64,000 nt of DNA from a virus (taxonomy: Duplodnaviria; Caudoviricetes). The translations under genes were made by a program, and so were the position numbers. The stretch covers positions 7,820 through 71,819 of the IMG/VR virus record IMGVR_UViG_3300044693_000257; one strand, 5' to 3'. Under the pieces are notes generated by a model. It was not told the DNA's origin. It made no database searches and worked only from the letters and a program-made list of their open reading frames with translations. This document shows positions 1-64,000 of this stretch, one piece after another (the stretch's first letter is position 1; each line of letters begins with the position of its first letter).

Positions 1-471
1 GACACTGAATACTGTGATGCCGTACTTCGGCGTCAACTCGTGCGCCATCTGTTTCGTCGCCATCAGGGCAGCGGCCTTGGACATGTTGTAGGCCAAGCTG
101 CTAGTCATCGGGATATGCGCCGCGTTAGATACGATGTTGATGACGGTGCCGAGAGACTTCTTGAGCGCGTGAAGGCATGCTTGCGTCATGTAGACAATGC
201 CGAAAGCGTTGACTTCCATGACGTGTTCGAGCGATTCGCAACTGACATCTTCGAACCACTCGTTGTGATTGATGCCGGCGCAGTTGACGAGCAAGTCAAG
301 ATGGTTCAGTTCACTCACCCAACCAGAAGGACGGATGATGTCATCGCCTTCACTTCGGTCATAAGAGAACACGGACCAATCCAAATTGACAAGAGCCTCC
401 TTGATGGCCAGGCCAAGTCCGCTGGACGACCCGGTGACGATGGCGGTCTTACACACTCTGCGTCTCCCCAT
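1..471 (-). CDS. Short-chain dehydrogenase/reductase (SDR), 3' end runs off the window
   Basis: Not in the ORF track. Manual translation of the minus strand gives KTAIVTGSSSGLG (TGxxxGxG), LLVNCAGI, VINIVSNAA and AYNMSKAAALMATKQMAHEL (YxxSK). Start is ATG 471 or GTG ~456. Confidence 0.88.
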   Translation of the reverse strand, partial: MGRRRVCKTAIVTGSSSGLGLAIKEALVNLDWSVFSYDRSEGDDIIRPSGWVSELNHLDLLVNCAGINHNEWFEDVSCESLEHVMEVNAFGIVYMTQACLHALKKSLGTVINIVSNAAHIPMTSSLAYNMSKAAALMATKQMAHELTPKYGITVFSV

Positions 472-1459
472 CCAAGCTGATGTTGTGATCATACACCAGG
501 TTCTCGACCATCGCTCCGTACACAATCATGTCGCGGATCGAGTCTTGATGGGTCAGGTCCGAGTTGACGAATCGCGTCAACTTCACAATCATCAACTCGA
601 ACAGATGAAAGATGTGAAAGTCGTCCGAGTTGTTCAGGTTCACGCCGTCCGGAAAAAGCGCCTCCATGACGCGACCGACCTTGACGGCATTGTCGCGGTA
701 CTTCGAGTTACGCCCGTCGAAAGTCTCTGCGGCTTCTTCGAGAATGCGCGCGACGGGATGGCGCGGAGGCGCTTCCGGCTTTCCTTCGGGCGAAATGATG
801 TGGAGAGTGCGCAGCGCCTCTTCGACGCTCTCCGCACCTGCCGGCTGATCCATCATAAAGTTGCCAGCAGGGGTATCCTGGGCGCGCGACTGCGCCGGGA
901 AGTATCCGTGTTCATTGACGATGGCGGCATTCAGCCCTGCCTCGCGGTACATGTCGATGATGTCAAGCCGATCATCATACGCCGCGATGACCTTCTTGCC
1001 AGTCTCACGCTCGAAAGCGCGCATGTGATTGACGAACTCTCGCTTGATGTCAACCGCGCTGCGACCGTCGTTGTCCTGGCGCATCAAGATCATGAAGTCG
1101 TGAACCGGCGCAATCTTGAAGTGATTGCTGATCCATTTCGCAGTCTTCTCGGCCACATTGAACGGGCGTGCCGTTGTGAACGTTATGAAGTCGCCATCCA
1201 CGATGTGCTTTTCGAGAAGCCGTGCGCCATGATCAATCAACGGATCGTCGCCGCAGCCGTCGTGGTAATGCTGATAGTCTTCGAACTTACTTGCACCTTC
1301 CGGAATGCGCCCACGACGCCAGATGTCGTTGCTGACGCAGCCGTCCAGATCGAACATAACAACATTGTCATTCAGAACTCGACGAGTCGGCTGTCCGTTC
1401 TGCGCTGTCTCTCTGATGACTCGCTCGCGATGTTCTGCGAATGCTTGCTGATAATCCAT
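449..1459 (-). CDS. HAD-family phosphatase fused to a C-terminal all-alpha DUF6378/dNTP-pyrophosphohydrolase-like domain
   Basis: VMFDLDG (HAD motif I), TFTTAR and AYDDR in the N-terminal half. C-terminal EAAETFDGRNSKYRDN...ELMIVKLTRF...DSIRDMIVYGAM. AAGGAG RBS before MDYQQ at 1459. Confidence 0.7.
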   Translation of the reverse strand: MDYQQAFAEHRERVIRETAQNGQPTRRVLNDNVVMFDLDGCVSNDIWRRGRIPEGASKFEDYQHYHDGCGDDPLIDHGARLLEKHIVDGDFITFTTARPFNVAEKTAKWISNHFKIAPVHDFMILMRQDNDGRSAVDIKREFVNHMRAFERETGKKVIAAYDDRLDIIDMYREAGLNAAIVNEHGYFPAQSRAQDTPAGNFMMDQPAGAESVEEALRTLHIISPEGKPEAPPRHPVARILEEAAETFDGRNSKYRDNAVKVGRVMEALFPDGVNLNNSDDFHIFHLFELMIVKLTRFVNSDLTHQDSIRDMIVYGAMVENLVYDHNISLDGETQSV

Positions 1460-1461
1460 AT

Positions 1462-2337
1462 CTACATGCTCCTTCCGTCTTTTGCTACAGGGTTGGCTTG
1501 GGCTATTGAATCTGCCGACCAAAAGGATAACCGCAGCGCCTCCTTCTCCAAGGACAGGTCCATCCATGGCCGATAGTGCGGGCATTGGTATGACTCGAAT
1601 TTGTCAGTCTGGCAATTCCATTCCCATTCGCCGTTCTCTTTGCTCAGTCCGAGCGACTTGTCCTTGGCCACACGCGGATCGCCTTTGTCGGCTTGTAGCA
1701 CGACAGAACCCCAACGCGGGAATGCGCACTGGCCCGTTGCGACACATGCCACCTGCAAAAGTGGATCGGTCCACGGATGGATCTTCAGCACTTCCTCTCG
1801 AATCAAGCGAAACACTTGCTGGTATTCGCCTTGCGTGCGTGCGCACAGACGCACCTTGGCCATGTCGCTAAGCGTCCGCAGGTTGAATTTCGCGTCGATA
1901 GCCGTTGGCATATTCGTCGGCAGGATCGAGCGCGCATCTTGGAGATTCGCGCCTGCGGCAATCAATTGCTTGTAGTTGGCGTCAATATCCGCCAGCGCGT
2001 CAGACCACAACCTGAACAGAGATTCATCAAACTTGAACTCATCCGGCGTTACGCTGTCGTAGACATTGACCTCCAGCGCGCGGCTCGTCTCCTGCTGATA
2101 CGCGCCTGTGCGCGTCCGAACCAGCTGGTGTGTGAAGTTCTTGGACACCCCTTCGATGTGGAAGATGTAGTCCACGAACTCGAATGGCGACTTGATCGTA
2201 TCAAGCATGTACTTGAAGTGCTCATAGCGTTCTGCCTCCGACATTTCAGCTGCAGTCTTGCCGCGCATGCGCGTGGTCTTCGTATCGACCAGCAATTCAA
2301 GCGCGTCCGGTGTGTACCGCTTCAATGTGACTTTCAC
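1462..2337 (-). CDS. thyX: Flavin-dependent thymidylate synthase (ThyX)-like protein, divergent motif
   Basis: SPFEF..YIFHIEGVS..FTHQLVRTRTGAYQQETSR, ARSILP, NLRTL..M..RLC.RTQ.E match the ThyX fold. GTG start with AAAGGA RBS. Confidence 0.85.
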   Translation of the reverse strand: MKVTLKRYTPDALELLVDTKTTRMRGKTAAEMSEAERYEHFKYMLDTIKSPFEFVDYIFHIEGVSKNFTHQLVRTRTGAYQQETSRALEVNVYDSVTPDEFKFDESLFRLWSDALADIDANYKQLIAAGANLQDARSILPTNMPTAIDAKFNLRTLSDMAKVRLCARTQGEYQQVFRLIREEVLKIHPWTDPLLQVACVATGQCAFPRWGSVVLQADKGDPRVAKDKSLGLSKENGEWEWNCQTDKFESYQCPHYRPWMDLSLEKEALRLSFWSADSIAQANPVAKDGRSM

Positions 2338-2395
2338 TTTCTATCCTTTCTTCGTGAGGAAGGCGCTATTGTAGCACCCTCCTTTGTGCAGCAGG

Positions 2396-2782
2396 TTACA
2401 GGCCTGTTTCGTTGATGAAATCCGCCAACCAGGCAAGCTCAGACGAAGTAGAGTTTCCGTTGATTCGGCCGCTTGCGAGGGTGGAGACGGCGCGCTCCAG
2501 TCGGTGAAGCCGATCAAGCACAGACAAAGGTTCGGGCTTCGGCAACGGCAGCGTATCCTTGAAGGTTTCCAACCGGAACTGGATGTGGTTGTAGTTCAAC
2601 CCTTCGATGCTGAGGGCTTGTTTGGCAGCCTCGACGATCTGCTCAATGGACTCGCCGCGTTTGTATTCGCGGCTGTGCAACCAGTTGTTGAGGATGAAAT
2701 CCTCGCGCATGTTCAAGCGCCTGGCTTCTGCACGCTTGGCGGCGTTGACCGCACCAGACAATTGCTCCGTTGCTGTGCTCAT
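2396..2782 (-). CDS. Hypothetical protein (helical)
   Basis: AAAGGAG RBS before MSTATEQ; co-oriented with neighbours. Confidence 0.65.
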   Translation of the reverse strand: MSTATEQLSGAVNAAKRAEARRLNMREDFILNNWLHSREYKRGESIEQIVEAAKQALSIEGLNYNHIQFRLETFKDTLPLPKPEPLSVLDRLHRLERAVSTLASGRINGNSTSSELAWLADFINETGL

Positions 2783-2873
2783 TCTTTCTGCTCCTTTCTG
2801 TTGTTGATTGGCGTAGAAGGTGCCAATTGGTTGGTGAGTCATGTCTCGATTGCTGCGGTACACATACTGCTCC

Positions 2874-3182
2874 TTAGTCAAGGTTCCGGTAGTATGCGTT
2901 GCGCTCGTCTTCTTCTCGCTCGTGCTTGAGTAGGACGTGGAACCATTCTGGTGTGTCCATAATGCCGCGATCACGCGTATTGTTTGCGGCCCAACGCTGG
3001 ATGGCAAGACCAACACTTGCTGCGTTGGGCTTGCCGCTGATGCCGAGTCGCGCCAGGACGCCGACATATATCTGATGAGCGCGCGCCGTCGAAATGCCAT
3101 ACTTAGCCCCGATTTGTTCGAAGGTCAGGCCCTCGGCCAAATGCTCCAGGACCATCTTAAATTCTCTTTCCCGCCTGTCCAT
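2874..3182 (-). CDS. Putative HTH (sigma70 region 4-like) DNA-binding protein
   Basis: EGLTFEQIGAKYGISTARAHQIY is a typical HTH pattern. Confidence 0.65.
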   Translation of the reverse strand: MDRREREFKMVLEHLAEGLTFEQIGAKYGISTARAHQIYVGVLARLGISGKPNAASVGLAIQRWAANNTRDRGIMDTPEWFHVLLKHEREEDERNAYYRNLD

Positions 3183-3243
3183 TTCTTTCTCACTTGCTGT
3201 ACGTGCGAGAATCATAATTGACTATCGCACGTACAGCACGACA

Positions 3244-3429
3244 TCAACTCAATTCGCAATAATAGTAAAGCTCTCGCTCTTTCCGGTAGTCTGCGGACAA
3301 TTGCCAACGTTCATTGGATTGATCCAACGCACGCTCAGCAGCTTGCATTTCCTGCATGGAGTCGAAGTGCTCGATGACCGATCCAACCGGAATGCCGCAG
3401 TTCATGGTGGTGATGAGGAGGCGGAACAT
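3244..3429 (-). CDS. Small hypothetical protein
   Basis: 61-aa ORF translationally coupled to the upstream HAD gene. Confidence 0.55.
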   Translation of the reverse strand: MFRLLITTMNCGIPVGSVIEHFDSMQEMQAAERALDQSNERWQLSADYRKERELYYYCELS

Positions 3430-3932
3430 CAGAAGTCACCGCGCGCAACTTGGAAGCATGGTACACCCTCGGCGCGCCACATCTCAACAACCTTGTTGCG
3501 GTCATCGAATACGGCACAGACGCGGCTGCGCTCTTGCTTGGACATCAGGTGGAGCCACTTACGCTTCAGCTGCTCATCGGGTGTATAGTCGCCTTCCGTG
3601 CGCATTTTGACCATTTGCTCCAGCTTAATCAGCGGGATGCGAGTGTAAGTGTGCAGCCACATCAGCGTCTTCCCGCGAACGCTGTCCTCTCGGGCGCTCC
3701 AGATTCGAACGTCGCAACCCACGGCATACAGCTGCAGCATGGTGCCGATCACCGGCCAGTTGGGCTGGTCGCGGTCGCACGCCTCATAGAACGCTTTCCA
3801 GTTCGCCTCCCAGCCCCTGACGTTTCCGACCGGGCGCGTAACGAAGTGGAGGCGATGCTCGATCAAGGCCAGCGTGCCGTCCAGATCGAAAATGTACAGC
3901 GGGTATTGGCCGGTGCCTTCGGTTGTGATCAT
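3429..3932 (-). CDS. HAD phosphatase, polynucleotide kinase 3'-phosphatase-domain-like
   Basis: YIFDLDGTLA, IWSAR, KRKW, VFDDRNKVVEMWRAEGVPCFQVARGDF (T4 PNKP phosphatase-like). Confidence 0.85.
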   Translation of the reverse strand: MITTEGTGQYPLYIFDLDGTLALIEHRLHFVTRPVGNVRGWEANWKAFYEACDRDQPNWPVIGTMLQLYAVGCDVRIWSAREDSVRGKTLMWLHTYTRIPLIKLEQMVKMRTEGDYTPDEQLKRKWLHLMSKQERSRVCAVFDDRNKVVEMWRAEGVPCFQVARGDF

Positions 3933-3933
3933 G

Positions 3934-4707
3934 TCAGTTCCTCTGTTTGTTGATTGATCTACTTCGTGGTGCGTTAACCATATTCAGTCTCAGTGGACTT
4001 TGCACCTGTTCAATGCCGTTCTGCTCTGCTGCATCAAGATCAGATTCTGAATCCAACAGAACAAGCACAGAAGTCTTTAGAGCGCAAACGCCGACTTCAT
4101 CGGCAACTTTCTGTAATTCATGGTTTGAGTGCTTTCTAGCTTTTAGCATCCGAATGTGGGCAGAAAGTCGTTCATCGACATTAACTGACTGGCCAATGTA
4201 TGTTTCTCCGTTAGGGGCTTGAATGCTGTATATGCCCATTCTACGAGTGCAATTAATTTTGAATGAAATGCCGTCACATTCACCAGCATGCTTGAAGACT
4301 GCGCGCATTATGTTCAGTTCTCTTTGAACTGTTGATGCCTTGACTGATGACAATCTGTGGAATACGTATTCATCCAGCATGGCTTGATCGAATTGTCCTA
4401 TGGTTGCATCGGCGATACTTTCTCTTAACCACCTTTGCGCAGTCCAAAACTCAACCTCATGGCCTCGATTAAAAATTGACGCCTCATCAAGATACCTTTT
4501 GACTATCACTCTGAATGGCAAATTAAAATTTGGCGATGACATGCCATTCTGAACTTCATCAAATTCTCTTTCTTTCTTTAATCCCCATGCCTTTGCGTCT
4601 TCTATGGTATGGAATGTGGAGCTTTGGGTCTTTTGGCCCTTTCTCCTGACCTTCACCTGATACGTAACTTGTCCGTTCTTAGACACTCTAGTGGAAATGG
4701 TGCTCAT
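3934..4707 (-). CDS. Fusion of integrase-like N-terminal arm/core-binding domains and a GIY-YIG endonuclease
   Basis: N-terminus YQVKVRRKGQKTQSSTFHTIEDAKAW...KASTVQRELNIMRAVFKHA. C-terminus GIYSIQAPNGETYIGQSVNVDERLSAH. No tyrosine-recombinase catalytic domain. Visibly AT-richer than flanks. Confidence 0.75.
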   Translation of the reverse strand: MSTISTRVSKNGQVTYQVKVRRKGQKTQSSTFHTIEDAKAWGLKKEREFDEVQNGMSSPNFNLPFRVIVKRYLDEASIFNRGHEVEFWTAQRWLRESIADATIGQFDQAMLDEYVFHRLSSVKASTVQRELNIMRAVFKHAGECDGISFKINCTRRMGIYSIQAPNGETYIGQSVNVDERLSAHIRMLKARKHSNHELQKVADEVGVCALKTSVLVLLDSESDLDAAEQNGIEQVQSPLRLNMVNAPRSRSINKQRN

Positions 4708-4775
4708 ACTGGCGAAGAAGATTGTGGTAGAAATCATAATCCTACGGCTTCTTGACGTGGTCATTTGCTCACAAA

Positions 4776-5189
4776 TTATCTGTCTGCCGCGCACGCATAG
4801 GTGGCGACAATTTCAAAAAGCGAGCCTTTCTCAATGGGCTCACCGCGAGACTGCAGCGGACCGTCAGCGAGCACAACTCCTCCACCGAACACTGTCATGT
4901 GCATTTTGGAGAAGGCGCGCGGAGAAGAACATTTAATATTGACGACTGCTTCGATTGCGTCTGCGCCACCATGATCTTCCGGGTGGGCGAAATCGAATCT
5001 TACGCCAGCAATTGTGGCGTTGCCTTGATGGTGTACTCGCCGTTCCACGCTTACTCTCGTCTCGCCGTCAACAGAATGGCCGACATATCGCCAAGCCTTA
5101 CCGGCCTCTGCTGCCCACTCAGGGATCGGTTGAGCCATTGCATTGAGACTTGCGCCAATCAGCGCGGCAACCAAAAGTAAGCGTTTCAT
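4776..5189 (-). CDS. Exported/periplasmic hypothetical protein
   Basis: Classical signal peptide MKRLLLVAALIGASLNAMA/QP. Confidence 0.7.
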   Translation of the reverse strand: MKRLLLVAALIGASLNAMAQPIPEWAAEAGKAWRYVGHSVDGETRVSVERRVHHQGNATIAGVRFDFAHPEDHGGADAIEAVVNIKCSSPRAFSKMHMTVFGGGVVLADGPLQSRGEPIEKGSLFEIVATYACAADR

Positions 5190-5203
5190 AATCCTCTCCC
5201 AGG

Positions 5204-6151
5204 CTATCGGTTCGCTAGAACCAGTTCACGCCCATAGGTCGAAGACTCCATGAGCCGTTGCACGATGTCAATATCCTTAACCACGTCGTCCAGAAGGATA
5301 TTGCGCCACGTCGCAAACCGCCCAATGCTGAATACGTTGAAGTCGCGCGTCAACTCATACAAAATCGCCTCGCGCTGCTGGCGCGGAATATCGACAATCT
5401 TGCCATACTTCTGATCGACACGCTCAATCTCCTCCAAATCAGTGTACGCGTCAAGTCCGAAGGAAGCGCAAACTTTGTCAAGTTCTGGGATTTCCGGATA
5501 CTTCCAACCAAAGCTGAAGTGGCAGTCCTTCATCTGCTCCACGATAAGCAGATTGCCTGTGATGCTGGCTCGGAACGTCCGCCAGTCCAACTCCGGAAAG
5601 TAAATGGTCTGGAACACATCCGTGCCAGCCGGAAGGCGGAAGCGCCGCACCTCAATGGGGCTGGCGCTGAAATCGCAAGCCGGAGCCGTCAAGCCGCACA
5701 ACTTCATGATGACCGGAAGAGGCGCGGTGCTGACGATCTTGTGCTTGTTGCCGCGTGGGATGTCATGGATGGAGTTCTCGAATTTGATGCGCTGGTAGTG
5801 TCGCTCAACCAACCGGTCATAGAAGTCCTCCGGAGCGATGAAGCGCGATGCCGTTTCGAGACTCCAGATCGATCGATCAGCAGCGATGCGGCCTGTGACC
5901 TTGCGCGCATAGGAGTTGGCAAACATCGGGTTGCACTCTGCATAGTGTCGCCCGTTCCAATAGATGCCTTTGCGCACCCGTACCTCGCGAAACGGGATGC
6001 CGGTCAGGCGCGACACTGAATCGTCGCGGAACCGAAGCAGCGCCTTGTGGTTCTCTGCGCGCTTTCCGGCCTCGTAAATGTCCGCTTCTTGAATCTTGCA
6101 TGCGGTGATCAGGCCAGCGAGTCCGGCCCCAACGATGATGGTTTTAGCCAT
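5204..6151 (-). CDS. FAD/NAD(P)-binding oxidoreductase (UGM/amine-oxidase superfamily-like)
   Basis: N-terminal IIVGAGLAG Rossmann motif with IYEA; mid STAPLP; C-terminal SIGRFATW. Confidence 0.8.
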   Translation of the reverse strand: MAKTIIVGAGLAGLITACKIQEADIYEAGKRAENHKALLRFRDDSVSRLTGIPFREVRVRKGIYWNGRHYAECNPMFANSYARKVTGRIAADRSIWSLETASRFIAPEDFYDRLVERHYQRIKFENSIHDIPRGNKHKIVSTAPLPVIMKLCGLTAPACDFSASPIEVRRFRLPAGTDVFQTIYFPELDWRTFRASITGNLLIVEQMKDCHFSFGWKYPEIPELDKVCASFGLDAYTDLEEIERVDQKYGKIVDIPRQQREAILYELTRDFNVFSIGRFATWRNILLDDVVKDIDIVQRLMESSTYGRELVLANR

Positions 6152-6176
6152 TTTTGACTGTACGTTTGTGATGGGC

Positions 6177-6204
6177 AAAGAAAAGCCCGGTGATTAACCG
6201 GGCT
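6177..6204 (-). terminator. Rho-independent terminator
   Basis: AGCCCGG-7nt-CCGGGCT hairpin followed by TTTTCTTT on the minus strand. Confidence 0.8.
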
Positions 6205-6259
6205 GATTATGGCTGACTTGCATGTTGGCAATCAGCCATGTGCTCGCTCGTTGCGAGGG

Positions 6260-7036
6260 TTATTCAGCTGCAGCGGGTTCGGGCTGGAGCGTCACGAAAT
6301 CCAGGTGGCCGCGCTCCTCCAGCTTGCTCAGGTACGAGCGGACCGATGCGCCATACAGAAACGGCTTGCATGACTTGGCCAAGTCTTCGATGGCGATGGT
6401 GTCACCGACGCTGTAGTTGTCCTTGATGTGCTGAAGGACTTTGCCACGCGTGCTGACGGCCTGCGGATTGCTGAAGCCGTTGCCTGTGTACGTGACGTGC
6501 GTGGCCTTCTCGCGGCGCTCGCCACTAATCTTCGTGGCCTCCTTGCGCTCTTCGATCAGGCGTGCGCGCTCGGCGACATTGGCCTTGCGGGCTTCCTTCA
6601 ACGCTTCCTTGGCAGCGGCCTTCTCCGCAGCTTTCTTCGCGGCTTCCTCGGCGCGCGCAGCCTTAGCGGCTTCCTTCGCAGCTTCGCGTTCGGCCTTCTT
6701 CGCTTCCGATTCCTGCTCGCGAGCAGCAGCGCGTTCGGCCTTCTTCGCTTCCTTCTCGGATTCGCGCTGTGCTGCCTTCTCTGCGCGCTCGGCTTCCTTC
6801 TGAGCGTTCTTGGCTTCGCGCTCGGCTTGCTTTTCGGCCTTCGAGGCTTCCTTTGCAGCAGCCTTCTCCGCGCGCTCCTTTTCCTTTGCCTCACGCTTGG
6901 CCACGCGCTCGGCTTCCTTTGCAGCCTTCTCCGCTTCTTTGGCTGCAGCAGCCTTTTCGGCCTCCGTCATTTCAGGCTTCGGATTGTGCTGCGTGTGTGC
7001 GTGGTGGCCATGCTCGTGGTGGTGCGCGTTTGACAT
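6260..7036 (-). CDS. Ala/Lys/Glu-rich putative DNA-binding protein with His-rich N-terminus and C-terminal winged-helix-like domain
   Basis: MSNAHHHEHGHHAH, ~150 aa of EKAAKEA-type repeats, then RGKVLQHIK..IAIEDL..SVRSYLSKLEERGHL. AGGAG RBS. Confidence 0.75.
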   Translation of the reverse strand: MSNAHHHEHGHHAHTQHNPKPEMTEAEKAAAAKEAEKAAKEAERVAKREAKEKERAEKAAAKEASKAEKQAEREAKNAQKEAERAEKAAQRESEKEAKKAERAAAREQESEAKKAEREAAKEAAKAARAEEAAKKAAEKAAAKEALKEARKANVAERARLIEERKEATKISGERREKATHVTYTGNGFSNPQAVSTRGKVLQHIKDNYSVGDTIAIEDLAKSCKPFLYGASVRSYLSKLEERGHLDFVTLQPEPAAAE

Positions 7037-7237
7037 ATTCTCTTCTCCTGAATGGTTGACGTTCAACAAAGGGTCAACGACAAAACGCCGTCGGTGCAAG
7101 AATTTTACCTGCGCCCGTCAGCGTTGTAGTGTTCAGTCGCGTTCCCTTTGCCGCGCCTCCTCTTTACTCCTCAGTGTGTTGAAAGGGTTCACAGTCCATT
7201 GGCCAAACAACAACATCCACATCGTCCAGAACATCAT

Positions 7238-7462
7238 TTACAACTCCCATTCCATCAACCTGCACAAGCCTTCGATAAGATTGTCAACAAAAGCGTTGGT
7301 GAACTCGTCGGAGACACTTAGGGTGAACTCTTGATCTGCCATGTTCTGGACGAACCGGCGGGCCGTAATCTTGCGCTCGTGCAGCTTTGCCTCTTGAAGC
7401 GTATCGAAGAAGGCCACCGGATCAAGATCAGTGGAGAACTTGGTGTGTTCGTTGATGGTCAT
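7238..7462 (-). CDS. Hypothetical protein
   Basis: 74-aa ORF co-oriented directly downstream of the helicase. Confidence 0.6.
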   Translation of the reverse strand: MTINEHTKFSTDLDPVAFFDTLQEAKLHERKITARRFVQNMADQEFTLSVSDEFTNAFVDNLIEGLCRLMEWEL

Positions 7463-7486
7463 TTTTTTGGTCCTTGGTGGCGCCGG

Positions 7487-8626
7487 TCACCGCCGGTAGA
7501 TGCGCAGGTTGTTGATGGCGCGCGTATAGGCGGTGTACATCAGCTTGCTGTAGTCGCCCATCGGCTCCTCGATGACCAGCACACGGTCCCATTCGCTGCC
7601 CTGGCTCTTATGTACAGTGCAGCAATAGCCGAAATCGAAGCCGCCAACGCCCTTGAGCGCTTCTTTCCGGGTGTCTAAATCGTGGCTAAACGACAACGGA
7701 TTGAACATCATTCGGCGTTCTTTGCCATCCGTCAACGAGCGCAGGCGAATATAGATCATTTCGTCCGCCAGGTCTTCCTCAACATCGCGCACCGAATCAG
7801 GGATGTCCTCGTAACCGATGACGATGCCTTGCTCGCCGTTCATGAAGTTGTAGGTGTGCTGGTTGAACATGCACATCACCTTCTCACCCGGCATCGGCAG
7901 CTGATCCTTGTAGCCAAGCGCCTCGCGGATCGCCTGATTGGTTCCGACGCGAGTGTTGTTGTAGGAGCAAAGAATCTGCGAATCCTCGCCAACGTGCCCC
8001 AGCAAGTCATCCAGCGGCGGAATCCCAGAGCGCACCTGCACATCGTGGTATTCGCGCAGCGGCAAGCGCTTGCCTTGGCGGACGAACGATGCGCCGCGAA
8101 TGATATTGGAATCGCCCTTCTGGCGCTCGATCTGCGTTAGCGTGTGATCGACATGTTCAGGCGTCAGCGCTTGTGGCGCGTTGACCGGAAGTAGCTGGCC
8201 CAAGTCTCCGAGCGCGAGAACAGGAATGCCATGGCGCAAAACTGCCTGCATATCGCGCTGACCGACCATCGATGCCTCGTCCAGCACGACGAGCAACGGC
8301 TTATCGTCCAGAAATCCCTTCTCATGAAAAATCGGTTCGCCTTCCTCGTCCTCGCCGCGCACGTTGTAGGCGAAGCCGTGAAGTGTCTTTGCCAGCTTGC
8401 AGCCCTTCTGGCGCAGTCGGCTTGCGGCCTTCCCGGTAGGCGCAATATACACGACGCGGTACTCAGGCGCGCACTCTTCCGATCCTTTGCGAGCGGTGCT
8501 GGTCTTACCCGTACCGGCCTGGCCGTCCATGAAGAACACTTGTTTGCGGTGGCGTCCGTCCTGCCAGCCCTTGAACCACTTTCCAATACGCTCGATGCCT
8601 TGAAGCTGGCCTTCGTTGAATTCCAT
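7487..8626 (-). CDS. RecD/Dda-like SF1B DNA helicase
   Basis: GQAGTGKT (Walker A), APTGKAA, LDEASM, GDLGQL, ERQ, GYCCTVHKSQGSEW, YTAYTRA. Confidence 0.92.
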   Translation of the reverse strand: MEFNEGQLQGIERIGKWFKGWQDGRHRKQVFFMDGQAGTGKTSTARKGSEECAPEYRVVYIAPTGKAASRLRQKGCKLAKTLHGFAYNVRGEDEEGEPIFHEKGFLDDKPLLVVLDEASMVGQRDMQAVLRHGIPVLALGDLGQLLPVNAPQALTPEHVDHTLTQIERQKGDSNIIRGASFVRQGKRLPLREYHDVQVRSGIPPLDDLLGHVGEDSQILCSYNNTRVGTNQAIREALGYKDQLPMPGEKVMCMFNQHTYNFMNGEQGIVIGYEDIPDSVRDVEEDLADEMIYIRLRSLTDGKERRMMFNPLSFSHDLDTRKEALKGVGGFDFGYCCTVHKSQGSEWDRVLVIEEPMGDYSKLMYTAYTRAINNLRIYRR

Positions 8627-8634
8627 GATGGGTG

Positions 8635-8991
8635 TTACTCCGCGTCAGAGTTGATACGTTCGTTTTGATTGCTTTCCAGCATCGATTCGCGACGCACAGC
8701 CGCAGGATCGGTTATCAGGAAGGCGTGATGGGTGATGAGAGGGGCTTTTGCCGTCTTCGGCGTATAACTGCCGATGTACTCAAGGAACTGCTCGGGAACG
8801 TCAATGGTGTCGTAATCGGCCTTGGCGACGATGATCTTGTAAGCCTGCTCAGGCGGCGCGCAGAAGTCTTCGAGGACCGAGACGCACAGGCCGCGATGTT
8901 GGTCGAAATCTAGTCCGAGCAGCTTTGCGTTGCGCGGAAGGTATAGGGTATTCAGGAAACCAGACAGCGGCTTGTTACGGATGATAAGCAC
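8635..8991 (-). CDS. Hypothetical protein
   Basis: AAAGGAG RBS before GTG at 8991 (MLIIRNKPLSG). Confidence 0.6.
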   Translation of the reverse strand: MLIIRNKPLSGFLNTLYLPRNAKLLGLDFDQHRGLCVSVLEDFCAPPEQAYKIIVAKADYDTIDVPEQFLEYIGSYTPKTAKAPLITHHAFLITDPAAVRRESMLESNQNERINSDAE

Positions 8992-9223
8992 AATTCTTCT
9001 CCTTTCTATGGCACACATCGGCGATTTGTCCGAGTCGTTCATCACGAGCGACGGACTGAGTATAAGCGCACTCCAATGAGCGCGCTGCACACTGAGGATC
9101 GCGGATGCTTACGATTCGTAAGTTGAAATAGTTGACTCAACGACAGAACTTAAGGCGATACTTACCTGGTTCCTCGGACCTGCAGTTGAGGATCGGTAAA
9201 TACTACCAAGAAAGGAAGAGCAA

Positions 9224-10342
9224 GTGGCACAGACGCCCAGAGAAAGAACAGAAATCGCAGAGCGGTTCCTCTCGGAACTCGCCATGGGACTCCCAAAAGA
9301 CGAGCGCGTAATGGTCGGATACGCGGATGAGGCAACCGTCCAGACCGACTCCGAAGGCAAAAAACTCAACGCAGGCTGGTGGCCAGTTCCTTGGGCTCCC
9401 GGCAAGCACATCCGCGCGCAGGATAACTGCTATGTCTGCATTTCAAGTTCCATCCGCACTCCGAACCCACGCACTGGAGTTCTTCGGTATTGGAGAGGGG
9501 AAGCCAGCTTCGGGCACGGACTCGCCCTCATGGTGGACGATATTGGAACCGGAAAGGGAAGCAAAGGCGGACTCGTTCTCGACGACTTCTATGGGAAACT
9601 TCTTCCCACAGCAGTCGTCGAGACATCCCCTGGTAATCACCAATTGTGGTACTTCCTTGACCAGCCCTGCCCCAACCTTCGGCGATTCAAAGCATTCCTC
9701 ATGGGGTTTGTTGCCGAATGCCTTGTGGACAAGGGCGGCGATAGCACAATTCGAGACGTATCTCGGTACGGACGCATGCCTGTCGGCGTTAATAACAAAC
9801 GCGGCAAAGATGGCACCTTCAAGTATCCAGTTGGCAATGGCGTATTTGCAGTCAGACTCGTCGAAGCGGAGTATTCACGCCGATACAGCATGGATGAAAT
9901 CGCAGCTAGACTTGGCTTTTCAATCATTGAGCCAGTCGAAAGGCTTCTGACTCCTGAAGAAGAGGCGGAACGCGCAGAGACGTTGGCGTATGATGCCGTT
10001 TGGCTGCGCGCTTCGATACATGTACTGTCGCAAGCTAAAGCTGGGGAAAGCACAGGCGGCGAAGTCGCCATGAACATGTCTGGAAAGTATCGAATTCGTT
10101 GCCCCTGGGGCGAAGAACATTCCAACGGTGATCCATACGGCGCATATTTCCGCGAGAGGATACCGGGCGCGGAGTACGATTATGTATTTGGCTGCGGCCA
10201 CGATACTTGCCGCAAGGATTGGAAGCGAACGTGGGCAGCGTTCGTTGATAAAGTGGCGATACCGGCCATCGCAGAATCGTTGGAGAAAGCGAACCGGGAA
10301 TTGTTTGCATACGGGGTTGACGACTTCAAGGTGATCAAATGA
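9224..10342 (+). CDS. DNA primase, RepB-primase/AEP-like domain
   Basis: ALMVDDIG, AVVETSPGNHQLWYFL, RYGRMPVG, and a C-terminal CPW..EHS...CGHDTC Zn-binding motif. Confidence 0.82.
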   Translation: MAQTPRERTEIAERFLSELAMGLPKDERVMVGYADEATVQTDSEGKKLNAGWWPVPWAPGKHIRAQDNCYVCISSSIRTPNPRTGVLRYWRGEASFGHGLALMVDDIGTGKGSKGGLVLDDFYGKLLPTAVVETSPGNHQLWYFLDQPCPNLRRFKAFLMGFVAECLVDKGGDSTIRDVSRYGRMPVGVNNKRGKDGTFKYPVGNGVFAVRLVEAEYSRRYSMDEIAARLGFSIIEPVERLLTPEEEAERAETLAYDAVWLRASIHVLSQAKAGESTGGEVAMNMSGKYRIRCPWGEEHSNGDPYGAYFRERIPGAEYDYVFGCGHDTCRKDWKRTWAAFVDKVAIPAIAESLEKANRELFAYGVDDFKVIK

Positions 10343-10623
10343 ATAAGAAAGGCGCGTGGTTCAATGTGATTAAATCCGGGCGCGTGGTGGACTGCATCAA
10401 AGCGGCGGACATCGGAATTGCAGTTCAAGTCGCGATGGATAAATGGGAGCGATTCCTTGGCAGGGACGGCACGCTTTCAGTTGTGCCCGTCCCTGCCAAG
10501 TCAACGAAGCTGGTGCAACCCGCAACCCGCTCGGAAGTCGCGCGCTATGCGGGTTGGCCATACGACAATACCCAGTCGTTCAATTACTGGACGCGTCCAA
10601 ACATTGCTGCGCAGGGGAAGTAA
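10339..10623 (+). CDS. Hypothetical protein
   Basis: ATGA overlap with the primase stop; abuts the helicase gene. Confidence 0.6.
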   Translation: MNKKGAWFNVIKSGRVVDCIKAADIGIAVQVAMDKWERFLGRDGTLSVVPVPAKSTKLVQPATRSEVARYAGWPYDNTQSFNYWTRPNIAAQGK

Positions 10624-10626
10624 CAA

Positions 10627-12216
10627 ATGTCCATTGACTTTGATGATGCGATGGACGGGGCGATGGAAGAGGGTGTTGGAAAGGCAGAGGAGTTGAAGGC
10701 CAGGCAGCTAGCTGCACGTGAGTTGGTGGAAGAGACGGCAACGCAGATGCGGAAGGAAAAGGACATCGTTGCAAGAGCGCGGCAACTGTTTGTATCCGGC
10801 GCAATCCAGTATGCGGACGTGAAGAAGATCAGACAGGGCGACTCATTCGTCTCACAACCGTTGATGACCGATCAGAACAAGAAGCTGGTGCTGGACTCAA
10901 TGTTCAAAGACGAGGAAGAGCTGCCACGGCACGATCTGTTTCGCGGGCGCGTCGTGGACCACAACGGCGACATCATCGATGACCACTATCCGGTTCTCAA
11001 CTGGGTCGAAGCGTTTGCTGCAGCCGGATTGAAAGGAGCAACAGCAAAAGGCACGCGCGAGTTCCTGCGCGAATGGGCATTCCACAATAAGCAAAATGAC
11101 CTGATACGGCACGTAGAAGATACGATGCCGGTGTGGGATGGGCAAAGCCGTCTGGAGACGAAGCTGATTGAAATTTTCGAGTGCAACGACACGCCTCTTA
11201 ATCGCAACTTCGGCAAGTATTTCTGGCTATCGCTCTATGCGCGCGTATTGATGCCCGGTGCGCTTGCGCCTATCGTGTTGTCGTTGTTTGGTGCGCAGGG
11301 TTGCGGCAAGTCGCGTTTCACCAAGGCACTGTCCCAAATCATCACTGGTGATGAAGAATCGGATTCGGTGCAGTTGAACCTGGACGGTAACAAGATCGAC
11401 TTCCTGCGCGACATCACAGGGCACTCGGTCATCGCAAATATCGGCGAAATGACCGGCTTCAATCGCGGCGACCTGAACAAGATTAAAGAGTTCGTCACAC
11501 GCCCTGCTGATCCGATGCACCACAAGTTTGAAGGGCATTTCTTGCAGCAGCGGCAATGGATCGCCGTGATGGACGGCAACAAGTATGAAGGGATGCAGCG
11601 TGACGAGACTGGCAATCGCCGTTTCTATCCGATCTTCTGCGGCCAGCTACCTGACTATCTCGGCAAGCCCGATTGGCGCAAGGACTTTGTGGTGAAGGAT
11701 TCCGTCTGGGAAACCCTCCACGAGGACGTGTGGCAGATCATGGCGGAGTGCGCCGCGTGGTTCGAAGAGAACGGCGAAGGCATGTATGCGCGTTTTGTTG
11801 GCGACGTCATCCGTCAGGTCAGTGAATTTTCCAAGGCCGAAATGGCGCGAGACTCCGGCACGATTCAGGATGATGTGTTCGAGGTCTATCTCGTGCCGAT
11901 GCTGAAAGAGGGGCCGAAGTTCGTCTGGACCAACAAGCAAGGTGTTAAAGCGGTTGGCGTTCGCACTGGAGAGTTCAAGCGGTACTTCATGGACTCGCTC
12001 CGCCATATTAAGCCGAATTGGCGTCACCTGAAGAACAAGATGATGGCTCTGGGTGCTGTGGAGCACGCATTCACAGGCGGTTATCCGGGCTATTTGTTCC
12101 CAGATTTCCACACCATAGAGGAGTTTGTTGAGTCAGTCGGCGTAGTCCGTGATTTCACGTCGGACGGTTCTGTTGAGAAGTACGTGCCAGGCGAGAAGCC
12201 GGATGGAGGATTTTAG
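10627..12216 (+). CDS. VapE-like (virulence-associated E) SF3-type primase-associated helicase/ATPase
   Basis: LSLFGAQGCGKS (Walker A), NIGEM, RQWIAVMDGN, RDETGNRRFYPI. Confidence 0.85.
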   Translation: MSIDFDDAMDGAMEEGVGKAEELKARQLAARELVEETATQMRKEKDIVARARQLFVSGAIQYADVKKIRQGDSFVSQPLMTDQNKKLVLDSMFKDEEELPRHDLFRGRVVDHNGDIIDDHYPVLNWVEAFAAAGLKGATAKGTREFLREWAFHNKQNDLIRHVEDTMPVWDGQSRLETKLIEIFECNDTPLNRNFGKYFWLSLYARVLMPGALAPIVLSLFGAQGCGKSRFTKALSQIITGDEESDSVQLNLDGNKIDFLRDITGHSVIANIGEMTGFNRGDLNKIKEFVTRPADPMHHKFEGHFLQQRQWIAVMDGNKYEGMQRDETGNRRFYPIFCGQLPDYLGKPDWRKDFVVKDSVWETLHEDVWQIMAECAAWFEENGEGMYARFVGDVIRQVSEFSKAEMARDSGTIQDDVFEVYLVPMLKEGPKFVWTNKQGVKAVGVRTGEFKRYFMDSLRHIKPNWRHLKNKMMALGAVEHAFTGGYPGYLFPDFHTIEEFVESVGVVRDFTSDGSVEKYVPGEKPDGGF

Positions 12217-12220
12217 AATC

Positions 12221-12535
12221 ATGGATAAGATTGACTATGTGAAGATATTCGCCAAGGTGGCAACCAGCTGCGCCTATATCTGTCGTGAAAGTGGAGCGGG
12301 GTGCGGCAATATGGCGCTCGTGAACAGCAACCTTCCTTCCGCAATTCGATTGCAATTCCATCAGGTTGGACGGGATGATGTGTGGATTGATTCGAACATG
12401 GATCGGTTGGTGGTTGAGGTTATATCATTTGTTCGCCGGAAAGGGGCTGTTGCACATGTATTCAAGGAAAGTGAACTTGGGTTCATCTTTCCTGGTGTGA
12501 TGAATTTTGATCATCTGGCGAAGTCATTTGGGTGA
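12221..12535 (+). CDS. Hypothetical protein
   Basis: GGAGG upstream of MDKIDY, immediately after the helicase stop. Confidence 0.55.
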   Translation: MDKIDYVKIFAKVATSCAYICRESGAGCGNMALVNSNLPSAIRLQFHQVGRDDVWIDSNMDRLVVEVISFVRRKGAVAHVFKESELGFIFPGVMNFDHLAKSFG

Positions 12536-12539
12536 GTTT

Positions 12540-13140
12540 GATAGCTCATGGTTGATGGAGCCGCGTACATCGCGGCTTTATTTTTTGATGCTGATGGACA
12601 TTGATTTGCGATGCCTACTATACTTTGTGGATTTAGTCAATACCCTGAATTCGAACACATTTGAAGGGAGTTGACCAATTTGGCCAACTCGATCGGACAT
12701 CGTAAGTTCTTGATTCTGTGTGTGATTTCGTTGGCCCGTTGAGAATTGGGATAGTTGCAACAGACCCGCAACCACCTATACCCCATTGCTTTACCTATAT
12801 ACGATCTATACCTACTCAATTATTACAATTATTCAACTTAACACTCATCGAGCCTTATCCCGCTTGGGTCAAAGAAATTGGATTTCGCGTTGTTCGCGGC
12901 TAACCGAGTTGAATTACTCAACGTACAGTGTCCAAACCCATTGAATTGGAGTTCACCGACTTGCGGCTGTGTCCGTTGGTCACAAGCCTGCGCTCCTCCA
13001 TCAAACTTCGGACAGCGGCTGAATCAATGGCGCCAAACAGTCAGCAACACGCACGAAGTCAGTGAATAAAGCAACATGATTTAACACTCCACACACGTAC
13101 AATCGTTCGCATTGACACTCACACATTAAAGCGAGCAATC
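12540..13140. other. Long AT-rich non-coding region (candidate origin, pac or regulatory region)
   Basis: About 600 bp with no credible ORF, including an A/T/C-rich tract at ~12760-12850; lies between the replication genes and terS. Confidence 0.5.
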
Positions 13141-13143
13141 ATC

Positions 13144-13749
13144 ATGGCCCGCATGAAGGATCAGCAAGAGTACCAATCGCGAAAGAATGACGAGCGTGGC
13201 TATGAGCCAGGCCAGGACATACTCACAACCAACATCCTTGGTCCACAGTACTTTCGCAATGAGCAGTTTGCGCTGGACAACCTCGAAATCGTCAGCGAAT
13301 ACGCCGACTATCGCGTTGCAGGCTATAGCGCAGAACGGGCATTCCTGCGCGTGTTCGGAACGGACTACGCAGACCTGTACTTGGATCGGCGCATCGAGGC
13401 CCTTGAACACAACATCGTCTATCGCAAGGTATTCGCAGAAAAGTTCGGCCAGACGCAGCCGAGCCAGATGTGGGATGCCAAGATGGCAGTGTATGAGTTA
13501 CTGTCGCTCGCCAATAACGGCATGACGAAGTGCAGCACCAAACTCGCGGCCATCAAGGAGTTGAACATTCTGCTTGGCGTCACCGTTGTGGACGATAAAG
13601 GCATCACGCGTGCCGGTAGCAGCCTGGATGATTTCTACAAGAACAGCCACGCAGCCAAGCAAGCTGCTGAAACCGGACGGCATCCGGAGCCTGGCACGGA
13701 CGCAGCGAGGGCATACGTCGAGGATTCGGACGAGATTGGCGGGAGTTAA
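13144..13749 (+). CDS. Probable terminase small subunit
   Basis: EYADYRVAGYSAERAFLRVFG...KLAAIKELNILLG resembles the TerS helical DNA-binding/oligomer pattern; late-gene orientation. Confidence 0.6.
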   Translation: MARMKDQQEYQSRKNDERGYEPGQDILTTNILGPQYFRNEQFALDNLEIVSEYADYRVAGYSAERAFLRVFGTDYADLYLDRRIEALEHNIVYRKVFAEKFGQTQPSQMWDAKMAVYELLSLANNGMTKCSTKLAAIKELNILLGVTVVDDKGITRAGSSLDDFYKNSHAAKQAAETGRHPEPGTDAARAYVEDSDEIGGS

Positions 13750-13828
13750 TGCGCCTCGGACACATTATTTGGTACCAAGGCTGTGTTCGAGTAGGATCGG
13801 GTGGGGCGTAGGGTGGAGTAGATGTGAC

Positions 13829-13855
13829 AAAGGCCGGGGACACCGGCCTTTCTTT
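13829..13855. terminator. Bidirectional Rho-independent terminator
   Basis: AAAGGCCGG-GGACA-CCGGCCTTT(CTTT) between convergent genes. Confidence 0.8.
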
Positions 13856-13870
13856 GTCTGGAACGGTCGA

Positions 13871-14113
13871 TCAAGACAGCACGTCAACCAACTCCTTTCG
13901 TTTGGCGATGATGAAGTTGACCACGTCACACTCTTCGAGCGGATAGCGTCTGGTGTGTTGCCGCAGTATGGCTGAGACGGCATGCTGCATGCGCGAGATT
14001 GCACCGTTGCGCCTCGCTTCCAACTCCTTCATCGTTGCCGCAAGCTGATTGAATGAATCCTCGTCCGCCTGCGTCCATTGTTTCTCTTCCACGCCTTCCA
14101 TTGCACACCTCAT
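13871..14113 (-). CDS. Hypothetical protein
   Basis: ATGA overlap with the upstream gene. Confidence 0.6.
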   Translation of the reverse strand: MRCAMEGVEEKQWTQADEDSFNQLAATMKELEARRNGAISRMQHAVSAILRQHTRRYPLEECDVVNFIIAKRKELVDVLS

Positions 14114-14328
14114 TCATTAGTGTCACGTTGAACGTCAAAGCTGATCCTGTCGATGACAAGTATAGCTCCAGGCTTGCCGACGAATCCGATCACTGCAGCA
14201 CGTTCGATATTCCCCATGCGCGCGAAGCCCTTCATCATCCCCATATCGACCGGGATGCAAAACGATACGACATCGCCCTTGGTGAGCACATCGCCTTCCT
14301 TCAATTCCACTGCTGAAACTCTCATCAC
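14110..14328 (-). CDS. Hypothetical protein
   Basis: Translationally coupled chain of small ORFs. Confidence 0.6.
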   Translation of the reverse strand: MMRVSAVELKEGDVLTKGDVVSFCIPVDMGMMKGFARMGNIERAAVIGFVGKPGAILVIDRISFDVQRDTNE

Positions 14329-14543
14329 CTTCCCCTGTGGTACAATCGCATCGCCTCGTGAGCTACACTTTGATTTGGCGATGTCATAGGTGTCCCGTCA
14401 TTGACAGACCAAAGTTTGACGAGCGCATATCCGTTGCCGACTGGTTGTGCGACGGCAATCATGACGCATTTTCCATCATCGTTGACGTGCACGTGATACA
14501 TACGGCCGGAACGGTTCACTTTTATGTGACTCTGTGTTGGCAT
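14325..14543 (-). CDS. Hypothetical protein
   Basis: GAGGAG RBS; coupled to the next ORF. Confidence 0.6.
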   Translation of the reverse strand: MPTQSHIKVNRSGRMYHVHVNDDGKCVMIAVAQPVGNGYALVKLWSVNDGTPMTSPNQSVAHEAMRLYHRGR

Positions 14544-14615
14544 GGTAGGCTCCTCGGAATGAGCCAGGCCATTGTACGATGAACGTGATTCGTCGTATGT
14601 AACGATTGGTAACGG

Positions 14616-14846
14616 TCAGCCCTGTCCTGCGGACGCCTCCATCGCAGCCTTCACGGCGGTGTGCGCAGTCCCAGGCATCTTCTCGCCGTGTTCTTCGAGC
14701 GACCACAAGCATTGTCGGCGAGGATGAGTGGCGCTCACATGCAGGTGCACGGACAGCGGCTGGCTCGCAGCGAACTCGACATCATAGATGTTGCCATGCG
14801 CGCTGCAGCGCACCATCCGTGTTCGTTTGAATTCTGATGAATACAT
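14616..14846 (-). CDS. Hypothetical protein
   Basis: Starts 3 nt after the upstream stop. Confidence 0.55.
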   Translation of the reverse strand: MYSSEFKRTRMVRCSAHGNIYDVEFAASQPLSVHLHVSATHPRRQCLWSLEEHGEKMPGTAHTAVKAAMEASAGQG

Positions 14847-14849
14847 TCA

Positions 14850-15182
14850 TCACCCAATCCAGTAGCAGACATAATCTGGCGACGCGCCGTGCTCTGGGAT
14901 CGGTTCATCAGCGGCATAGGCCAAGTGTCGATACTCGCAGCACGGAACGCGCCAGCCCTCTTGCTCGCGCTTCTCGCTGAAGTAGTCCTTGACTAGTTCG
15001 ATGGCCTCGTTGCGGGTCAACTTGATCGACGTGCGCTTGCCTTGAGGATAGTGGTGCGAGTCGTCCTCGGCAATTGCCACTGATAGTGATGCGTGAGCGC
15101 AGAACGTCGTCCCAGGAAGGGCGCGCTTGATCCAAGCCACAGCGGATTCGCGCGTGAGTTTTTGGCGCGTCTGGATGGACAT
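14850..15182 (-). CDS. Hypothetical protein
   Basis: AAGGAGG RBS before MSIQTRQ. Confidence 0.65.
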   Translation of the reverse strand: MSIQTRQKLTRESAVAWIKRALPGTTFCAHASLSVAIAEDDSHHYPQGKRTSIKLTRNEAIELVKDYFSEKREQEGWRVPCCEYRHLAYAADEPIPEHGASPDYVCYWIG

Positions 15183-15207
15183 AATGGCCTCCTTGTTTGG
15201 GTGAGGG

Positions 15208-15414
15208 TCAAAATCCTTCATTCGATGCCTTGAGCTTTCCTGCAGCGGCCATGACCTTCCGGCGCAACTCAGGATCGTTGATATCAGAGGCCAGGTACTT
15301 TGCCTGGACCAGGAGGGCATTGGCCTCCTCGATTGCAGAGGCAGCGTTGCCCAGCAGACGTATCGCGTGCGCGAGCGCTTCCAGGTCCGCCTGCTTATCG
15401 GTGAACGTGGTCAT
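15208..15414 (-). CDS. Small coiled-coil hypothetical protein
   Basis: Amphipathic helical 68-aa ORF. Confidence 0.6.
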   Translation of the reverse strand: MTTFTDKQADLEALAHAIRLLGNAASAIEEANALLVQAKYLASDINDPELRRKVMAAAGKLKASNEGF

Positions 15415-15466
15415 GATTGATCCTAGGATCGAGCGCGACCGATCAGCCGCGCCCTGTAAGGTCAGA

Positions 15467-15811
15467 TTACGAGCAGGCGCGCAGGAAGTTCAGCGACTCT
15501 TCAATCTGGCGGATTTCGGCCGCAACGGCATCGCGTATATGGACGGGCCTGGCATAATGGCCGTCATTGTCCCTCGTCAGCGCGGCAATCTTCTCTGCGC
15601 CTTCGCGGGTGAACCGGACGGCCAGATGGGCGCGCGTAACGCGAGGGGAGTGGACCTTGCTGCCGTCGTGCTTGTAGGTTAGCGACAGGCCGTCTGCGGA
15701 TTGGACGATGTATCCTGCACCGTTTGGGATGTGGTGAAGGCGCTCGCGGACATCAAGGAGTTCCTCGCGCATGCCTTCGAGTTGTGCAATCAGGGTCTGC
15801 TTCGTATCCAT
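15467..15811 (-). CDS. Hypothetical protein
   Basis: AGGAG RBS, phage-like codon use. Confidence 0.65.
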   Translation of the reverse strand: MDTKQTLIAQLEGMREELLDVRERLHHIPNGAGYIVQSADGLSLTYKHDGSKVHSPRVTRAHLAVRFTREGAEKIAALTRDNDGHYARPVHIRDAVAAEIRQIEESLNFLRACS

Positions 15812-15895
15812 ACTTGGCTCCTGGTTCGGTACTACACTGGGTTGGTGCTACTGGGATCAGGCCGCACCGTGCTGATCAACGCGCCTTCTTTCTCC

Positions 15896-16090
15896 TCAGA
15901 ATTCGCTCAACACTTCGCCGCCGTTCCATTCAAGGAAATCGGTTTTGTCTGCAAGCCCGCTGTTACGAGCAGCACGCTCGACACAGTCCTCGGCGCTAGA
16001 CCCTTCGTTCATCATGTCCGTGCAATCCTCTCGATACTCGGAAAGGTCGCCGTTCTTCATCCAGGCCCGAACCACTGCGGTCTTCGACAT
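15896..16090 (-). CDS. Hypothetical protein
   Basis: GAGGAGAAGGA RBS just downstream of a promoter. Confidence 0.65.
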   Translation of the reverse strand: MSKTAVVRAWMKNGDLSEYREDCTDMMNEGSSAEDCVERAARNSGLADKTDFLEWNGGEVLSEF

Positions 16091-16126
16091 TTCCTTCTCC
16101 TCACAAGTTCGTTCAACCTGAGAAGA

Positions 16127-16194
16127 ATTATGCCTGAGTCAACTGACCCAGGCAACAGATTTTTGAAGTGAGCGACACTAGGACAAACACCTAT
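16127..16194 (-). promoter_or_regulatory. Sigma70-like early promoter with upstream palindrome
   Basis: TTGCCT-17-CATAAT on the minus strand, plus TAGG-ACAAACA-CCTA about 22 bp upstream of the -35. Confidence 0.7.
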
Positions 16195-16481
16195 CTTTGA
16201 TCCAGCCTTGTGCGCCTTTGGCTTTGGTGACGAAGACAGACACCTATGCTGAGAACCGCCAGACCAGGAGGCAGGCCGTACCCTCGCTGAACGTGGCTAA
16301 TCAGGGCGGTAATCTCTCGCCCTGTGGCCCAGTCAGAGCCTGGCGACTCCAATTCCAGCAACGTGATGGTGTCTCCGACACTAAAGATTCGGTCGTCCTC
16401 TCGCCGAACCTCTGCCAGCTTGCCCTTGTCCCACACATCGCCAAACGGAACAGGATGACTCTTTAAAATGTGGATTGCCAT
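16191..16481 (-). CDS. ASCH/PUA-fold DUF3850-like protein
   Basis: HILKSHPVPFGDVWDKGKLAEVRREDDRIFSVGDTITLLE...TGREITALISHV...GLPPGLAVLSI. Confidence 0.75.
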   Translation of the reverse strand: MAIHILKSHPVPFGDVWDKGKLAEVRREDDRIFSVGDTITLLELESPGSDWATGREITALISHVQRGYGLPPGLAVLSIGVCLRHQSQRRTRLDQR

Positions 16482-16482
16482 A

Positions 16483-16722
16483 CTAAATCTCGAACGTGAC
16501 AGGATCGCGCGCCCGCCCCTCGGCAATTGCCAGGCGCAGCTGCTGGTCGTGCTCCAGCTTGTGGGCGGGCGACGTTCCGAAGTAGCACGGCACCCACTTG
16601 TCCAAGACCATCTGGCTGGACTCGTACACCACGATGGCGGTGTAGCCCTTGTCCTTGAGCGACGACACATCAGCGGCAGTCAGGCCCAACTCGTCCATCT
16701 TCTGTTTGGTTAGCTTTGCCAT
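16483..16722 (-). CDS. Hypothetical protein
   Basis: TAATG coupling. Confidence 0.6.
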   Translation of the reverse strand: MAKLTKQKMDELGLTAADVSSLKDKGYTAIVVYESSQMVLDKWVPCYFGTSPAHKLEHDQQLRLAIAEGRARDPVTFEI

Positions 16723-16922
16723 TACGCAATCTCGAAGTCGTGGCGGGAACCGTCTGTGTAATGCTCGGTCACCGTGATTGATAGGCCCGCATCGCGAGCG
16801 CGCAGGATGGAGGCACGGCTGTTGGCCCGTTGGCGCGCGACGGTTGCGCCCAGGTTTGCCGCGTTATATGTTGTACGCTCTCCTTGGCACACCACTGCCA
16901 CCATATCCAGCTGCTTGTACAT
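16722..16922 (-). CDS. Hypothetical protein
   Basis: GGAG RBS; coupled to the next ORF. Confidence 0.6.
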   Translation of the reverse strand: MYKQLDMVAVVCQGERTTYNAANLGATVARQRANSRASILRARDAGLSITVTEHYTDGSRHDFEIA

Positions 16923-16975
16923 ATTCTATACACTCCGAATTGATATCCCTTGGCGTAACGGGCTTGTTGAAGGAT

Positions 16976-17158
16976 TCACTGAAAAGGTTTGGTTGGCTCA
17001 AGGCCCTTTTCCTTGGCGTCAGCCATGGCCTTTCTGCCACATTTGATGTAGACTCGCTCGGTGTTGCCTGTCCGTGGGTCGTTAAGCCATTCCAAGCGCA
17101 TGACGCATGCCGCTAGAGCGTCGAGCAATTGCTTCGTGAGGTCGTCTTTGGCGTTCAT
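16976..17158 (-). CDS. Hypothetical protein
   Basis: GGAG RBS before MNAKDD. Confidence 0.55.
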   Translation of the reverse strand: MNAKDDLTKQLLDALAACVMRLEWLNDPRTGNTERVYIKCGRKAMADAKEKGLEPTKPFQ

Positions 17159-17211
17159 GTCCGACTCCATTCGGTTGGATGTGATGCGGTATGAATTTAG
17201 TATAGAACTAG

Positions 17212-17601
17212 TTAGGCATGGAGTTCGTAGAACTTGAATCCGGCGCGTTTGGCGATCTCCATCTGCGCGGCTTCTTGTGCCTCGCGCTCGGCACGGCAAA
17301 ATTCCATGAACTGGATAGAAAGAAGTCCGCGCGAACGAGCCTCCTCCATACGCGCCCGATAGGCCGCGTATGTCGGGTGCTCCCGAACCTCGCGCTTGGC
17401 AGCCTCGCGGCGAGCGCGCATTGCATCCTTCGCCTCTTTGTTTGCCTGAGAAGCGGTCTTTCCTGTCCACTTCCGCACGCAGACAGAGCCGTAGTGCAGC
17501 ACCTCGCCATCAACGTCCACGGCAAACGTGAACTTGAGATTCGTCTTTCCGCAGCAATCGCATGTGTTCACCGCGTCATCGGTGCCGAGGATCGTTTGCA
17601 T
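17212..17601 (-). CDS. Putative Zn-binding hypothetical protein
   Basis: CDCCGK...HYGSVC motif; GGAG RBS before MQTILG. Confidence 0.65.
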   Translation of the reverse strand: MQTILGTDDAVNTCDCCGKTNLKFTFAVDVDGEVLHYGSVCVRKWTGKTASQANKEAKDAMRARREAAKREVREHPTYAAYRARMEEARSRGLLSIQFMEFCRAEREAQEAAQMEIAKRAGFKFYELHA

Positions 17602-17642
17602 GCTTCTAATCTCCTGATCACAAAACTGTTCAAGATGAGGAG

Positions 17643-17710
17643 ATTCTGCCTGAGTCAGAAGCAGAAGGCAAGCGATTTGTGCACACTGATAACTAGGGAC
17701 AAACCCTAAT
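17643..17710 (-). promoter_or_regulatory. Sigma70-like early promoter with upstream palindrome
   Basis: TTGCCT-17-CAGAAT; shares TGACTCAGGCA and TAGGG-ACAAA-CCCTA with the 16127 promoter. Confidence 0.7.
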
Positions 17711-18005
17711 CGTTGGCCTTGTGCCACGCGGCGAGTTCGTCGGCGGTGATCGGACGGCTCTTGTCGCAAACATCGGTCGTCTCTTCCTCGTCGATGTACG
17801 TGTATATCGGCACCATGCACACGCCGTTTGAGTACAAAGAGCAACCGACTTGGATTGGCACCTGGTATGTTGACAGTTCCTCGTGCGAGGATAGGCAAAC
17901 GCTAGTCGGAGGCTCGCGTGTGCACCCAGCCAAAGACAGAACGATCAAAGCCACCTGCAGTATCAAGATGGCGGACCAGAACATCATTCGAGAGGCGCGG
18001 TTCAC
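17706..18005 (-). CDS. Putative lipoprotein
   Basis: GTGA-coupled start; hydrophobic stretch followed by lipobox LAGC. Confidence 0.6.
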   Translation of the reverse strand: MNRASRMMFWSAILILQVALIVLSLAGCTREPPTSVCLSSHEELSTYQVPIQVGCSLYSNGVCMVPIYTYIDEEETTDVCDKSRPITADELAAWHKAND

Positions 18006-18169
18006 GGAAGCACCCTCCACATGTACAAAAAGAATCCTGCAAACATGAGTAAGAATCCTATGACAGTGCAGAGAAGTATTGGCAAGGCGACCTTCACTCC
18101 AGGCCAATCGCCAATCACGCAAATCAGCAGACACCCAAAGAAGAACATTGTGAAACCGATTGCCGTCAT
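18002..18169 (-). CDS. Small 2-TM membrane protein
   Basis: MTAIGFTMFFFGCLLICVIG...ILLCTVIGFLLMFAGFFLYMW; ATGA overlap with the HNH gene. Confidence 0.6.
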   Translation of the reverse strand: MTAIGFTMFFFGCLLICVIGDWPGVKVALPILLCTVIGFLLMFAGFFLYMWRVLP

Positions 18170-18540
18170 ATTTCCAACTCCATCTGTTGCACAGGCATGT
18201 GCGGCCACTCCCAATTGCCGCGCCTGCTGTTTTCCTTCCAATGGATTACGCGCATGTTCCAGTGGATGTGAAGTCCACTCACGATCTGCACGCCGCCATG
18301 CTTGCCGATCAGCGGCACGATGTGATCTACAACGTGCAATTCGCCCGTCTCGCGCGTTAGCCGTTGCGCCTCCCTGTACAGCGCACGAATCGTCGCGAGG
18401 TTGGCCCACGGCGGTGTCGCTCGACGCTCCTGGTTGCGCCGGACGATACCCTGTTGGCCGTGAGGGCGGGCCAGAGGGCGGTGCTTCCGGATCGGCGCGA
18501 ACAGTGGGCCGTGATCCCAGCCATCCAGGTCCAGCATCAT
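18166..18540 (-). CDS. HNH endonuclease
   Basis: RATPPWAN...HVVDHIVPL...SGLHIHWNMRVIHWKENSRRGN. Confidence 0.8.
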   Translation of the reverse strand: MMLDLDGWDHGPLFAPIRKHRPLARPHGQQGIVRRNQERRATPPWANLATIRALYREAQRLTRETGELHVVDHIVPLIGKHGGVQIVSGLHIHWNMRVIHWKENSRRGNWEWPHMPVQQMELEI

Positions 18541-18794
18541 TCTTCGTCTCTGACAACCTTGCCGTCTTCGCCCACCAACTCCATCGGGCAAGGGTCGTTA
18601 GGAATCTGGCCCGCCCTCGGACAGTCAATGGAGACTTTGGCGAAGTCGATGGACATCATCATGCCGCAACGCTTGCAGCGCCAGAATGGCTCAACGCAAG
18701 ACCCAATCTCGGGCAGGTCAGCGCCACCACGCACCAATGCGTACATCAGCACCATCACAACAATCAAACAGATAACTCCGGTGTACCAATGCAT
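18537..18794 (-). CDS. Membrane-anchored Zn-ribbon-like hypothetical protein
   Basis: N-terminal TM segment, CKRC...C...C. Confidence 0.5.
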   Translation of the reverse strand: MHWYTGVICLIVVMVLMYALVRGGADLPEIGSCVEPFWRCKRCGMMMSIDFAKVSIDCPRAGQIPNDPCPMELVGEDGKVVRDEE

Positions 18795-19132
18795 ATCAGG
18801 CCTCCTTCATTTTCCCAATCCGGATCAATGTAATAATCCGAGTCGCCATATTCACGGCTGGAGCCGTCCGAGCGGTAGTAACAGCGCAGCGAACCGCGCC
18901 GATGCATTGCGCCACTCATATTACCGGCCCAGACGTACCCGGCGCAAGTACACCCCATCAGTCGAGTGTTCCGCCGCATCATCCACCAGTCCACTCTCCA
19001 GTCCTTCGCACCGCATTCGCACTTTGGAAGATAGCGGACGGCGTATTGCTCAGGGTGGCGTCGCAGCACGCGTCGCTTATCGCACTTGCGACATCGAACG
19101 TGGTGACGCCTCTGGAGGTATTGACCGAGCAT
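18764..19132 (-). CDS. Cys-rich Zn-finger-like protein
   Basis: CRKC, CECG, CTC..H..C motifs; TAATG coupling. Confidence 0.6.
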   Translation of the reverse strand: MLGQYLQRRHHVRCRKCDKRRVLRRHPEQYAVRYLPKCECGAKDWRVDWWMMRRNTRLMGCTCAGYVWAGNMSGAMHRRGSLRCYYRSDGSSREYGDSDYYIDPDWENEGGLICIGTPELSV

Positions 19133-19308
19133 TACACATATTCGTCAATGCCGTGCGGAACCTTCCTGACAGGAGGGTGGCCGTGCAATTCACGGTACGT
19201 CTCGATGGCCGCTCGTTTCGCGCGAGCAATGCCGACGTCAACGCCGATGATGTAGCCGACAGCGGCTGAGCACAGAATGATGACAATCACGATCAATGAC
19301 AGATTCAC
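19132..19308 (-). CDS. Small single-TM protein (not in the ORF track)
   Basis: AAGGAG RBS, GTG start, MNLSLIVIVIILCSAAVGYIIG...; 58 aa. Confidence 0.55.
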   Translation of the reverse strand: MNLSLIVIVIILCSAAVGYIIGVDVGIARAKRAAIETYRELHGHPPVRKVPHGIDEYV

Positions 19309-19486
19309 TTTCTTCTCCTTTCTAGGTCAGGTCTGCGCACGAACTCTACTTCGTTTGGGTGTACGAACGATGCACACAGAGTGCGCTTGTTGATCATGAA
19401 GATGAGCGATAGATGTGGAAACACGCAGAGGACTTCACAAGGGGCCTCTGCGTGTTTGACAATGTCTCCGGCCCGAAGTTGCACGG

Positions 19487-19933
19487 CTAGAATGGAATCT
19501 CACGCTCATCAGCTGCAATGACACTGCCATTGAGCAGCTTGAAGAGGAAGATGGACGAACCGACGCGCGCAGACACTTCATTGAACTTCTCGGTGACCGC
19601 TTCGCCCAGATCGAACCGGAATTGATACGCCATCAAATCCATGTACGTGATGACGTCCGCAAACTCCTTCTTCAACTTGGCGCGCGCTTCATCCAGCTGC
19701 GAACCGTCCGCGAAATCACCGCGCTTGATCTTCTTCATCAAGTTTGCGGCCTCGCCCAATTCGCCGACGACCGCCAGCATCCAATCAGCTGGCGACCAAT
19801 CAGACCCGTCCGCCATAGCATGCGCAGGCTCGCCCTGGGCATTCTTGAATTGCGGAAGTCGCATTGTGTTCGCCAAACGAAGCTGTGCAAACGTCAGTCG
19901 GTTTGCGGTGTGTGCCGGTTTCAGTTCGTACAT
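19487..19933 (-). CDS. MazG-like nucleotide pyrophosphohydrolase
   Basis: WMLAVVGELGEAANLMKKIKRG...EFADVITY. Confidence 0.85.
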   Translation of the reverse strand: MYELKPAHTANRLTFAQLRLANTMRLPQFKNAQGEPAHAMADGSDWSPADWMLAVVGELGEAANLMKKIKRGDFADGSQLDEARAKLKKEFADVITYMDLMAYQFRFDLGEAVTEKFNEVSARVGSSIFLFKLLNGSVIAADEREIPF

Positions 19934-19958
19934 TCTTCACTCCTTGGTTGTGGATCGC

Positions 19959-20183
19959 TCATTTCACCCAATGCCTCCAGAAGCTACGGAACCAGATTGC
20001 GCCGTACACAAAACATAACGCAAACATTCCGTATTGGTGATGTTTAAATGTCGTAATCATCCACAGCGGCTGCACGAGCATTCCGAAGAAGCACGCAAAC
20101 CGCTGGTAAACCGGATGAAGGCTCAAGTATGTCGCTGCAAGCGACATTGACGCGATCATCGCCTGTCCGATCCATTCGATCAT
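19959..20183 (-). CDS. Small multi-TM membrane protein (PnuC-fragment-like)
   Basis: Three hydrophobic segments with FFGMLVQPLWMI and a W-rich C-terminus. Confidence 0.55.
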   Translation of the reverse strand: MIEWIGQAMIASMSLAATYLSLHPVYQRFACFFGMLVQPLWMITTFKHHQYGMFALCFVYGAIWFRSFWRHWVK

Positions 20184-20494
20184 ACGCCGGTGGCTCTTGC
20201 GTTTGCGTAAGGACTATTGACGACAGGACCGTCCCATATGATAGGTGGCCAATTGCGACCAACCCAGCTGCGCGAGTCGATTATGCCGCGTCTGCGTTGC
20301 GCAGATCGCTCATGGTACTTCTCCATGCGCGATCCTCCGCGCGCCATACGGTCGTGCAGCACAACCCAATCGGCCGTCTGGCGAAGGGCATAGGAACGCG
20401 TGAACGGCGTGCGCGCATCGCGGTAAAGGTCGCGGTATGCGTCGATGGCGCGTCCAGCCGCCTGCAGAAGGTCGATCAGCGTGATAGGAATCAT
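20180..20494 (-). CDS. Hypothetical protein
   Basis: ATGA overlaps at both ends. Confidence 0.55.
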   Translation of the reverse strand: MIPITLIDLLQAAGRAIDAYRDLYRDARTPFTRSYALRQTADWVVLHDRMARGGSRMEKYHERSAQRRRGIIDSRSWVGRNWPPIIWDGPVVNSPYANARATGV

Positions 20495-20733
20495 GGAAGA
20501 TCAACCTTGCTCCAAGGAGTGCAAAACTCCTCTTCCTGCTTCCAAGATGCCCACTCAGAATCGATCCGCTGGAATTCCTGGATATTATGGAGTCGCAGGA
20601 AATGCATAGATTCTGACACTGCACTTAGTCTGTCCCAAGCGCGAATGTAAATTGTTGCGACAGGGTTGGTGTGGTGTGAGCGTTCATACACTGACACCTG
20701 CCACATACGCAGTTTATCTCGAAGTCCTGGCAT
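20491..20733 (-). CDS. Hypothetical protein
   Basis: GAGG RBS; coupled to the next ORF. Confidence 0.55.
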   Translation of the reverse strand: MPGLRDKLRMWQVSVYERSHHTNPVATIYIRAWDRLSAVSESMHFLRLHNIQEFQRIDSEWASWKQEEEFCTPWSKVDLP

Positions 20734-20737
20734 GGCC

Positions 20738-20959
20738 TCAGTCCTGAACGTGTTGGCGGCGAGGAGTTGGTGCGTGCTCCAGACGGGATACTTCCAACTC
20801 CAACGCCTTTATGTACTCCACGGCGTATGCCAGCACTTCGCGCTCGCTTGCGCTCACGCCTTGAGAATCGCGCAAATCCATCAGGCTGACGGCGATATGT
20901 ACGCGACGATTCAGGCGGCGATTGTGGAACTTGGCCCAGAGGTTGAAATCGAACGCCAT
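20738..20959 (-). CDS. Hypothetical protein
   Basis: Start at MAFDFNLW; co-oriented with neighbours. Confidence 0.55.
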   Translation of the reverse strand: MAFDFNLWAKFHNRRLNRRVHIAVSLMDLRDSQGVSASEREVLAYAVEYIKALELEVSRLEHAPTPRRQHVQD

Positions 20960-20963
20960 GACG

Positions 20964-21266
20964 TCACTCGTCTTTTGAAGGAAGAGGAGGAATGCGCACA
21001 TGGTTGCGCATTGAACAGTTGGTGAAGTCCTCGTCGATTGCATACGGGCAATCGGTCGGATCAGACACCGCACCGGATTGATATGCAACCAGTTCGCGCT
21101 CGATCACATCAATTGGGTTATCATTGCCGGTGAGTGGCCCTAGCCCTCGCGTAACGGTCAACTCAAGAACCATGTACTGAGGACCGTTTAGCGCGTTGAT
21201 GATTTGCGCGAGCGCGGCGGAAGACACCAGGACTTTGTCTGGTAAAGGACGTTTGGTGCTGTTCAT
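20964..21266 (-). CDS. Hypothetical protein
   Basis: GGGAG RBS before MNSTKRP. Confidence 0.6.
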   Translation of the reverse strand: MNSTKRPLPDKVLVSSAALAQIINALNGPQYMVLELTVTRGLGPLTGNDNPIDVIERELVAYQSGAVSDPTDCPYAIDEDFTNCSMRNHVRIPPLPSKDE

Positions 21267-21378
21267 GCGACACTCCCATTGATGCGGGCAAAAGAAGGGT
21301 GGCAAAGAGCCACCCGAAAGTACAGCCAAGAAAGGTATAGCCAGAATCTGTTGTAAGTGCGGTTTGTGTTTTCTTCGT

Positions 21379-21684
21379 TCACACCAAGCCGCCTGCCTTG
21401 ATGATGTCGTCCTCGCTGCGCACAACGCCTTCCGAATCAATCCAAGCAATCTCGCCTTCCTTCTCAACGGACACTGCGCACTTCTTGTGCTTGGCGCTGG
21501 CGACAACAGACCGAGCCGTCCAGCCTTGCTCGCCAGCCACCTTCAGCGCGACAGCCTGCGCCTCTGTCATGTAACGGGGCGCAGCAGCGCGGATTTTCTT
21601 CTGCCCTGGAGTCGGCTTCGACTTCTTCGACGTGGGAACGGATACGGCACGCAGGGCTTGCTTTGCAGTTGTTTGAGCGATCAT
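21379..21684 (-). CDS. Basic (Lys/Ala-rich) hypothetical protein
   Basis: GGAGG RBS before MIAQTTAK. Confidence 0.65.
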   Translation of the reverse strand: MIAQTTAKQALRAVSVPTSKKSKPTPGQKKIRAAAPRYMTEAQAVALKVAGEQGWTARSVVASAKHKKCAVSVEKEGEIAWIDSEGVVRSEDDIIKAGGLV

Positions 21685-21818
21685 GATAACCTCCGAAGGT
21701 AAGATCAAATTGGTTGACTGCACCTATAGTATAAGTCAGACCGCTCGAACACTCATAGCAAAAGGGGACGGTTTAGTGCTGAACCGCACGTAAGGATTTC
21801 GGAAGTAGGTGTCAGAAT

Positions 21819-21941
21819 TTACGTACCGATGATCAAGCCAGAGAACTCACGCAAAAGACGCTCAACGAGCGATCCGCGCCAGCCACGTTCATCGCGCGGC
21901 AGTCTTGAGAGATAGACGAGGGATTGGGCAGCTTTGGACAT
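21819..21941 (-). CDS. 40-aa early peptide (not in the ORF track)
   Basis: AAGGAG RBS, MSKAAQSLVYLSRLPRDERGWRGSLVERLLREFSGLIIGT, directly after a promoter. Confidence 0.5.
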   Translation of the reverse strand: MSKAAQSLVYLSRLPRDERGWRGSLVERLLREFSGLIIGT

Positions 21942-21987
21942 TTCGGTCTCCTTGCATGTTGCGTCACCTTCCTGCGGCGCTGACTCT

Positions 21988-22015
21988 ATTGTAGAATCGT
22001 AATATGGAAAGGCAA
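21988..22015 (-). promoter_or_regulatory. Sigma70-like promoter
   Basis: TTGCCT-16-TACAAT on the minus strand. Confidence 0.55.
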
Positions 22016-22060
22016 CGACAACAATGAGGTCCGAATCCTGGTCAGTGTCCGAGAACAGAC

Positions 22061-22084
22061 AAAAAGAAGCCCACCGAAGTGGGC
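22061..22084 (-). terminator. Rho-independent terminator
   Basis: GCCCAC-loop-GTGGGC followed by TTCTTTTT on the minus strand. Confidence 0.75.
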
Positions 22085-22112
22085 CAAGAGGAGCCTAGCG
22101 GAGCAACGAGAA

Positions 22113-22478
22113 TCAATAGATGGTTGTCTGATCAGGGAAGCAATCCAACTTCCAATTCAGATCGCGAGCGCGCTGCATGGCGCAGTGCAACGAACGGTTC
22201 AAATCTTCAACGGCCTGGTTCGTATTCGGCAGATAGTGCCGCACCTCAAGCACCTTCAATAGCGTGTCGACGTCACGCCAAGACAGCGTCTCATCGATGG
22301 TTTGTGCGTCAGGGTCCAACTCGAAATGCACCTGGAAGCCGTACAGAAACCCACCAGGACAGCCTGTGCGCCGACAGGCTGCATCGTAGTGCACCTTGGC
22401 AATCCCAATCAGTCTATCGACCAGTGAGCGGGTCAGCCGAACCGTAAATGTCGGCTTCCCATGGATGGTAACCTTCAT
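22113..22478 (-). CDS. Hypothetical protein
   Basis: ATGA-coupled ORF followed by a terminator. Confidence 0.6.
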   Translation of the reverse strand: MKVTIHGKPTFTVRLTRSLVDRLIGIAKVHYDAACRRTGCPGGFLYGFQVHFELDPDAQTIDETLSWRDVDTLLKVLEVRHYLPNTNQAVEDLNRSLHCAMQRARDLNWKLDCFPDQTTIY

Positions 22479-22909
22479 GCCACCCTGTCCTTTTCGGGGA
22501 AGAAGCCGTTGAGGGTTTGGACAAAGCGCAGGTGTTGATTGGCCTTGGCTCGGTATGAGTCGGCGACGCGTTCGAAGTCGCAGCGCTCGATGCTCTTGAA
22601 CAGCCTGCCGTCAGACTTCTTTTGCATTTCGATTGCGCGCGCCGTGTAGTCCATGTACTGGGCATAGTGCCAAGTTCGAAGGTCGCGCAGCTTATCGAGA
22701 TTGCCGAGCAGCAGCGGGTTTTCAGCCTCGCGGTTCCCGGTCGGATACAGAGCCGCGTTGATGTCGTCTGCGAACGGAAGGGCGCGGATTACTTCCTGCG
22801 CTTCTTTGACGGCAGCGGCTGAGTCATGGTGGCGATGGCCAGCCAGGAAGCCGCAGGCGGCATTGAGACGGGCCATCAGGGTTATGCGGGTTGCTTCTGG
22901 CGATTTCAT
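22475..22909 (-). CDS. Hypothetical protein
   Basis: 144-aa co-oriented ORF. Confidence 0.6.
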   Translation of the reverse strand: MKSPEATRITLMARLNAACGFLAGHRHHDSAAAVKEAQEVIRALPFADDINAALYPTGNREAENPLLLGNLDKLRDLRTWHYAQYMDYTARAIEMQKKSDGRLFKSIERCDFERVADSYRAKANQHLRFVQTLNGFFPEKDRVA

Positions 22910-22982
22910 CTGGAGCCTGGCTTATCGTGGTTCTACTATGAGGCAATTGTAGGACGGAGCCGTGGCCCCGTCCCTTCACACG

Positions 22983-23708
22983 TCACTCGGCTTCGATTTC
23001 GACGATGCTGAAGACGTAGTGCTTGTTGTTGTGCTCGAAGGTTGCCGATTCACCGTTCTCGCGGTGGGCTTCCTTCAGCTTCAGTCGGAAGCGGATGTGC
23101 TTGTTGTCCGGCAGACGCAGAGCGCGGAAGGCTTCGCGGGTGGACTTGTAGATTCCGACCGATTTGCCATCCAGCTTGACTTCGACGCCATCGCGCTTCA
23201 GGCGGGCCTCACGGACTTCATTGTCAGCCCAGCTTGCCGCAACGCCATCCGAGTTGGATGCCTTCGAGGATGACGAGCGCGAGGCAACTGGCTTGACACC
23301 ATCTTCAGCGGCCTTCTGGACTGCGGCCTGGACCCCTTGGACCAGCTGGTTGAATGCGCTGGCCCCGTTCGCGGCTGCGGCTGCGGCCCGCGCCCGGTCC
23401 TCCTCGGTTTCTTCCTCTTCCTGTGTGTCCAATTCGCCGTTTGCCGCGCCGTCCACACCTTCGGGCGTCGGCGCTTCGCCAGCCGCTTCCGGCTTCGCGT
23501 TCGGATCGGGGATGTGGCCTTCAGGGATTTCCTCGGTCGGGAAGTGCGCCGCCAACTTCTCAACCAGGTTGAAGACGCGCTTTTCTGCCGTTGCGCGGTC
23601 AGCAAACTTCTTGATTGCGCTGCTATCGGGATCGACTCGGGAGATATTGGCGTTGTAGAACGCGACGAGGTCAGCGGTTTTGGCTTCGGTGATCTTGATC
23701 GTTTGCAT
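22983..23708 (-). CDS. Early hypothetical protein with acidic/Ala-rich linker
   Basis: AAGGAG RBS before MQTIKITE; first gene after the promoter at 23769. Confidence 0.7.
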   Translation of the reverse strand: MQTIKITEAKTADLVAFYNANISRVDPDSSAIKKFADRATAEKRVFNLVEKLAAHFPTEEIPEGHIPDPNAKPEAAGEAPTPEGVDGAANGELDTQEEEETEEDRARAAAAAANGASAFNQLVQGVQAAVQKAAEDGVKPVASRSSSSKASNSDGVAASWADNEVREARLKRDGVEVKLDGKSVGIYKSTREAFRALRLPDNKHIRFRLKLKEAHRENGESATFEHNNKHYVFSIVEIEAE

Positions 23709-23768
23709 TTTAGGCTCCTTTCTAGGTCTTTCTGGGTTCCGCGCTTCATCGTTCAGCGCATGATTCGT

Positions 23769-23797
23769 ATTCTGAAGCACTTCACGCCAGTGGTCAA
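23769..23797 (-). promoter_or_regulatory. Sigma70-like promoter, divergent from terL
   Basis: TTGACC-17-CAGAAT on the minus strand. Confidence 0.65.
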
Positions 23798-23910
23798 CAA
23801 CTTTTTCACTTGACGCATGAAAAAGTTTTCAATCGCTTCCAGAATTCTGATAGTACCCACCCGGAGGCGAACAGCTAGAATAGGCCTGAACCATCATCGG
23901 AGCCGTACAC

Positions 23911-25533
23911 ATGGGCTTGCCTCTGCCTGTCTCGTCCTCCAGCCGGTCAATCGATCTGGACTGGGCGCATGCGACCGTCGATAACGTCCTGTACACAGCA
24001 GCGCTGAAATATCAGGCGGACTTAGTGTTGCTCGCATCCGGGCGTGGCAGGCTGAATCCGGACACCTTGGATGTCGAAGAGGTTCTGCTGGAGGAGGAAA
24101 GGGAACTCCACAAGCACGTTGATATGTACGCGCTTAATCCGGTGCTCAGATCGTTCTGGGAAGCGCGGGCGCGATACAAGGTGCTGTACGGCGGGCGCGG
24201 CTCCTCAAAGTCACACGATGCCGCTGGACACGCCGTGTTCCTCGCCGCAAACTTCACGGTCAAGTTCCTTTGTGCACGGCAGTTTCAGAACCGCATCAGC
24301 GAGTCCGTTTACACTCTGATCAAAGACAAGATAAACGCAAGCCCGTACCGCAACGAATTCGAAATTCTGAAGACTTCAATAAGACACAAGCGCACCGGCT
24401 CTGAGTTTCTGTTTTACGGTATTGCTCGCAACCTTGAGGAAATCAAGTCAACAGAAGGTGTGGACATCCTTTGGCTTGAGGAGGCGCACTATCTCAACCA
24501 AGAGCAATGGGAAGTCATCGAGCCGACCATACGTAAGGAAGGGTCACAAATCTGGTTGATTTTCAACCCAGACGAGTACACCGACTTCATCTATCAGAAC
24601 TTCGTCGTCAATCCGCCGCGAGACACCATCGTGCGCGAGATCAACTGGCAGGAAAATCCTTTCTTGTCAAAGACGATGTTGAAGGTCATTTATGACTATT
24701 ACAAGCGCGAGCCAGAAAGCGCCTTGCACGTCTATGGCGGTCAACCTAAGATGGGCGCAGACAAGTCAGTCATCCCGCTCAAGTACATCATCGCCGCGAT
24801 TGATGCGCACAAACCCAAGCCGATGTCCAGCAGGCCTCTCGGATCGAAGAAGTGGGACGGGTGGACGCCGAGCGGACAGAAAACAGTCGGTTTCGACGTG
24901 GCGGATGACGGAAGAGACCTGTGCGCCACAGTGCTTGCATACGGAAACGTCATTCAAGGCGCGGAAGAATGGCGCGGCCTGGAGGATGAGTTGTTGAAGT
25001 CTTGTACAAGGGCGTGGAACACCGCCTTTACGGCGGGCGCGGCCCTAATCTGGGACTCTATCGGCGTCGGGGCGCACGCAGGGGCGAAGTTCAAGGAATT
25101 GAACGAGGAGCGCAAACAGAACATTCGTTATGAACCGTTTAATGCAGGCGGTTCCGTGGACGATCCGGATGGCGTGTACATGCGATTCCCTCACGTGGAC
25201 ATTAAGAACCGCGATCACTTCTCGAACATTAAGGCGCAGAAGTGGGATGAGGTGGCCACTAGATTCCGGAAGACGTATGAAGTGATAGTCCTCGGCGCAA
25301 ACCATCCGATTGACGAACTGATCAGCCTGGACTCAGAATCACTCGGACAGGCAATGCTGAACAAGATTCAGATGGAGTTGGCCGCGCCCCACAAAGACGT
25401 GGACCGTATGGGAAAATTCAAGGTAGAGTCGAAAGAGGACTTGCTGGAGCGCGGCATCAAGTCCCCTAACGTTGCTGATGCACTGATTATGTCGATGATT
25501 CGTCCGAAGCGCTCTTATGCGACGTTCTTTTGA
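23911..25533 (+). CDS. terL: Terminase large subunit (PBSX family)
   Basis: YKVLYGGRGSSKSH (Walker A), LWLEEAH (Walker B), IFNP, GFDVAD..RD, IWDSIGVG, SPNVADAL (RNase H-like nuclease). Confidence 0.95.
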   Translation: MGLPLPVSSSSRSIDLDWAHATVDNVLYTAALKYQADLVLLASGRGRLNPDTLDVEEVLLEEERELHKHVDMYALNPVLRSFWEARARYKVLYGGRGSSKSHDAAGHAVFLAANFTVKFLCARQFQNRISESVYTLIKDKINASPYRNEFEILKTSIRHKRTGSEFLFYGIARNLEEIKSTEGVDILWLEEAHYLNQEQWEVIEPTIRKEGSQIWLIFNPDEYTDFIYQNFVVNPPRDTIVREINWQENPFLSKTMLKVIYDYYKREPESALHVYGGQPKMGADKSVIPLKYIIAAIDAHKPKPMSSRPLGSKKWDGWTPSGQKTVGFDVADDGRDLCATVLAYGNVIQGAEEWRGLEDELLKSCTRAWNTAFTAGAALIWDSIGVGAHAGAKFKELNEERKQNIRYEPFNAGGSVDDPDGVYMRFPHVDIKNRDHFSNIKAQKWDEVATRFRKTYEVIVLGANHPIDELISLDSESLGQAMLNKIQMELAAPHKDVDRMGKFKVESKEDLLERGIKSPNVADALIMSMIRPKRSYATFF

Positions 25534-25657
25534 CGTCTCCGAGTTCTACTACTTTTACATCAACATTCAGCGTACCATCGGAATCGGTTTTGAGTTTGAC
25601 GTATGCGCCGATTCCGAGTTCGGTGTTCTCGGTGAAGTCAATATCGTTTGCTTGCAT
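25487..25657 (-). CDS. Possible small hypothetical protein
   Basis: MQANDIDF...; overlaps the terL 3' end; weak RBS. Confidence 0.3.
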   Translation of the reverse strand: MQANDIDFTENTELGIGAYVKLKTDSDGTLNVDVKVVELGDVKRTSHKSASDESST

Positions 25658-25664
25658 GGGAAGG

Positions 25665-26264
25665 TCAAGGAGTGAACACAAACATGATCCGCTTCGAACG
25701 GTCATAGTACGAAGGGACCGCCACGTGGGTGAACTCTTCAATGCTCTGGAGCGTCCACTTAGTTGTGTCTAGCGCCCACCACAGCTTCCAACCGAATTTG
25801 CGGTTTGTGTGGTCGCAGTAGGAGAAGTGCTTGCCATCCTTGGTCTGCGCTGCAAAGCGCATAAGCTGACCGTTGGTCACTTCGAGGATGGTGATCTCCC
25901 AATCGGAAGGATCATAGTTCATCCCCAAAGGCCACAAGTCAAATCCGTATGCCGGATTGCGCCACAACCATCGGATGCGAAGGAGCCAGCGATTGAATCC
26001 GCTTGGCGTGCCTTGGCCGCTGTAGCTCCAAACGCGCCCCCACCAATTATTCGGTGTCGCATTGGTGAAATAGTTGCCAATCCATCCTTGGTCAACCGGG
26101 GCGTCGAAGGTCTGGAACCAACACAGCCATCGCGGCAGATAGCCATCATCCTTGTTGGCGAAAAGGACTATCAGAGGAGTCAGCGGAACGGCAATGAGAT
26201 AGGTGAAGATGATGCCGATGAACGCGAGAAACGCGTATTTTGCGTATGTTGCAAAGATGCTCAT
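25665..26264 (-). CDS. Trp-rich conserved phage membrane-associated protein
   Basis: LPRWLCWFQTFD...RIRWLWRNPAYGF motif; GGAG RBS at MSIFATY. An in-frame upstream start at 26396 is also possible. Confidence 0.7.
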   Translation of the reverse strand: MSIFATYAKYAFLAFIGIIFTYLIAVPLTPLIVLFANKDDGYLPRWLCWFQTFDAPVDQGWIGNYFTNATPNNWWGRVWSYSGQGTPSGFNRWLLRIRWLWRNPAYGFDLWPLGMNYDPSDWEITILEVTNGQLMRFAAQTKDGKHFSYCDHTNRKFGWKLWWALDTTKWTLQSIEEFTHVAVPSYYDRSKRIMFVFTP

Positions 26265-26452
26265 TTTGCTAGGCTCCACGACGAAGTTCAAAAGAGAAAT
26301 GAGGAGCCATGAGATGGATGAAACTGTCTTCAGGTGCCCTGTCGGAAGACCGACGAAGATGGAAAGGATTAGCGCGAGGCACAGGACGAACTCCATTCAC
26401 GGCTCCACCGGCAGGACACCCGATCATACCGCGTGATCCGGTGTACCCTGAG

Positions 26453-26647
26453 TCAGTGTGTGAAGAAGTAAATAAGCGTAACGGCCAAGGTCACGCCTTG
26501 GATAATTGAAACAGCATAAACACAAGTAGTCAGGTCAAATACCTTCTGCTTTAGCCGTATCAACTCGACGGCCTGATTGAACGGCTTCTCGTCCGAAGAT
26601 TCCTTTGGGGAATCGACAAACTTGACGCCTTTGATTTCCTTGCTCAT
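26453..26647 (-). CDS. Small C-terminally anchored membrane protein
   Basis: Coupled ORF with a C-terminal TM segment. Confidence 0.55.
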   Translation of the reverse strand: MSKEIKGVKFVDSPKESSDEKPFNQAVELIRLKQKVFDLTTCVYAVSIIQGVTLAVTLIYFFTH

Positions 26648-26862
26648 ATCACAATCCCCAGTTTCTTCTCCAAAGCCTTGTCTCGCTTAGGCATCGGAGC
26701 CCAAGCCTTGAAGAAATGAGCGGAGTCGTTCTTAGGAGCAAGCCCTATGCACGCAACGCCTCCGGCATTCAGAAGGAAGCAGCGCTGGCCAACCGGTGCC
26801 GTGCTCATGTCGTAATTCCACTTACACTCACCGGTGACGTACCCTTTAGCATCGTCGCTCAT
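26644..26862 (-). CDS. Hypothetical protein (DUF551-like)
   Basis: W..DMSTAP.G...WAPMP pattern. Confidence 0.55.
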   Translation of the reverse strand: MSDDAKGYVTGECKWNYDMSTAPVGQRCFLLNAGGVACIGLAPKNDSAHFFKAWAPMPKRDKALEKKLGIVI

Positions 26863-26866
26863 AGCA

Positions 26867-27256
26867 TTATTTGACGGAAAGGTCTGGAACGAGCGTTTCA
26901 GGACGGAAGATCACTTGATAATGCCACTCGCTTACGTTGGCCTCGTCCATTTGCTCGACGAAGTACGTGACATTTCGAGAAAGCCCAAGAAAGTGCTTCT
27001 TGTAGCTGCTCGGACCCGTCTGACAAGTCACCGATAGCTCGCCAGATTTGTCAGAGTTGCCGAGCGAGCATCGACCCTCGATGGTCATCATGTATTTGTC
27101 GGACACTGTGTTATAGAACACGATGCGCCGATTGATTTGGAAGTTATCTGCGGCCTTCGAAATGTTTTGCGAAGCCACGTTTGCCGCATCCTCGCATCCG
27201 GAAAGGCCGAAGGATGCCGCGAGCGCTGCGATGATCAAAGTTTTCTTCATATTCAC
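26867..27256 (-). CDS. Conserved phage lipoprotein
   Basis: Lipobox LSGC, then ADNFQINRRIVFYNT...KKHFLGLSRNVTYFVEQ. Confidence 0.8.
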   Translation of the reverse strand: MNMKKTLIIAALAASFGLSGCEDAANVASQNISKAADNFQINRRIVFYNTVSDKYMMTIEGRCSLGNSDKSGELSVTCQTGPSSYKKHFLGLSRNVTYFVEQMDEANVSEWHYQVIFRPETLVPDLSVK

Positions 27257-27283
27257 TCCATGAGTTTGTGGCCTGGTGACCGT

Positions 27284-27817
27284 TTAACCTCTTTCTGCGT
27301 TCGTTCTGATGCCGGCCTTTTCGGCCCGGTCGGGATCGTAACGTCCAAGGATGTAGTCAGGCCTGCGCTGATTCGGCTGTGGGCACGCGACAATGATCTT
27401 CCATCCTTCGTCCAAGTGCGTTTGCAGTTGATCGCTGCACGCATCCTCGGCAAGCATGACACTGTTGAACAGCATCAGACCCATCCCTGGTGTGTAAACC
27501 TCCACCTTTTCGTTGTACTCTCCTGGGCCGGTAGAGTTCGCGAACACTTCCATCTTTGCTGCAAGTTTCTCGATTCTGTCCAACGTTTTCATGTATTGAT
27601 CATCAGCGATGAACGACTCTGACTTTACCAGCCCCTCCTCGCCAGATACAAGCCAACTGATGAACTGATCGCCAGTCATGGCAATACAAGTTGCGTTGAC
27701 ATCTGCGTCATCTGATATCCGCAGCCCTAATTCACGAAGTTTTTGGCGCCTTGCGTTTTGCTTTTCTTCGCCATCAGACGAGTAGATGTACCCAAGCTGA
27801 ACAGTAAGAATCCGCAT
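27284..27817 (-). CDS. Hypothetical protein
   Basis: 177-aa ORF; C-terminal LQ..LDEGWKIIVACPQPNQRRPDYILG. Confidence 0.65.
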   Translation of the reverse strand: MRILTVQLGYIYSSDGEEKQNARRQKLRELGLRISDDADVNATCIAMTGDQFISWLVSGEEGLVKSESFIADDQYMKTLDRIEKLAAKMEVFANSTGPGEYNEKVEVYTPGMGLMLFNSVMLAEDACSDQLQTHLDEGWKIIVACPQPNQRRPDYILGRYDPDRAEKAGIRTNAERG

Positions 27818-27819
27818 GA

Positions 27820-28602
27820 TTAGTCGTCCAAACGTTTGGTGATTTCAATTGACTGTCCGGCCTGCCAACCGGCACTACCGGCGCGGTCCATTGCCCGCAA
27901 GTCATCCCAGGATGTCGATTTCTGAATTGATCTGGATTTGCTGGCGTACTCTACGCCTCCGAACTCAGCATCGACGGCGGCGGACTTGACAACCACAAGC
28001 GCGGTCCCGCTCGCGCAGGTAAGTTGCTTTCGCTCAATCATCATTTCGTCAAATTTTACGACGAGTGCGCGTGCAGCCTGCACCTTGAATTCTGATCCAA
28101 TCCTGACGTTGTACCGACCAGGGTGATTTTCCTGCATATACGCCTTGCAGAGCTTATCAATGTTGGACAGAAGACGGTCCAGCATTTCTTTGGCTAATCC
28201 GACATCAGACTTGTACCCGCGAAATCGGATGTACTTGCCCATCTGCTTTGTTGCGCCTCCGCCAGTCTTGGCGCTCTGATTGGCCTTGGATTCCATCTTA
28301 TATGTGACCTTTCCCCAGCCGAAAACGCTATGGCAGTCGTTGTATCTTGCGACGGCAACGGCCAATATGTCCACGTGGTATGGGACGGCTGCAAACACAC
28401 GAGTCACAGACTCATCGGCGAATTCGACTGCCTGCGACTCGGACACATCATATTCGTCCAGCTGATACTTGTCCATCAAGGCGCGAGCGCGCTGCGCGGC
28501 AATTGCAGCCTCATTCGGACTGGAGGCGTCTGCGGCCATCGCCAGCAATTTGGCGATTCGTTCTTTGACCTTTTCGAGTTGTTCGCGTTCCATTATGTTC
28601 AC
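27820..28602 (-). CDS. DUF2786-domain protein
   Basis: EKVKERIAKLLAMA...NEAAIAAQRARALMDKYQL. Confidence 0.8.
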   Translation of the reverse strand: MNIMEREQLEKVKERIAKLLAMAADASSPNEAAIAAQRARALMDKYQLDEYDVSESQAVEFADESVTRVFAAVPYHVDILAVAVARYNDCHSVFGWGKVTYKMESKANQSAKTGGGATKQMGKYIRFRGYKSDVGLAKEMLDRLLSNIDKLCKAYMQENHPGRYNVRIGSEFKVQAARALVVKFDEMMIERKQLTCASGTALVVVKSAAVDAEFGGVEYASKSRSIQKSTSWDDLRAMDRAGSAGWQAGQSIEITKRLDD

Positions 28603-28658
28603 CTTTCTGTTTCTTTCTGAGTTGATGGAGGGATTATCCCTCCATCGTTATGTAGCAA

Positions 28659-29543
28659 TCAACCGAAGAACTTTTCACGGCAGATCGGTCCAATGCCGAT
28701 GTCAATTGACTCACCGTTGGTCAACTCACGTCCGCACACGGAGCACGCGCCGAATCGACGGCCAAAGGCGATGGCAGCTTGCTCCGGGTCAGCGCACGCG
28801 GCGATCACGGCGCGCTCCTCTGACTCGCTGCAGTCACGCGCCTTCGAGAAGACACCACCAGAAATCTTCCCAAGATACTTGCCCTCATCGCTGATCGACT
28901 TGACATAGATGGCACCGGGATTGCGACCGTTATCAGCTGCACGAGAAAAGTCCAAGCGAGAATCATCACCGACGAGACGCAGGTGCGGTTTTCTGACGCC
29001 TTTTGCCATGGCCCGCTCAAAGGCGTTCGTGATAAACGATGCATCGACAGAAGGCTTCGGCACAGCTTCTGCGCCTTCTCGCGCCTTCTTCGCGTCAGCG
29101 AACTTGACCGCACACTTACGTGCAGCGTTCAGCTGCCCTGCTGTTAATCCGCCGAACTTGCGCACGCTCTCCCGAAGAGAGACGGCAAACGGAAATGTCG
29201 AATTCTTCCACCACGCGGCAACGTCCGGGTGCTCTGCTTCGAATGCAGCCAACTTGTCATCGGCCTGTTTCTCCTTCCTCGCCGAAGCCGTCTGACGAGC
29301 CTTGGCCCGTTGCTCTTTGCTCGTTTTGAACAGTCTGTATCCTGCTCCTTGACAGAGCGAGCAGACGCCAGGGCGGTAGCAGTTGCCGTATCCGGTGTAT
29401 CGGCCGGTTCCTTTGCACTTCTTGCAGTCTTCCTTGTACAGAACAGGTTCGGCATTGGGCGCAGCCTGTTCTGCGTCAAACTCTTCTTCCATCCCTCCGA
29501 AGAAGTCGTCAGGATGAGGCCGGTTGCGGGTTGCGAGGTTCAT
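28659..29543 (-). CDS. DnaJ-type Zn finger + DUF6011-like C-terminal Zn finger protein
   Basis: CKKCKGTG..CSLCQGAG and CSVCGRELT...GIGPIC; AGGAG RBS at MNLATR. Confidence 0.75.
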   Translation of the reverse strand: MNLATRNRPHPDDFFGGMEEEFDAEQAAPNAEPVLYKEDCKKCKGTGRYTGYGNCYRPGVCSLCQGAGYRLFKTSKEQRAKARQTASARKEKQADDKLAAFEAEHPDVAAWWKNSTFPFAVSLRESVRKFGGLTAGQLNAARKCAVKFADAKKAREGAEAVPKPSVDASFITNAFERAMAKGVRKPHLRLVGDDSRLDFSRAADNGRNPGAIYVKSISDEGKYLGKISGGVFSKARDCSESEERAVIAACADPEQAAIAFGRRFGACSVCGRELTNGESIDIGIGPICREKFFG

Positions 29544-29733
29544 GGCGTTTAGCTCCTGTTGTTGGTCATCACTACACAACGAATTCTGCTCCATATTTCT
29601 GGAGAAGGCAACAGAATTCTTCACTTTCCACAAATTTGTGGTGAACATCAATGAAATCAACAACTTAGACGTCCACATGTACACACGACATCGGTAAGAT
29701 ACGCGCGATACCCTCTGCTGACACAACACGCCC

Positions 29734-32118
29734 ATGCTTCCTTCCCTTCTCGCTAAATTGTTCAAGCGTTCGGCCGCTGCCGACACTAAGCAGACGGCAG
29801 AGCCTGTGAAGGAAGCGCTTACGGTTGACCCTCTCGACCCTCTCGTCAAGCACCAAGACTGGGCGCAGGAAGAAGCCGCGCCAATTCAACTTCGCCCGGT
29901 GAAGGACTTCCCGATATACGACGGGATGGCAGGCGAGGATACTGTCACCACAGCCAAGGCCATTGGCGATGCAGCGGTGATTCTGGCCAAGCAAAACGTC
30001 ATCATGGATGACGACGGCACCGGGATGCTCAAGCAGGGGCCTCAAAGTGAATACACCGTTCCTTGCGGACTCCAGAACTGGTATGCGTCGCAGGGATTTA
30101 TCGGCTATCAGGCTTGCGCCATCATCGCCCAAAACTGGCTGGTGGACAAAGCGTGTTCGATGGCTGGCGAGGATGCCGCGCGCAATGGATGGGTGATCAA
30201 AGCGCGCGGCGGCGAGGACTTGGATGAGAAAGAACACGAGAAGATCATCCAAGAGGACAAAAAATACAAAGTCAAAGACAACCTCATCGAACTCAATCGG
30301 TTCAAGAATGTCTTTGGCATCCGCGTGGCCATCTTCAAGGTCAAATCCGACGATCCTTTGTACTATGAGAAGCCGTTCAACATTGACGGCGTCACAGAGG
30401 GATCGTATGAGGGCATCAGCCAAGTCGATCCGTACTGGATGATGCCGGTGATGACGTCGAAGGGCACCGGCGATCCTTCATCCATCGGGTTCTACGATCC
30501 GGAATTTTGGGTCATCAGTGGGAAGAAGTACCACAAGTCACACTTGGTGATCGTCCGTGGGCCGCAGCCTGCTGACATTCTGAAACCTACGTACATATTT
30601 GGCGGCGTGCCGCTGACGCAACGAATTTATGAACGTGTCTATGCTGCTGAGCGCACGGCGAATGAATCGCCGCTGCTCGCGCTGACCAAACGCACCATGG
30701 CCATCCACGCCGATCTTGACAAGGTCATGGCGGATCAGGACGGCTTCATGAAGCGCTTGATGACGTGGATCAGGTATCGCGACAACCACGGCATCAAAGT
30801 CCTCGGCAAAGAAGAAGCGATGGAGCAATTCGACATCAACCTGTCAGATTTTGACTCCATCATCATGAACCAGTATCAGCTAGTCGCGGCCATCGCTCGT
30901 GTGCCGTCAACCAAGCTGCTCGGAACCTCGCCGAAGGGCTTCAATGCCACCGGCGAGTTTGAGATGGTTAGCTATCACGAGGAACTGGAATCGATTCAAG
31001 AGCACATCATGATGCCTTTGCTTGAAAGGCACTATGATATTCTCATGCGTCATCTTGGACTGAACACTCAAGTCGAAGTCGTTTGCAACCCGGTGGATTC
31101 CATCACGACGCAGGCGCGCACGGAGTTGAACGCCAAGAAGGCAGAAATGGGAGAACGTCTCATCAATGCTGGAGTTATCAGCCCTGATGAGGAGCGTCAA
31201 CGACTGAAAGAAGACGAGCACAGCGGATACAACCGCCTCAAGGACGACGCCGCAAACGAAGAACCAGGCATGTCCCCTGAGAATATCGCCAACCTAGAAA
31301 AGGCCGGTGCGCAACAAGAGAAAGCAAATGCAGAAAATACTGAAGCGAGTGCTGGCGCTGTAATGGCCAAGCCGGGGGAGACGGGATCGTCTAAGCCCTC
31401 CGTTTCGAACACACAGGAAGGCGAAGAAGACGACGGAAGCGGAGCGCTACAGGCGTTGATTCCGCTCCTATTAAAGGGCGTCACTGGACGTACACAAGGC
31501 GCGGGAAGTCAGCAGGCGGCGACCCTTTTGCTGACTACGCTAGCCCACCTTCTGTCCCAGCCGAAAGAGGGTGAAGACCTGGCACCGACAGAACCGCCGA
31601 TTCGCGGCACTCATCCCGGCACGCAGCGCACCGTGCAACCAACCGTTGGCGGGATTCACAATGTAGTTGGGAAAGTTCAGGACTGGAACCAGACCAAGCT
31701 GCCAAAGGTGAGAGTTGGCGGACTCAACTTGGTGATCGAGAACCCGCGCGGGACCATTCGTAAGGGAATGGACATGGACGGCAAAGAGTGGTCGGTGAAG
31801 ATGCCGCACCACTACGGATACATCAAAGGGTACGAAGGAGCGGACGGTGATGAAGTCGATTGCTTTGTTGGTCCAAATCTTCGATCCACTGACGTTTTTG
31901 TGATCGGACAGAATGATTCAAACGGCGAATTCGACGAATACAAATGCATGCTGGGCTTTGATTCTCAAGAAGAGGCCAAAGGTGCATATGACTCGTCATT
32001 TACGCGCGACTGGGATGGATTCGGATCGATCCAGCACATGTCAATGGACGACTTCAAAAACTGGCTTGAAGCCGGTGAAGCTGCACTCGCTCCTCACACA
32101 TCGCAACAAAGGACATAG
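29734..32118 (+). CDS. Portal protein (DUF1073 type) with C-terminal inorganic-pyrophosphatase-like domain
   Basis: DUF1073 core (NWLVDKACS..GEDAARNGW, VPSTKLLGTSPKGFNATGE). C-terminal IENPRG..R...YGYIKG..GADGDEVDCFVG...DEYKCMLGF. Confidence 0.88.
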   Translation: MLPSLLAKLFKRSAAADTKQTAEPVKEALTVDPLDPLVKHQDWAQEEAAPIQLRPVKDFPIYDGMAGEDTVTTAKAIGDAAVILAKQNVIMDDDGTGMLKQGPQSEYTVPCGLQNWYASQGFIGYQACAIIAQNWLVDKACSMAGEDAARNGWVIKARGGEDLDEKEHEKIIQEDKKYKVKDNLIELNRFKNVFGIRVAIFKVKSDDPLYYEKPFNIDGVTEGSYEGISQVDPYWMMPVMTSKGTGDPSSIGFYDPEFWVISGKKYHKSHLVIVRGPQPADILKPTYIFGGVPLTQRIYERVYAAERTANESPLLALTKRTMAIHADLDKVMADQDGFMKRLMTWIRYRDNHGIKVLGKEEAMEQFDINLSDFDSIIMNQYQLVAAIARVPSTKLLGTSPKGFNATGEFEMVSYHEELESIQEHIMMPLLERHYDILMRHLGLNTQVEVVCNPVDSITTQARTELNAKKAEMGERLINAGVISPDEERQRLKEDEHSGYNRLKDDAANEEPGMSPENIANLEKAGAQQEKANAENTEASAGAVMAKPGETGSSKPSVSNTQEGEEDDGSGALQALIPLLLKGVTGRTQGAGSQQAATLLLTTLAHLLSQPKEGEDLAPTEPPIRGTHPGTQRTVQPTVGGIHNVVGKVQDWNQTKLPKVRVGGLNLVIENPRGTIRKGMDMDGKEWSVKMPHHYGYIKGYEGADGDEVDCFVGPNLRSTDVFVIGQNDSNGEFDEYKCMLGFDSQEEAKGAYDSSFTRDWDGFGSIQHMSMDDFKNWLEAGEAALAPHTSQQRT

Positions 32119-32120
32119 AA

Positions 32121-32315
32121 ATGGACATCGCGACTCTTGCCAATGACATCAAGGCTGCTGTTGGTGGTTTGACCGGTGCGCAAATCCAAGCGCTCGACTC
32201 CAGTTTTCTGTGCCAAAATCCGCACCTTGCGTACCAGCAATTGAAGGCGTCTGGATATCAGGTCACGGTAAGTACGAACGCAGACGGCACGCCGCTGTAC
32301 AAAATCACGGCATAA
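32121..32315 (+). CDS. Small hypothetical (virion?) protein
   Basis: Fills the gap between portal and MuF; TAATG coupling. Confidence 0.6.
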   Translation: MDIATLANDIKAAVGGLTGAQIQALDSSFLCQNPHLAYQQLKASGYQVTVSTNADGTPLYKITA

Positions 32316-33169
32316 TGGCCTTCCAAGCATCAAAAAGGCGCGAGATACGCGCGCCTGAGCCACTGGCACAGGGCAAGCCCCTGGGGCCAAGCGCAGCTAT
32401 ACGGGTTTGGTATCGCGATCAGTTGAACTCGGTCGTGAAGGCCATGATTGATGACTATCGAACTCAGGTTCAACAGGCCATCGAGAATCCAGAAGTAGCA
32501 GCCTACTTCGCGGAAGACGCGGCAGCAAATTCGATCTTCCAAAAAGTAATGAAACGGCTGGACAAGAAGTGGTCTGACGTGTTCCGTGCATTCGGTGCGA
32601 AGCTATCCGAAGAGTTTGTTGAGAAGACTGACGAACACGCAAAATCATCGACCTGGTTCTCACTGAACGCCGCTGGCGTCAAGCAGCCCGTCGCATCCTA
32701 CAACCAGAACATAAGCAATACAATCAGCGCGGCGAAGGATTTCAATTCCACCCTCATCACCAAGGTGAAGGAGGAAGTGCACGAGAAGATTTATAGTGCC
32801 GTAATGCTGTCCCTTACGTCGCCAAATCCTGAAGAACAAGGTGCATCAGGCATTCAAAATGCATTGAAAGAAGTGGGCATTGTAGCGAAAAAGCGTGTTG
32901 AACTGATAACTCGCGATCAGACCAGCAAAGTTTATTCTTCGCTCGCTTGCGATAGGCTGAGGCAAAACGGAGTGGGCCACTTCAAGTGGTTGCACTCGTC
33001 GGCCGGAAAGGTTCCAAGAGAGACGCACTTGGAGAAGGACGGGGAAGTATTCGCCATAGACGATCCGCGTTTGTGGGAAGGTCCAAAGGCTGATCAAGGG
33101 CCACCTGGATGGGCAATCAACTGCCGATGCCGCATGATGCCGGTATTCGGTTATCGTGAGGAGGAATAG
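32315..33169 (+). CDS. Minor head morphogenesis protein (MuF/SPP1 gp7-like)
   Basis: ITRDQTSK, FKWLHS, RETH...DG, PGWAINCRC. Confidence 0.9.
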   Translation: MAFQASKRREIRAPEPLAQGKPLGPSAAIRVWYRDQLNSVVKAMIDDYRTQVQQAIENPEVAAYFAEDAAANSIFQKVMKRLDKKWSDVFRAFGAKLSEEFVEKTDEHAKSSTWFSLNAAGVKQPVASYNQNISNTISAAKDFNSTLITKVKEEVHEKIYSAVMLSLTSPNPEEQGASGIQNALKEVGIVAKKRVELITRDQTSKVYSSLACDRLRQNGVGHFKWLHSSAGKVPRETHLEKDGEVFAIDDPRLWEGPKADQGPPGWAINCRCRMMPVFGYREEE

Positions 33170-33173
33170 CCTA

Positions 33174-33365
33174 ATGCCACTTTCAAATGGGACTTCGAGA
33201 GAGTCCAGAGAGAAGAATATCAAGACAGAAATTGCCGCTGGGAAAGACCCAAAGCAGGCCGTGGCAATTGGGTATGCAAAACAGCGGGAAAACATCGCGA
33301 AGAAGGCCAGTGGAGACGCCGCAACATGCATCAAAGGCATCTGCGACGTCATCAACAGACTATAA
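33174..33365 (+). CDS. Small conserved head-region protein
   Basis: MPL..GTSRE..EKNIKTEIAAGKDPKQAVAIGY family motif. Confidence 0.7.
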   Translation: MPLSNGTSRESREKNIKTEIAAGKDPKQAVAIGYAKQRENIAKKASGDAATCIKGICDVINRL

Positions 33366-33384
33366 CCCTTGGAGGTTTCCTTAA

Positions 33385-33546
33385 ATGGAAAAGGCAGCTG
33401 ATTTCGTCACAGAAGACTTGCCGCGTGAAACTTGGTTCAGAGAATTCCTGATCGTCGCAGTCGAAAAGATCGAGTCATTGCCGTTGATTCGTCCTCGCTG
33501 GATGGCTTTGGATGTCGCGCTGCTGGTCATGTTTGTGTTCTTTTGA
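33385..33546 (+). CDS. 53-aa C-terminal TM peptide (not in the ORF track)
   Basis: GGAGG RBS; MEKAADF...WMALDVALLVMFVFF. Confidence 0.5.
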   Translation: MEKAADFVTEDLPRETWFREFLIVAVEKIESLPLIRPRWMALDVALLVMFVFF

Positions 33547-33568
33547 GTGTTAAGTTGATTGAGTTGTG

Positions 33569-33602
33569 GGGTGAGAGAGGGTTCTATTCTCTCTTACCCT
33601 TT
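33569..33602 (+). terminator. Hairpin/terminator
   Basis: GGGTGAGAGAG-9-CTCTCTTACCC followed by TTT. Confidence 0.55.
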
Positions 33603-33850
33603 AATCGTATTGACTACTATTTATAGTTGTAAATAATACTCAACTTCAACTTTCAAATGTAAATCCCTTGCGCGCTAAGGCTTGCATCCAGTTGCATTTG
33701 CAGTTGCAGCGGCTGAAACATTGGTGGCAAAGTCAATTGCGTCGGCGAAATCGTGTTGCAGTGGCAATGTAATAATAAACACAATAGACATAATCGCAAG
33801 TACACTGGCGCGAGACATAATACACGCGAAGACATCACCATTCAATCGGA

Positions 33851-35353
33851 ATGCCAACGAGCGCAAGAACCCAGGACCAAAATGGATACCTTCTCGTAGA
33901 AGGCTGTCCCGTTTCGTCCTTTGGCATTTTCCAGTATTCGGCCGCTCAAGTCGGATTGGATGGCGACCCAAACAGAATCGTCAACGTATTTCGCCCTGAA
34001 TCGGTAGTAAGCGACCCTGAGTTTATCTCATCGTTGCAAATTGTGCCTCTCATCAACGACCATGAGATGCTTTCCGGTTTTAAAGGCGACAAATCAGCGA
34101 CAGCACCTGAAGAATACGGCGTTGACGGTGTGATGTTTGGAGTCGGCTATGCAAAGCCTTGGGCGCGTGGCGATCTAAAGATTTTCAGCCGCTCGATGCA
34201 GTCGGATTTGAGCGGTGGCAAAAAGGATTTGTCGCTTGGATACACATGCGACTTCCTGATGGAGTCGGGCACGTTCGATGGGCAGCAGTATGAAGTCGTC
34301 CAAACGAATATGCGCGGCAACCATATCGCGCTCGTCGATGTTGGCCGCGTGCCTGGTGCGCGAGTTCTGGATGGGAAGAAACTGTGTTTCGACTCGCTGG
34401 ACTTTTCTGTTCAATTCAACACAACCGGTGGAGAAATTATGCCGCGCACACGCAGGGCACTCGACAGTGGCACAGTCGAGCAATTGAAAGCCCAGCTTAA
34501 AGCGCTGCTGCCCACCTTCGAGCAGTTTCTGAGTGAGGAGGCCACCGAACCCTCCCACCAGGGCGGCGAAGGCGGTGCGGCTGGTGCGGAAGCTGGCGGT
34601 GAAGCAACCCAGGCTGGTGCGGAAGCGGGTCAAGCCGCTGCTGCAGGCGGGGAAACTGGCGGCGCAGAAGTGAGCGCTGGTCAAGCAACCGAACCGACCG
34701 AAGGTGGCGGTGAGGGCGAAGAAGACGACACTGGCGCGACAACGGGTGCCGCAGGCGGCGAAGAAGGTGCTGCCGGTGCAGCCGAAGGCGGTGGCGCCAT
34801 GAGCCTCGAAGACGCCGTGGCGCAACTCGAAGGCCTGCTCAGCAAGATGCGCGCTGCAATGGGCCAGGGTGGCGAGGGTGGCGACGAAGGCGGGGCGATG
34901 AATGGAGAAGGCACCGAAGAAGGCCAGGACACCGTTACAGGCCTGGAAGGCACGGCGCGCGAAGGTGCGGACGGCGAAGGCACGAACCTCGGCGAGGGTG
35001 GACAGGGCCGCGCATCGGAAGGTCCGGCGGCGGGAGCCAACACAGGCGCTGATGCTGCGCTTCGCGGTTTCTATGCTGACCTTGCTGTTAAGACTCGCCT
35101 CTATGAGCGGGTGTCTAAGGTGGTTGGAGCATTTGACTCAGCCGCTATGGACGCACGTGGAGTCGCTGCTTACGGCATTGCGAAGCTTGGTCTGAAAGGC
35201 ATTCCGAAGGGCACCGAAGTCAACGCCCTTGACGGATACCTTGCAGGTCTGGAAGCTGGCCGCAAGCAGTCCACCGTCAACGTCAACCAACAACGCGCCG
35301 CCGATGCCGCTGCAAGTGATGTTCCGGCCATCGACGCATACTTCAAGGAGTAA
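33851..35353 (+). CDS. DUF2213 prohead protease/scaffold protein
   Basis: RTQDQNGYLLVEGCPVS..GIFQY, PLINDH, LSLGYTC, RGNHIALVDVGR; long G/A/E-rich scaffold-like C-terminal half. Confidence 0.88.
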   Translation: MPTSARTQDQNGYLLVEGCPVSSFGIFQYSAAQVGLDGDPNRIVNVFRPESVVSDPEFISSLQIVPLINDHEMLSGFKGDKSATAPEEYGVDGVMFGVGYAKPWARGDLKIFSRSMQSDLSGGKKDLSLGYTCDFLMESGTFDGQQYEVVQTNMRGNHIALVDVGRVPGARVLDGKKLCFDSLDFSVQFNTTGGEIMPRTRRALDSGTVEQLKAQLKALLPTFEQFLSEEATEPSHQGGEGGAAGAEAGGEATQAGAEAGQAAAAGGETGGAEVSAGQATEPTEGGGEGEEDDTGATTGAAGGEEGAAGAAEGGGAMSLEDAVAQLEGLLSKMRAAMGQGGEGGDEGGAMNGEGTEEGQDTVTGLEGTAREGADGEGTNLGEGGQGRASEGPAAGANTGADAALRGFYADLAVKTRLYERVSKVVGAFDSAAMDARGVAAYGIAKLGLKGIPKGTEVNALDGYLAGLEAGRKQSTVNVNQQRAADAAASDVPAIDAYFKE

Positions 35354-35359
35354 CAGAAC

Positions 35360-35986
35360 ATGTCGGGTCTTCAAACCTCCGTCAAGCGCGCCTACACCAC
35401 TGGCTTTCCCGGCCAGCTGGTGGAGGACGGCCCCAAGCGCGCCCGAGTGGCCCGCATCAACTCGGCCACGCTCGGCACCGATCCGGGCGCATCGACGAAT
35501 CGGATCAGCCGTGCGTTCGGTTATGCATCGGACATCGGCGCGAGCGGCAGCACGTATGCCGTGCGTGAAGTCATGGTCAACGTCGGTGGGCCGGACTTCT
35601 TCGGTATCCTCGGTCATCCGCAGCGTTACGCGCTGTATGGAACGTCTGGCAACTCGCTCGCGGCTTCGGTCGATCTTCCACAAGGCGCAGAAGGCGAGTT
35701 CTTCGACATGGCAACCGGCCTGATCGTTGAACTGTTCAACGAGACGACGGGCACAGTCAACCCGACTTACGGTGACCAACTGTGCTACGTGCCGAACAAC
35801 ATCAGCACGGCCAACAACGCGCTGGCGCTGCCGTATGGTGCGCTGTTCAGCATCGCAGCGGGTGCCTCCGTCCCCACCGGCATGGTCCTTATTCCCAATG
35901 CGCGCATCGTATCGCCTCTGTCGCTCGCGGCATCGGCGCTGGGCGCTTTGGTGTCGGGTTCGGCCATCGTCCAACTCACGCAGTAA
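35360..35986 (+). CDS. Head decoration/cement protein
   Basis: Lies between DUF2213 and the capsid gene; [11 protein letters not shown] motif. Confidence 0.7.
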
Positions 35987-36018
35987 TAGCGCGTACAACC
36001 ACAGGAGCGATAAAGATT

Positions 36019-37161
36019 ATGTTGCGCCCTTCCAAAACTCGCTCGTACATCGCTGCGCGCAAAGTGCGTCCGTTGGCGATGGACAGCAAAGAAATCACCA
36101 TTGCAGCGGTGAACAAGCTTGCCGAGAAATTCGGCATCGTGTTCGACCACGCAACGGTGTTGCAGCAGGTCAAGTTGCTGAACGAGGGCTCGCCCTCTGG
36201 AGCGATGGACGCTGCATTCGTTGCACCGGCCACGGCCGCTTCGCTGCCGACTCCGGTGCAGTTCCTCCAAACCTGGCTGCCAGGCTTCATCAAAGTGATG
36301 ACGTCGGCTCGCAAAATCGACGACATCGTTGGGGTGAAGACGGTCGGCAGCTGGGAAGATCAGGAAATCGTACAAGGCATCGTCGAACCTGCCGCGACGG
36401 CCACGGAATATGGTGATTACACCAACATTCCGCTCGCAAACTGGAACACCAACTTCATCAAACGCACCATCGTTCGCGGTGAACTCGGTATCTCGGTTGG
36501 CCTGCTCGAAGAAGGTCGAAGCGCAGCGATGCGTCTGTCGTCAGCTGAAACGAAGCGTCAAGGCGCGGCTGTCGGTCTGGAAATCTTCCGCAATGCGGTT
36601 GGCTTCTATGGCTGGAACAGCGGCAACAACCAAACGTTCGGGTTCTTGAACGATCCGAACCTGCCGGCATATGTCGCTTCGAGCGTCACCGGTGGCTGGA
36701 ACGGTGCCAACGGCACGTTCCAGGGCATCACCGGCGATATCCGGATGGCCATCGTCACGCTCCGCACGCAGTCGCAAGACCAAATTGACCCGGAAAAGGT
36801 CGAAATGACGCTGGCTCTGCCCACGGACAAGGTGGATTACCTCTCGGTGACCACGGATTTCGGGGTGTCGGTGCGCGACTGGCTCACGCAGACGTATCCG
36901 AAAATCCGTGTTGTATCGGCACCGGAACTCGGTGGTGCAAACGGCGGCGCGGACGTGTTCTATCTCTTCGCCGAAGACATCGATTCGAGCATCGACGGCT
37001 CCACGGACGGCGGCGAAACGTTTTCGCAGCTGGTCCAGACGAAGTTCGTCACGCTCGGCGTCGAGAAGCGCGCCAAGTCCTATGTCGAGGACTATAGCAA
37101 CGGGACTGCTGGTGTCCTGTGTAAACGCCCTTGGGCTGTTGTGCGCGTGACGGGCATCTAA
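36019..37161 (+). CDS. Major capsid protein (DUF2184/HK97 fold)
   Basis: AMDAAF...[19 protein letters not shown]...[10 protein letters not shown]; AGGAG RBS. Confidence 0.92.
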
Positions 37162-37270
37162 TCGCTGCGTAAAGCAGTGACTGAGGGCTGAGGTGAGAAT
37201 CTCAGCCCATTTACACATCGACCGCACAAGCTTCAGGGGCTGCAGCGGCGTAAATACAAGGACTGAGCAA

Positions 37271-37735
37271 ATGTCGGACGTGTACGTACTTTCCACCATG
37301 ACCAACGCGGTCACGTATCGCACCTATCGTTTCATCGGCGATCCGAAGAACAACCAGAATCAGAGTTTGCTGCCAATTCCGGAGCCGGACCCGATCACGA
37401 TTCGCGGCGGCGCCAATCGACCGAACCAAAAGGGTGGCTTTGGGGATACCAGCGAGGACTTGAATGGTAATGTCCTCTGGACTCCTCGCGGCGTCGTCAC
37501 GAGACTGACCCAAGAGCAGTACGACAAGGTCAAGGAACACTGGCTGTTCCAGAAGCATTTGACCGGCGGGTTTCTGGTTGTCCTTGACAAGGAGCCTGAT
37601 CACAAGCGTGTCAAGCGCATGGTGGAGGACGGCGAAATCAACAAGGACGACAAGGCCGCGCAGCTGACGAAAGATACGGTGGCGCAGCGCATCAAGGTAA
37701 AGACGCCGACAAAAGAATCGAACCAGGAGTGGTAA
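37271..37735 (+). CDS. Conserved virion/head-completion-region protein
   Basis: Position after the capsid gene; ITIRGGAN..TPRGVVT motif. Confidence 0.65.
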   Translation: MSDVYVLSTMTNAVTYRTYRFIGDPKNNQNQSLLPIPEPDPITIRGGANRPNQKGGFGDTSEDLNGNVLWTPRGVVTRLTQEQYDKVKEHWLFQKHLTGGFLVVLDKEPDHKRVKRMVEDGEINKDDKAAQLTKDTVAQRIKVKTPTKESNQEW

Positions 37736-37738
37736 TCG

Positions 37739-38197
37739 ATGCCAGCCTACAACGATGCGAATTTCAGGCAGCTTTTCACGGTCTTTGCAGACACAACGAA
37801 GTATCCGACTGCCACCCTGTCCATGTACTGGACGGTCGCGTCTGATTACATCAGCACAGACGACAACCCGTGCAACAACCTGAACGGCGCATCGTTGCAG
37901 CTGGCACTTGATCTGATGTGCGCGCACCTGACGACGTTGTTCACGGCCGATGCCGGGAACGTCGCAGGCGGCGGCGACCCTGGCCAACAAGCCACAATCG
38001 AAACGTCATCGACGATTGGCGCCATCAGCGTTTCAAATCTTCCTCCTCCTGTCAAGGATGCGTGGGATTATTGGCTGAATCAGACGGCGTATGGCCAGCA
38101 GCTTCTTGCCTTGCTGAAGGTCAAAGCCGTTGGCGGATTCTATGTCGGTGGTCTTCCAGAGGGCGCGGGATTCCGGAAGTTTGGCGGAGTGTTCTAA
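37739..38197 (+). CDS. Head-tail adaptor (DUF4054-like)
   Basis: FR..F..F.D..KYP...LMCAHL...WLNQTAYGQQL. Confidence 0.8.
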   Translation: MPAYNDANFRQLFTVFADTTKYPTATLSMYWTVASDYISTDDNPCNNLNGASLQLALDLMCAHLTTLFTADAGNVAGGGDPGQQATIETSSTIGAISVSNLPPPVKDAWDYWLNQTAYGQQLLALLKVKAVGGFYVGGLPEGAGFRKFGGVF

Positions 38198-38584
38198 ATG
38201 ACCACGCCAGGATCGAACATTCTGAAGCGCGCGTCACGTCTGATCAAAATGCAGACGGTGCAGTATTATGCCGCCACCGGACGCACGCTCAATGCCGCTC
38301 GTCAATGGATACCAGCGTTTGCTGCTGCAGTACCGTTGCGCGCGAGCATTCAGATGGTTCCGCGCTCAAGCTATGCCGACTTGGGGTTGGACTTCAACAA
38401 GGTGTATGTGAACATATTCGCGGCTGCAAACCTAATCGATTTGCAGCGTGACACGAGCGGCGATCGTTTCATCTGGTCTGGTGATTTGTATCAGATGCAA
38501 AATGAGAATAGCTGGTTTGTGCAAGATGGTTGGGCCAGCGCCCTAGCCGTGAGATACAAGCAGAACGCAACTGGACCTGCGTGA
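38198..38584 (+). CDS. Head closure/head-tail joining protein
   Basis: Synteny; LIDLQRDTSGDRFIW.G..Y...WF..DGW. Confidence 0.7.
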   Translation: MTTPGSNILKRASRLIKMQTVQYYAATGRTLNAARQWIPAFAAAVPLRASIQMVPRSSYADLGLDFNKVYVNIFAAANLIDLQRDTSGDRFIWSGDLYQMQNENSWFVQDGWASALAVRYKQNATGPA

Positions 38585-39177
38585 TGAATGACAATGCACT
38601 TATTGGTGTAATCGCAACGCAGCTTGAGGCCGCGAGCGCGAGCGCAGGGTGGAATTATGCAGTCGTGCAGAAGGATCAACCTACGCAAGAAGGTATACCG
38701 ACTGCCCCAACCATATTCTTTGAGAAGCTATTTGATGTTGAGTATGGCTTTCCTATGGTGAGCTATCCGACGTACAACCAGGCTTCAAACACGTTCACGC
38801 AACAGGAAGATCAATGGACTGAGACACATTTTCAAGTGTCCGCACTGGTCATTCAGGACGTTACCAACCTGAGTCTTCCTACAGCGTCCGATGTAGTAAA
38901 CTACATGAAGCAGTACATAAACAGCAGGGCGTGTTTGGCTCAGCTGAAGGCAGCAGGCGTCGGAATCCTTCGAATAACGGACATAAGAAATCCGTACTTC
39001 AAGGATGACCGAGAAGTCTATGAGGCCAACCCGAATTTTGATGTAATACTGCAGCACAAACGCACGATCACGGCAAGCGTTGGTGCATCCAACAAAGTGG
39101 TCGGAGCAACGGTTACAGGAATTCAAGGACAAGGTGTGTTTCCAGTGATTGATAATCCTGGCGAGACTGCTGGCTGA
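38581..39177 (+). CDS. Tail terminator/neck protein
   Basis: Synteny in the neck module; GTG/ATG start coupled to the upstream stop. Confidence 0.65.
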   Translation: MMNDNALIGVIATQLEAASASAGWNYAVVQKDQPTQEGIPTAPTIFFEKLFDVEYGFPMVSYPTYNQASNTFTQQEDQWTETHFQVSALVIQDVTNLSLPTASDVVNYMKQYINSRACLAQLKAAGVGILRITDIRNPYFKDDREVYEANPNFDVILQHKRTITASVGASNKVVGATVTGIQGQGVFPVIDNPGETAG

Positions 39178-39680
39178 TGGCCAAAAAGAAAAACCTCGTT
39201 GAGAAGCACCTGGAAGCGCTCAAAGCGCTGAAGGATGGCTATGTAATCGAGGCTGGTTGGTTTGAAACAAATCGATATAAAGCGGCAAAGGACGTGCCTG
39301 AGAAGATGGTCGGTCAGCCAATCGCAAAGATTGCTCGCATCCAAGAGTTCGGGGCGTCAATCAAGCGCGGCGATAAGACGATCACGATTCCAGCGCGTCC
39401 TTTCATGCGTCTGGCTCATTCCAAATTCGGATCAAAGCGCAGATCGATTCAGAAGAAAATTGCGCGTCAACTTATTGATGGCGAAATAACGTCTCAGCAA
39501 GCTGCTGGTCAAATTGGGTTGGCGCTGGAAGGCTGTATTGTCGATAGCATCAAAAACGGCGGTTGGACGCCAAATGCAGAATCGACGGTGAAGAATAAGG
39601 GATTCGATAAGCCCCTTATTGACTCCTCGCAGATGTGGCAAGGTGTCACGAGTCAAGTAACAACGGTGAAGAAAAGTTAA
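39177..39680 (+). CDS. Neck/tail-completion protein (HK97 gp10-like)
   Basis: IPARPFMR, PNAESTVKNKGFDKPLIDS..M. Confidence 0.8.
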   Translation: MAKKKNLVEKHLEALKALKDGYVIEAGWFETNRYKAAKDVPEKMVGQPIAKIARIQEFGASIKRGDKTITIPARPFMRLAHSKFGSKRRSIQKKIARQLIDGEITSQQAAGQIGLALEGCIVDSIKNGGWTPNAESTVKNKGFDKPLIDSSQMWQGVTSQVTTVKKS

Positions 39681-39698
39681 CCTAATGGAGAAACGGAC

Positions 39699-41555
39699 GT
39701 GATTAGCCAGTCCCGTTATATCAACATCGTATCCGGCGTGGGTGCTGGCGCGGCGGTGGCCCAGCGTCAGTTGATCCTTCGCTTGATGACGCAGAACAAC
39801 CTTCTGCCGCCTGGACTCGTTGCCGAGTTCGTCAACGCCTCCTCGGTTGGTGCATACTTTGGCATGCAGTCTGAGGAATACTATCGTGCCTTGGCATACT
39901 TTGCCTTCATCAGCAAGCAAGTCACATCGCCGCAGCGCATTTCGTTCGCGCGCTGGGTTTCGGCAGCGATTGCGCCGATGATCGTTGGCGACACAATCGC
40001 TAAAGTGCTATCGTCGCTTGTCGCCATCACAGCTGGAACATTGACGATCAACAGCGGTGCGACGCCATCCAACATCACAGGCGTCAACCTCTCGACGGCA
40101 ACGACGTTGACGCAAGTTGCATCGCTGCTGCAGACTGCCCTCCAAGCCGCGGGCACGGTCATCGGCGCTCCCGGCGCGCCAACGACCGGATCGACTGCTG
40201 GCGGAACGCTTGCTGGTGCGACGTATTACGTCAAGGTCACATACACCAACTCGATTGGTGAAACGCTTCCGTCGAATGAGCAGACGCAGGTTGTGGCGGC
40301 AAACAACCTGTTGACGGTGACATCGCCCGCTGCATTGACTGGCGCCACCGGATACAACGTGTACGTGTCCACTGCGACCGGCACGGAAACGAAGCAGAAC
40401 ACGACGCCAATTGCCATCGGCACCAACTGGACAGAGCCCACGACTGGTCTCGTCAGCGGCGCATCCGTTCCCACGTCAAACACGACCGGCAATGCGCAGT
40501 TGACGACGTGCACGGTGACGTACAACACGAACACGAATCAGTTTGTGCTCACTGGCTCCACGCCTGGTTCCGGATCGCTGTCGTGCACGCCTTCTGGCCT
40601 TGCGACGGACCTTGGCCCGTTGCTCGGCTGGACGACTTCCGGCACGGTGCTGGTCGCGGGTCAAGCAGCGGATACTCCTGATGTGGCTGTGTCCAAATCG
40701 GCTGCAATCAGCAACAACTTCGGCTCGTTCGTGTATTGCACGCCATCCTCCCCGCTCACCAATGCGCAAATTGCACTGATTGCGCAGTGGACCGACGCGC
40801 AGAACAACCAGTACATGTATTCGCTGGCGACGCCGTTGGCCAACCTGCAAACTCTGTACGCGCTCATCAAGGGTTACAGCGGCGTCGCAATCAACATTCT
40901 TTCGACAACGCAGGCAAACGACTACGTTGAGCAGTCGCCCTGCGAAATCCTCGCTGCGACGAACTACAACAACCCTGCTGCGTCGCAGAACTATATGTTC
41001 TACCAGTTCGCTTCGCGTAACGTGACGGTGAGCGACGACACTACGGCCAACACGGTTGACGCAAGCCGTGGCAACTACATCGGTGTCACGCAGTCTGCAG
41101 GTCAGCAACTTGCATTCTATCAGCGAGGCGTTCTGTGCGGAGGATCGCAGGCCGCTGTGGACATGAACACGTTCGCGAACGAAATGTGGATCAAGTCCTC
41201 GTTCAGCGCAAACTTCCTGTCGCTGTTCCTGAATGTGCCCGAAGTCCCGGCTGATCCTGTTGGGGCCGGTATGCTCCTCGGCGTCATGCAGCCGACGATC
41301 AATCTGGCAAAGACCAATGGCGTGATCGCACCGGGCAAGACCCTGACGGCCGTTCAACAGCAGTACATCACCAGCATCACGAACGATCCGAACGCGTGGC
41401 GCCAGGTTCAGACGCTTGGATACTGGTTGAACATCACGTTCACATCGCAGACGAATCCGAACAGCGGGCTGACGGAGTGGGTGGCCAACTACCTCTTCGT
41501 GTACTCGAAGTCGGATGCGATCCGCGCGGTGAATGGTTCGGACGTGATGATCTAA
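39699..41555 (+). CDS. Contractile tail sheath (DUF3383) with inserted Ig/Fn3-like domain
   Basis: [34 protein letters not shown]..., [10 protein letters not shown]; GTG start. Confidence 0.9.
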
Positions 41556-41631
41556 ACCGGTGTTGCGGCTGGTGTGAGAAATTAGAACACCAGCCGCTCG
41601 CGTACAATCAGAACATTCATTGGAGTAGCAA

Positions 41632-42090
41632 ATGGCACAAGATATTTCCGTCTTTGGCCTGACAGGGAACTTGACGGCAAGCAGCACATTCCCTAACGGC
41701 ATGTCGATTTCGGAATTCGCGGACGATGCAGACCCGCTCGATTCGCCTGATCTGGAAATCGCAGATATGTCGATGGGACCGAATGGCGATACCATCACCT
41801 GGTCGCGTCCTCAGCTGATCGAAATTGTTGTCAACGTCATCCCGCAATCGCAGGACGACTTGAACCTGACAGCGCTCGCGGATGCCAACCGCGTGGCCAA
41901 GGGCAAATCCTCGGCTCGCGACGCCATCACCATCGTCTGGACGTATCCGAACGGGATGAAGGTCACGGCAAGCGACGGCAAGATGGTCACTGGTCCTGTC
42001 GTTCAGTCCGGCGCAAGCAGTGGGCGTGCAAAAACGAAGCGTTTCGCATTCCGCTTCGGTCAAGTCGTGCGGCAGAATCCGACGAACTAA
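41632..42090 (+). CDS. Tail tube protein
   Basis: Follows the sheath; FPNG..ISEFADDADPLD, GPNGD..TWS. Confidence 0.85.
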   Translation: MAQDISVFGLTGNLTASSTFPNGMSISEFADDADPLDSPDLEIADMSMGPNGDTITWSRPQLIEIVVNVIPQSQDDLNLTALADANRVAKGKSSARDAITIVWTYPNGMKVTASDGKMVTGPVVQSGASSGRAKTKRFAFRFGQVVRQNPTN

Positions 42091-42093
42091 AGC

Positions 42094-42420
42094 ATGCTGG
42101 CTATTCCGCTGGCCCAGGTGCCAAATCAGCAGATTTCGTTCAACGCAGACGGCGTACTGTGGACGGTCAAGGCGTATCAGGCCATCAATCACATGTGCGC
42201 CGACATATCGAAGAACGAAGTCCCTGTGGTCAGCGGAGTTCGTTGTTTTGGTGGTGTTGCTCTTTTGCAGTATCCGTACATGTACGCTCCGAATCTCGGA
42301 AACTTCATCTTTGACTCGGATGCAGACTGGACGAAATTTGGCGCAACTTGCCAATTGTACTATCTGGAACAAAGCGAAATATCGACGTTCCTGAACGCCT
42401 TGAGCAGTGGGGTCATCTAA
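42094..42420 (+). CDS. Baseplate-associated protein
   Basis: IPL..VPNQQISF motif of P2/Mu-like small baseplate proteins; synteny. Confidence 0.6.
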   Translation: MLAIPLAQVPNQQISFNADGVLWTVKAYQAINHMCADISKNEVPVVSGVRCFGGVALLQYPYMYAPNLGNFIFDSDADWTKFGATCQLYYLEQSEISTFLNALSSGVI

Positions 42421-42785
42421 TGGCGACGCAAACGATTCAGTGTGATGACAACAACGATCTGTACTTGCCGGATGGTCGCAATCTTGTCATCATCACAGGG
42501 TCTGCCGCGTGCGCGCAAAACCTCAAGCAGAAGTCGCTGATGCGACTCGGAGAAGACCAGTACAACGTAAATGATGGCGTTGACTACTTTGGGACGATTT
42601 TCACGCCGCAGCCGGATTACGATGCTGCGCGACAATCGATCTCACAAAACCTTTTGGAGTGCCCTGACGTACTCTCGATTAATTCGCTGACGATCACGCC
42701 GCAAGGCGATCAATTCGGATATGAGGCTGATGTGCACACCATCTACGGATCAATCACGACTGGCACCGGAGGAGTAACGCCATGA
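42420..42785 (+). CDS. Baseplate wedge/sheath initiator (gp25-like)
   Basis: NDLYL.DGRNL...LGE..YNVNDGVDYF...DVLSI...T.YG. Confidence 0.7.
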   Translation: MATQTIQCDDNNDLYLPDGRNLVIITGSAACAQNLKQKSLMRLGEDQYNVNDGVDYFGTIFTPQPDYDAARQSISQNLLECPDVLSINSLTITPQGDQFGYEADVHTIYGSITTGTGGVTP

Positions 42786-43003
42786 GCAATGTCACAAACC
42801 ACAAACAAGTAGCTCACGGCGTTGTTGAATTCAACATCCAGCCGTCCACAAGCGCGGCTGTTGTCCAAGCCGACGAGACTGCACCTGTCGTAGAAGGGCT
42901 GATTGTTCACCCGATGTCGACGGGTCCGGCCCCTGGCCCGGTGGTCCAGCACGCTACCGGTCCGGCACTGGCGTCGCTCGACGAAGACCAAGCTGCCGAG
43001 TAA
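42782..43003 (+). CDS. Small hypothetical protein
   Basis: ATGA coupled; GGAG RBS. Confidence 0.5.
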   Translation: MSNVTNHKQVAHGVVEFNIQPSTSAAVVQADETAPVVEGLIVHPMSTGPAPGPVVQHATGPALASLDEDQAAE

Positions 43004-43011
43004 GGTGATCT

Positions 43012-43509
43012 GTGATTGATGTCAGCGCGTTCGGGACAGGCATAACCATCATCGCCACCACATCGTTTCCGATGGGGTTCTCTCTGTCCAAATTCGCTGA
43101 CGACGAAGACCCGTTGAGTATTGAGCAGGTAGAAGTCAGCGGATTCGAGAAGTTGTATGATGGCAGCATCTTCATCTACGACAAAACATCGCCGATTTTG
43201 CTCAGTGTTGGCGTCGCTCCCAATACAGATGACGACATTAATCTGAAGATTTTGCTGCAGATGCGCAAATCCTCGCCATCCCTCCTTCCGCTTCCTGATG
43301 TCACATCGATGGTGGTCAACTATCCGGATGGCGGCAGGGTGATTCTGTCGAACGGATCAATAATCAGCGGCGCAATCGCCGATTCCATCACGTCGCAGGG
43401 GCGCAAGAAAGGCAACGCGTACCACTTCGTCTTCGGGACGTTCGCGGGCGCTCAAAGTTTCACAGAGTTGGCCGCTGGGGTTGTTCAAACGGCGCTTAGC
43501 TTGGCGTGA
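43012..43509 (+). CDS. Tail-tube paralog (tube initiator-like)
   Basis: TTSFPMGFSLSKFADDEDPL parallels SSTFPNGMSISEFADDADPL of 41632. Confidence 0.75.
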   Translation: MIDVSAFGTGITIIATTSFPMGFSLSKFADDEDPLSIEQVEVSGFEKLYDGSIFIYDKTSPILLSVGVAPNTDDDINLKILLQMRKSSPSLLPLPDVTSMVVNYPDGGRVILSNGSIISGAIADSITSQGRKKGNAYHFVFGTFAGAQSFTELAAGVVQTALSLA

Positions 43510-43513
43510 TGCG

Positions 43514-44077
43514 ATGCCAAACAGCATCCTATCCAGTCTGCTTTCTAAGGCATCCCTGTCGATAAAGAGCAATGCGACAGGCTTGGACATAGCGACAAAC
43601 CTGAAAGTATCCAGGGTGATGTTCAAATACTGCTCTCGCGTTATGCGTCATAAACGTGAGGACGGCACGAGCATTGTTGATGCTCGCATCATTCTTCCGT
43701 CTGTCGTTGAGATCGACGTCATCTGTGAGACGATTGATGACCTGGCATTGGTCAACGCAGTGATGCTTGATCGAACCACCGTATACACGATCAAATCCAA
43801 AGGTCTGATCATCGAAAATATGATGTCCGAAGTCGATGCCATCCGGCAGACGTCAGACGTCATAAGCGCAACGCCAATACGGATGTCATTCACATCGCTA
43901 TTGATACAAGGCAACTCGAAGGTTCCTTCGGTGCAGCAGCCTTCTGACTCATCGCTAATCGACAAGGGGCTGCAGGACATATCGCAAGCCGTCCAGGGCG
44001 TCCAGGGCCTGATAACGAACGTCCAAACGACCGTTCTGGGCCTCGCGGCTCAGGTCAAATCTAACCTGGGGTTGTAA
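43514..44077 (+). CDS. Baseplate/tail-tube-fold structural protein
   Basis: Paralogous to 44077 (MPNSILSSLL vs MANSILSTLL; IILPS; ISATPI vs ISASKI). Confidence 0.65.
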   Translation: MPNSILSSLLSKASLSIKSNATGLDIATNLKVSRVMFKYCSRVMRHKREDGTSIVDARIILPSVVEIDVICETIDDLALVNAVMLDRTTVYTIKSKGLIIENMMSEVDAIRQTSDVISATPIRMSFTSLLIQGNSKVPSVQQPSDSSLIDKGLQDISQAVQGVQGLITNVQTTVLGLAAQVKSNLGL

Positions 44078-44715
44078 TGGCCAACTCCATCCTTTCGACG
44101 CTGCTGCAAAAGCCGCAGTTCAAGGCTGTCAACGAGAAAAGCGGATCATCGCTTTGGACTGATCTGTCCATCGTCGCCGTTGAGATTGACAACTCCAGCG
44201 ACAACACAGAGAAGCCGATTTCGAATCAGGTCATCGTTGACAATCAAACTGTCCAACAAATTCAAGAGCAGGATATTCAGAGCATTCGAATCATTCTGCC
44301 GAGCCGTTTGAAGGTTACAGCACTATGCTCTAATATCTCGACAGTTGAAAACGTCATATCGACGTTTCTTGACGACACCGCTACAATATCGATTACGACG
44401 AAATCGATTATCACATCATATTTGGTATTAACCGATGTGGAAATCGAGCAAAGCGCTGAGATGATTTCAGCGTCAAAGATCACCTTGATTTTCGAGCAAA
44501 CGCAGCCACCGGCGAACTCCGGATATGCACCAGAGCAGTCAGCAGACGCTTCTGTGTACGGCGTATCAATACAGAATCCGCCAACGGTCGTGCCGCTTGC
44601 GTCGCTTGTCAAAGCGGTTTCGAGCGCGGCGTTTGTGCCGACTATCTCTGTGAGTGGCGCGCTGATTGATCAGGCAGGTGGACCCTTCATTTTGGATTCT
44701 TCTCGACTAGCATGA
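44077..44715 (+). CDS. Baseplate/tail-tube-fold structural protein
   Basis: Paralog of 43514; TAATG coupling. Confidence 0.65.
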   Translation: MANSILSTLLQKPQFKAVNEKSGSSLWTDLSIVAVEIDNSSDNTEKPISNQVIVDNQTVQQIQEQDIQSIRIILPSRLKVTALCSNISTVENVISTFLDDTATISITTKSIITSYLVLTDVEIEQSAEMISASKITLIFEQTQPPANSGYAPEQSADASVYGVSIQNPPTVVPLASLVKAVSSAAFVPTISVSGALIDQAGGPFILDSSRLA

Positions 44716-47507
44716 GTGGCTCATCCTATACTTCCGGTCAGGTTTTGACGGCGCAAGAGTTGAATGCGTCGTTCAACAGCAAAGTCGATGCCAATAACGC
44801 CCAGATCACTGGAGGCCAGATCACTGGCGTCACAAACATTGACATAACCGGCACGACAGATTCCACGTCTCCATCCACAGGCGCGCTCGTCGTTGCTGGC
44901 GGCGCAGGCATCGGCGAAAGCCTCCAGGTGGGAGGCAACACGACTGTCGGTGGGAGCGTCTATGCCAATGGCACGACACAATCAGTGTCCATCAACACAG
45001 GCGCACTCGTCGTGGCCGGTGGCCTGGGCGTTGCCGCCAACGCGAACATTGGCGGATCGGTTGTTGTGGGCGGCTCTGTATCGGCCCAGCAAGCGAGTGT
45101 GCAAAGTACGACCGATTCGACCAACGCGAACAACGGCGCGCTCGTTGTAGCGGGCGGCGCGGGCGTCGCTAAAACGCTCAACGTCGGCGGAGCAGCGAAT
45201 GTCGGCGGGGCCTTGAGCGTTACGGGCGCGACGACGGTATCAGGGCTGTTGGAAGCCGCGAATTTCACTCTGTTGGCTGGTGGCGCGATCACGTATGCAG
45301 ACGGCTCCACGCAGTCCACGGCAGGCGCGATTGACGGAGAGTTTCCAATCAGCACGACGGGCGGAACCACAACGATCACGGCCGCTGAAGCAGCATCCAA
45401 CAACATCTTCAAAGTCACAGGCATTCTCGCTTCGAATGCGACACTGGTGTTCCCGGCAAAAGCCAAAAGTTTCACTGTACAGAACGGAACAACAGGGACT
45501 TTCTCCCTGACCGTCAAAGCATCCGGTCAAACGCCATCCGTCAGCGTCGTACAGGGAACGAGCGGTACTTTGTTCACAGACACGACGGGCTGCTATGCGA
45601 CGAGCGCGGCGAGCGGCATCGGATTTTCAGGCGAGTTTCCAGACAGCACAGGGTTGACGCTCTCCCTCACGCACATTGGCGCGTTCGTTCAGCAAACGGC
45701 ACCAGGCATCACCACCACGCTGCCGCTGGCTTCGACGTACCCTGCCGGCAAAGGCGTCGTGATCGGGAACAAGTCCACCGGAACGAACAATCTGGCGCAT
45801 CAAGGCTCTGATACGATGGAGTTGCCGACCACAATCATGGCCGGTGACGTCTATTTCGCCGCGTCGGATGGAGTGTCCAACTGGGCTATAGGCTGGTATG
45901 CGGCCACTAAGACGGTTCGCGCGACAGCCATACAATTTGCGGACGGCACGACTCAAACGACGGCCAACGGCACCACGATGCCGACGAGCACGCTGTATTC
46001 AGTGTCTGCTGGCAACGTCACGCTCGGCGCAACGTCAATCACCACGAGCGGATATACATCGCCGTTCGTTGCTGTATACAAGAACAATCTTCGCTTGGTC
46101 AACGGCGTTGATTGGACGTTTGCTGGCGACAATAAGACGATCAATCTGACTGTTGCAATCGGCAAAAATGACCAGTTTGAAGTCCTGACGAATGTTGTTA
46201 TCACGCCTTCGACGTCATATACGCCGTCAAGCAATTATTTCAAGCCAGCGTCCGGCGCATCCAGCATCGGTATCGTTTACACGGTTGGCTTTGTACGGCT
46301 TTACCAGAATGGCTCGCGCCTGATCATCGGACAGGATTACACCGCCACGGACGGCGCCAACATCAATTTCGTCGGATTCACTGCTAACGGCACGGATGAT
46401 TACGAAGTTGAGTTGTTGACTCCGATGACATTCGCAAACAGCGTGGCACAAAGCAACCCTGTGCTCGGTGGCGCCCTTGTTTTCGCGGACGGATCGAGCC
46501 AGGGAACGGCTACCCCAGGTCGCAATAGAATCATCAATGGCGCTTGCCGAGTATCGCAACGCGGTTCTCTGGCGGCGGCGAGCGGTGTGACTGGTTATGG
46601 CGGCCCAGACCGATACGTTGCTCAAAATGGGGGCAGTGCAGGCGGTCAATTCACTCAGTCGCAAGGAACAATCACGTATAACGGTGTGTCGTATTCGGCG
46701 GTTGTGCAGACTGTTAATACGGCGATCGCAAGCACTTCCGGAGGCAATTTCTGGGGCGGAATCTGCCAGGCCATTGAGGGGTACAACTGCTGCGACCTTG
46801 TGGGGCAGAAGGTTGCCATAACATTCCTGTTCAACACGAATGTTAGCGGCACATTCGCCGTATCGCTCAATGATTACACCGGCACCCAGTCCTACACGAC
46901 GACCTTTTCAGCGACCGCTAATACCCCGAAGATAGTTACTATAGTTGTGCCTGCGTTGCCTACGAATTTGAATGTGCCGAACAGCAATGCTGGTGGCTTG
47001 CAGCTTCGCATCGGAGGCTTGAACAACGGAACGTATATGGCGGGAACACTCAATTCATGGATAGCTGGCAACTATCTGTTTGCAGCGGCTACCGCGACTA
47101 ACTGGGGCGCAGCAACCAACAACTTCATCGCCGTCACAAATTTGAAATTAGAAGCTGGTGGCGCTCCCACGCCGATGGAGCCATTGTCGTATGCGCAAGA
47201 GCTTGTTCTTTGCCAAAGGTACTATCAGCAGAATTCAACCAACACGACTGATTTGACTGGCAACTGCATATTCTCAGGGTCCGTGACTAGTGGAGTCACT
47301 TATTATGGCACCGTGAAATTCCCGGTGAGGATGCGCGCCGCGCCCTCTATCACACTCTCGCAAAACGCTCAATCTAATTTCAACTTGGCCACCGCCAATT
47401 ACACAGCAGGACCGGCCCAAGATGGATTCGTGCTCAGCAACAGCGCCAATTCTACCGGAGGAGGCGGCGCATTCTTCTATGGTTGGTCTGCCAACGCGGA
47501 GCTATAA
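44712..47507 (+). CDS. Long tail fibre / receptor-binding protein
   Basis: Three GALVVAGGxG beta-helix repeats, three [FY]ADG[ST][ST]Q joints, and a C-terminal RNRIING...LCQRYY...NAEL module. Confidence 0.8.
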   Translation: MSGSSYTSGQVLTAQELNASFNSKVDANNAQITGGQITGVTNIDITGTTDSTSPSTGALVVAGGAGIGESLQVGGNTTVGGSVYANGTTQSVSINTGALVVAGGLGVAANANIGGSVVVGGSVSAQQASVQSTTDSTNANNGALVVAGGAGVAKTLNVGGAANVGGALSVTGATTVSGLLEAANFTLLAGGAITYADGSTQSTAGAIDGEFPISTTGGTTTITAAEAASNNIFKVTGILASNATLVFPAKAKSFTVQNGTTGTFSLTVKASGQTPSVSVVQGTSGTLFTDTTGCYATSAASGIGFSGEFPDSTGLTLSLTHIGAFVQQTAPGITTTLPLASTYPAGKGVVIGNKSTGTNNLAHQGSDTMELPTTIMAGDVYFAASDGVSNWAIGWYAATKTVRATAIQFADGTTQTTANGTTMPTSTLYSVSAGNVTLGATSITTSGYTSPFVAVYKNNLRLVNGVDWTFAGDNKTINLTVAIGKNDQFEVLTNVVITPSTSYTPSSNYFKPASGASSIGIVYTVGFVRLYQNGSRLIIGQDYTATDGANINFVGFTANGTDDYEVELLTPMTFANSVAQSNPVLGGALVFADGSSQGTATPGRNRIINGACRVSQRGSLAAASGVTGYGGPDRYVAQNGGSAGGQFTQSQGTITYNGVSYSAVVQTVNTAIASTSGGNFWGGICQAIEGYNCCDLVGQKVAITFLFNTNVSGTFAVSLNDYTGTQSYTTTFSATANTPKIVTIVVPALPTNLNVPNSNAGGLQLRIGGLNNGTYMAGTLNSWIAGNYLFAAATATNWGAATNNFIAVTNLKLEAGGAPTPMEPLSYAQELVLCQRYYQQNSTNTTDLTGNCIFSGSVTSGVTYYGTVKFPVRMRAAPSITLSQNAQSNFNLATANYTAGPAQDGFVLSNSANSTGGGGAFFYGWSANAEL

Positions 47508-47510
47508 CCG

Positions 47511-48416
47511 ATGTCCAACGCTCAAAGTCTCGCGCAACTTGTCAATCAGGTTCCAGGTCGCAATAGGATCATTAATGGTGGGCTGCGCGTCGATCAGCGG
47601 AACGGTGGTGGGGCGCAGACGATAACCGCCGCCGCCGCACTCGCCTACACAGTTGATCGGTGGTGGGGTGCCTGCACAGGAGCAAACGTCACGGGCCAGC
47701 AGGTTTCGGCATCTGCCGGCATCGGAGCCGTCAAACAGTACCAGTTTACTGGCGCAGCCAGCGTTACAGGCATCCAGTTTGGACAGCGCATCGAGGCAAC
47801 AAACTCTGCCGACCTCGCTGGCCAAACCGCCACATTCTCGGTGACTCTTGCTAATTCATTGCTCACGTCCGTCACTTGGGCAGCATACTACGCTACCACA
47901 GCAGATGCATTTGGAACGCTTGCATCACCAACCAAGACCCAAATTGCAACGGGAACTTTTAACGTCACCAACGCGATGACGCGCTATCAGACGCAGATCG
48001 CGGTTCCGGCGGCAGCTACGACTGGCATTGAAATTGTACTCTCCGTTGGTGCGCAAACCTCAGGTACATGGTCGATTGCCAATGCAAAATTCGAATTGGG
48101 CACAAAGGCAACGACGATGGAGCCGCGCCCGTTAGGCGAGGAGTTGCTTCTGTGTCAGCGATACTATTACGTCTCCCCATCTGCCAGCTATGGATTCCCG
48201 TCACCTGGGAGCACATACGCATACGATCAAAGATACGACTTCAAGGCCAGCATGAGGGCAGTTCCTACAGTGAGCACTTCGCACACTAACATGTCTGGCT
48301 TGTCAACTATCACGACGCAATCGATAACGACGGATTTCTACACGGCACAATATATTTCCAATGTGAACGCTAATGCAACCTGGACAAACTCATTCACCGC
48401 CTCTGCGGAGCTATAG
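47511..48416 (+). CDS. Fibre-tip paralog (RNRIING...LCQRYY module)
   Basis: Whole protein is homologous to the C-terminal ~330 aa of 44712. Confidence 0.75.
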   Translation: MSNAQSLAQLVNQVPGRNRIINGGLRVDQRNGGGAQTITAAAALAYTVDRWWGACTGANVTGQQVSASAGIGAVKQYQFTGAASVTGIQFGQRIEATNSADLAGQTATFSVTLANSLLTSVTWAAYYATTADAFGTLASPTKTQIATGTFNVTNAMTRYQTQIAVPAAATTGIEIVLSVGAQTSGTWSIANAKFELGTKATTMEPRPLGEELLLCQRYYYVSPSASYGFPSPGSTYAYDQRYDFKASMRAVPTVSTSHTNMSGLSTITTQSITTDFYTAQYISNVNANATWTNSFTASAEL

Positions 48417-48419
48417 CAA

Positions 48420-49433
48420 ATGAGCCTTCTTGATAGACTCTCAACGCTGGTTGACTGGTTTGACTTTCTTCAGATGTCAAATCGAAACCATGTTGTCGAC
48501 GGCAATTTTGATCAGTGGACGGCATCGAGCGGCGCAGTCAGCAATTCGACCTACGGCTACATCGCATCGGCGCTGTTTAAGTCGTATGCAGGCGCAGGCG
48601 GCGCAGCGACCGTATCGCAACAGTCATTCACCCCTGGCTCCGCACAAACGAGCATGAACAAGGCTGCACAGTACTATCTCCAGTACCAGCAGACTACAGC
48701 GCACACAGGTTCGCCTGGTATCCTTGGCGGATCGAATTCTGCAGCTGTTATATACCAGAACATCGAAAATGTTTGGACGCTAGAAGGAGAGTCATCAACG
48801 CTTTCAATGTGGTTATGGTGTGCATCCGGAACGGTTCAGATAAGCAACATCTGTGCACAGCAGTACTTCGGCACTGGCGGGTCACCTTCATCTGCGAATG
48901 CAATAAACACTGCAGTGAATTGGACTGTCACAACGACGCCGCAGAAATTCAGCGTCAGAATTGACTGGCCATCAATCAGCGGAAAAACGGTTGGAACGAC
49001 GACCGCAACCAGCGTCATTCAAATCGGTTTGTTCCTGCCGTCAGGAGCAACGTTTGTGCTCAACACGACCCAATGGCAGCTTGAGCAATGTTCGTCGCAG
49101 GCACCAGCGACTGGCAGGCCAACAGCCTTTGAATATCGTGGCGCCCAGGCCGAGTTGGCGCGCGCTCAGCGATATTACGAGGTGAGCACTCCGGACTCAG
49201 TCTTGTGGCAAGGCAATGGCTCGTCAGGGTCCAATTACAATGCCATTGGCATGTACAAGGTAGTAAAACGTGCCAATGCAACCGTAACATTCACACTTCA
49301 AGGATCATCCGGATTTGGTTCGCCTAGTGTAGTTGGACAAGGATTTGACCACTGCCAAATTGGGGCGACGGCAAGCAGCACGGCAAACGGCATTTATTTC
49401 CAAGGCGGATACACCGCTGATGCCAGACTTTGA
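48420..49433 (+). CDS. Third, more divergent fibre-tip paralog
   Basis: NRNHVVDGNFDQW...QLEQ....T.FEYR..QAELARAQRYY...ADARL. Confidence 0.7.
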   Translation: MSLLDRLSTLVDWFDFLQMSNRNHVVDGNFDQWTASSGAVSNSTYGYIASALFKSYAGAGGAATVSQQSFTPGSAQTSMNKAAQYYLQYQQTTAHTGSPGILGGSNSAAVIYQNIENVWTLEGESSTLSMWLWCASGTVQISNICAQQYFGTGGSPSSANAINTAVNWTVTTTPQKFSVRIDWPSISGKTVGTTTATSVIQIGLFLPSGATFVLNTTQWQLEQCSSQAPATGRPTAFEYRGAQAELARAQRYYEVSTPDSVLWQGNGSSGSNYNAIGMYKVVKRANATVTFTLQGSSGFGSPSVVGQGFDHCQIGATASSTANGIYFQGGYTADARL

Positions 49434-49449
49434 TTTAACAGGAGGAACA

Positions 49450-49821
49450 ATGACTTATTCTCTCACCCAAACAGGCGGCATTGTCCGTGATTCGGATGGC
49501 GCATTCATTCCGCATGATCCGGCAAACCGAGACTATGCAGATTATATGGCGTGGATGGCAGAAGGCAACGTGGCGACTCCATACCAGTCACCCGCCCCGA
49601 CTTGGGCCGATTTCCAATCGGAAGCAAAGACAGCGCTCGAAGCGACGAGCAACACAATGGAGCGAATCACAGAGGCCGTGTCGCTTGGCAAGACTACGCT
49701 GACTGCGACGGACGTGGTGGCATTCATGCAATACCGCGTCGCGCTCCGCGCAATCGTCAGTGAAAAGACAGGCACGCCGGGAACGCTCCCTGCAAAGCCG
49801 CCGTACCCGGCAGGGACGTAA
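49450..49821 (+). CDS. Tail fibre assembly chaperone-like protein
   Basis: IVRDSDGAFIPHDPANRDYADYMAWMAEGN...YRVALRAI motif; AGGAGG RBS. Confidence 0.7.
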   Translation: MTYSLTQTGGIVRDSDGAFIPHDPANRDYADYMAWMAEGNVATPYQSPAPTWADFQSEAKTALEATSNTMERITEAVSLGKTTLTATDVVAFMQYRVALRAIVSEKTGTPGTLPAKPPYPAGT

Positions 49822-49879
49822 TCAGGACACGCGAGGACGGCCATAATACGGTATTCGTGACCGTCCTCTGTCCTTCAAA

Positions 49880-50302
49880 ATGCCCACCTCAAACGTCGAA
49901 ATCACAACGCCGAACGGCGAAACAAAAACAATAATCATCAATCAATTCCCTGCTCTCGACGGTTGGGATATTCAATCAAAGTTCATCGAATTCGCGGCGA
50001 GTTCCGACAAAGAATTCCGCAGGCAATATACACTCGACGTTCTGGCCTATGCATCCGTTCAAATGTCGCAGGATCGAATCCTGCCGCTGAATACAGATGC
50101 GTTGATCGATAACCATCTTGGTTCGTGGCAAAACGTCCAAAAGGTCTTTGAGGAAGTTTTGATGCAGAATGGCATCAATCCGAAGACACATGCCGATCAA
50201 CCCATGTTTTGGTCAAAGGCGGGCGCTGAAATGGCAACGGCATTCATAGCCGAAGTCTCGCAACTCATCGGCCCTGCCTTTCAACTCACCAAAGGTGAAT
50301 AA
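49880..50302 (+). CDS. Tail assembly chaperone-like protein
   Basis: Immediately upstream of the tape measure gene. Confidence 0.55.
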   Translation: MPTSNVEITTPNGETKTIIINQFPALDGWDIQSKFIEFAASSDKEFRRQYTLDVLAYASVQMSQDRILPLNTDALIDNHLGSWQNVQKVFEEVLMQNGINPKTHADQPMFWSKAGAEMATAFIAEVSQLIGPAFQLTKGE

Positions 50303-52419
50303 TGGCTGAAGACCTGGACAAATTCGTCCTCCAATATCAAGTCGATCTGAAAGACTCAATCGGAAGACTTGAGAAGTTGCACGAGAAAATGGAGGGCGTG
50401 GGAAAGAAAGGCGGACAAGCCACATCTGAACTGAAGAAATTTGCTGCAGACGCTGCTGGTGAGCTTGGCAAGCTTGTTCCAGGCATGAATGCGGTTGGAA
50501 CGGCAGTGCGCGCGATGGGCGCAGAGTTCGCGATTGCTGGTGCCGCCATTGCCGCGCTGGCGATTGGCGTCAAATCTGTTATGGCCTTGCGCAATCAGTA
50601 CAACGCGCAAAGAAGCGTCGGAATGCAGCTTGGCGTATCCGGCATGCGCATTGAGGAATACCAGCGCAAGTTCGTCCGGGCGTCCAACGGGTACGTATCC
50701 AGGGACGCGGCCTTGGAGGGTCTTACGACATTCTCGAACATGACCAATGCGGCGTATTCGGACCCGACAAGACTCGGGCGAGAGGCTCGAATCATGCGCA
50801 TGCTTGGAATCGACGTTGGAGCGCGAGGCGCTGCCCCGACCGGATTCAACGACGAGTTGCGCATGCTTGCCCGTGGGCTCCAAGGGAAGTCTGCAGGCGA
50901 TGTTCAAGGCATCGCAAAGGCCACAGGAATGAACCAGGACTGGCTCCTGTCCGTTCAACGCCTCGGCGATTCCATCGGAAAAGTCACCGAGTTGACCGAT
51001 GATGAAGTGCGCAAGCGAAAAGAGGCAGAAGACACACTCGGGAACTTCAACAAAGAACTCGGAAAGTTGAAGGAAGACTTCAACGAGCTTGAGATCAAAC
51101 TTGGTCAGAAAGTCATCCCTGCAATGGACAAGTTCGTCCAGTGGCTCACCAAGATAGTTGATATCTTCAACAAGGCCACGAGCAGTTCTGATGCTTCGGC
51201 GCGTCCATACAAAATAGTTAATGGCCACAGAGTCAACATAGGCCCAGAGCCGATCGATACGACGCAGTCGACATACAAACAGGGTCGGTACAAGATTGAG
51301 AACGGGCACCGCGTCAACCTTCCTGACATCATTCCTGCGACAAAGCAGCAGGAAATCGCTGATGACAAAAAGAAGGAACAAGAAAGCCGTGATGCCGCGA
51401 TGGACAAGCAAGACCAAATGAACAAGCAGGGGCTTGCGACGGCCAATCAAATGAGTCTCGCAGTCAACATGTTTGCCGGTGCCGTTCAATCATTCTCGTC
51501 GGCCATCAACATTCAACAGGCATGGGCTGCGTGGGCTGGCGAGCTAGGTAAAGCGGCTGGCCTTCCTGGCTCCAGTGGCGCGACCACGCCTGCCGCAAAG
51601 GTTGGTCCGACGAAATTTGACGAATTCTTCGAGCAGGCCGCAAAGAAAGAGGGCGTGCCGGTTGACCTTCTGAAGCGCATCGCTCAAGTAGAGTCGAAGA
51701 TGAACCCAAACGCCGTCAGTGGGCAAGGCGCTGTCGGTCTGATGCAGCTTATGCCATCAAACAACGCGTCACTCGGCGTCAAGGATGCCACAGACCCGCG
51801 CCAGAACATTATGGGCGGCGCGAAGCTGTTCAAGCAGTATTTGAATGCCGCAGGCGGCGATGTTAGGACGGCCCTGATGATGTATCACGGCGGATATGAC
51901 CGCTCTGGCTGGGGTCCGAAAACCCGCGCGTATCCGGACCTGGTCATGGGCGTCGGCAGCGGATCGATGGGAGAGAGTCGCGCCAAGATGCAGCTGCGAC
52001 AAGTACAGCAATCCATTGCTGATTATTTGCATGTTCCTCTCGAACAAATCCAGCGAGGTGGCGTGAATCGTGGCGATGCGGCCTTTGCATCGTCTCAAGT
52101 ACAAGCCGGTATCGCCAATCACATCTATGACTTAGAGCGTCAAAGGGCCATCGGTGGCCTACCTGCTCAGACATACGGAAAGTTGGCGCAAGAATTGCGT
52201 GAGCAGCAGCGCGGCTTGGAAATGCTGAAGCAGTATTCCGGCGATGTCATTGGACGTCAGCAAGCTGGTGGACGAGACCGCACAGAGGGCGAGCGCCCGA
52301 TTATCATCAATGTGAACGGAGCGCAAGACCCGAAGGCTGTGGCCGCCGAAGTCAACAGACAACTGACGCAATCGATGAACGATTTGCTGCACCATTACGC
52401 AACCGGGGAGAAAGGCTGA
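50302..52419 (+). CDS. Tape measure protein with lytic transglycosylase (SLT) domain
   Basis: Helical N-terminal region; IAQVESKMNPNAVSGQGAVGLMQLMP..DPRQNIMGGAKL..ALMMYHGG. Confidence 0.88.
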   Translation: MAEDLDKFVLQYQVDLKDSIGRLEKLHEKMEGVGKKGGQATSELKKFAADAAGELGKLVPGMNAVGTAVRAMGAEFAIAGAAIAALAIGVKSVMALRNQYNAQRSVGMQLGVSGMRIEEYQRKFVRASNGYVSRDAALEGLTTFSNMTNAAYSDPTRLGREARIMRMLGIDVGARGAAPTGFNDELRMLARGLQGKSAGDVQGIAKATGMNQDWLLSVQRLGDSIGKVTELTDDEVRKRKEAEDTLGNFNKELGKLKEDFNELEIKLGQKVIPAMDKFVQWLTKIVDIFNKATSSSDASARPYKIVNGHRVNIGPEPIDTTQSTYKQGRYKIENGHRVNLPDIIPATKQQEIADDKKKEQESRDAAMDKQDQMNKQGLATANQMSLAVNMFAGAVQSFSSAINIQQAWAAWAGELGKAAGLPGSSGATTPAAKVGPTKFDEFFEQAAKKEGVPVDLLKRIAQVESKMNPNAVSGQGAVGLMQLMPSNNASLGVKDATDPRQNIMGGAKLFKQYLNAAGGDVRTALMMYHGGYDRSGWGPKTRAYPDLVMGVGSGSMGESRAKMQLRQVQQSIADYLHVPLEQIQRGGVNRGDAAFASSQVQAGIANHIYDLERQRAIGGLPAQTYGKLAQELREQQRGLEMLKQYSGDVIGRQQAGGRDRTEGERPIIINVNGAQDPKAVAAEVNRQLTQSMNDLLHHYATGEKG

Positions 52420-53291
52420 TGCCGCTCGCCAAACGCGTCTTAAATGTAATTCTGGAAATGCCCAGCGGCAATGTCACGCTTGATGCGTCACTTGACATCC
52501 ACGTGCACATCAAAAAGGACGCGCTCGCAATTCAGAATTCGTGCACAATCGATGTTTTCGGGCTTTCGCAGTCTCTGCGCGAATCACTCCTATCGCAATT
52601 CACCGCTTGGAATAAGCGCCAGATCGAGACAGGCAACACCCAGCCGAATTACGTCAACATGTACGTCCAGGCTGGCTACTTGTCCGATCAACAGGACACC
52701 ACAACCATTGTTTTCTCAGGTCAGATCGTTCTTGTTGATCCGATAAGCGCGCCTCCAAATATCGGAATACGCATAACATGCTATAGTCAACAATTGCAAA
52801 AGCTGCAATGGGTGACAGGAATTGCGCCTGCGTCAACGACATTCAGAGCGTATGTCGAATGGGCCGGAGCGCAGATGGGGGTGTCATCGATTGATTGCAA
52901 GACCAGCTATGACGATACAGTCGTCAGCAACCCTTCCGGAACAACGGAAGTTGTGGCAAATTTGCTGATTGACATTCAGTCCATGTACCGCCCGAACGTT
53001 GCGGCATTCATTGACAACAACATTCTCTATGTCAGAGACGTCAATAAGGTAATTGACACAGCGCAGAAGGTCACAATAACGGAGTTCGTCGGCACTCCGA
53101 TGTGGACTGAATGGGGAGTTGAATTCACGACGCTTTACAACCCGCAACTTCAGTTAGCCGGTGCTCCGACTTTGAATTCCAAGATGAATCCGAGTCTGAA
53201 TAAAACTTATGTGACAACGGCCCTGGAGTACGATCTAACTAGCCGTGATGTGGCATTCTACGTCAGGGTCAATGCTAGTCCGAGTGCTTAA
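52419..53291 (+). CDS. Baseplate hub protein
   Basis: Position after the tape measure gene; N.C.IDVFGLS, YVQAGY, FSGQI. Confidence 0.7.
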   Translation: MPLAKRVLNVILEMPSGNVTLDASLDIHVHIKKDALAIQNSCTIDVFGLSQSLRESLLSQFTAWNKRQIETGNTQPNYVNMYVQAGYLSDQQDTTTIVFSGQIVLVDPISAPPNIGIRITCYSQQLQKLQWVTGIAPASTTFRAYVEWAGAQMGVSSIDCKTSYDDTVVSNPSGTTEVVANLLIDIQSMYRPNVAAFIDNNILYVRDVNKVIDTAQKVTITEFVGTPMWTEWGVEFTTLYNPQLQLAGAPTLNSKMNPSLNKTYVTTALEYDLTSRDVAFYVRVNASPSA

Positions 53292-53807
53292 ATGGCCGTC
53301 AAAACAAAAACCTTCATCATTTTTGGCAGAGAATACAAGACGGTCCAATACGCGGCTGTGCCTGCTCTCGAAATCATGGCGAACAGCCACAACATGCGAC
53401 CAGAGGAAATCCTGCGCCAAACGTGGGCGAAAGATTCGGATGGGCACTGGGTTCAACTGGACGCTCGCGAGCCAATAAACGCCCACGTCGTGGGTTCTAG
53501 CGGCACGATTCCGCCGCGAATGGTGTTGCAAGCCCTCTTGAAGGCGGTCAACGAATTCTCTTTTGGATTTGTCAGCGGCTGGCAAGGTGTGAAGGTGCCA
53601 AGGCGCTTCACAGAAGGATCAGAGCCAAGAGAATCGCAACATGCTGATCCGCTGATCGCAACTCTATTCTCAGAGCACGTCGCATCATTGCGAGAATTGG
53701 AAGAATATTATTCATTGGAAGATGCCTTCAAGATGTTTGATGTTCTGGTTGCCAAAGGCGTCAATGCGGCACTTGCCAATGAGGCAGCAATGAAGTCAAA
53801 CAGATAA
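53292..53807 (+). CDS. Conserved tail-region protein (chaperone-like)
   Basis: C-terminal ASLRELEEYYSLEDAF motif. Confidence 0.55.
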   Translation: MAVKTKTFIIFGREYKTVQYAAVPALEIMANSHNMRPEEILRQTWAKDSDGHWVQLDAREPINAHVVGSSGTIPPRMVLQALLKAVNEFSFGFVSGWQGVKVPRRFTEGSEPRESQHADPLIATLFSEHVASLRELEEYYSLEDAFKMFDVLVAKGVNAALANEAAMKSNR

Positions 53808-53862
53808 AAGAACATCGACACCGGCGATAATATGGTGTCCATGAATACCAACTATCGCCACA

Positions 53863-54621
53863 ATGGCCGATCTGCAGAGTAAGCCGATTGTCAATTTAAT
53901 GCCGGGTGAAACGAGTGATTTCACCGCAGGCATGAAGGCACTTCTGCATCTGCACGCCTTGGATACGCGAAAGCTGATTCCGGCGAAAGTAATGCAATTT
54001 GACCGCGTAAAGAACATGGCGACGGTCCAACCAATGGTGATGTTGGTCGATGTAAGCGACAACACGCGAATCCGTAAGGCAATCGCCAACATTCCGGTGA
54101 TTTCTCTAGGCGGCGGCGGATTTCACATCAACTTTCCGCTCAAGGAAGGTGACCTTGGCTGGATTCTCGCGGCAGATCGTGACATCAGCCAGTTCATGCA
54201 GAACCTGAAAGCCGCGCCGCCAAATACGTTTCGCAAGCACACGTTTTCTGATGGCTGGTTCATTCCTGACGTGTTTCGTCAATACACCATCAACTCGGCT
54301 GATTCCGCCGCGATGGTGATCCAATCAACGGACGGCGCAACGCGCATCAGCATCGGCCAAGGAACGGTGAATATCACCGCGCCAACGTCTGTAACGGTGA
54401 CGACTCCTCTTGCGACCTTCTCGCAGGATGTTGCTGTGAATGGCAAACTCACCGTTACAGGACTCACAACCGTCAACGGCGGATTCACAGCACTTGGAAC
54501 AGGCGGAAATCAGCCCTGTACGTTGCCGCAAAGCACGACTATTGGCGGCATCGCTGTTTATGGTCACGGCCACATAAGTTCTAACCCTGGAACCCGTACA
54601 TCGGGTGGGATGATCGCATAA
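53863..54621 (+). CDS. Baseplate central spike (Gp138/gpV-like)
   Basis: IPAKV..FD...ATVQP, GDLGWILAADRDIS, RKH.FSDG, terminal HGH metal site. Confidence 0.85.
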   Translation: MADLQSKPIVNLMPGETSDFTAGMKALLHLHALDTRKLIPAKVMQFDRVKNMATVQPMVMLVDVSDNTRIRKAIANIPVISLGGGGFHINFPLKEGDLGWILAADRDISQFMQNLKAAPPNTFRKHTFSDGWFIPDVFRQYTINSADSAAMVIQSTDGATRISIGQGTVNITAPTSVTVTTPLATFSQDVAVNGKLTVTGLTTVNGGFTALGTGGNQPCTLPQSTTIGGIAVYGHGHISSNPGTRTSGGMIA

Positions 54622-55881
54622 ATGAGCGCGTCTTATACATACCTCCTGAATACTGGCACCGTATCCATCGATACGACGGACCTTTTGACGGATGTTGAAG
54701 GGGAATGGAAAGCCGCATTCGGGGCGACGCTTGACACGGACGCGTCCACGCCGCAAGGCACGATGATCGCCGCAGAAACGACGGCGCGAACTTCGGTGAT
54801 GAAGAACAATGCCGAACTCGCGAACATGATGAATCCGAACTTGGCCTATGGCACGTTTCTGGATGCAATCTGCTCGCTGCTCGGAATCCAACGCGGAGAG
54901 AACCAATCGACCTTGGCAACCGGTGTTCAAATCACCGGAGACGCCCAGACCGTTATCGCTGCAGGCTCTCGTATCCAGACGCCCAACGGCGACATCTTCT
55001 CGCTTCTCACGTCAGTGACCATACCGTCAGGCGGCACGACCACGGGCACGTTCCAATCGCAGGCATACGGCTCCATTCCGTTCCCTGTTGGATCGATGAC
55101 GATATTGGATGGCACGATTGGGTGGGGTTCGTGCGCGGCAGTCGGTGGAACGATCATCACGCCAGGATCGAGCGAAAGCACAGACCCGCAACTGAAGAAC
55201 AAGCGCAGTCAGCAACTGGCAGTCCAGGGAACGGCCAGCACAGCAGCGATTTACGCCAACCTGTTGAACGTCCCAAACGTCACCAGCTGCCAGGTGGTGG
55301 AGAACAACACCGGAACCGTCACGACGGTCAACGGCGTTCAGTTCACGAAGCCAAATGCGATCTGGGTGTGCGTGGCAGGAACGCCTTCGCAGTCCGCCGT
55401 TGCAGCCGCGCTATATGCTGCGCACAACAGTGGTTGCCCTTGGGATTTCGGCGCGGCCGGGATGGGCAACCCGGTCAATTCGCCAAATGGCGTAACCGTA
55501 CAAGACCCAAACACCAATCTTCCGTATCAAGTGCTGTACACGACGCCGATCATGTACGACACTTACATCAACATCACAGTACAGCAAACCGCAGCACAGT
55601 CTCCAGGCGCGACGGCAATCCAAAACGCGATCATTTCTTACGCGACCGGGCAAGAGCAAGGTGAGCCTGGGTTCAAGGTAGGGTCGAACGTCAGCGCATT
55701 TGAGGTCAGCGGCTCTGTGATTCGGCAATATCCTGGTCTTTATGTAAAGACGTGCCAAGTGGCTTGCGTGACTGCCGGTTCTCCTGCGCCTGCTTCGGGC
55801 GCGTATGTGTATGAGTTCATCATAACGCAGTTCGAACAGGCCCAGCTTGCAATCGGCAATATCAATGTGACGCTGCTATGA
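54622..55881 (+). CDS. Baseplate J-like wedge protein
   Basis: STPQG.MI, NPNLAYG.FLDAI..L.GI.R, ESTD..L..R, L..VPNV...V.EN. Confidence 0.88.
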   Translation: MSASYTYLLNTGTVSIDTTDLLTDVEGEWKAAFGATLDTDASTPQGTMIAAETTARTSVMKNNAELANMMNPNLAYGTFLDAICSLLGIQRGENQSTLATGVQITGDAQTVIAAGSRIQTPNGDIFSLLTSVTIPSGGTTTGTFQSQAYGSIPFPVGSMTILDGTIGWGSCAAVGGTIITPGSSESTDPQLKNKRSQQLAVQGTASTAAIYANLLNVPNVTSCQVVENNTGTVTTVNGVQFTKPNAIWVCVAGTPSQSAVAAALYAAHNSGCPWDFGAAGMGNPVNSPNGVTVQDPNTNLPYQVLYTTPIMYDTYINITVQQTAAQSPGATAIQNAIISYATGQEQGEPGFKVGSNVSAFEVSGSVIRQYPGLYVKTCQVACVTAGSPAPASGAYVYEFIITQFEQAQLAIGNINVTLL

Positions 55882-57614
55882 CGATGACACCGTACAACAC
55901 GGACCTTACGCGCGCCCTGAAATGGCTGCACAATAAGGCTCCGAATCTGCAGACGATCATCCAAAAGAAGTCGGATTGGTATCACAGATACAACGACCAA
56001 TTTTGGACGAATTGGCAGCAGAACGTCTTCGATATTCGAACGGCCAACGCCTTTGGTCTGGTCGTATGGTGCATCATCCTCGGATTGCCTCTGGACATAT
56101 TCGATTTCGCGCCAATCACAAACGCATTTGCGTTCGGAAAGCAGCGCGGCAACTACCTGGATGGCGGCGGGCACCAAGAGCCGATCACATTTGTCAGCGG
56201 GCCGCAGATATATGCCGGTGGCACTCTCGTGCCGTCAGCTAATTATTCACTCAACAGTTCAACTGATCAAGTGACATTCAACGTCGCTCCGACTGCCGGT
56301 TCTGTTTTGACATGGACCGGAACTGTGACAGGCCAGACCGGTCAGCAACTCGTCGTCAACGAGCCGCGCAAGTTTGGTACAGGAGACGGAACTACCACGG
56401 CATTCAGTCTCATCCTCTCTGACTCCGCCAACTTCAACACGGTTGGCTTCAACTTCTATGGCGGCGGAAGCGAATCTGTCGCCCTATTGAATGAAGTCAG
56501 ATATGCATGCCAGCTGAGGTACGTTGCCCTGGTCTCCAACGGTCGCCAGCAATGGATTAACCAGATGCTTCAGTACATATTCAACCATGGCAGTCCTTGG
56601 GACTTTCCTGGGAAGAAGTATTTCTATTTGCACGATGCAACTGGCGCGGTCCAACCGGTGACAGGCGCATCCATCTGGAGATCGGATTGGCAAGGCAACA
56701 TCCTCTTGTTTGCGACGCCAAGAACCAACTTGATGCCGTATTCAAACGAGATTGCGACATCAAACGGATGGGCAACCAGCAACGCGACGCTGACCAATAG
56801 CACAGGACCGGATGGCACCGCCAATGGAGAGGCAACCATCACACCTGTGGCCAGCGGTTCGCCCGCAACGGCCAACTTATCTACGGCCATGAGTGGCATG
56901 GCAATTAACACCGTCTATACTTTCTCCGCATTTCTCAAGGGCGGGAGTTCGCCTGAGTCCAAGTTGTTTGTGTACGACAGCACCGGATCGACCATGCTCG
57001 GTTGGGTCAACATAACATGGTTCAGCGGCACCCCTACGATCGACGGCTCAGGAGGGCCAGGCATCATCGCACAGAGTGCCAAGGTAACGCCATCTGGAGT
57101 GAGCGGATGGTACAGAGTTCAATTCACATTCAATTCGCAGAGCAACAGCACGTTCAATCCTGGATTTTTGAGCGATATAACAAGTGGGACTGGAACCGTT
57201 ACAGTTGCATATCCTCAGATTGAGCAAGGATCGGCGTCGACAAGCTACATTTCAACGACAGGGGCGTCGGCATCTTCGCCATTGACAGACTACTCTCTGA
57301 ACACATCCTCCGGAGCGGTCGCCATGTCAGTTGCGCCGGTCAACGGCGCGGTCTTGACTTGGCAAGGCACCTGGAATTGGTCCAGCTGGACATCACCAAA
57401 TCAGTTCGGCGTCGGTAACGGATCGGCAACGACATTTACGCTGACCGAGCCTCCTGGTGCTGTCAAACCGATCACAAACGCTTTCTATATGGAGTATCGA
57501 ATTGGAGCGAACATGAAGCTGTCAGCCCAGTTCGTAAACATTTTGAATAATCAATCATACGGCATTATGCCGCAATGCGCTGGTGTCAAATACACAGTCG
57601 TTCAGGAGTCCTAA
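55878..57614 (+). CDS. DUF2612-like baseplate wedge protein with large inserted domains
   Basis: FDIRTANAFGLVVWCIILG core; C-terminal ILNNQSYGIMPQCAGVKY; internal insertions. Confidence 0.75.
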   Translation: MTMTPYNTDLTRALKWLHNKAPNLQTIIQKKSDWYHRYNDQFWTNWQQNVFDIRTANAFGLVVWCIILGLPLDIFDFAPITNAFAFGKQRGNYLDGGGHQEPITFVSGPQIYAGGTLVPSANYSLNSSTDQVTFNVAPTAGSVLTWTGTVTGQTGQQLVVNEPRKFGTGDGTTTAFSLILSDSANFNTVGFNFYGGGSESVALLNEVRYACQLRYVALVSNGRQQWINQMLQYIFNHGSPWDFPGKKYFYLHDATGAVQPVTGASIWRSDWQGNILLFATPRTNLMPYSNEIATSNGWATSNATLTNSTGPDGTANGEATITPVASGSPATANLSTAMSGMAINTVYTFSAFLKGGSSPESKLFVYDSTGSTMLGWVNITWFSGTPTIDGSGGPGIIAQSAKVTPSGVSGWYRVQFTFNSQSNSTFNPGFLSDITSGTGTVTVAYPQIEQGSASTSYISTTGASASSPLTDYSLNTSSGAVAMSVAPVNGAVLTWQGTWNWSSWTSPNQFGVGNGSATTFTLTEPPGAVKPITNAFYMEYRIGANMKLSAQFVNILNNQSYGIMPQCAGVKYTVVQES

Positions 57615-57617
57615 TAA

Positions 57618-58961
57618 ATGGCAACCCCTCCGCTAATCGCAACTCCATTTGCAGCATCTGGTGATCAAACGGTTCTGCCAATCACCGATCCGAATGGGTT
57701 TGTAAACTTTTCGACCGGCTACACGCCAGACTATGAAATCAATCTGGCCAGCGGCGATCCGCAAGCAAAGGCCGTTGAGCGCGGAATCCAGAATTATCTG
57801 TTCAACATCCTGACTACCGGGATGCAGACGTGGCAGACAAGTAACCGTCCGCCTTGGTACAGCGGCATGCCCGGTGGATATGCCAAGTATGCTGAAGTGA
57901 CCGTTGCCGACGCAAGCGGAAACCCCCAACCGTACCGCTCACTGGCTGCAGGCAACGTGTCAACGCCTGGCAACTCCACGACGTGGGAGTACATCGAAGG
58001 CACTGGGGAAATGATCCAGAACATCCCGATGCCAAGCGGTGGCCCGGCTGGCCCGGGATCGATGAACATCACAACTGCAACAGATTTCAATACGTTTATC
58101 AATTCTGGCACGTACAATCTGACTTCGGATGCAGTCGTTTCAGCATCGCCAAACTCGCCAGTCAATGGTGGAAATCAAGCTGGGGCAGGATCGCTTGAAG
58201 TGCTAGTCTTCAACAATGCTCCGAATGTATACATTAGCCAGTTCTTTCGTGACCGCAATGGGCTTGGGTTCATGCGCGGCGCGACTAATGGAAACTGGAC
58301 TGCGTGGAAAATTTGGGCAAACTCCCATCAGTATACGCTTGGCGAAATTCGCATGTGGACCGGAACGGCTTCGGAAGCAGCCGTCCAAGCTGCATGGGGG
58401 CCAGGTTGGCACTTTTGCAATGGTCAAAACGGAACGGTTGACCTCCGGAACTATTTCATCCTTGGGGCAGGGGGAAGTCAATCCCCTGGATCAACTGGTG
58501 GTTCAAGCAGCGTAACTCTGAGTGCAAGCAACATACCGTCTCACACGCACACGATAACGATCAACGATCCTTCTCACGCGCACGCAGTATCACAGTCGCC
58601 TCATTCTCACGGCTTGATCGACCCCGGCCATGCACATGGCATCTATGACCCAGGCCACTACCATGTCGCTGCTTATCCCAGAGCCGATCATAATATTTGG
58701 GTTGGCGGCGGCCAGTATCAAGGATATAGCGATGCCATATATGCCACGGACAGCAGATTTACATCTGATGTCGCCGCAACTGGAATTGGCATATATGGAA
58801 ATGGAACAGGGATTACAATCTCTGCCGCGAATGCGAATGTCGGCGTGAACGCTTCTTCTACCGGTATAACAGCATCCGCTGCACCATATGGAAACGGACA
58901 GGCATTCAATGTGACGCCTCCATTTTTTGCTTTGACATTCGTTCAATACACTGGATCATAG
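57618..58961 (+). CDS. Tail fibre protein (baseplate-proximal, collar-like domain)
   Basis: PFA.SGD...P..DPNG.VNF..GYTPDYE; GW.FCNGQNGT.DLR..FILGAG; SHTH/GHAH repeats; PPFFALTFVQY. Confidence 0.85.
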   Translation: MATPPLIATPFAASGDQTVLPITDPNGFVNFSTGYTPDYEINLASGDPQAKAVERGIQNYLFNILTTGMQTWQTSNRPPWYSGMPGGYAKYAEVTVADASGNPQPYRSLAAGNVSTPGNSTTWEYIEGTGEMIQNIPMPSGGPAGPGSMNITTATDFNTFINSGTYNLTSDAVVSASPNSPVNGGNQAGAGSLEVLVFNNAPNVYISQFFRDRNGLGFMRGATNGNWTAWKIWANSHQYTLGEIRMWTGTASEAAVQAAWGPGWHFCNGQNGTVDLRNYFILGAGGSQSPGSTGGSSSVTLSASNIPSHTHTITINDPSHAHAVSQSPHSHGLIDPGHAHGIYDPGHYHVAAYPRADHNIWVGGGQYQGYSDAIYATDSRFTSDVAATGIGIYGNGTGITISAANANVGVNASSTGITASAAPYGNGQAFNVTPPFFALTFVQYTGS

Positions 58962-58971
58962 AGGAGTTGAA

Positions 58972-59727
58972 GTGAAACTGACCACAGAAATCTTGATGAA
59001 GGGAACCGGGTGCACGTCATCGGTCGCAGGCACTTGGCTTGCTCCGATGCAAGCGGCGTGCGACAAATTTGGCGTCAGCAACAATGCCAAGCGTCTCGCG
59101 GCATTCCTTGCCAACGTCGGCGTGGAATCGAACGGGCTAACGGTTCTTGTGGAGAACATGAACTACTCAGCCAAGCGATTGGCCGAAGTGTGGCCGTATC
59201 GTTACGCCGTCAGCCCGCAAGTGGACAACAAGGTGCCGAACGACACGGCAGTTCGGATTGCTGGCAATCCAGTCCTTGTCGCTTCGAATGTGTATGCGAA
59301 TCGCCTCGGAAATGGTGTCGAGGAGACGCGCGACGGATGGAACTTCCGTGGGCAAGGGCCGATTCAGCTGAGCGGGAAAGAACAGATTTTGAAGTTCTTC
59401 ATGGCAATGGGACTTCCGACTGACTCGAACCCGGCAGCGCTGCAGCATCCTGATCTTGGATCAATGAGCGCTGCGTGGTTCTTCTCGATCTGCGGCGCTT
59501 TCGACTTTGCCGACCAAGGCAACTTTGACATGACGGTGAAACGGGTCAACGGCCAACCGCCATGTCCGGCCAATCAAGGTGAACGGCGTCGCACGTTGTA
59601 CGGTGATGTCCTTCCTCTCTTGCAGGCTGCACCGGCTCCGGTGAAGACGAGTCCCACGACGGTAAAGAAGCCTGCGGCACAAAGTACGCCGTCAGCGCCG
59701 TCACAAGAGCCGCCAGAGAAGCCCTAA
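58972..59727 (+). CDS. Endolysin, GH19 (chitinase/lysozyme-like)
   Basis: RLAAFLANVGVES.GL..L.ENMNYS, YANRLGNG...DGWNFRGQGPIQLSGK, SAAWF, TVKRVNG. Confidence 0.9.
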   Translation: MKLTTEILMKGTGCTSSVAGTWLAPMQAACDKFGVSNNAKRLAAFLANVGVESNGLTVLVENMNYSAKRLAEVWPYRYAVSPQVDNKVPNDTAVRIAGNPVLVASNVYANRLGNGVEETRDGWNFRGQGPIQLSGKEQILKFFMAMGLPTDSNPAALQHPDLGSMSAAWFFSICGAFDFADQGNFDMTVKRVNGQPPCPANQGERRRTLYGDVLPLLQAAPAPVKTSPTTVKKPAAQSTPSAPSQEPPEKP

Positions 59728-59830
59728 GCAGCTTATCCTTGACCGTAACGCCAATCAGCTTGACGAGAAAGGTTGCCAAAGCGCCTGCCAGGTCCGGATC
59801 AATCTGCGGGCGCTTTTCTTTCTTGATCAC
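59546..59830 (-). CDS. Possible membrane protein overlapping the endolysin 3' end
   Basis: GTGA-coupled to the upstream lipoprotein; two hydrophobic helices. Confidence 0.45.
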   Translation of the reverse strand: MIKKEKRPQIDPDLAGALATFLVKLIGVTVKDKLLRASLAALVTALTAYFVPQASLPSWDSSSPEPVQPAREEGHHRTTCDAVHLDWPDMAVGR

Positions 59831-59955
59831 TTTAAAGTGCTTGAGCATGTCGATGTGTAAAGGAACGGTTTTGTGTCCAGCCGCGTCTTTTGAGAAGCGC
59901 AGCCGCCCAGTACGATACATAGCGCGAAGACTGCTAGTAAAACATCGCGTTTCAT
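59827..59955 (-). CDS. 42-aa lipoprotein (not in the ORF track)
   Basis: AAGGAGG RBS; MKRDVLLAVFALCIVLGGCASQK... with lipobox LGGC. Confidence 0.65.
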   Translation of the reverse strand: MKRDVLLAVFALCIVLGGCASQKTRLDTKPFLYTSTCSSTLK

Positions 59956-59980
59956 GGGTTAAAACCTCCTTTTCGAACAC

Positions 59981-60005
59981 AATATAAAGGCCGCTCGAAG
60001 CGGCC
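59981..60005 (-). terminator. Probable terminator
   Basis: GGCCGC-5-GCGGCC followed by TTTATATT on the minus strand. Confidence 0.55.
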
Positions 60006-60037
60006 GATGGACTACGTATCGCGACTATCGGCCAATA

Positions 60038-60943
60038 TCACAGGTCTTCTTCGCCTCGAATTCCCTCAAAAACGCCATGGCGCGGCACATCGACTACGCC
60101 GTGCGGGAAATACTTGAAGCGGGCCAATTTCCCCTGGTACAAATCCACAAAGGCATCAAATGCCTCGCGTCGCTCCAGATGTGTCAGTGATGTTGCGCTG
60201 ATGTTGAATGGGCGCGGCCATCTGTCCGATTCTACTATGAACGCGCCGACCATTCCGGTGCGCGCTTGCATGTCTTTGTCGGCCGATTTCTTGCTGCGTC
60301 CCAACTCATCTTTGAATGACTCATTGAGGTTTTCCATCTGCTCGACATAGCCGGTGATGCGCGCCTCCTCCGTGATGAATCGTTTCACCTTCAGCAACAA
60401 GTTCTCTTTGACAGTGGAACGGCCAAATTTGTATCGGCCGTTCGGATCACGCAGCATGACTCCTTCAAATCCGGTGGCTACGGTCGCAGCCTCGAAAGCG
60501 ACGAGCGCCGCGTGATCCGCCAGATGATGTTGCGGCAAGAACTCAATGCGATTGGTGTGGTTTGCCTGAGCTTCCTGCACCCTTCGTTTGGCGTCCTGCG
60601 AGCGATGCAGGAACGGATTATGCGGATACGTCCGATCATCAAAGATGTACCAACGAACATCCGGCTCACCCGTGGCGCGGCGAACAGGTCCGCTGGTATT
60701 GTGGAATGCGCGCGGGTCGGCAAAGTCGCCAACCACCAACTCGCCGTCCAATCCGTTGTAGGCGTGCAGCCCAAACAAACCCTGGCAGTATTTGTTGGAG
60801 ACGGGCTTGCCGCTGCTGGTGAGCAGTACGCCGTTCTCGACAAATGCCCGGTATCCGTCCAGCTTCCAGCTGCCGAGATAGGGGAACACCAATTCAGACT
60901 CAACAAAATCATCGCCCTTCATGGGCTTTTCGATTTTACTCAC
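60038..60943 (-). CDS. ATP-dependent DNA ligase
   Basis: KLDGYR (motif I), LDGEL, IFD, EGVMLR, LLKVKR; GGAG RBS before GTG at 60943. Confidence 0.93.
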   Translation of the reverse strand: MSKIEKPMKGDDFVESELVFPYLGSWKLDGYRAFVENGVLLTSSGKPVSNKYCQGLFGLHAYNGLDGELVVGDFADPRAFHNTSGPVRRATGEPDVRWYIFDDRTYPHNPFLHRSQDAKRRVQEAQANHTNRIEFLPQHHLADHAALVAFEAATVATGFEGVMLRDPNGRYKFGRSTVKENLLLKVKRFITEEARITGYVEQMENLNESFKDELGRSKKSADKDMQARTGMVGAFIVESDRWPRPFNISATSLTHLERREAFDAFVDLYQGKLARFKYFPHGVVDVPRHGVFEGIRGEEDL

Positions 60944-61008
60944 ACTAGACTCCTGATGTGAAAAGAGGGCATTTCTGCCCTCGAAGAATAACGCAAGTTT
61001 GTGAACAG

Positions 61009-61692
61009 CTACGCGTTGAGGATGCGCTCGACGTTCTCCAGCACGATCTTTGACCAGTTCTCCATCTGATTCACCGGCAACGAGTCCACGAATGCCATGC
61101 CGATGGTCGTCAACTCTGGCTCGGCGCAAACAGGCGTGAACCCTTCAGGAACTTCCATTGCCAGGATCACCCCATAATGCACACGTCCGACTTCATTGGA
61201 GTTGTCAACGATCATTCCGGCAACCTTGGGGAATACGCTGTGAGTCGCCCGTTTGCGCATATCATCAAATGTGATGCGCCCAACGCCAGAGTCGAAAAGA
61301 ACCTCTTCATTCAACTCGCGGGAAACGGCCACAGCGAAAGTGGACACAAGATCGACCACGCTGTTGTCGGACATTCGAATGTCTGCCAAGTCCATGTGGC
61401 CGCCGACGCCGACAGAAATTGCACCCGCCAAGCGCTGCTCGCCGACCTTCTTGGTGCGTTGGTAAGCGAACAACGCTACTCGACCATCAACACCCTTCTG
61501 GTGCATGACTACATATGGGAGTGCCTGGCCAAATCGCTCGTCTTTCTCCAATTCCTCGCGACGACCGATGAACAACGACCGGTACGCTCGCTCAAAGAAT
61601 TGCTTTGGAGTGATATGGATGAATCCCTCCAAGCCTTCGATGCCGAAATACTTCTTGTCAAAGGCCAAGATGTGTTGAGGATGCTTGATCAT
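61009..61692 (-). CDS. NUDIX-like phosphoesterase (COG4112-type)
   Basis: RREELEKDERFGQALPYVV, YQRTK..GEQRL.G..SVGVGGH, RELNEE, MENWS. Confidence 0.8.
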   Translation of the reverse strand: MIKHPQHILAFDKKYFGIEGLEGFIHITPKQFFERAYRSLFIGRREELEKDERFGQALPYVVMHQKGVDGRVALFAYQRTKKVGEQRLAGAISVGVGGHMDLADIRMSDNSVVDLVSTFAVAVSRELNEEVLFDSGVGRITFDDMRKRATHSVFPKVAGMIVDNSNEVGRVHYGVILAMEVPEGFTPVCAEPELTTIGMAFVDSLPVNQMENWSKIVLENVERILNA

Positions 61693-62288
61693 TGCGCTGC
61701 GTCTCCCGAAGTCACGGTGCCAGGCGAGACGGCAAATGCCGCAATCTTTTTGGCGGTATCATCAGCATTCTTCGTTGCGCCGAAGTAGTACGCCATCGAT
61801 GCCTTCAGTTCATTGAACCAGTAGCCGATGACCATGCCGATCAAACCCGTTGCTGTCGGGTCTTTGATCACATCGCGCGTCCCAGGAAGGAACAGAAGGA
61901 TGAGAATGGCCGTTGCGCCGATGATGAGCATCACCACGATCAGTGGACGAATCCACCAATCTGGCGCATTTTGCATGCTTCGAGCGCTCGCGCGGTCAGC
62001 AACTTCCGCCTGGAAAACGGCCAGATCATTGGCCATCTGCGCCTGAGCAGATTGCGCTGTCAAGCGCTGCAACTCCACCTTTGCATTGAGTTGGGCCTCT
62101 GCCAACTTCTCAGCGGCTTGCGGATCGGCCTGTATAGCTGCTTGCGCTGCATCCGGTGTGTTCTCACAGCCCAGCGCGGCGGATACGAGCCCACCTACAG
62201 CCGCGCCCGCAGGACCGCCCAGGAGGGTGCCGATGATGGGTGCTGCCTTGCCGACATCCTGTGCAAGGTCTTTCCACGTTACGCTCAT
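61689..62288 (-). CDS. Holin-like membrane protein (GTA 3TM-holin-like)
   Basis: APIIGTLLGGPAGAAVGG N-terminus, DRASAR, two TM segments, YYFG. Confidence 0.65.
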   Translation of the reverse strand: MSVTWKDLAQDVGKAAPIIGTLLGGPAGAAVGGLVSAALGCENTPDAAQAAIQADPQAAEKLAEAQLNAKVELQRLTAQSAQAQMANDLAVFQAEVADRASARSMQNAPDWWIRPLIVVMLIIGATAILILLFLPGTRDVIKDPTATGLIGMVIGYWFNELKASMAYYFGATKNADDTAKKIAAFAVSPGTVTSGDAAQ

Positions 62289-62305
62289 GATTGACTCCTA
62301 ATGAA

Positions 62306-62334
62306 ACAGGCCTGGTTGGTAAGGCCAGGCCTGT
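62306..62334. terminator. Strong hairpin (terminator or processing site)
   Basis: ACAGGCCTGG-9-CCAGGCCTGT, a perfect 10-bp stem. Confidence 0.55.
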
Positions 62335-62374
62335 CCTTTGTCATTGATCTGCTCGTCGTGCGGCGACGTTCAGA

Positions 62375-62662
62375 TCAGCTTGCCGTCGTTTCCGGGGATT
62401 GGCCGGTGGATGCGCCTGTGCCGCCTTGAGGCTCTTGGCTGACGTTTGCTGATTCAGCCGCACCTTGGACAGTGCCACCAGCCGATCCATTCGCATCCGC
62501 CTCTACAGCGTCGGCAGCGTCCTGGCCATCGTTTCCCGACGAGTCCTGCTCGTCGGTATCGCTGAAAACGCCTTCCACGAAGTTCACCGCCTCTTCAGCG
62601 GCAGTCTTGACCTCGCTGACGACTTCCTTTGCCACTTCTTCTGCTTTGTCGATCAAACTCAC
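62375..62662 (-). CDS. Small acidic low-complexity protein
   Basis: AGGAG RBS, GTG start. Confidence 0.6.
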   Translation of the reverse strand: MSLIDKAEEVAKEVVSEVKTAAEEAVNFVEGVFSDTDEQDSSGNDGQDAADAVEADANGSAGGTVQGAAESANVSQEPQGGTGASTGQSPETTAS

Positions 62663-62727
62663 GTTTCACTCCTGTTGATAGGATTGGATAGATGGCCCAC
62701 TGCTGGGCCGGTGGCGCGGCTTGGTAC

Positions 62728-63591
62728 TTAGAACCCTTCCGCTTGCGCCGGTTGGCCGGACACAGACGAATCTCCAGCGTCCGCTGCCTTCGAGTAATCG
62801 GCCTTTGCCGCGCCGGACTGGACCGATTGGTAGAACTCTTTTGCAACGCTGAACAGGTCAGGATCGGTGATCAATTCACGTTCAATTTCGAACTTTGCAC
62901 CGGCCCACGTACCTTGATCGTTTTGCATGGTGACCGTGGTGAGCTTCACCTTGCTAGCAAACGTCGGCGGAGTCCGCTTGCCACTCGGCGTGTCGACCTT
63001 GCGCTGCTGAAGCGACGTAAGCAGCATCTTGGACGCCTTGATTTGACTCGAAGCGAGCGAGAGAATCGCAGGCGTAGGGTCGCCCGTCTCGGGATCGATC
63101 ACGATGACGTAGTGACTCCGCGTATCGGCATAGTAGTCCGATTTCTTCACGTCCACCTTGCCGTCCGAGTCCTTGACGAGAATCTTGCCGCCGACGTTCT
63201 CCACAGCGCCGCTGGCGATGATGCGGTCCATTTCTTCCGGCGTCACCTCACCCTTGAAACCGCCGTCACCTTCACGCGGACCCCAAAGGATGAACGAGCG
63301 CTTGTATGCGCACTGGACGATTTCCAGCGGCTTTTCGCGAACGTCGTACAGCGACTGTGTGACGGTGTTGAAGATCATGCCGGCCTTCGCGCCAGCAATG
63401 TGCTTCGGATGATCTTCATCGACCATCGGCGACATCTTCTGCAGAATCTGCAGGAATGGAATCGCATACGAGTCCTTGTCTGCACCCTCGAAGCCAGCGC
63501 CGAAGTCGGCCATGTCCATGAACGAGGGAACAGCGAGCGCGCCTGCCTTGACGGTCGCCACTTCGGTGCCTGCTTTTTCGGCCTTTGCCAT
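62728..63591 (-). CDS. Putative ssDNA-binding/annealing protein
   Basis: GFEGADKDSYAIPFLQILQKMSP; acidic tail ending in Phe (AEGF); replication-module context. Confidence 0.55.
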   Translation of the reverse strand: MAKAEKAGTEVATVKAGALAVPSFMDMADFGAGFEGADKDSYAIPFLQILQKMSPMVDEDHPKHIAGAKAGMIFNTVTQSLYDVREKPLEIVQCAYKRSFILWGPREGDGGFKGEVTPEEMDRIIASGAVENVGGKILVKDSDGKVDVKKSDYYADTRSHYVIVIDPETGDPTPAILSLASSQIKASKMLLTSLQQRKVDTPSGKRTPPTFASKVKLTTVTMQNDQGTWAGAKFEIERELITDPDLFSVAKEFYQSVQSGAAKADYSKAADAGDSSVSGQPAQAEGF

Positions 63592-63639
63592 TTCTGATTC
63601 CTTTCTGTTTGAGAGTGGTACAGCGGGTTGAATTATCGC

Positions 63640-63999
63640 TTACTTGCGTGTGCGAGGAAGCGCGATTTTGGCGACTTTGAAATCAAAAACGCCGAACGTA
63701 TCGAGTGGTATGTTGTCGCCTGCCTCCAAACGCTCCTTGACGAATGACTTCAACGTGGACGGGTGAATGCTCTTGTCCAATTCGGCCGCACCGAATCCTG
63801 CTTCGTGCAGAACTTCGATGGCGCGCTCGGCGTCCGCGATTTCGCCCTTGCCAAAGGCCAAGGCGATGCCGGTTTTGATGATGCCATCATATTCGTTATC
63901 AGCAAGCCAAGCGAACGCGGCAGGTTTGCGCTCCTCTGTGATGCCGCACTTGATGTCCTGCTTGACGGTGACCTTGGAGCCGTCCTTGAGTTTGAATTC
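63640..63999 (-). CDS. Conserved phage replication-region protein, 5' end outside the window
   Basis: The frame stays open to the window edge: ...AFAWLADNEYDGIIKT...IHPSTLKSFVKERLEAG..IP.DTFGVF. Confidence 0.7.
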   Translation of the reverse strand, partial: EFKLKDGSKVTVKQDIKCGITEERKPAAFAWLADNEYDGIIKTGIALAFGKGEIADAERAIEVLHEAGFGAAELDKSIHPSTLKSFVKERLEAGDNIPLDTFGVFDFKVAKIALPRTRK

Positions 64000-64000
64000 C

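What the first reader, a model, noticed from the sequence alone, without database searches (positions are those of the whole stretch)
3934..4707. Integrase arm/core-binding domains fused to a GIY-YIG nuclease: possible new homing-endonuclease architecture
Seen: residues 1-~145 look like the N-terminal arm-binding and SAM-like core-binding domains of tyrosine integrases (YQVKVRRKG..QSSTFHT..DAKAW; L.SVKASTVQRELNIMRAVFKHA). Where the catalytic domain should be there is a clear GIY-YIG module (GIYSIQAPNGETYIGQS...RL..H...H.N..LQ). The gene is visibly AT-richer than its ~56% GC flanks and interrupts the nucleotide-metabolism operon. Established: free-standing phage GIY-YIG homing endonucleases normally carry the nuclease N-terminally, followed by NUMOD/HTH/Zn binding modules. 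Inference: a recent domain-shuffled selfish nuclease or a competitor-targeting nuclease that uses integrase DNA-recognition domains, perhaps against att-like sites of prophages.
Basis: partly seen in the sequence, partly recalled or inferred. Interest (0 to 1): 0.78.

Follow-up and report, generated by a model that had tools for sequence, protein, structure and literature searches.

The report
Integrase-headed GIY-YIG homing nuclease gene
A lytic-type phage carries a recently inserted selfish-looking gene whose protein joins the DNA-binding front half of a phage integrase to an intact I-TevI-type DNA-cutting domain. This nuclease design is very rare and I found no description of it, but it fits the known pattern of domain-shuffled homing endonucleases.

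Summary
Window 3934-4707 (-) encodes a 257-aa protein. Residues 1-~150 are homologous to the N-terminal arm-type and core-binding (CB) domains of tyrosine integrases of Burkholderiales phages and prophages. The CB fold matches lambda Int CB at Z 11.9. Residues 157-243 form an I-TevI-class GIY-YIG domain (rmsd 1.3-1.8 Å) with every catalytic residue intact. The nuclease replaces the integrase catalytic domain exactly at the interdomain linker.

The gene is 43% GC in a 54% GC genome. It lies in an ~832-bp insertion that an 88%-identical relative lacks. The insertion has no repeats or intron, and the complete genome has no integrase.

Among 1.84 billion representative proteins, one other shares the architecture (38% identity). 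It sits in related ~71-kb phages at a different site. Both copies landed at the start codon of a conserved downstream gene and supply that gene with a new start.

Best reading: a free-standing homing-endonuclease gene with a new targeting module and reversed domain order. Cleavage, target and homing are untested. An Odn-like anti-competitor role is not excluded.

Earlier notes of this scan report comparable recombinase-head/nuclease fusions on other, unrelated DNA; I did not check them. The fusion is old; the insertion is recent. New variant of a known kind.

The parts
3934..4707 (-). Nuclease gene: 257 codons plus a TGA stop at 3934-3936
   Evidence: ORF and translation. The start at 4707 agrees with the N-termini of the homologue and of integrases.
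4537..4707 (-). Residues 1-57: integrase N-terminal 'arm-type' domain, a three-stranded sheet plus a helix
   Evidence: Aligns from residue 1 with the N-termini of true tyrosine integrases. The model has strands at 2-8, 14-20 and 28-32 and a helix at 35-53, with pLDDT above 90. The fold match to the AP2/GCC-box domain is only weak (Z 5.3).
4258..4530 (-). Residues 60-150: tyrosine-recombinase core-binding (SAM-like) helical domain
   Evidence: VIA-align matches: 3lys Z 12.0; lambda Int CB 2oxo Z 11.9, rmsd 2.0 Å over 89 residues; Tn1549 Int Z 11.7. Weak Pfam Int_N hit at residues 94-143. phrog_1 matches residues 5-147.
4240..4272 (-). Residues 146-156: short linker and fusion point, at the position of the CB-to-catalytic-domain linker of integrases
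   Evidence: Homology to integrase P0004 ends at query residue 152, and that integrase's Phage_integrase domain starts at residue 165. The first GIY-YIG strand begins at residue 157.
3979..4239 (-). Residues 157-243: I-TevI-class GIY-YIG nuclease domain with G158, Y160, Y170, G172, R180, H184, H193, E228 and N242
   Evidence: Pfam PF01541 above its cut-off. These columns are invariant, or ≥90% conserved for N242, in an alignment with 28 GIY-YIG proteins. The domain model has pLDDT 90 and matches 1mk0/1ln0 at rmsd 1.3-1.8 Å.
3933..4776 (-). Inserted block: 844 nt here against 12 nt in the HEG-less relative L003 (3753-3764), 43% GC
   Evidence: blastn break points and direct reading of both junctions. 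GC values. No flanking direct or inverted repeats and no intron RNA family.
4708..4764 (-). Left junction: the ancestral start codon of the downstream gene (ATG 4762-4764) followed by a 19-codon leader in frame with the nuclease ORF
   Evidence: 'caaATGa' occurs at the empty site of L003 and at the left end here. Whether translation starts here or at 4707 is unknown.
3930..3943 (-). Right junction: the 3' end of the nuclease gene supplies a GAGGA ribosome-binding site (3939-3943) and is followed by the ATG (3930-3932) of the phosphatase gene
   Evidence: Read directly from the sequence. In L007/L008 the homologue's stop overlaps the helicase start as ATGA.
3429..3932 (-). Downstream conserved gene: PNKP-type HAD phosphatase
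   Evidence: Pfam HAD_PNKP at E 5e-26. 93% identical to the L003 gene, where it directly follows the 137-aa gene.
4776..5189 (-). Upstream gene: 137-aa ORF with a signal-peptide-like N-terminus
   Evidence: ORF. 90% identical in L003. No family hit.

Best explanation
This is a free-standing homing-endonuclease gene, or a very recently mobile selfish nuclease gene, in a virulent-type ~72-kb myophage.

The protein keeps the bipartite DNA-binding head of a tyrosine integrase: an arm-type beta-sheet domain and a core-binding helical bundle. The recombinase catalytic domain has been replaced, exactly at the interdomain linker, by an I-TevI-class GIY-YIG nuclease.

Inferred mechanism. The integrase-derived head recognises a specific sequence in related phage genomes that lack the gene, probably at or near the junction of the 137-aa gene and the phosphatase gene. 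The nuclease is tethered by only about 10 residues. It would sit roughly where an integrase catalytic domain clamps the DNA and would nick or cut there. During co-infection the break would be repaired from the gene-bearing genome, which copies the gene into the intergenic site.

The insertion takes over the start codon region of the downstream gene and gives that gene a new ribosome-binding site and start, so host-gene expression is preserved.

Shown here: the architecture, the intact catalytic residues, the insertion polymorphism, and a second family member at another site. Inferred: DNA cleavage, the target, and homing.
For: Architecture and intact active site:
- The domain assignments rest.

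Insertion polymorphism:
- The 88%-identical relative L003 has 12 nt where this genome has 844 nt. The flanks align up to the stop of the 137-aa gene and from the ATG of the phosphatase gene.
- GC is 43% against 54% for the window, and is uniform over both halves of the gene.
- A complete 71.3-kb relative has no homologue.

Second family member:
- P0003/P0152 is 38% identical over both domains.
- It lies in related ~71-kb phages between the RepB-type primase and Dda-like helicase genes, a different site.
- In relative L006 that site is empty. Homology runs up to the helicase start codon, which the homologue now uses as its own.

Not another kind of mobile element:
- No terminal repeats.
- No intron RNA family.
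- No integrase catalytic domain in the genome.
- Only one GIY-YIG gene in the genome.

Relatives and precedent:
- The nearest GIY-YIG relatives include proteins with the Seg/I-TevI layout, nuclease first and long C-terminal tails; others are short or multi-nuclease. TIGR01453 and PADLOC 'homing endonuclease' models hit.
- The literature describes HEGs as modular, with a DNA-binding end and a nuclease end, frequent domain shuffling, and insertion beside essential genes (PMC10448857).
Against: - No cleavage, target site or homing event has been observed.
- Presence/absence and a change of site show mobility but not its mechanism.
- The family is extremely rare (two proteins), which is odd for a successful homing element.
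- No promoter of its own was found.
- The N-terminal beta-sheet domain has only weak fold matches.
- The relative orientation of head and nuclease is unmodelled, because the nuclease had low pLDDT in the full-length model.
- Integrase CB domains bind DNA weakly on their own (established knowledge for lambda Int), so specificity may need more than this head.
Confidence: 0.6

Rival explanations
1. An Odn-like weapon. The phage uses an integrase-derived DNA-binding head to direct a nuclease at the attachment or core-type sites, or arm sites, of a competing temperate phage, prophage or satellite whose integrase belongs to the same family. The nuclease would destroy or block that competitor rather than home.
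For: The head is homologous to integrases of temperate Ralstonia and Burkholderia podophages and of Burkholderiaceae genomes, at 31-36% identity over about 150 residues. The nearest annotated phage relative of the neighbouring phrog_4828 gene is a Burkholderia phage, so competitor and host clade could coincide.

The precedent is ICP1 Odn. Its N-terminal domain is only 42% identical to the satellite RepA it mimics, and it is joined to a C-terminal GIY-YIG-superfamily domain (PMC8263062).

Earlier notes of this scan describe recombinase-head/nuclease fusions beside att sites on other DNA. These are unchecked leads.
Against: - No specific competitor or att site was identified.
- The gene is absent from most relatives, and its homologue lies at a different intergenic site. 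That fits a selfish element better than a conserved defence locus.
- This genome has no integrase or att site nearby.
- The two readings are not mutually exclusive.
Confidence: 0.2
2. A domesticated DNA-binding protein or nickase with a role in the phage's own life cycle, for example transcriptional regulation (as I-TevI autorepression or recombinase-like repressors such as MrpR), or nicking for replication or recombination. On this reading it is not a mobile nuclease.
For: It sits in the replication and nucleotide-metabolism gene block, apparently co-transcribed, with no promoter of its own. Recombinase-like proteins reused as regulators appear among the structural matches (MrpR 8a0a, SroF 9rd5). 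GIY-YIG domains have a single active site.
Against: It is missing from close and complete relatives. Its base composition is foreign. It lies at different loci in different phages. The full catalytic residue set is retained in both homologues.
Confidence: 0.12
3. An artefact: an assembly chimera, or a decaying pseudogene remnant of an integrase joined by chance to a nuclease fragment.
For: The exact protein is known from a single metagenomic contig. Read support could not be examined.
Against: - An independent homologue with the same two domains in the same order occurs on about 10 contigs.
- GC is uniform across the junction.
- The frame is uninterrupted, both domains fold confidently and the catalytic residues are intact.
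- The fusion point lies exactly at a natural interdomain linker.
Confidence: 0.03

Closest known systems
I-TevI and the free-standing Seg-type GIY-YIG homing endonucleases of T4-like phages
   Same: Same catalytic domain class: best PDB match by sequence and by fold, TIGR01453 hit, and all catalytic residues present. Same lifestyle signature: an optional gene wedged between conserved phage genes.
   Different: The domain order is reversed, with the nuclease C-terminal. There is no NUMOD, zinc-finger or HTH DNA-binding tail and no long flexible linker. The targeting module is an integrase arm-plus-CB head joined by about 10 residues. No intron is associated.
Odn (Gp88) of Vibrio phage ICP1, and T5orf172 homing endonucleases (PMC8263062, PMC10448857)
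   Same: An N-terminal DNA-binding domain borrowed from a protein of another mobile element, joined to a C-terminal GIY-YIG-superfamily nuclease. This shows that phage nucleases acquire new specificity by domain shuffling.
   Different: The nuclease here is canonical PF01541, not T5orf172. No T5orf172 hit appeared even at E ≤ 10. The borrowed head comes from a tyrosine integrase, not a RepA initiator or a zinc-finger module. No target element is known.
HNH-AP2 (IPA-HNH) homing endonucleases
   Same: Homing endonucleases with AP2 DNA-binding domains (PMC10448857). From my own knowledge, not checked here, AP2 is considered to share the fold of integrase arm-binding domains. The PHROG HNH family phrog_99 weakly matches residues 7-110.
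   Different: A different nuclease superfamily (HNH), with the nuclease N-terminal and no core-binding domain. The match is weak (E 0.0025).
Tyrosine integrases of Burkholderiales podophages and prophages (for example Ralstonia phage Anchaing, Burkholderia phage Bp-AMP1)
   Same: The N-terminal ~150 residues are homologous from the first residue at 30-36% identity, with the same arm-type and CB domains.
   Different: The Phage_integrase catalytic domain is absent, so the protein cannot recombine DNA. A GIY-YIG nuclease takes its place.

Membership tests
GIY-YIG nuclease superfamily, I-TevI/Seg class | Profile match to the GIY-YIG domain above the curated threshold | tested here: met
   PF01541 at 29 bits against a cut-off of 22.6, residues 157-237. 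The TIGR01453 N-terminal region matches at E 2e-7, but below that whole-protein cut-off.
GIY-YIG nuclease superfamily, I-TevI/Seg class | Catalytic residues: the two Tyr of GIY and YIG, plus Arg, His, Glu and Asn | tested here: met
   Y160, Y170, R180, H184, H193 and E228 are invariant, and N242 is ≥90% conserved, across 29 aligned sequences. They are also present in the homologue.
GIY-YIG nuclease superfamily, I-TevI/Seg class | The three-stranded sheet plus helices fold of the I-TevI catalytic domain | tested here: met
   The domain model has pLDDT 90. Foldseek matches 1mk0/1ln0 at E 3e-5 to 2e-4, TM 0.68-0.82, rmsd 1.3-1.8 Å.
GIY-YIG nuclease superfamily, I-TevI/Seg class | Canonical homing-endonuclease layout: N-terminal nuclease, linker, C-terminal NUMOD/Zn/HTH DNA-binding domain | tested here: not met
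   The nuclease is C-terminal and ends the protein. No other domain follows it.
Free-standing homing endonuclease gene | Presence/absence polymorphism at a precise site between conserved genes in related genomes | tested here: met
   L003 is an empty site, 12 nt against 844 nt. L006 is an empty site for the homologue. A complete relative lacks the gene.
Free-standing homing endonuclease gene | Not inside an intron or intein, and no transposon ends | tested here: met
   No Rfam family in the window. No flanking repeats. The insertion is filled by the ORF.
Free-standing homing endonuclease gene | Cleaves the gene-less allele and is over-inherited in mixed infection | not testable with these tools
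   This needs in vitro cleavage assays and phage crosses.
Tyrosine recombinase / phage integrase | N-terminal arm-type and core-binding domains | tested here: met
   Sequence homology from residue 1 to about 150. The CB fold matches at Z about 12. The fold match for the arm-type domain alone is weak (Z 5.3 to AP2).
Tyrosine recombinase / phage integrase | Catalytic domain carrying the active-site residues of tyrosine recombinases (Pfam PF00589) | tested here: not met
   PF00589 does not hit the protein even at E ≤ 10, and does not hit anywhere in the genome. Homology to integrases stops at residue ~152.
Odn-like chimeric anti-element nuclease | T5orf172 nuclease domain | tested here: not met
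   Only PF01541 was reported by Pfam at E ≤ 10.
Odn-like chimeric anti-element nuclease | The DNA-binding domain mimics a protein of an identified hostile element and directs cutting of that element | not tested
   The head resembles Burkholderiales integrases at 31-36% identity, but no target element or host is known.

The most novel reading that the evidence does not exclude
The protein represents an undescribed class of 'recombinase-guided' nucleases. It keeps the integrase's two-site (arm plus core) recognition and C-clamp geometry, and cuts the attachment sites of rival temperate phages or satellites that use the same integrase family. It would be a site-specific anti-lysogen or anti-satellite weapon of a virulent phage, and a naturally compact, reprogrammable nuclease scaffold.
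Probability: 0.12. Interest if true: 0.8.

Novelty: new variant of a known kind. Interest (0 to 1): 0.6.

Why it matters
It shows that the DNA-recognition head of a site-specific recombinase can be re-used to aim a simple one-active-site nuclease, with the swap made exactly at the recombinase's interdomain linker.

This adds a targeting module to the repertoire of GIY-YIG homing endonucleases. I did not find it in the 2006 superfamily survey (PMC1564403) or in full-text searches.

It also links two major classes of mobile-DNA enzymes. If the protein is specific, it would be a small (257 aa) natural nuclease with a well-understood DNA-binding scaffold.

The two independent insertions at start codons, each re-supplying a translation start to the downstream gene, illustrate how such genes invade operons without harm. 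The practical weight is limited by extreme rarity (two proteins known) and by the absence of any functional data.

Tried and rejected
Searches for relatives that found little:
- Megablast of the locus against 50,697 phage records gave no match.
- The word-indexed protein search found only the protein itself.
- A viral-contig scan for relatives of the protein found none.
- The ESM Atlas returned only integrase N-terminal fragments, at a score of 0.81.

Alignment and fold attempts that fell short:
- A mixed alignment of N-half and C-half hits misaligned the GIY-YIG proteins and was discarded.
- Foldseek with the full-length model gave no match at E ≤ 0.001, although I-TevI, lambda Int and Tn1549 Int were among the weak hits. 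VIA-align and the separate domain model resolved this.
- The full-length model left the nuclease domain, and therefore the inter-domain geometry, at low confidence.

Mobile-element alternatives rejected:
- Group I intron or other RNA family: none found.
- Transposon-like terminal or target-site repeats: none found.
- A promoter of its own on the coding strand upstream: none found.
- The phage's own integrase or a second GIY-YIG gene: none found.

Tools that could not be used as planned:
- Genome-contig scans with broad alignments failed for lack of conserved stretches. A narrower alignment worked but is biased by its two search patterns.

Literature searches that returned nothing:
- Full-text searches for GIY-YIG together with arm-binding, core-binding domain, or integrase N-terminal gave no paper.

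No complex prediction was run, because no protein-protein binding is claimed.

Full report
**What is there**

The minus strand of window 3934-4707 holds an uninterrupted ORF. The longest frame reaches a GTG at 4794, and an automatic gene call starts at M20 (267 aa). The ATG at 4707 gives an N-terminus, MSTISTRVSKNGQVTYQVKVRRKG. This lines up residue for residue with the only full-length homologue (MGTISRRV..., ATG at L007:7962 behind a GGAAG ribosome-binding site) and with true integrases. I therefore take 257 aa as the protein (P0001).

**N-terminal half: an integrase head**

- PHROG phrog_1 'integrase' matches residues 5-147 at E 4.7e-10.
- tblastn against phage records finds the integrases of Ralstonia and Burkholderia podophages (Anchaing, RS-PII-1, Bp-AMP1 and others) at 30-34% identity, starting at residue 1.
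- A HMMER scan of 1.84 billion representative proteins gives 942 hits at E ≤ 0.001. Most of the 150 listed cover residues 1-~150.
- The best of these, P0004, is 36% identical over residues 1-152. Its Pfam Phage_integrase catalytic domain begins at residue 165. P0005 and P0009 are also true integrases.
- An AlphaFold model built with these N-terminal homologues has pLDDT around 90 for residues 1-150. It shows a three-stranded sheet plus a helix (residues 2-53), then a helical bundle.
- All-against-PDB structural alignment puts tyrosine-recombinase core-binding domains in all of the top 24 places: 3lys Z 12.0; lambda Int CB 2oxo Z 11.9 with rmsd 2.0 Å over 89 residues; Tn1549 Int Z 11.7; also XerA, XerD, XerH and IntI.
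- The small N-terminal sheet-helix domain gives only weak matches, among them the AP2/GCC-box domain (Z 5.3). Its identity as an arm-type domain therefore rests on sequence homology to integrase N-termini rather than on fold.

**C-terminal half: an intact I-TevI-class nuclease**

- Pfam GIY-YIG matches residues 157-237 above its gathering score.
- TIGR01453 (group I intron endonuclease) and PADLOC 'homing endonuclease' models also hit.
- The only PDB sequence matches are the I-TevI catalytic domain entries.
- In an alignment with 28 GIY-YIG proteins, G158, Y160, Y170, G172, R180, H184, H193, G206 and E228 are invariant and N242 is nearly so. That is the complete catalytic set.
- The domain modelled alone has pLDDT 90 and superposes on I-TevI (1mk0/1ln0) at rmsd 1.3-1.8 Å and TM 0.68-0.82.
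- The nearest sequence relatives include proteins with the nuclease at the N-terminus followed by long tails; others are short or carry two or three nuclease domains. The reversed order here is real.

**The fusion point**

Homology to integrases stops at about residue 152, and the first nuclease strand starts at residue 157. The GIY-YIG domain therefore replaces the recombinase catalytic domain at the natural interdomain linker. It is established that the CB and catalytic domains of tyrosine recombinases clamp the core site from opposite faces. The short tether suggests that the nuclease is presented to the DNA bound by the CB domain. This is inference, because the full-length model did not resolve the relative orientation.

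**The fusion is genuine and old**

One other protein among the 1.84 billion representatives matches over both domains: P0003 (P0152 with its proper start, 259 aa). It is 38% identical over 243 residues, with a library E-value of 1e-34. It is found on about 10 contigs from several metagenomes.

GC is the same in both halves of the window's gene, at 42.7% and 43.8%. An assembly chimera is therefore very unlikely, although read support could not be examined. The fusion predates the divergence of the two homologues, so 'recent domain shuffling' is not correct.

**It is an insertion**

The genome is a complete 71.8-kb viral contig with direct terminal repeats. It is distantly related to PB1-like and Wifcevirus-like phages and to Burkholderia, Luteibacter and Xanthomonas phages, at about 50% protein identity for the neighbouring phrog_4828 gene.

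A closer metagenomic relative, L003, shares 88% protein identity for that gene. In L003 the 137-aa gene is followed after 12 nt by the PNKP-type phosphatase gene. Here 844 nt lie between them.

Reading the junctions:
- The empty site reads TAG-gacttgcacaa-ATG-atc...
- The filled site reads TAA-tttgtgagcaa-ATG-acc... on the left, and ...cagaggaacTGAcATGatc... on the right.
- The insertion therefore lies at the start codon of the phosphatase gene. The old ATG (4762-4764) is now in frame with the nuclease ORF.
- The 3' end of the nuclease gene provides a GAGGA ribosome-binding site 6 nt before the phosphatase ATG.

The gene is 43% GC in a 54% GC genome. There are no flanking repeats and no intron or other RNA family. 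I found no promoter of its own, no other GIY-YIG gene and no integrase catalytic domain in the genome.

**The homologue sits elsewhere and shows the same pattern**

In L007 and L008, from ~71-kb relatives with the same gene order, the homologue lies between the divergent RepB-type primase gene and the Dda-like helicase gene. In L006, from a complete 71.3-kb relative with no homologue, the helicase start codon follows a 287-nt intergenic region.

The L006 sequence just upstream of the helicase ATG, and the ATG itself, align with the sequence upstream of and including the homologue's ATG in L007. The homologue's stop codon overlaps the helicase start as ATGA.

So two independent insertions of this gene family each captured the start of a conserved downstream gene and re-supplied one. 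The homologue is closer in GC to its genome (52% against 56%), which suggests longer residence.

**Interpretation**

The following features are the signature of free-standing homing-endonuclease genes:
- optional presence at precise intergenic sites;
- different sites in related genomes;
- foreign base composition;
- an intact nuclease of the homing class;
- no transposon or intron features.

Barth et al. describe exactly such modular, domain-shuffled HEGs next to essential phage genes (PMC10448857). I give this reading a confidence of 0.6. Cleavage, target and homing are not shown.

The main rival, at 0.2, is an Odn-like weapon against an integrative competitor. Odn's head is only 42% identical to the satellite protein it mimics (PMC8263062). 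The 31-36% identity of this head to Burkholderiales integrases therefore does not exclude such mimicry, but no target is known. The two readings can coexist.

**Novelty**

I found no description of an integrase arm/CB head joined to a GIY-YIG nuclease. The 2006 superfamily survey does not mention one (PMC1564403), and full-text searches found none.

Three earlier notes of this scan (e1-1088585, e1-3482677, e1-5847172) report recombinase-head fusions to T5orf172 or GIY-YIG domains on other DNA, mostly beside att or recombination sites. They share no detectable sequence words with this protein, and I did not check them. If they hold, the theme recurs convergently. This case would then be the one set in a virulent-type genome without an integrase.

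Known principles cover it: modular HEGs, HNH-AP2 endonucleases, and Odn. I therefore class it as a new variant of a known kind.

Noticed in passing
window 8635-9090 (-): A 151-aa ORF with no family hit fills the primase-helicase intergenic site. The nuclease homologue occupies the same site in L007/L008, and L006 has it empty. It is a second hot spot for optional genes.
   Followed up: partly
window 4776-5189 (-); L004:6982-7574; L007:12490-12714: The slot between the phrog_4828 gene and the phosphatase gene is variable. Here and in L003 it holds a 137-aa protein with a signal-peptide-like N-terminus. L007 has a 74-aa gene there, and L004 has unrelated 71-aa and 126-aa ORFs.
   Followed up: partly
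window 449-1585 (-) and 3429-3932 (-): There are two paralogous PNKP-type HAD phosphatase genes. The larger one carries a C-terminal extension (phrog_4889) and overlaps the ThyX ORF (1462-2337) by 124 nt as listed.
   Followed up: no
window 6260-7099 (-): A 279-aa protein (phrog_4765) with a long Lys/Ala/Glu-rich low-complexity stretch. It causes a strong AT-skew anomaly at about 6450-7050.
   Followed up: no
P0013, P0017, P0057, P0078: Among the nuclease-domain hits are proteins with two or three tandem GIY-YIG domains in one chain. This is unusual for a domain thought to act as a monomer.
   Followed up: no
P0001 residues 18-157 and 7-110: PHROG families phrog_22184 (unknown function, 254-position profile, E 6e-6) and phrog_99 (HNH endonuclease, E 0.0025) match the integrase-like head. 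Other phage proteins, perhaps other nucleases, may carry the same head.
   Followed up: no
L013-L020: The closest genomic integrase N-termini found are all in Burkholderiaceae (Pandoraea, Burkholderia, Trinickia, Ralstonia, Paraburkholderia). This is a hint, biased by the search patterns, to the host clade of the donor integrase family and perhaps of the phage.
   Followed up: partly
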